Source: Candidatus Eiseniibacteriota bacterium
Lineage (GTDB): Bacteria; Eisenbacteria; RBG-16-71-46; JABDJR01; JAWXBZ01
Assembly: GCA_034440375.1 (NCBI GenBank)
Contig: JAWXBZ010000161.1
Location: 1-11,095, forward strand
Direction of reading: 5' to 3'
Length of the DNA stretch: 11,095 nucleotides
Below the pieces are notes generated by a model. That model worked only from the letters and a program-made list of their open reading frames with translations. It did not search any database and was not told where the DNA came from. Shown in pieces: positions 1-11,095 of the stretch (its first letter is position 1; the number at the start of each line of letters is the position of its first letter). Position numbers and translations under genes: made by a program.

Positions 1-430
1 GAAAGCAATCCGGCGCATTGTTCGAGAACGTCGGGTCCGGATCGCAGATATCCACGGCGCTGACGCCATTGAAGAAGTCGACCAGCTGCGGATCGGTCTC
101 CACCGTGCCGCAGTGTGAGCTGCATTCCACCGTGACCGCATCCGGGCAGGTGATCACCGGTGGCGTCGTATCGACCACCGTCACGGTCGCTTGACAGCTG
201 CTGGTCTTTCCGCACGCGTCAGTGGCGGTAAACGTCACCGTCGTCGGGCCGTCGGGGAAAAGGGCCGGCGCGTCGGTGGTGATGACCGGCGAGGGATCGA
301 AATCGTCGGAGGCGATGGCCCCGGCCAGGAAGGCGGCGATTTCGGTGTCAGTGGCCGGCGTGCCGTCGTACTCCGAGCACTCGACCACAATGTCGTCCGG
401 GCAGTCGATCGTCGGTGAGGCCGCATCGAA
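1..430 (-). repeat. Tandem HYR-like Ig-fold repeats in the peptidase (one complete at about 177-430, a second partial one cut by the edge)
   Basis: Both units begin D-x-x-x-P-x-I-x-C-P-D-x-x-x-V-E-C-S and share D-x-x-D-P-x-P-x-x-x-x-x-A-P-x-x-F. Confidence 0.8.
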
Positions 431-1990
431 CGTACAAATGGCCGCGCTCAGGTTCGGCCGGGGCCCGATGTTCTCGCTGGCCGGAAAGGTACCGGACTGC
501 TGCGCTGCCCCGGTGGACACCAGGAGTGTCCGCGCCACCGCTGGCGTGACAACCGAGCCAAACTCGCTCTCGTGCCATGACTCGAGCAACGCCACGGCTG
601 ACGTGACAATCGGGGAGGCTGATGATGTGCCACCGAAACTGTTGTCATACCAGAGATCCACGCCCTCGGCGCTGTAACCATCGCCGTATCCAGTCGTCCA
701 AACCCGCTGACCCCAGCCCTGCAGGTTTACGCGGGAGCCGTAGTTGGAAAAGTCGAGTCGCGAACGGTCCGTGTCGCTGCCGTTGAACGCGGCCGGAGCC
801 GCGCCGGCGCCGACAATGATGGCGCCCGAGTCGTTGGCCGGCAGGAACGGCCAGTGTCCGCCGTTGCCCACGCCGTACTCCGGCGCATCGAAGTTCTGGC
901 TGCCGTTCCCGGCGGCCTCGATGACGTGGATGCCGTTGCCGACGGCGGTGACGATGCTGCTGTACACCGCCAGGTCCCATTCGACAGCTATCAGACCGAA
1001 CTGCGACGTATTGTCGATGTAGTTCGGGCCCTGGATTTGTTGCTCGAATAGAACGCAGTCGCCCGCGCTCAAGCCCAGCAGCGCATTCTGGAAAGCTTCG
1101 TTGAGCAGGTAGCCATCCGTGAAGGACGTCGGGGCGACCCGGATCGTGGCACCGTAGGCACAGCCAGTCGTGCCGAATCCATTGTTCAGACTCGCGAGCT
1201 CACCGAGCACGGCCGTTCCGTGGTTGTTCTCCCCGAACGGGTCGTTCGCCGTCCGCCCCGGCGGGATGATCGTCGTGATAGCGGGAAGGTCGTCGTGATT
1301 GAGGTTCCAGGTGTATTCGAGGTCGACGATAACGACGTTCGAGCCGGTGCCACCCGGTAGCGTCCAGGCGAATTCCGCGTCGATGCCATCGGTCGTCGGA
1401 TCCAGGTAGCCCTGATTTGCCGTGAAATCGCCCGGGGTCGGCGGTGCCACCGGCAGGCGCAACGGGAATGCGAGTTCGACATCGTCGAGATCGTTCAGCT
1501 GCTCCATCCAGGTCGTGATGTCGATCTGGTCGGGCGCCTCGAGGATGAAAAAGTTGTTCAGGTCCGCAATCTCGCGGCCCAGATTGATTTCGGCCTTCCG
1601 ACGCAGGTCGTCCAGCACTGCCTCCGTGGCACCGGTATTCCGGCTCCATCGACCGCCGGCCGCCTGGATGCCGGTCATCGCAGCGATGGCCTGGCCGCTG
1701 TTGAGTGAGATGCGAGACCGATCGGTCGGAAATCCCGCCGCCTCGAGGCCGATGTTTAGATCGTCGATGAATTTGACCTGGCACCGTCGCGGATCGGAAC
1801 CGGGGGCCAGCTCAACCATTTCCGGTTTGATCAACTCGGGGCGGGGGTCGAGAAAGCCGGCTGTCTGGGACCATGCTGGTCCGGCGAAGGAGACCACGAT
1901 CGTCGCGATCGCCAGACCGATTGATGAACGGATCGGGGAAATGCGCGGCAGAGCCAGCAAATCGGACAAGACAATCGAACGCGTTCGCAT
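1..1990 (-). CDS. Secreted S8 (subtilisin-like) serine peptidase with C-terminal HYR-like repeats; 3' end lies beyond the left edge
   Basis: Manual translation from ATG at 1990 (RBS GGAGGT at 2002-1997) stays open to the window edge, so it is missing from the ORF track. Signal-peptide-like N-terminus (IGLAIATIVVSFAGPAWSQ). Catalytic Asp in VIVDLEY (1322-1324), His in NNHGTAVLG (1220-1222), oxyanion Asn in EAAGNG (905-907), Ser in GGTSSASP (623-625). Then PTIDCPDDIVVEC...TTVTFTATDACG and DTTPPVITCPDAVTVEC repeats. Confidence 0.93.
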   Translation of the reverse strand, partial: MRTRSIVLSDLLALPRISPIRSSIGLAIATIVVSFAGPAWSQTAGFLDPRPELIKPEMVELAPGSDPRRCQVKFIDDLNIGLEAAGFPTDRSRISLNSGQAIAAMTGIQAAGGRWSRNTGATEAVLDDLRRKAEINLGREIADLNNFFILEAPDQIDITTWMEQLNDLDDVELAFPLRLPVAPPTPGDFTANQGYLDPTTDGIDAEFAWTLPGGTGSNVVIVDLEYTWNLNHDDLPAITTIIPPGRTANDPFGENNHGTAVLGELASLNNGFGTTGCAYGATIRVAPTSFTDGYLLNEAFQNALLGLSAGDCVLFEQQIQGPNYIDNTSQFGLIAVEWDLAVYSSIVTAVGNGIHVIEAAGNGSQNFDAPEYGVGNGGHWPFLPANDSGAIIVGAGAAPAAFNGSDTDRSRLDFSNYGSRVNLQGWGQRVWTTGYGDGYSAEGVDLWYDNSFGGTSSASPIVTSAVALLESWHESEFGSVVTPAVARTLLVSTGAAQQSGTFPASENIGPRPNLSAAICTFDAASPTIDCPDDIVVECSEYDGTPATDTEIAAFLAGAIASDDFDPSPVITTDAPALFPDGPTTVTFTATDACGKTSSCQATVTVVDTTPPVITCPDAVTVECSSHCGTVETDPQLVDFFNGVSAVDICDPDPTFSNNAPDCF

Positions 1991-2045
1991 CGTGGGACCT
2001 CCGGAGGCTGTTTGTTAGCGAACGGGGGCGAAGCGGCGGGGTGAT

Positions 2046-2072
2046 GTGATCGCGCCCCCTTTGGGCGATCAC
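2046..2072. promoter_or_regulatory. 8-bp perfect inverted repeat in the divergent intergenic region; possible operator or 5' UTR hairpin
   Basis: GTGATCGC (2046-2053), 11-nt spacer, GCGATCAC (2065-2072). Function is inferred from position only. Confidence 0.3.
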
Positions 2073-2271
2073 GAGAGTGCAGACTACTCCAAGCGCCGCA
2101 AATTACTAAGACAAATGATCGCCCGCATTGGTCGATATCGATGCCCTGCTGCTGAATCGATCCGCGGGAATCACTTCGGGCCAGCTCCTTGTGGCGACGC
2201 GCTTACGGCCTCGTGATAAACTCCGCTGGCTCAGCCATTTACGCGAAGTCGCGCCACCCCGGAACATCCGC

Positions 2272-3855
2272 GTGCCCGAGGCCCGTCCACTTCCAGGCAG
2301 TCGTTTTTTCACCACGGACCACCAGGCCATCGCCCTTCGCTTTGGCCTGACGAGCCTCGCTTTCCTGCTCGTCGGTTTCCTCCTGATGCTCCTCATGCGC
2401 TGGCAACTGGCCTGGCCGGGACGCCCGATTCCGTTGATCGGCGGCCTCTTCCCCGATTCGCTGGCACCCGGCGGCATCCTTCTTCCCGAGTTTTACAACG
2501 CCCTTGGTGCGATGCACGGCTCGATCATGATCTTTCTCGGCGTCGTGCCGCTGGGCGCCGGAGCGTTCGGCAACTTCCTCGTGCCGCGGCTCATCGGCGC
2601 CGACACGATGGCTTTTCCGCGATTGACGGCCTGGTCGTACTGGATCTTTCTCGCTGCCGGCTTTGGATTCCTGGTGGGCTTCGTCGTCCCCGGCGGGCCG
2701 GCCAACTCCGGCTGGACCAGCTACCCGCCGTTGGCCACGCTCGGCACGCTCGGCCAGGACATCTGGCTGATCGGCATCCTGCTGCTTGGCCTGTCATCGA
2801 TGCTCGGCGCCGTGAACATGATCGTGACCGTCGTGCAGCTTCGCCGCCCCGGCCTCGGCTGGATGGATCTGCCGTTCTTTGTCTGGGCGCAGCTGATCAC
2901 CGCGCTCCTTTTGCTGCTCGCCTTTCCGCCACTGCAATCGGCGGCGGTCATGCAACTGATGGACCGCCTGGCCGACACCTCGTTCTTCTCGCCGGCCGGA
3001 TTGATCGTGGCCGCGCAGCCGCTCGGCGGCGCGGGTGGTGGGAGCCCCTTGTTGTGGCAACACCTCTTCTGGTTCCTGGCCCATCCGGAGGTGTACGTCC
3101 TGTTGCTGCCGGCGCTCGGCATCGTGTCGGAGATCCTGGCGGCCGGCACGGGACGACGCCTGTACGGCTATCGCTCGATCGTCGGCTCAACGCTGTTCCT
3201 CGGCGTCATGTCGCTGGTGGTCTGGGCGCACCACATGTTCCTGACCGGCATGGGCCCGGTCATGAGCGCCTTCTTCCAGGCCACCACCCTGATCATCTCG
3301 ATTCCGAGCGTCGTCATCCTGACCTGCTTCTTCCTGACGCTGAAGGGGGGGCGCCTGCCGATGACCACGTCGATGCTCTTCGCCCTTGGCTTCCTGCCGA
3401 TGTTCGGCATCGGCGGACTCACCGGCCTGCCACTCGGACTCGCGGTCGGCGACATCCACCTGCACGACACTTACTACGTGATTGGCCACTTCCACTACAT
3501 CGTGGCACCCGGCGTGCTGATCGCGCTCTTCGGCGGCATCTACCACTGGTGGCCGCTTGTGGCCGGCCGACCGCTGAATGATCGCCTCGGCCGGATCCAC
3601 TTCTGGGGCACGCTGATCGGCATGAACGGCATCTTCCTGCCGATGTTTGCCATGGGCCTGGCCGGCGTCAGCCGCCGCCTGTGGGATGCGGGCGCCGGTT
3701 ACGAACATGCGCAGAGCACCATCCACTTCAACTCGTTCATGACCTACTCGGCCTGGCTGGTCGCGATCGCGCAGGTTCCGTTCGTGTGGAATTTGGTCAT
3801 GAACCGGCCACGACGATCGACCGCCACGCCATGGCGCGTCGAAAGGACGTCATGA
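2272..3855 (+). CDS. ctaD: Heme-copper (cytochrome c) oxidase subunit I, A-family (A1-like HPEVY)
   Basis: Motifs TTDH, GAMHGSIMIF, GWTSYPPL, WFLAHPEVY, VWAHHMF, HLHDTYYVIGHFHY and GVSRR; about 12 hydrophobic segments. Start is uncertain: in-frame GTG at 2272 is preferred to TTG at 2128 because recognisable similarity begins at FTTDH. Confidence 0.95.
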   Translation: MPEARPLPGSRFFTTDHQAIALRFGLTSLAFLLVGFLLMLLMRWQLAWPGRPIPLIGGLFPDSLAPGGILLPEFYNALGAMHGSIMIFLGVVPLGAGAFGNFLVPRLIGADTMAFPRLTAWSYWIFLAAGFGFLVGFVVPGGPANSGWTSYPPLATLGTLGQDIWLIGILLLGLSSMLGAVNMIVTVVQLRRPGLGWMDLPFFVWAQLITALLLLLAFPPLQSAAVMQLMDRLADTSFFSPAGLIVAAQPLGGAGGGSPLLWQHLFWFLAHPEVYVLLLPALGIVSEILAAGTGRRLYGYRSIVGSTLFLGVMSLVVWAHHMFLTGMGPVMSAFFQATTLIISIPSVVILTCFFLTLKGGRLPMTTSMLFALGFLPMFGIGGLTGLPLGLAVGDIHLHDTYYVIGHFHYIVAPGVLIALFGGIYHWWPLVAGRPLNDRLGRIHFWGTLIGMNGIFLPMFAMGLAGVSRRLWDAGAGYEHAQSTIHFNSFMTYSAWLVAIAQVPFVWNLVMNRPRRSTATPWRVERTS

Positions 3856-4439
3856 CAAATCAGCCGATCCCCTATGCCAATGAGCCGCGCCCCGATACGG
3901 GCCTTCGAAACAACCGACTCGGCCTCTGGCTCGTCCTGGCCTCCGAGATCATGCTGTTCGCCGGTCTCTTCTCCGCGCTGGCCTTCCTGCGCATCGGCAG
4001 CACCGACTGGCCGACGAGCGCCCTCGAACATGGTCTTCCGCTGATCAACAGTTTTGTCGTCGCGGCCTCGGTGCTTGTTATCCTGTTTGCCGGCCGCGCC
4101 GTGACGCGCCATGAGGGAGAGTTTCGCCTCCTCTGGTCGCTTGGCCTGGGGCTCGGTCTTCTTGTTCTTTTCATTCGATCCGCCGAATGGTCGATTCTCC
4201 TTGGGATCGGGCGACTCCCTTCCACCCACAATCTTTTCGGTATTTATTTCGTGCTGACCGGCGTCCACGCCGTTCTGCTGGCGGGAAATCTGGCCGTCAA
4301 CGGCTGGATCCTCGTGACGGGCGCCTCGCTGGCCCGCCAGGATCCAGCCCGCCACCGCGAACGGGTGTACGGGGCCATCGTCCACTGGCTGGCGCTGGTG
4401 GTTGTCTGGTTCGCCATCATGATCGGATTTTTCGTGTGA
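3852..4439 (+). CDS. ctaE: Heme-copper oxidase subunit III, short form (195 aa)
   Basis: ATGA overlap with the subunit I stop, RBS GAAAGGA at 3841-3847; LGLWLVLASEIMLFAGLF, LINSFVVAAS and YFVLTGVH motifs. Confidence 0.9.
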   Translation: MTNQPIPYANEPRPDTGLRNNRLGLWLVLASEIMLFAGLFSALAFLRIGSTDWPTSALEHGLPLINSFVVAASVLVILFAGRAVTRHEGEFRLLWSLGLGLGLLVLFIRSAEWSILLGIGRLPSTHNLFGIYFVLTGVHAVLLAGNLAVNGWILVTGASLARQDPARHRERVYGAIVHWLALVVVWFAIMIGFFV

Positions 4440-4678
4440 TGAAGCGGCGCTTTCGCATCCGTCGGTATCACGCCCCGCCTGGCCTCGCGGTTGTCTGGCT
4501 GGTATGGCCCCTGAACGCCTACGCCTGCCCGGTTTGCTTCGGCGAACCGGACAGCAGCCAGACACGTGGCCTTCAGGCCGCCATTTTGCTGCTCGGCGGG
4601 GTCGCCGGCCTCCTCGTCACCGGCATTGCCGCGATGGTCTTCACGATTCGTCGCCGGGCCGGAAGAAACGCTCCATGA
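4439..4678 (+). CDS. Small (79 aa) membrane protein with AYA-CPVCFG motif
   Basis: TGATG coupling to subunit III and ATGA coupling to subunit II. Basic N-terminus, hydrophobic stretch, A-Y-A site, CPVC at 4526-4537, one transmembrane helix and an RRR tail. Confidence 0.8.
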   Translation: MKRRFRIRRYHAPPGLAVVWLVWPLNAYACPVCFGEPDSSQTRGLQAAILLLGGVAGLLVTGIAAMVFTIRRRAGRNAP

Positions 4679-5421
4679 CGCTACCCTGGCTGCCGCCGAG
4701 TCATGCGGCCGAGGGGCACCTCGTCGATGAAACACTTCTGCTGGTGCATCTCCTGATCGCGACCATCGTCATCGGATGGGCCATCTACTACGTCATCATG
4801 CTGGTCACGGGTCAGTCAAAACCATCCCGCGTGTCCGGTGGCGCGATCCCACCGGAATCGCGGTCATCGATTCCCATCCAAATCCCCTGGATCCTCGTCG
4901 GAGTGGTAGCCCTGGCCGAGGCCACCCTGTTCATCGGCAAGGAACTGCCGACCTGGGCGAAACTGCGCGTGGTGCCGCCCGAATCGGCTGAAGTGGTCCA
5001 CGTCCGCGTCGTGGCCGAGCAGTACGCGTGGAACGTGCACTATCCGGGCGCCGACGGCACCTTCGGCCGCACCGCGATCGACCTGGTGACGCAACTGAAT
5101 CCAGTCGGCCTCGACACACTGGACCGGGCCTCGCGCGACGACATCCTGACGATCAATCAATTGCACCTGCCGGTCGGGCGCCCCGCTATCATTGAACTAT
5201 CCAGCAAGGACGTCATCCACGCCTTCTTCCTGCCGGTGATGCGCGTCAAACAGGATGTGATTCCCGGCCATCGTGCCCGCGTCTGGTTCACGCCGATCGT
5301 CGAGGATACGACCGACATCGCCTGCGCCCAGCTCTGTGGTCTCGGGCACTACCGGATGAAGGGACAGTTGATCATCGAGAATGAGAAAGCCTGGCAGGCA
5401 TGGCTGACCGAAACGCGATGA
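4675..5421 (+). CDS. ctaC: Cytochrome c oxidase subunit II, CuA-containing (248 aa)
   Basis: ATGA overlap at 4675; two N-terminal transmembrane helices, AEQYAWNVHY, SKDVIHAFF, KQDVIPG and CuA motif CAQLCGLGHYRM (5323-5358). No C-terminal CxxCH. Confidence 0.93.
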   Translation: MTLPWLPPSHAAEGHLVDETLLLVHLLIATIVIGWAIYYVIMLVTGQSKPSRVSGGAIPPESRSSIPIQIPWILVGVVALAEATLFIGKELPTWAKLRVVPPESAEVVHVRVVAEQYAWNVHYPGADGTFGRTAIDLVTQLNPVGLDTLDRASRDDILTINQLHLPVGRPAIIELSSKDVIHAFFLPVMRVKQDVIPGHRARVWFTPIVEDTTDIACAQLCGLGHYRMKGQLIIENEKAWQAWLTETR

Positions 5422-5435
5422 GGGGAATTCGGCCG

Positions 5436-6428
5436 ATGAACCTGAAACGGGTGTTGCTGATGACGCCCATGCTCTTCCTCGGATGCAGCACGCAGAAGGA
5501 GAACGGCCATCAGATGGAGCCGCCCCCAGCCGGGCAGCCGACCCTCTTCCCCCGCGTCGAACTGCGTTTGAACGAAATCGCCGGCGAGATGATCGAGGTC
5601 CGTCGCGACCTGCACCGTCATCCCGAACTTTCCGGCCAGGAAACGCGCACCGAAGGCGTCGTGGTCTCCCGGCTCCGTCGGCTCGGCCTCGAGGTATCGC
5701 CCGGCGTGGGCGGTCACGGCGTGATGGCCCGGCTAACCGGCGGCAAACCGGGGGGGACCGTGGCCATTCGCGCCGACATGGACGCCGTCCCCTCGAATGA
5801 TCCCGATCCGGTTGATTTTCGTTCCGAAACGCCCGGCGTACGCCACATCTGCGGCCACGACATTCATACAACGGTAGCGTTGGCGGTGGCGGAGGGCCTC
5901 GCGGCGGTGCAGGCCGATCTCAAGGGAAACGTGGTCTTCATCTTTCAACCCGCCGAGGAAAACGTGACCGGCGCCCGCGCCATGCTGGCAGCCGGCGCAC
6001 TCGATACCTGGCGGCCCGACGTCATCTTCGCCTTCCATACAGCGCCGCTCGAAGTCGGCACAATCGGCACCAAGCCCGGCATCCTTCTGGGGAGCCGCGG
6101 CACAACGGCCGACATCGCCGCGGGTGTCCCCGGCACGGCTCCGGGTGTAACCAATGACGCCGACCTCGAAAGCCGCACGCGCGACGTCATCCGTTCGGTC
6201 GTCGGCACGGACAATCTGTTCGTGCTCACCAGCGTCACCCCCGGCTTCAGCGAGGACTTCGGCCACTTCCAGGCACGGATACCGGGCGTCATGTACTACC
6301 TGGGCGTGTCGAACACGCCGGCCGGAACTGCCGGCATGCCCCACGCGGCAGACTATGTGGCTGACGAGGCCTCCATCCTGGTGGGAGCGCGGGTCATGAG
6401 CGCGCTGGTGCTGAACGAGCTCCAGTAG
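5436..6428 (+). CDS. M20 family amidohydrolase (Acy1/HipO-like), predicted lipoprotein
   Basis: HRHPELSGQE, RADMDA, HICGHDIH, FQPAEE, FAFH, SEDF and MPH motifs; lipobox-like LFLGC (Cys at 5484-5486). An alternative start at ATG 5418 overlaps the subunit II stop. Confidence 0.9.
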   Translation: MNLKRVLLMTPMLFLGCSTQKENGHQMEPPPAGQPTLFPRVELRLNEIAGEMIEVRRDLHRHPELSGQETRTEGVVVSRLRRLGLEVSPGVGGHGVMARLTGGKPGGTVAIRADMDAVPSNDPDPVDFRSETPGVRHICGHDIHTTVALAVAEGLAAVQADLKGNVVFIFQPAEENVTGARAMLAAGALDTWRPDVIFAFHTAPLEVGTIGTKPGILLGSRGTTADIAAGVPGTAPGVTNDADLESRTRDVIRSVVGTDNLFVLTSVTPGFSEDFGHFQARIPGVMYYLGVSNTPAGTAGMPHAADYVADEASILVGARVMSALVLNELQ

Positions 6429-6475
6429 CCGGACGTAGCAGCAATGCCGGTAAGATAGCCCTTAAGCGTTCGTTA

Positions 6476-6488
6476 TTTCAATAAGTTA
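6476..6488 (+). promoter_or_regulatory. IHF-like binding site just inside the left IR
   Basis: TTTCAATAAGTTA matches WATCAANNNNTTR with one mismatch; a weaker inverted copy lies at 6463-6475. Confidence 0.5.
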
Positions 6489-6546
6489 GCCCACCTTTAC
6501 CTCCGACTGCCGAGGCCGTTCTTCTTTTCGTTTGAGCCATTGTGAC

Positions 6547-6576
6547 TTGCATGGATGCATGTCTTACGGTTATAAA
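6547..6576 (+). promoter_or_regulatory. Putative sigma70 promoter for the IS ORFs
   Basis: TTGCAT (6547-6552), 18 nt, TATAAA (6571-6576) in an AT-rich patch; the -10 element is flanked by the inverted repeat TCTTAC (6562-6567) / GTAAGA (6580-6585). Confidence 0.45.
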
Positions 6577-6953
6577 TGTGTAAGATGAAGAACCTGACCG
6601 ATCGCCGTCGCCGCATTGCGAAGGCACTGCCACCATTCGAAGAGATCCTCCGGGGGAGCGTTGTCACGCGGTCGCTCTCCTGTGGCAAGCCCGGCTGCCG
6701 CTGCGCCGCGGGTGAACTTCATGACGCGACCTACCTCAGCGTCACCCTCTCCGGAGGCCGCACCGAGCAGATCTCTCTGCCGGCTCGGTTGGTTCCCCAG
6801 GCGAGGCGGTGGGTGGCCAATTACGTCAAGTGGTGGAAAGCCGTCGAAAAAGTGTCGGAGGTCAACCGACTGCTGCTGCGTGCGCTACGGGATGCGCCGG
6901 ATCCGCAACCCCGTTCCGGCGGACGGTCCGGGAAAAGAACCCGCAAGTCGTGA
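6576..6953 (+). CDS. IS-associated small basic protein, DUF6788-like
   Basis: ILRGSV...CGKPGCRC...H...YLS...GRT...W..NY pattern; lies inside the IRs and is coupled to the transposase by TGATG. True start may be ATG 6585. Confidence 0.8.
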   Translation: MCKMKNLTDRRRRIAKALPPFEEILRGSVVTRSLSCGKPGCRCAAGELHDATYLSVTLSGGRTEQISLPARLVPQARRWVANYVKWWKAVEKVSEVNRLLLRALRDAPDPQPRSGGRSGKRTRKS

Positions 6954-8325
6954 TGACTTCCTCAAGAGGAGGCGCGGAGGCACTGGGTCAAGTACTGCTG
7001 GGCGTCGGGGCTGGAGAGCGGCCGGAGAGCTTCGAACTGTTCTCCAAGCACCTGGATCCGGAGTGGATCCAACGGGCCTTGCAGAACACGGGTACGGCGA
7101 CCGTGCGGCGGCGGAAGCTGCCGGCAGAGTATGTCGTGTGGATCGCCATCGGCATGGGACTCTTCCGTGACCGTTCCATCCAGGAGGTAGTCCGGCACCT
7201 CGATCTGGTTGTGCCGGACGGGGACTCCGGAAGGAATCGACGCGGCGTCACAGGTAGTGCCGTGGCACAGGCCCGGAACCGCCTCGGGGCTGAGCCTCTG
7301 GCGGAGTTGTTTACCCAGACGGGAGCCGTGTGGGCCGGCGCTTCGGCCGACGAGCATCGCTGGCGCGGGCTTTCGGTGTACGGCGTGGATGGATCGATGC
7401 TGCGGATCGCCGACACGCCCGAAAACGAGACGGCCTTTGGCCGGCCAGCCAGTAGCCGGGGGCGGGCCGGCTATCCGCAACTGCGCCTGGTGGTCCTCAT
7501 GGTGCTCCGCTCACACTTGTTGGCGGGGCTGGCGATGGGTCCCTGTATCGTTTCCGAGCAGGCGCTGACTGAGCCATTGTGGGACAAGCTTCCCGACTCG
7601 TCGCTGACCATCGTGGACCGCGGTTTTATCGCCTACCGGGTCTTCCATCGCATCCAGAGCCAGGGCGCCGACCGCCACTGGTTGACCCGAGCCAAGTCCA
7701 ATCTGAAAATGCGCGTCGTGAAGCACCTTGGACCTCATGATCATCTCGTTGAGCTACCCATCCTGCGCAGCGCGCGCCGGGCTCATCCAGAGCTACACGA
7801 GACCCTGACGGTTCGAGCCGTGCGCTACCACCGCCGCGGCTTCCGGGCGCAGACGCTACTCACATCCTTGCTCGATCCAGCCGCGTATCCGGCCTCAGAG
7901 ATCGCCGACCTGTATCACGAACGTTGGGAGCTGGAGATGGGCCTCGACGAGGTCAAGACACACACGCTCGAACGGGAGGAAGCGCTGCGCTGTCGCGCCC
8001 CCGAGCGTGTCCGCCAGGAACTCTGGGGACTTGCCATCGGATACAACCTCGTCCGCCTGGAGATGGAGCGCACGGCTGGGCGAGCCGGGGTACCGCCTCG
8101 ACGGATCAGCTATCGCCACACGCTGATGCTGATCCGAAACTTCTGGATCACCGCGTGGCTCACGAGTCCGGGGCCCTTCCAAACCGCCTCGACAGCCTGT
8201 TGGAGGAGCTCAATCTCTTGATCTTGCCCGAGCGTCGACAACGCAGTTACCCTCGGGCAGTCAAAATCAAGATGACCAACTACCCCTTGAAGCGGAAGGC
8301 CCGTGCGAAGCGAACCGTTAACTAA
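6953..8325 (+). pseudogene. IS4-family DDE transposase with a 1-bp frameshift at about 8170-8173
   Basis: YGVDGS, IVDRGF and YHERWELEMGLDEVK (YREK signature). The first frame stops at 8221, but the IS4-type C-terminus (LILPERRQRSYPRAVKIKMTNYP) continues in the -1 frame to TAA at 8323-8325 inside the right IR. Confidence 0.85.
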
Positions 8326-8903
8326 CCGGCATTGTCTTTAGCTGCTTCGCTCTCGCGGCAAGTTCCTTTTGGCGGGCGTCAAGAACATAGACCTTCTCGA
8401 GAATACCTTCGAGCACGTCCATGACAGTAACGAGGTCATTCTCGTTCGGCCGAAATCCTCGATGCGCCGACGCGTTTCCGGCTTCAGTGAGTACCTCCAG
8501 CAAATCGCGTTCGTGCGGCGTAACATGCCCAGCGCCTTGAAGCGCGTCCAACTTGGCCTGGAAGGTCTTTAGGTCGCCAAGCTTGTCGAGAGCAAGAATG
8601 TCGAGAGTGGTGCGCGCGCCCACTGCGGCAAGGACCCTAGTTCCGTTCTGCAAAGCCACGTAAACCTCGTCGAGTATTTCTTGGAGGTTCTTAGGCAACG
8701 AGCCCACCCATTTGGGCCGCTGACGAAACTCATGAGGCGGAAAGTATTTGTCCTCGAAGACGAGCGGTTCGTTTGGCGCGAAGGTCGGCCGGGTCGGAGC
8801 CCGACGATTCGGAAACGGCGAGCACGACGTGGTGGGTCTTCGTACCGCACTTGTTGCAGTGCAACATTCCGGCTGGTTTTGGTGCCGCTTCCGTTTCAGC
8901 CAT
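8318..8903 (-). pseudogene. DUF4145-like (HEPN-type) protein, frameshifted and 3'-truncated by the IS
   Basis: ATG at 8903 with AGGA upstream gives MAETEAAPKPAGMLHCNKCGTKTHHVVL, stopping at 8730. A second frame carries YFPP...RPKW and the helical domain with EAGNASAH. The last codons and the stop lie within the IS right IR. Confidence 0.75.
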
Positions 8904-8919
8904 GCCCTATTCCTGTGAG

Positions 8920-9285
8920 TTACGCCTTCCTGAGGCGCATGCTTCCGGCCTCAAGGATGACGAGGCTTCCCCTGAGCTCATTGGGGTCGACCGCCGAAAT
9001 GGCGGCCACAACTAGACGGACTTGCTCTCCGATAACCATTTTGTTCGGGAGCCTAACGCACACGACACCAGGATGGCTTCCAGCTGGGTACTGCGTGATG
9101 TCCGAGAAATCCTTGTCCTTCGAGATAATAATTAGCCCGCGGAGCTTGGCGTGGACCATGAGTTCCCCGTCGGAGAGACTCCTCAGGCGTTTGTCATTGG
9201 AGACGCTCTCGGCCTGGTGGCCAGCGGCTTTTAGGGCCTCAGCCAGGGCGCCGGGCAGGTTTTCGTCGACGAGGAATGCCGGCAT
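8920..9285 (-). CDS. DUF5615 family PIN-like putative toxin (VapC45-like)
   Basis: FLVDENLP, LSDGEL and IISKDKDF acidic PIN-like motifs plus HPGVVCVR; 121 aa; start directly abuts the DUF433 stop. Confidence 0.88.
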   Translation of the reverse strand: MPAFLVDENLPGALAEALKAAGHQAESVSNDKRLRSLSDGELMVHAKLRGLIIISKDKDFSDITQYPAGSHPGVVCVRLPNKMVIGEQVRLVVAAISAVDPNELRGSLVILEAGSMRLRKA

Positions 9286-9513
9286 TTAGCTAACTTGCCG
9301 GACTTCTTCCCCTGAGACCACGCTCGCTGCGTAGGAGATTGCGGCGAGCACGTCCTCGCGCTCCAGCCGGTACTCCTCCATTACCCGCTCTATCGGCTCG
9401 CCAGCGGCGAGCACACCCAGGATGACCTCGACGGGCACGCGAGTCCCCTCAATGACAGGCTTTCCGGCCTGCACCTTATTATCAACGACAATTCGTGTAG
9501 CTATCTGCATCAT
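9286..9513 (-). CDS. DUF433 family putative antitoxin (VapB45-like)
   Basis: GKPVIEGTRVPVEVIL...EEY.LEREDVLAAISYA signature; RBS AGGAG at 9525-9521. Confidence 0.92.
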   Translation of the reverse strand: MMQIATRIVVDNKVQAGKPVIEGTRVPVEVILGVLAAGEPIERVMEEYRLEREDVLAAISYAASVVSGEEVRQVS

Positions 9514-9543
9514 CTTCGCTCTCCTAGAAACTTTACAACTACA

Positions 9544-9572
9544 AGCATACCAGCATCTTGCGAGGATGGGAA
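9544..9572 (-). promoter_or_regulatory. Putative promoter of the toxin-antitoxin operon
   Basis: Minus strand TTCCCA (9572-9567), 17 nt, TATGCT (9549-9544) with an extended -10 TG; imperfect palindrome CATCTTGCGAGGATG at 9554-9568. Confidence 0.35.
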
Positions 9573-9756
9573 CCTAACCTTTCAAACTCCATATCCACTT
9601 TGCCATTATGAGATCCCTCACTTGTGGCCTGAGCGGCCTTCAAGGGGTCAAGCTGAGCCGCTAACCGCCCGACGTACTACGCACCACGCTTCTGTTTTGC
9701 GACGGCCTGGATAGGCCGCCGCCCGCGGCTTTGTGTTCCCAACGAAGGAGAATCGC

Positions 9757-9900
9757 ATGAGAAACCTCGAAGTCAGCCCGGTAACGGACCTGTGCTGTCC
9801 AAACACCGGCCGGTACCACGGCTGCCTAAGCCACCTTCTCGGGACCGATGAGCGCTTCTGCAGGCTTTGCGGCGTTGGCTTCCAGAAGTTCCACAAATGA
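9757..9900 (+). CDS. Small Cys-rich, zinc-ribbon-like protein (47 aa)
   Basis: AAGGAG at 9745-9750, 6 nt before ATG; MRNLEVSPVTDLCCPNTGRYHGCLSHLLGTDERFCRLCGVGFQKFHK. Not in the ORF track because it is short. Confidence 0.55.
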   Translation: MRNLEVSPVTDLCCPNTGRYHGCLSHLLGTDERFCRLCGVGFQKFHK

Positions 9901-9980
9901 AGGTTACACCCGGCTCAAAACCGTGGCCACCATTCCGCTGGATGTGCCGGAACGGTTTAGGCCGCCTCGCGGGTAGGGCG

Positions 9981-11095
9981 TTACTGGTTGGCGATATGGA
10001 TTGTTGAGCCGGTCTCGTTGACTGTTGCCAGGGTAAGGCGGGAGAGATACTGGCGGGTGACGCGGCAATCCCCACTGCCGTCATCGGGAACGGTATTCCA
10101 GCTCAATCCTTCCCACTTACTGATGCTACCGGGGTTGTCTTTCGCTTGAGGCTCATCAATTGCGCCGCCGGCGTAGATTTCGTCGTTGATGACGACCAGC
10201 GATTGGACCCGGTCGAGATCTTCCAGCCCCTCCCCCAGCGCCAGCCAGGACACACCGATCCACCGTGCCACGTGGTTCATTTCGAAGCCGTTGACGGTGA
10301 TGAAATCACCCCCGGCGATCAGCGCTCCGCGGTAGGTGGTGAGGGCGCGGACGGTGCCGTCGATGCCGACGTCCAGGGGTAGCCAGGTGGTGCCGTTCCA
10401 CCTTGCGATGTGGTTGGCGGGTTGTCCGCCGGCTTGGGTGAAGGCGCCGCCGGCGAAGAGTTGGTCCGCACTTTCGTGGAGGGCGTAGACGGTGCTGTTG
10501 ATGCCGGCGCCGAGGGGGTGCCAGTTCGTGCCGTCCCACTGGGCGATACGGGTGGCGGGTTGGCCGCCGGCTTCGGTGAAGCTGCCGCCGGCATACAGGG
10601 TGTTGTCGCCGTCGGTGGCCAGGGCGTACACGATGCCGGTGATGCCCCAGCCTTGATCCGGCTCGCCCAGCGGGTGCCACTCTTTTCCATCCCACCTTGC
10701 AATGCCGCTGGCGCGGATGGGGCCGATGTAGGTGAAGGCGCCGGCGACGATCAGATCGCCCCGGAAAATGGTCATGGCGTGGACGGTGCCGTTGGGTTCG
10801 GGACTGATGTCGTACCAGGTGCCGGCGGCGTCGGTGATCTGGGAGATTTCCTGCCAGATCTCCGGGTGGGTGTTCCGCTCGCCGGGATCGGCGTAGGCGG
10901 CCAGGTGGTTCACCTCTTCGTCCGGGCCGAACGGGTCGACGACGTTGAATTCGCCGCCGAAGATGAGGCGGCCTTTGTACTCCTGCAGCGCGTAAATGGG
11001 AGCGTCGGTGCTGCCAAGTCGCTGCCAGGAATCCGGTGGGTCGTCTTCGGAGCAGCCGATCGCACATATAATGAGGGCTGGTGCGAGCCGGCTGA
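9981..11095 (-). CDS. Beta-propeller repeat protein, predicted lipoprotein; start lies beyond the right edge
   Basis: The frame of ORF 9981..10913 stays open to the edge (SRLAPALIICAIGCSEDDPPDSWQRLG...), with a lipobox-like Cys at 11052-11054. About six repeats of V-x-A-L...L-x-x-G-G-x-F-T...I-A-R-W-D-G-x-x-W-x-P-L-G. Confidence 0.85.
   Translation of the reverse strand, partial: SRLAPALIICAIGCSEDDPPDSWQRLGSTDAPIYALQEYKGRLIFGGEFNVVDPFGPDEEVNHLAAYADPGERNTHPEIWQEISQITDAAGTWYDISPEPNGTVHAMTIFRGDLIVAGAFTYIGPIRASGIARWDGKEWHPLGEPDQGWGITGIVYALATDGDNTLYAGGSFTEAGGQPATRIAQWDGTNWHPLGAGINSTVYALHESADQLFAGGAFTQAGGQPANHIARWNGTTWLPLDVGIDGTVRALTTYRGALIAGGDFITVNGFEMNHVARWIGVSWLALGEGLEDLDRVQSLVVINDEIYAGGAIDEPQAKDNPGSISKWEGLSWNTVPDDGSGDCRVTRQYLSRLTLATVNETGSTIHIANQ

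Follow-up and report, generated by a model that had tools for sequence, protein, structure and literature searches.

A lysine-less A1-type heme-copper oxidase with a replaced D-channel entry, and a candidate proton route along the subunit I/II interface

The window analysed here, a stretch of 11,095 nucleotides from Candidatus Eiseniibacteriota, contains an operon for a CuA-type A1 oxidase that lacks the K-channel lysine, that has replacements at the D132, N139 and Y33 positions of the D-channel, and that has likely retained the reduction of O2. Protons for the active site may be drawn along a rebuilt path at the interface of subunits I and II, by way of Glu82 of subunit II and hydroxyl residues of helix VIII. 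Loss of the lysine is very probably catalogued already; the window's addition is that residues of the D-channel have been lost as well.

The oxidase operon and its host

The four genes of the operon are joined by coupled start/stop overlaps:

2272 to 3855, plus strand: coxA, subunit I of an A1-type heme-copper oxidase, 527 residues, a member of the lysine-less clade
3852 to 4439, plus strand: coxC, a divergent and short subunit III of 195 residues, whose start overlaps the coxA stop
4439 to 4678, plus strand: a small membrane protein with a CxxC-F-G motif, conserved in operons of the clade
4675 to 5421, plus strand: coxB, a CuA-type subunit II of 248 residues without a cytochrome c domain (Pfam COX2 and alignments)

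CoxA matches Pfam COX1 (E 3e-127), and its best NCBIfam match, CtaD_CoxA, scores 514.6 bits, below the cut-off of 670.75. Its start is backed by the relatives P0273 (527 residues) and P0003. A single-chain AlphaFold model of CoxA (pLDDT 74, with low confidence at residues 251-273 and 382-407), used for a fold search only, aligns to the R. sphaeroides oxidase over 489 residues (Z 42.6, rmsd 3.1). CoxB has the CuA ligands H182, C217, C221, H225 and M228; where a Glu is usual it carries Gln219, and ba3 oxidases also have Gln in the CuA loop. CoxC, with weak matches to QoxC, CtaE and CyoC and no match to Pfam COX3, is the most diverged subunit, showing 35.7% identity to CoxC of the main clade versus 65.9% within that clade.

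Among the 85 loci of the clade with enough flanking DNA, coxC is found in 84, coxD in 79, a 2-TM gene in 75 and a homologue of the CxxC protein in 72; a cupredoxin-like gene is present in 45, ctaB in 44 and ctaA in 43. Atlas searches returned unnamed or generic clusters only, and those of the CxxC protein are unnamed clusters at 0.90-0.93. The same operon order is seen on a diverged 13-kb contig. The host genome, which is 93.7% complete, has one other COX1, that of a canonical A2 caa3 enzyme in an ACIII operon, and carries a separate cupredoxin-ctaA-ctaB module on contig C173. Marker searches of this genome found neither coxD nor the 2-TM gene, and a bd oxidase gave no match in it.

Absence of the K-channel lysine

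The features of CoxA that bear on its proton channels and active site are the following, where R. sphaeroides subunit I numbers (K362 etc.) are used for what we take to be the equivalent bovine positions:

2341 to 2343, plus strand: Phe24, at the D-channel Y33 (bovine Y19) position by alignment
2602 to 2628, plus strand: eroded D-channel entry, comprising D111, T112 (D132 position, codon 2605-2607) and T119 (N139 position, codon 2626-2628), from the alignment with bovine D91 and N98
3082 to 3096, plus strand: HPEVY, comprising the CuB ligand His271, Glu273 (E286) and the cross-linking Tyr275, present in 208 of 208 clade rows
3277 to 3324, plus strand: polar stripe of helix VIII, comprising Q336, T338, S343 (A356), S346 (T359) and T351 (F364 position)
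3316 to 3318, plus strand: Ile349, aligned to K362 (bovine K319)

As a preliminary description of this DNA had proposed, the K-channel lysine position is occupied by Ile, and no equivalent lysine is present. The helix VIII segment translated from 3289-3330 reads LIISIPSVVILTCF, and a gapless alignment to bovine subunit I places the ATC codon at 3316-3318 on the lysine position. The whole of CoxA contains a single lysine, K358, where helix VIII ends on the cytoplasmic side; relatives mostly have Trp or Tyr there, so that a substitution of K362 by another lysine is ruled out. An error of assembly is ruled out as well, both by P0003 and by contigs from run X4, which match the window without a difference over 3046-3498. 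Nor is the loss a strain-specific decay: the 119 nearest homologues have Ile (115), Leu (3) or Val (1) at this position, and one of these three residues likewise replaces the lysine in all 113 homologues of a second search, whose query was a divergent member. The K-channel of P. denitrificans is made up of Lys354, Thr351, Ser291 and Tyr280 (PMC3084760, Table 2). CoxA does not have this set, since Lys is replaced by Ile349 and Thr by Ser346; Ser286 is retained in CoxA and is Ala or Gly in most of the clade.

Other elements of the preliminary description hold. The six His ligands (H82, H271, H320, H321, H406 and H408), HPEVY, the Asn residues of FGNF (N121) and GAVN (N207), and the RR pair are all retained in CoxA; HPEVY is preceded by LA rather than FG.

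A multi-phylum clade without the lysine

The clade was defined by an identity of at least 48.5% to CoxA of the window, which gives 209 of the 345 aligned rows (counting fragments and the window itself, and with L004 excluded), and this definition agrees with the trees. In a FastTree analysis the clade is monophyletic (92/92) with a base support of only 0.756, and in a quick IQ-TREE run of 63 rows it forms one side of a branch with an SH-aLRT of 100. All of the best CoxA matches belong to the A-family; in trees that are midpoint-rooted and contain no B or C outgroup, the clade falls among rows of the A-family. Within the clade, W366 is lost in 209 of 209 rows, and the K-channel S299 position is Ser in 8 of 209 versus 93 of the 95 lysine-bearing controls. 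Outside of it, 41 of 136 rows, from several unrelated lineages, are also without the lysine.

A motif scan of GTDB DNA detected at least 119 lysine-less loci; because these were picked by the lysine-less motif, they are evidence of range and none for conservation of the site. The 80 titled loci listed cover Acidobacteriota, Verrucomicrobiota, Planctomycetota, Marinimicrobia, Omnitrophota, Myxococcota, Latescibacterota and Bacteroidota/Ignavibacteria/Rhodothermales, and a Methylacidiphilales locus (L061) falls within the clade. By these sequence comparisons, loss of the lysine is a trait of a large, conserved, multi-phylum clade of A1 type.

Erosion of the D-channel in the branch of the window

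The D-channel comprises Asp124, Asn199, Asn113, Asn131, Tyr35, Ser134, Ser193 and Glu278 in P. denitrificans (PMC3084760, Table 2). The main clade has this set. In CoxA, Asp124 is replaced by T112, Asn131 by T119 and Tyr35 by F24, and the remaining five are retained; N121, S142, S200, S201, N207 and E286 are all in place. The TDH motif, which had been taken for the D-channel Asp, aligns instead to the STNHK motif (H26 region), and the D132 position reads Thr112, one residue after the Asp at 111. With Thr, Thr and Phe at the D132, N139 and Y33 positions the D-channel of CoxA is not intact, and the earlier suggestion that the enzyme uses the D-channel alone is consequently unsupported for this protein. 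P0003, which is 92% identical to CoxA, carries the same three changes. In the available parts of the sources, N139T and N139D are described as decoupling mutants (10.1101/040717), as is N99D of yeast (PMC7196763).

In the main clade the D132 position is Asp in 183 and Glu in 3 of 186 rows, the N139 position is Asn in 186 of 186, and the Y33 position is Tyr in all 184 rows that have a residue there. CoxA of the window belongs to a branch of 11 members (SH-aLRT 94, quick IQ-TREE), nine of which have lost N139 and eight both D132 and N139, with varying replacements; P0005 and L080 have both residues. Further D-eroded members came from the second search (P0294-P0297, P0356, P0374 and P0307). An Asp of the D111 type is seen in the window, P0003 and P0123. 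An acid is absent both at the D132 position and at the preceding residue in P0004, P0006, P0125, L049, P0127 and P0294-P0297, a call that for some members covers only the aligned stretch shown. Several of these no-acid members are without N121 and N207 too, yet they keep the residues of the active site and the interface. All 11 members of the branch keep the His ligands, the Tyr, E286, RR, Q336, S343 and T/S351, with the exceptions of D407N in P0127 and one gap, and the three for which DNA is at hand (the window, L049 and L080) keep the acid at subunit II position 82 and His25. CoxA is changed at 17 of 197 clade-invariant sites (the mean of main members is 1.0), and these changes are concentrated in helices I-IV (12 of 64 sites versus 5 of 133 elsewhere, p 9e-4). 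From the alignments, the main clade retains the D-channel and erosion is confined to the small branch that holds the window.

Subunit II and the I/II interface

Three positions of CoxB distinguish the clade or the window:

4747 to 4749, plus strand: His25, in helix I, clade-specific (92 of 92 clade rows versus 0 of 35 controls)
4897 to 4899, plus strand: Val75, at the position of E101, the K-channel entry, which in the clade is an acid (Glu in 86 and Asp in 3 of 92)
4918 to 4920, plus strand: Glu82, a buried acid aligned to P108 of 2gsm/1m56 and a candidate replacement for the lysine

Counts for subunit II were taken from 97 clade loci that have both subunits and 35 lysine-bearing control loci. 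All 93 clade rows with a residue at the P108 position have an acid there (92 Glu and 1 Asp), versus none of the 35 lysine-bearing loci. This acid lies seven residues beyond E101, a register confirmed by profile alignment to 2gsm/1m56, and P108 presumably neighbours the tail of heme a3. (It should be noted that the gain of Glu82 and the loss of the lysine fall on one branch and so count as one event, not 93.) Runs X7, X15 and X18 have contigs with the same Glu82 and Val75. His25 belongs to the third of helix I nearest the periplasm; Trp35 is found in 92 of 92 rows. In subunit I of the same loci, S343 is present in 97 of 97, T/S351 in 97 of 97 (0 of 35 lysine-bearing controls), Q336 in 94 of 97 and P387 in 97 of 97.

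A predicted complex of subunits I and II scores 0.91 (best control 0.01), with contact agreement between runs of at least 92% and a partner pLDDT of 84; the mark for this score is reached by 116 of 157 solved pairs versus 2 of 215 mismatched ones. Because subunits I and II are a textbook pair that resembles solved complexes, the pass shows likeness, and only the residue list was used. The predicted interface lists E82, H25 and W35 of subunit II together with Q336, S343 and T351 of subunit I; I349 and S346 are not named in it. His25 is predicted to touch Pro387 of subunit I, and no partner of E82 is found among the best pairs.

In a second lysine-less lineage (L004, L006 and L007), helix II of subunit II carries an Asp at roughly equal depth in three of three loci, 11 residues before the Trp that ends the helix; the acid of the clade lies 12 residues before it. 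L005, a lysine-bearing relative of this lineage, has no such Asp. The Asp of the second lineage gives weak, independent support to replacement of the lysine by an acid.

Catalytic site, activity and selection

Nitric oxide reductases (cNOR, qNOR, nNOR and others), as described in the accessible part of PMC11214002, lack the active-site Tyr and have a Glu ligand to the non-heme Fe. This pattern is excluded by the invariance of V274 and Y275 of HPEVY in 208 of 208 clade rows, with no Glu of this type at the Val, and a nitric oxide reductase is thereby ruled out. In 14 genomes out of 50, which come from the 80 titled loci and are of unstated completeness, the lysine-less enzyme is the sole COX1 match, and 12 of these 14 have no bd oxidase match either, in searches that covered COX1 and bd oxidases. 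A shift of chemistry to NO or peroxide, as had been suggested, gains no positive support from an invariant HPEVY and from an enzyme that is the only heme-copper or bd oxidase found in 12 of 50 genomes. These enzymes very likely reduce O2, judging from their sequences.

Between CoxA and P0003 there are differences at 0 of 197 invariant columns and 37 of 300 variable ones (p 4e-9). Neither 206 genomes of the phylum nor a metagenome scan (best 65%) gave DNA of close relatives, so that dN/dS, at 0.06-0.13, is a rough figure from the total difference count; a contig of run X16, which is taken to encode P0003, differs from the window by 213 bases over coxA. The operon is free of stops and frameshifts. 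A look-up of RNA data sets listed none that contains this sequence, which has no bearing on expression. CoxA of the window is under purifying selection, and all of its catalytic residues are kept. The conserved lysine-less clade under selection that the preliminary description named as a supporting outcome is borne out, by 119 of 119 and 113 of 113 homologues without the lysine, by monophyly and by the selection signal. Of the alternative reading offered there, an intact, selected heme-copper oxidase stands and another proton route is plausible; sole use of the D-channel is not supported for this protein.

Relation to known oxidases

The closest precedent is an A1 'KC channel' subclade from Elusimicrobia, Ca. 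Calescamantes and Methylacidiphilaceae, tabulated by Degli Esposti et al. in 2021 (PMC8239418, Suppl. Table S1 and the table for Fig. S7). As in CoxA, its available rows have Ile or Leu for the lysine and Ser for the K-channel T351. At the ten fingerprint positions CoxA reads Y S I S C E G I S S, in agreement with the row for Elusimicrobia MAG13 (NNN06642) at 10 of 10, and the loss of the lysine is thus very probably already in print; by this fingerprint, CoxA very probably belongs to the subclade. In contrast to the present clade, the table gives three phyla and interprets the change in terms of a channel like that of the C-family, and in its available form it includes neither the P108 Glu of subunit II, His25 and the helix VIII hydroxyls nor erosion of the D-channel. 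The MAG13 row keeps E78 of subunit II, where the window has Val. Hence, whether the clade had been characterised before has a divided answer: loss of the lysine in what is very probably the same clade has been tabulated, but a biochemical characterisation was not found. The literature searched, with supplements and subscription papers partly outside its reach, held nothing on the P108 Glu, on D-channel erosion in the clade or on a characterised member, and as far as found the candidate replacement route is unpublished.

Lysine-less A-family oxidases are also known from acidophilic iron oxidisers (10.1101/2020.03.01.968255, accessible text). Those of the Acidithiobacillus rus operon and their relatives share the change of K354 to Ile and the loss of E78 of subunit II, but they keep the D-channel, have Thr at the K-channel T351 and are classed as A2; most of their subclades have two extra N-terminal helices, whereas CoxA has 12 helices and Ser at T351. 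A Ferrigenium preprint mentions, in the part available, a K-channel-less COX that it leaves unexplained, and the available text of PMC5900883 contains no discussion of the channels.

Compared with canonical A1 aa3 enzymes (R. sphaeroides 1M56/2GSM and the K362M structure 3OM3, P. denitrificans 1AR1 and bovine 1OCC), the window shares the fold, the six His ligands, HPEVY, RR, D407/H411/D412 and a CuA subunit II. It lacks K362 and W366, has Val for E101 of subunit II, Thr for D132, Thr for N139, Phe for Y33 and Gln for the CuA Glu, and gains Glu82, His25 and Trp35 in subunit II and Q336, S343, T351 and P387 in subunit I.

The channel of B-type enzymes contains T312, Y244 and Y248, Thr and Tyr residues that are not at the equivalent positions of CoxA. 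The B-family has neither a D-channel nor E286, and its K-channel is a different one that includes Thr, Ser and Tyr (PMC3084760); CoxA has Ile where the Thr would be and lacks a Tyr at the S291 position. The ba3 enzymes resemble the window in having no D-channel and one K-like route (available text of PMC8239185). Unlike them, CoxA keeps E286, and its sequence is only distantly similar to theirs, at E~1e-12 versus 1e-96 for the A-family.

Proposed proton route and its alternatives

In the oxidase of the window, K362, E101 of subunit II, D132 and N139 are gone and the active site is under selection; since the only clade-specific polar set that is kept lies at the I/II interface, a route along this interface is favoured. 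Protons would pass from the cytoplasm to Glu82 of subunit II together with Thr351, then to Ser343/Ser346 and on to Tyr275, and Glu82, as a lone buried titratable residue, would play the role that K362 has in textbook enzymes. Use of the Glu in this way is put at an even chance. In the main clade the interface route would operate alongside an intact D-channel, and these enzymes would then probably pump. In the branch of the window, the D-channel may have been freed from selection, with the consequence that pumping is probably weak or absent; its loss there is rather likely. The full combination, in which protons follow Glu82, Thr351, Ser343/Ser346 and Tyr275 with little or no pumping, has slightly less than an even chance. 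The window enzyme would thus be an auxiliary sink for O2 beside the canonical caa3-ACIII supercomplex of the host. A broader reading is more doubtful, namely that both textbook channels have been abandoned for a third route, built from the subunit II Glu and the helix VIII hydroxyls and first evolved in the multi-phylum clade, which suffices in the branch of the window for the D-channel to be dropped. Equally tentative is its extension to a convergent, B-family-like single-channel state that has been caught mid-transition. The replacement of E101 by Val, where 89 of 92 clade members have an acid, weakens the cytoplasmic entry of the proposed route in the window. In addition, with D111 adjoining the D132 position and N121, S142, S200, S201, N207 and E286 kept, the D-channel may still conduct; early decay could be an alternative cause of the missing coxD and 2-TM genes and the diverged subunit III.

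It is possible, if unlikely, that all protons enter through the D-channel, with Asp111 substituting for D132, N139T leaving the enzyme active but uncoupled, and Glu82 serving a structural purpose. The main clade keeps the D-channel nearly perfectly and has an extra Glu in helix V (position 222, 173 of 186) that could assist, and the window has D111 (as do P0003 and P0123) as well as N121, N207, S200/S201 and E286. However, the no-acid members listed above keep active site and interface without an entry acid, and in the accessible part of a review (PMC10341450) K362 is held to be necessary for K-channel delivery. Sole use of the D-channel would also give no reason for the invariance of the buried Glu, of the His and of three residues with a hydroxyl or amide group.

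Decidedly less probable is an O2 scavenger fed from outside, non-electrogenic and conserving little energy, in which His25 and Glu82 of subunit II connect the active site to the periplasm. Such an arrangement would fit the location of the invariant His25, the absence in the window enzyme of the usual cytoplasmic entries (K362, E101 of subunit II, D132 and N139) and a host whose canonical caa3 can conserve energy. The acid kept at the cytoplasmic E101 position in 89 of 92 clade members speaks against it, and so does the frequency with which the clade enzyme is the sole oxidase found; these points favour an enzyme that conserves energy, in the main clade at any rate.

Only an outside chance is given to the KC-type channel of Degli Esposti, in which S306 and S314 of helix VII and S346 would carry protons within subunit I. 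The fingerprint of the window equals a row so classed, in a table whose available form does not consider position 108 of subunit II (PMC8239418), and S314 and S346 are each present in 208 of 209 clade rows. S306, however, is Ala in 75 of 209, S314 is also Ser in 19 of 95 lysine-bearing enzymes, and the Tyr residues of the C-family are absent at the equivalent positions (E287 and S314).

In R. sphaeroides, the K362M mutants remain able to turn over with H2O2, and the small CxxC protein is unaccounted for. Together with the block of these mutants in the reductive phase (PMC10341450, accessible part), this leaves a very slight probability that the enzyme reduces peroxide or NO, or that it is a sensor with slow O2 binding. 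The cross-linking Tyr and the CuB ligands are invariant, there is no NOR-type Glu for the Val (NORs being without the Tyr in the available text of PMC11214002), about half of the clade loci have heme A/O synthase and cupredoxin genes in their flanks, and the enzyme is often the sole oxidase found. Least probable of all is that the window holds a redundant, degenerating paralogue, as its 17 changed invariant sites (mean of 1.0 in main members), missing coxD and 2-TM genes, diverged subunit III and companion caa3 might suggest, for the reading frames are free of stops and frameshifts with coupled overlaps, no invariant column differs from P0003, dN/dS is near 0.1, the changes gather in the helices of the D-channel and leave the active site untouched, and the operon order is kept on the diverged 13-kb contig.

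Implications for the A-family

Why A-family oxidases need two proton channels is a long-standing question, as is whether K362 acts as a proton carrier or as an electrostatic helper, and both have so far been studied almost solely with dead point mutants. The clade provides thousands of natural, selected enzymes without the lysine, which in abundant bacteria of soil and sea are often the sole oxidase found, and it has a cultured carrier, Rhodocaloribacter litoris (P0048). The enzymes of the clade are annotated as ordinary aa3 or mislabelled as cbb3, and their nature bears on assumptions about energy yield. If O2 is reduced without K362, E101, D132 and N139, a third proton route must exist, and the branch of the window would be a natural double test.

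Gene neighbourhood of the Lys-less oxidase operon

Besides the cox genes themselves, the operons of the Lys-less clade carry two unnamed, conserved small membrane proteins. The first, with a CxxC-F-G motif, is encoded in the window between coxC and coxB and is present in 72 of the 85 clade loci with sufficient flanking sequence; the second, with two transmembrane segments, is found in 75/85 of these loci and is absent from the window's operon. Loci for these proteins are window 4439-4678, L044, L030, L026, L101, L023 and L097, and neither protein has a Pfam match. The CxxC-F-G gene and those flanking the cox operon in the window are as follows (all but the CxxC-F-G and DUF4145 genes assigned by domain matches, with family-model matches also for the amidohydrolase):

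2-1990, - strand: secreted subtilase (S8) with HYR-like repeats
4439-4678: small CxxC-F-G membrane protein
5436-6428, + strand: M20 amidohydrolase
6576-8325, + strand: DUF6788 gene, then IS4-family transposase
8318-8707: DUF4145 gene
8920-9513, - strand: DUF433 and DUF5615/PIN_10 gene pair

The subtilase gene, which is truncated by the contig end, is oriented divergently to the cox operon. On the other side, the amidohydrolase gene begins 14 bases past coxB; its product has a lipoprotein-like signal and is shorter than the family model, and ORF clustering of the clade loci did not place it among the conserved gene clusters. Farther downstream, the transposase looks frameshifted from its sequence, because its C-terminus resumes in another frame near 8175, and the DUF433 and DUF5615/PIN_10 pair resembles a toxin-antitoxin module.

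In 57 of 68 loci from other genomes, the Lys-less coxA has a co-oriented cupredoxin gene upstream. In the host, however, the cupredoxin is located on a separate contig rather than with coxA:

G000:C173, about 5100-10800 (L226, L228): cupredoxin-like gene, ctaA, ctaB, ABC transporter pair

By-eye reading indicates genes similar to SCO and DUF420 downstream of this set.

Variation among Lys-less oxidases

A second Lys-less lineage, with a WAHHQ motif, occurs in relatives of the host (L004, L006, L007, P0137, P0185). Here the Lys is replaced by Thr, Met, Leu or Ile; some members have a Glu one residue ahead of the Lys position and an Asp in helix II of subunit II. Separately, one genome of the host's class (G202) encodes the Lys-less clade enzyme twice (L221, L222). 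Three loci in which coxA is spread over several frames (L066, L084, L100) were excluded from full-length counts or trees.

Within helix V of CoxA, 173/186 main-clade proteins have a buried Glu at position 222. All 11 members of the branch that includes the window CoxA, most of which have replaced the D-channel residues D132/N139, carry Gln, Leu or Ala there. This helix V Glu may be part of the proton pump.
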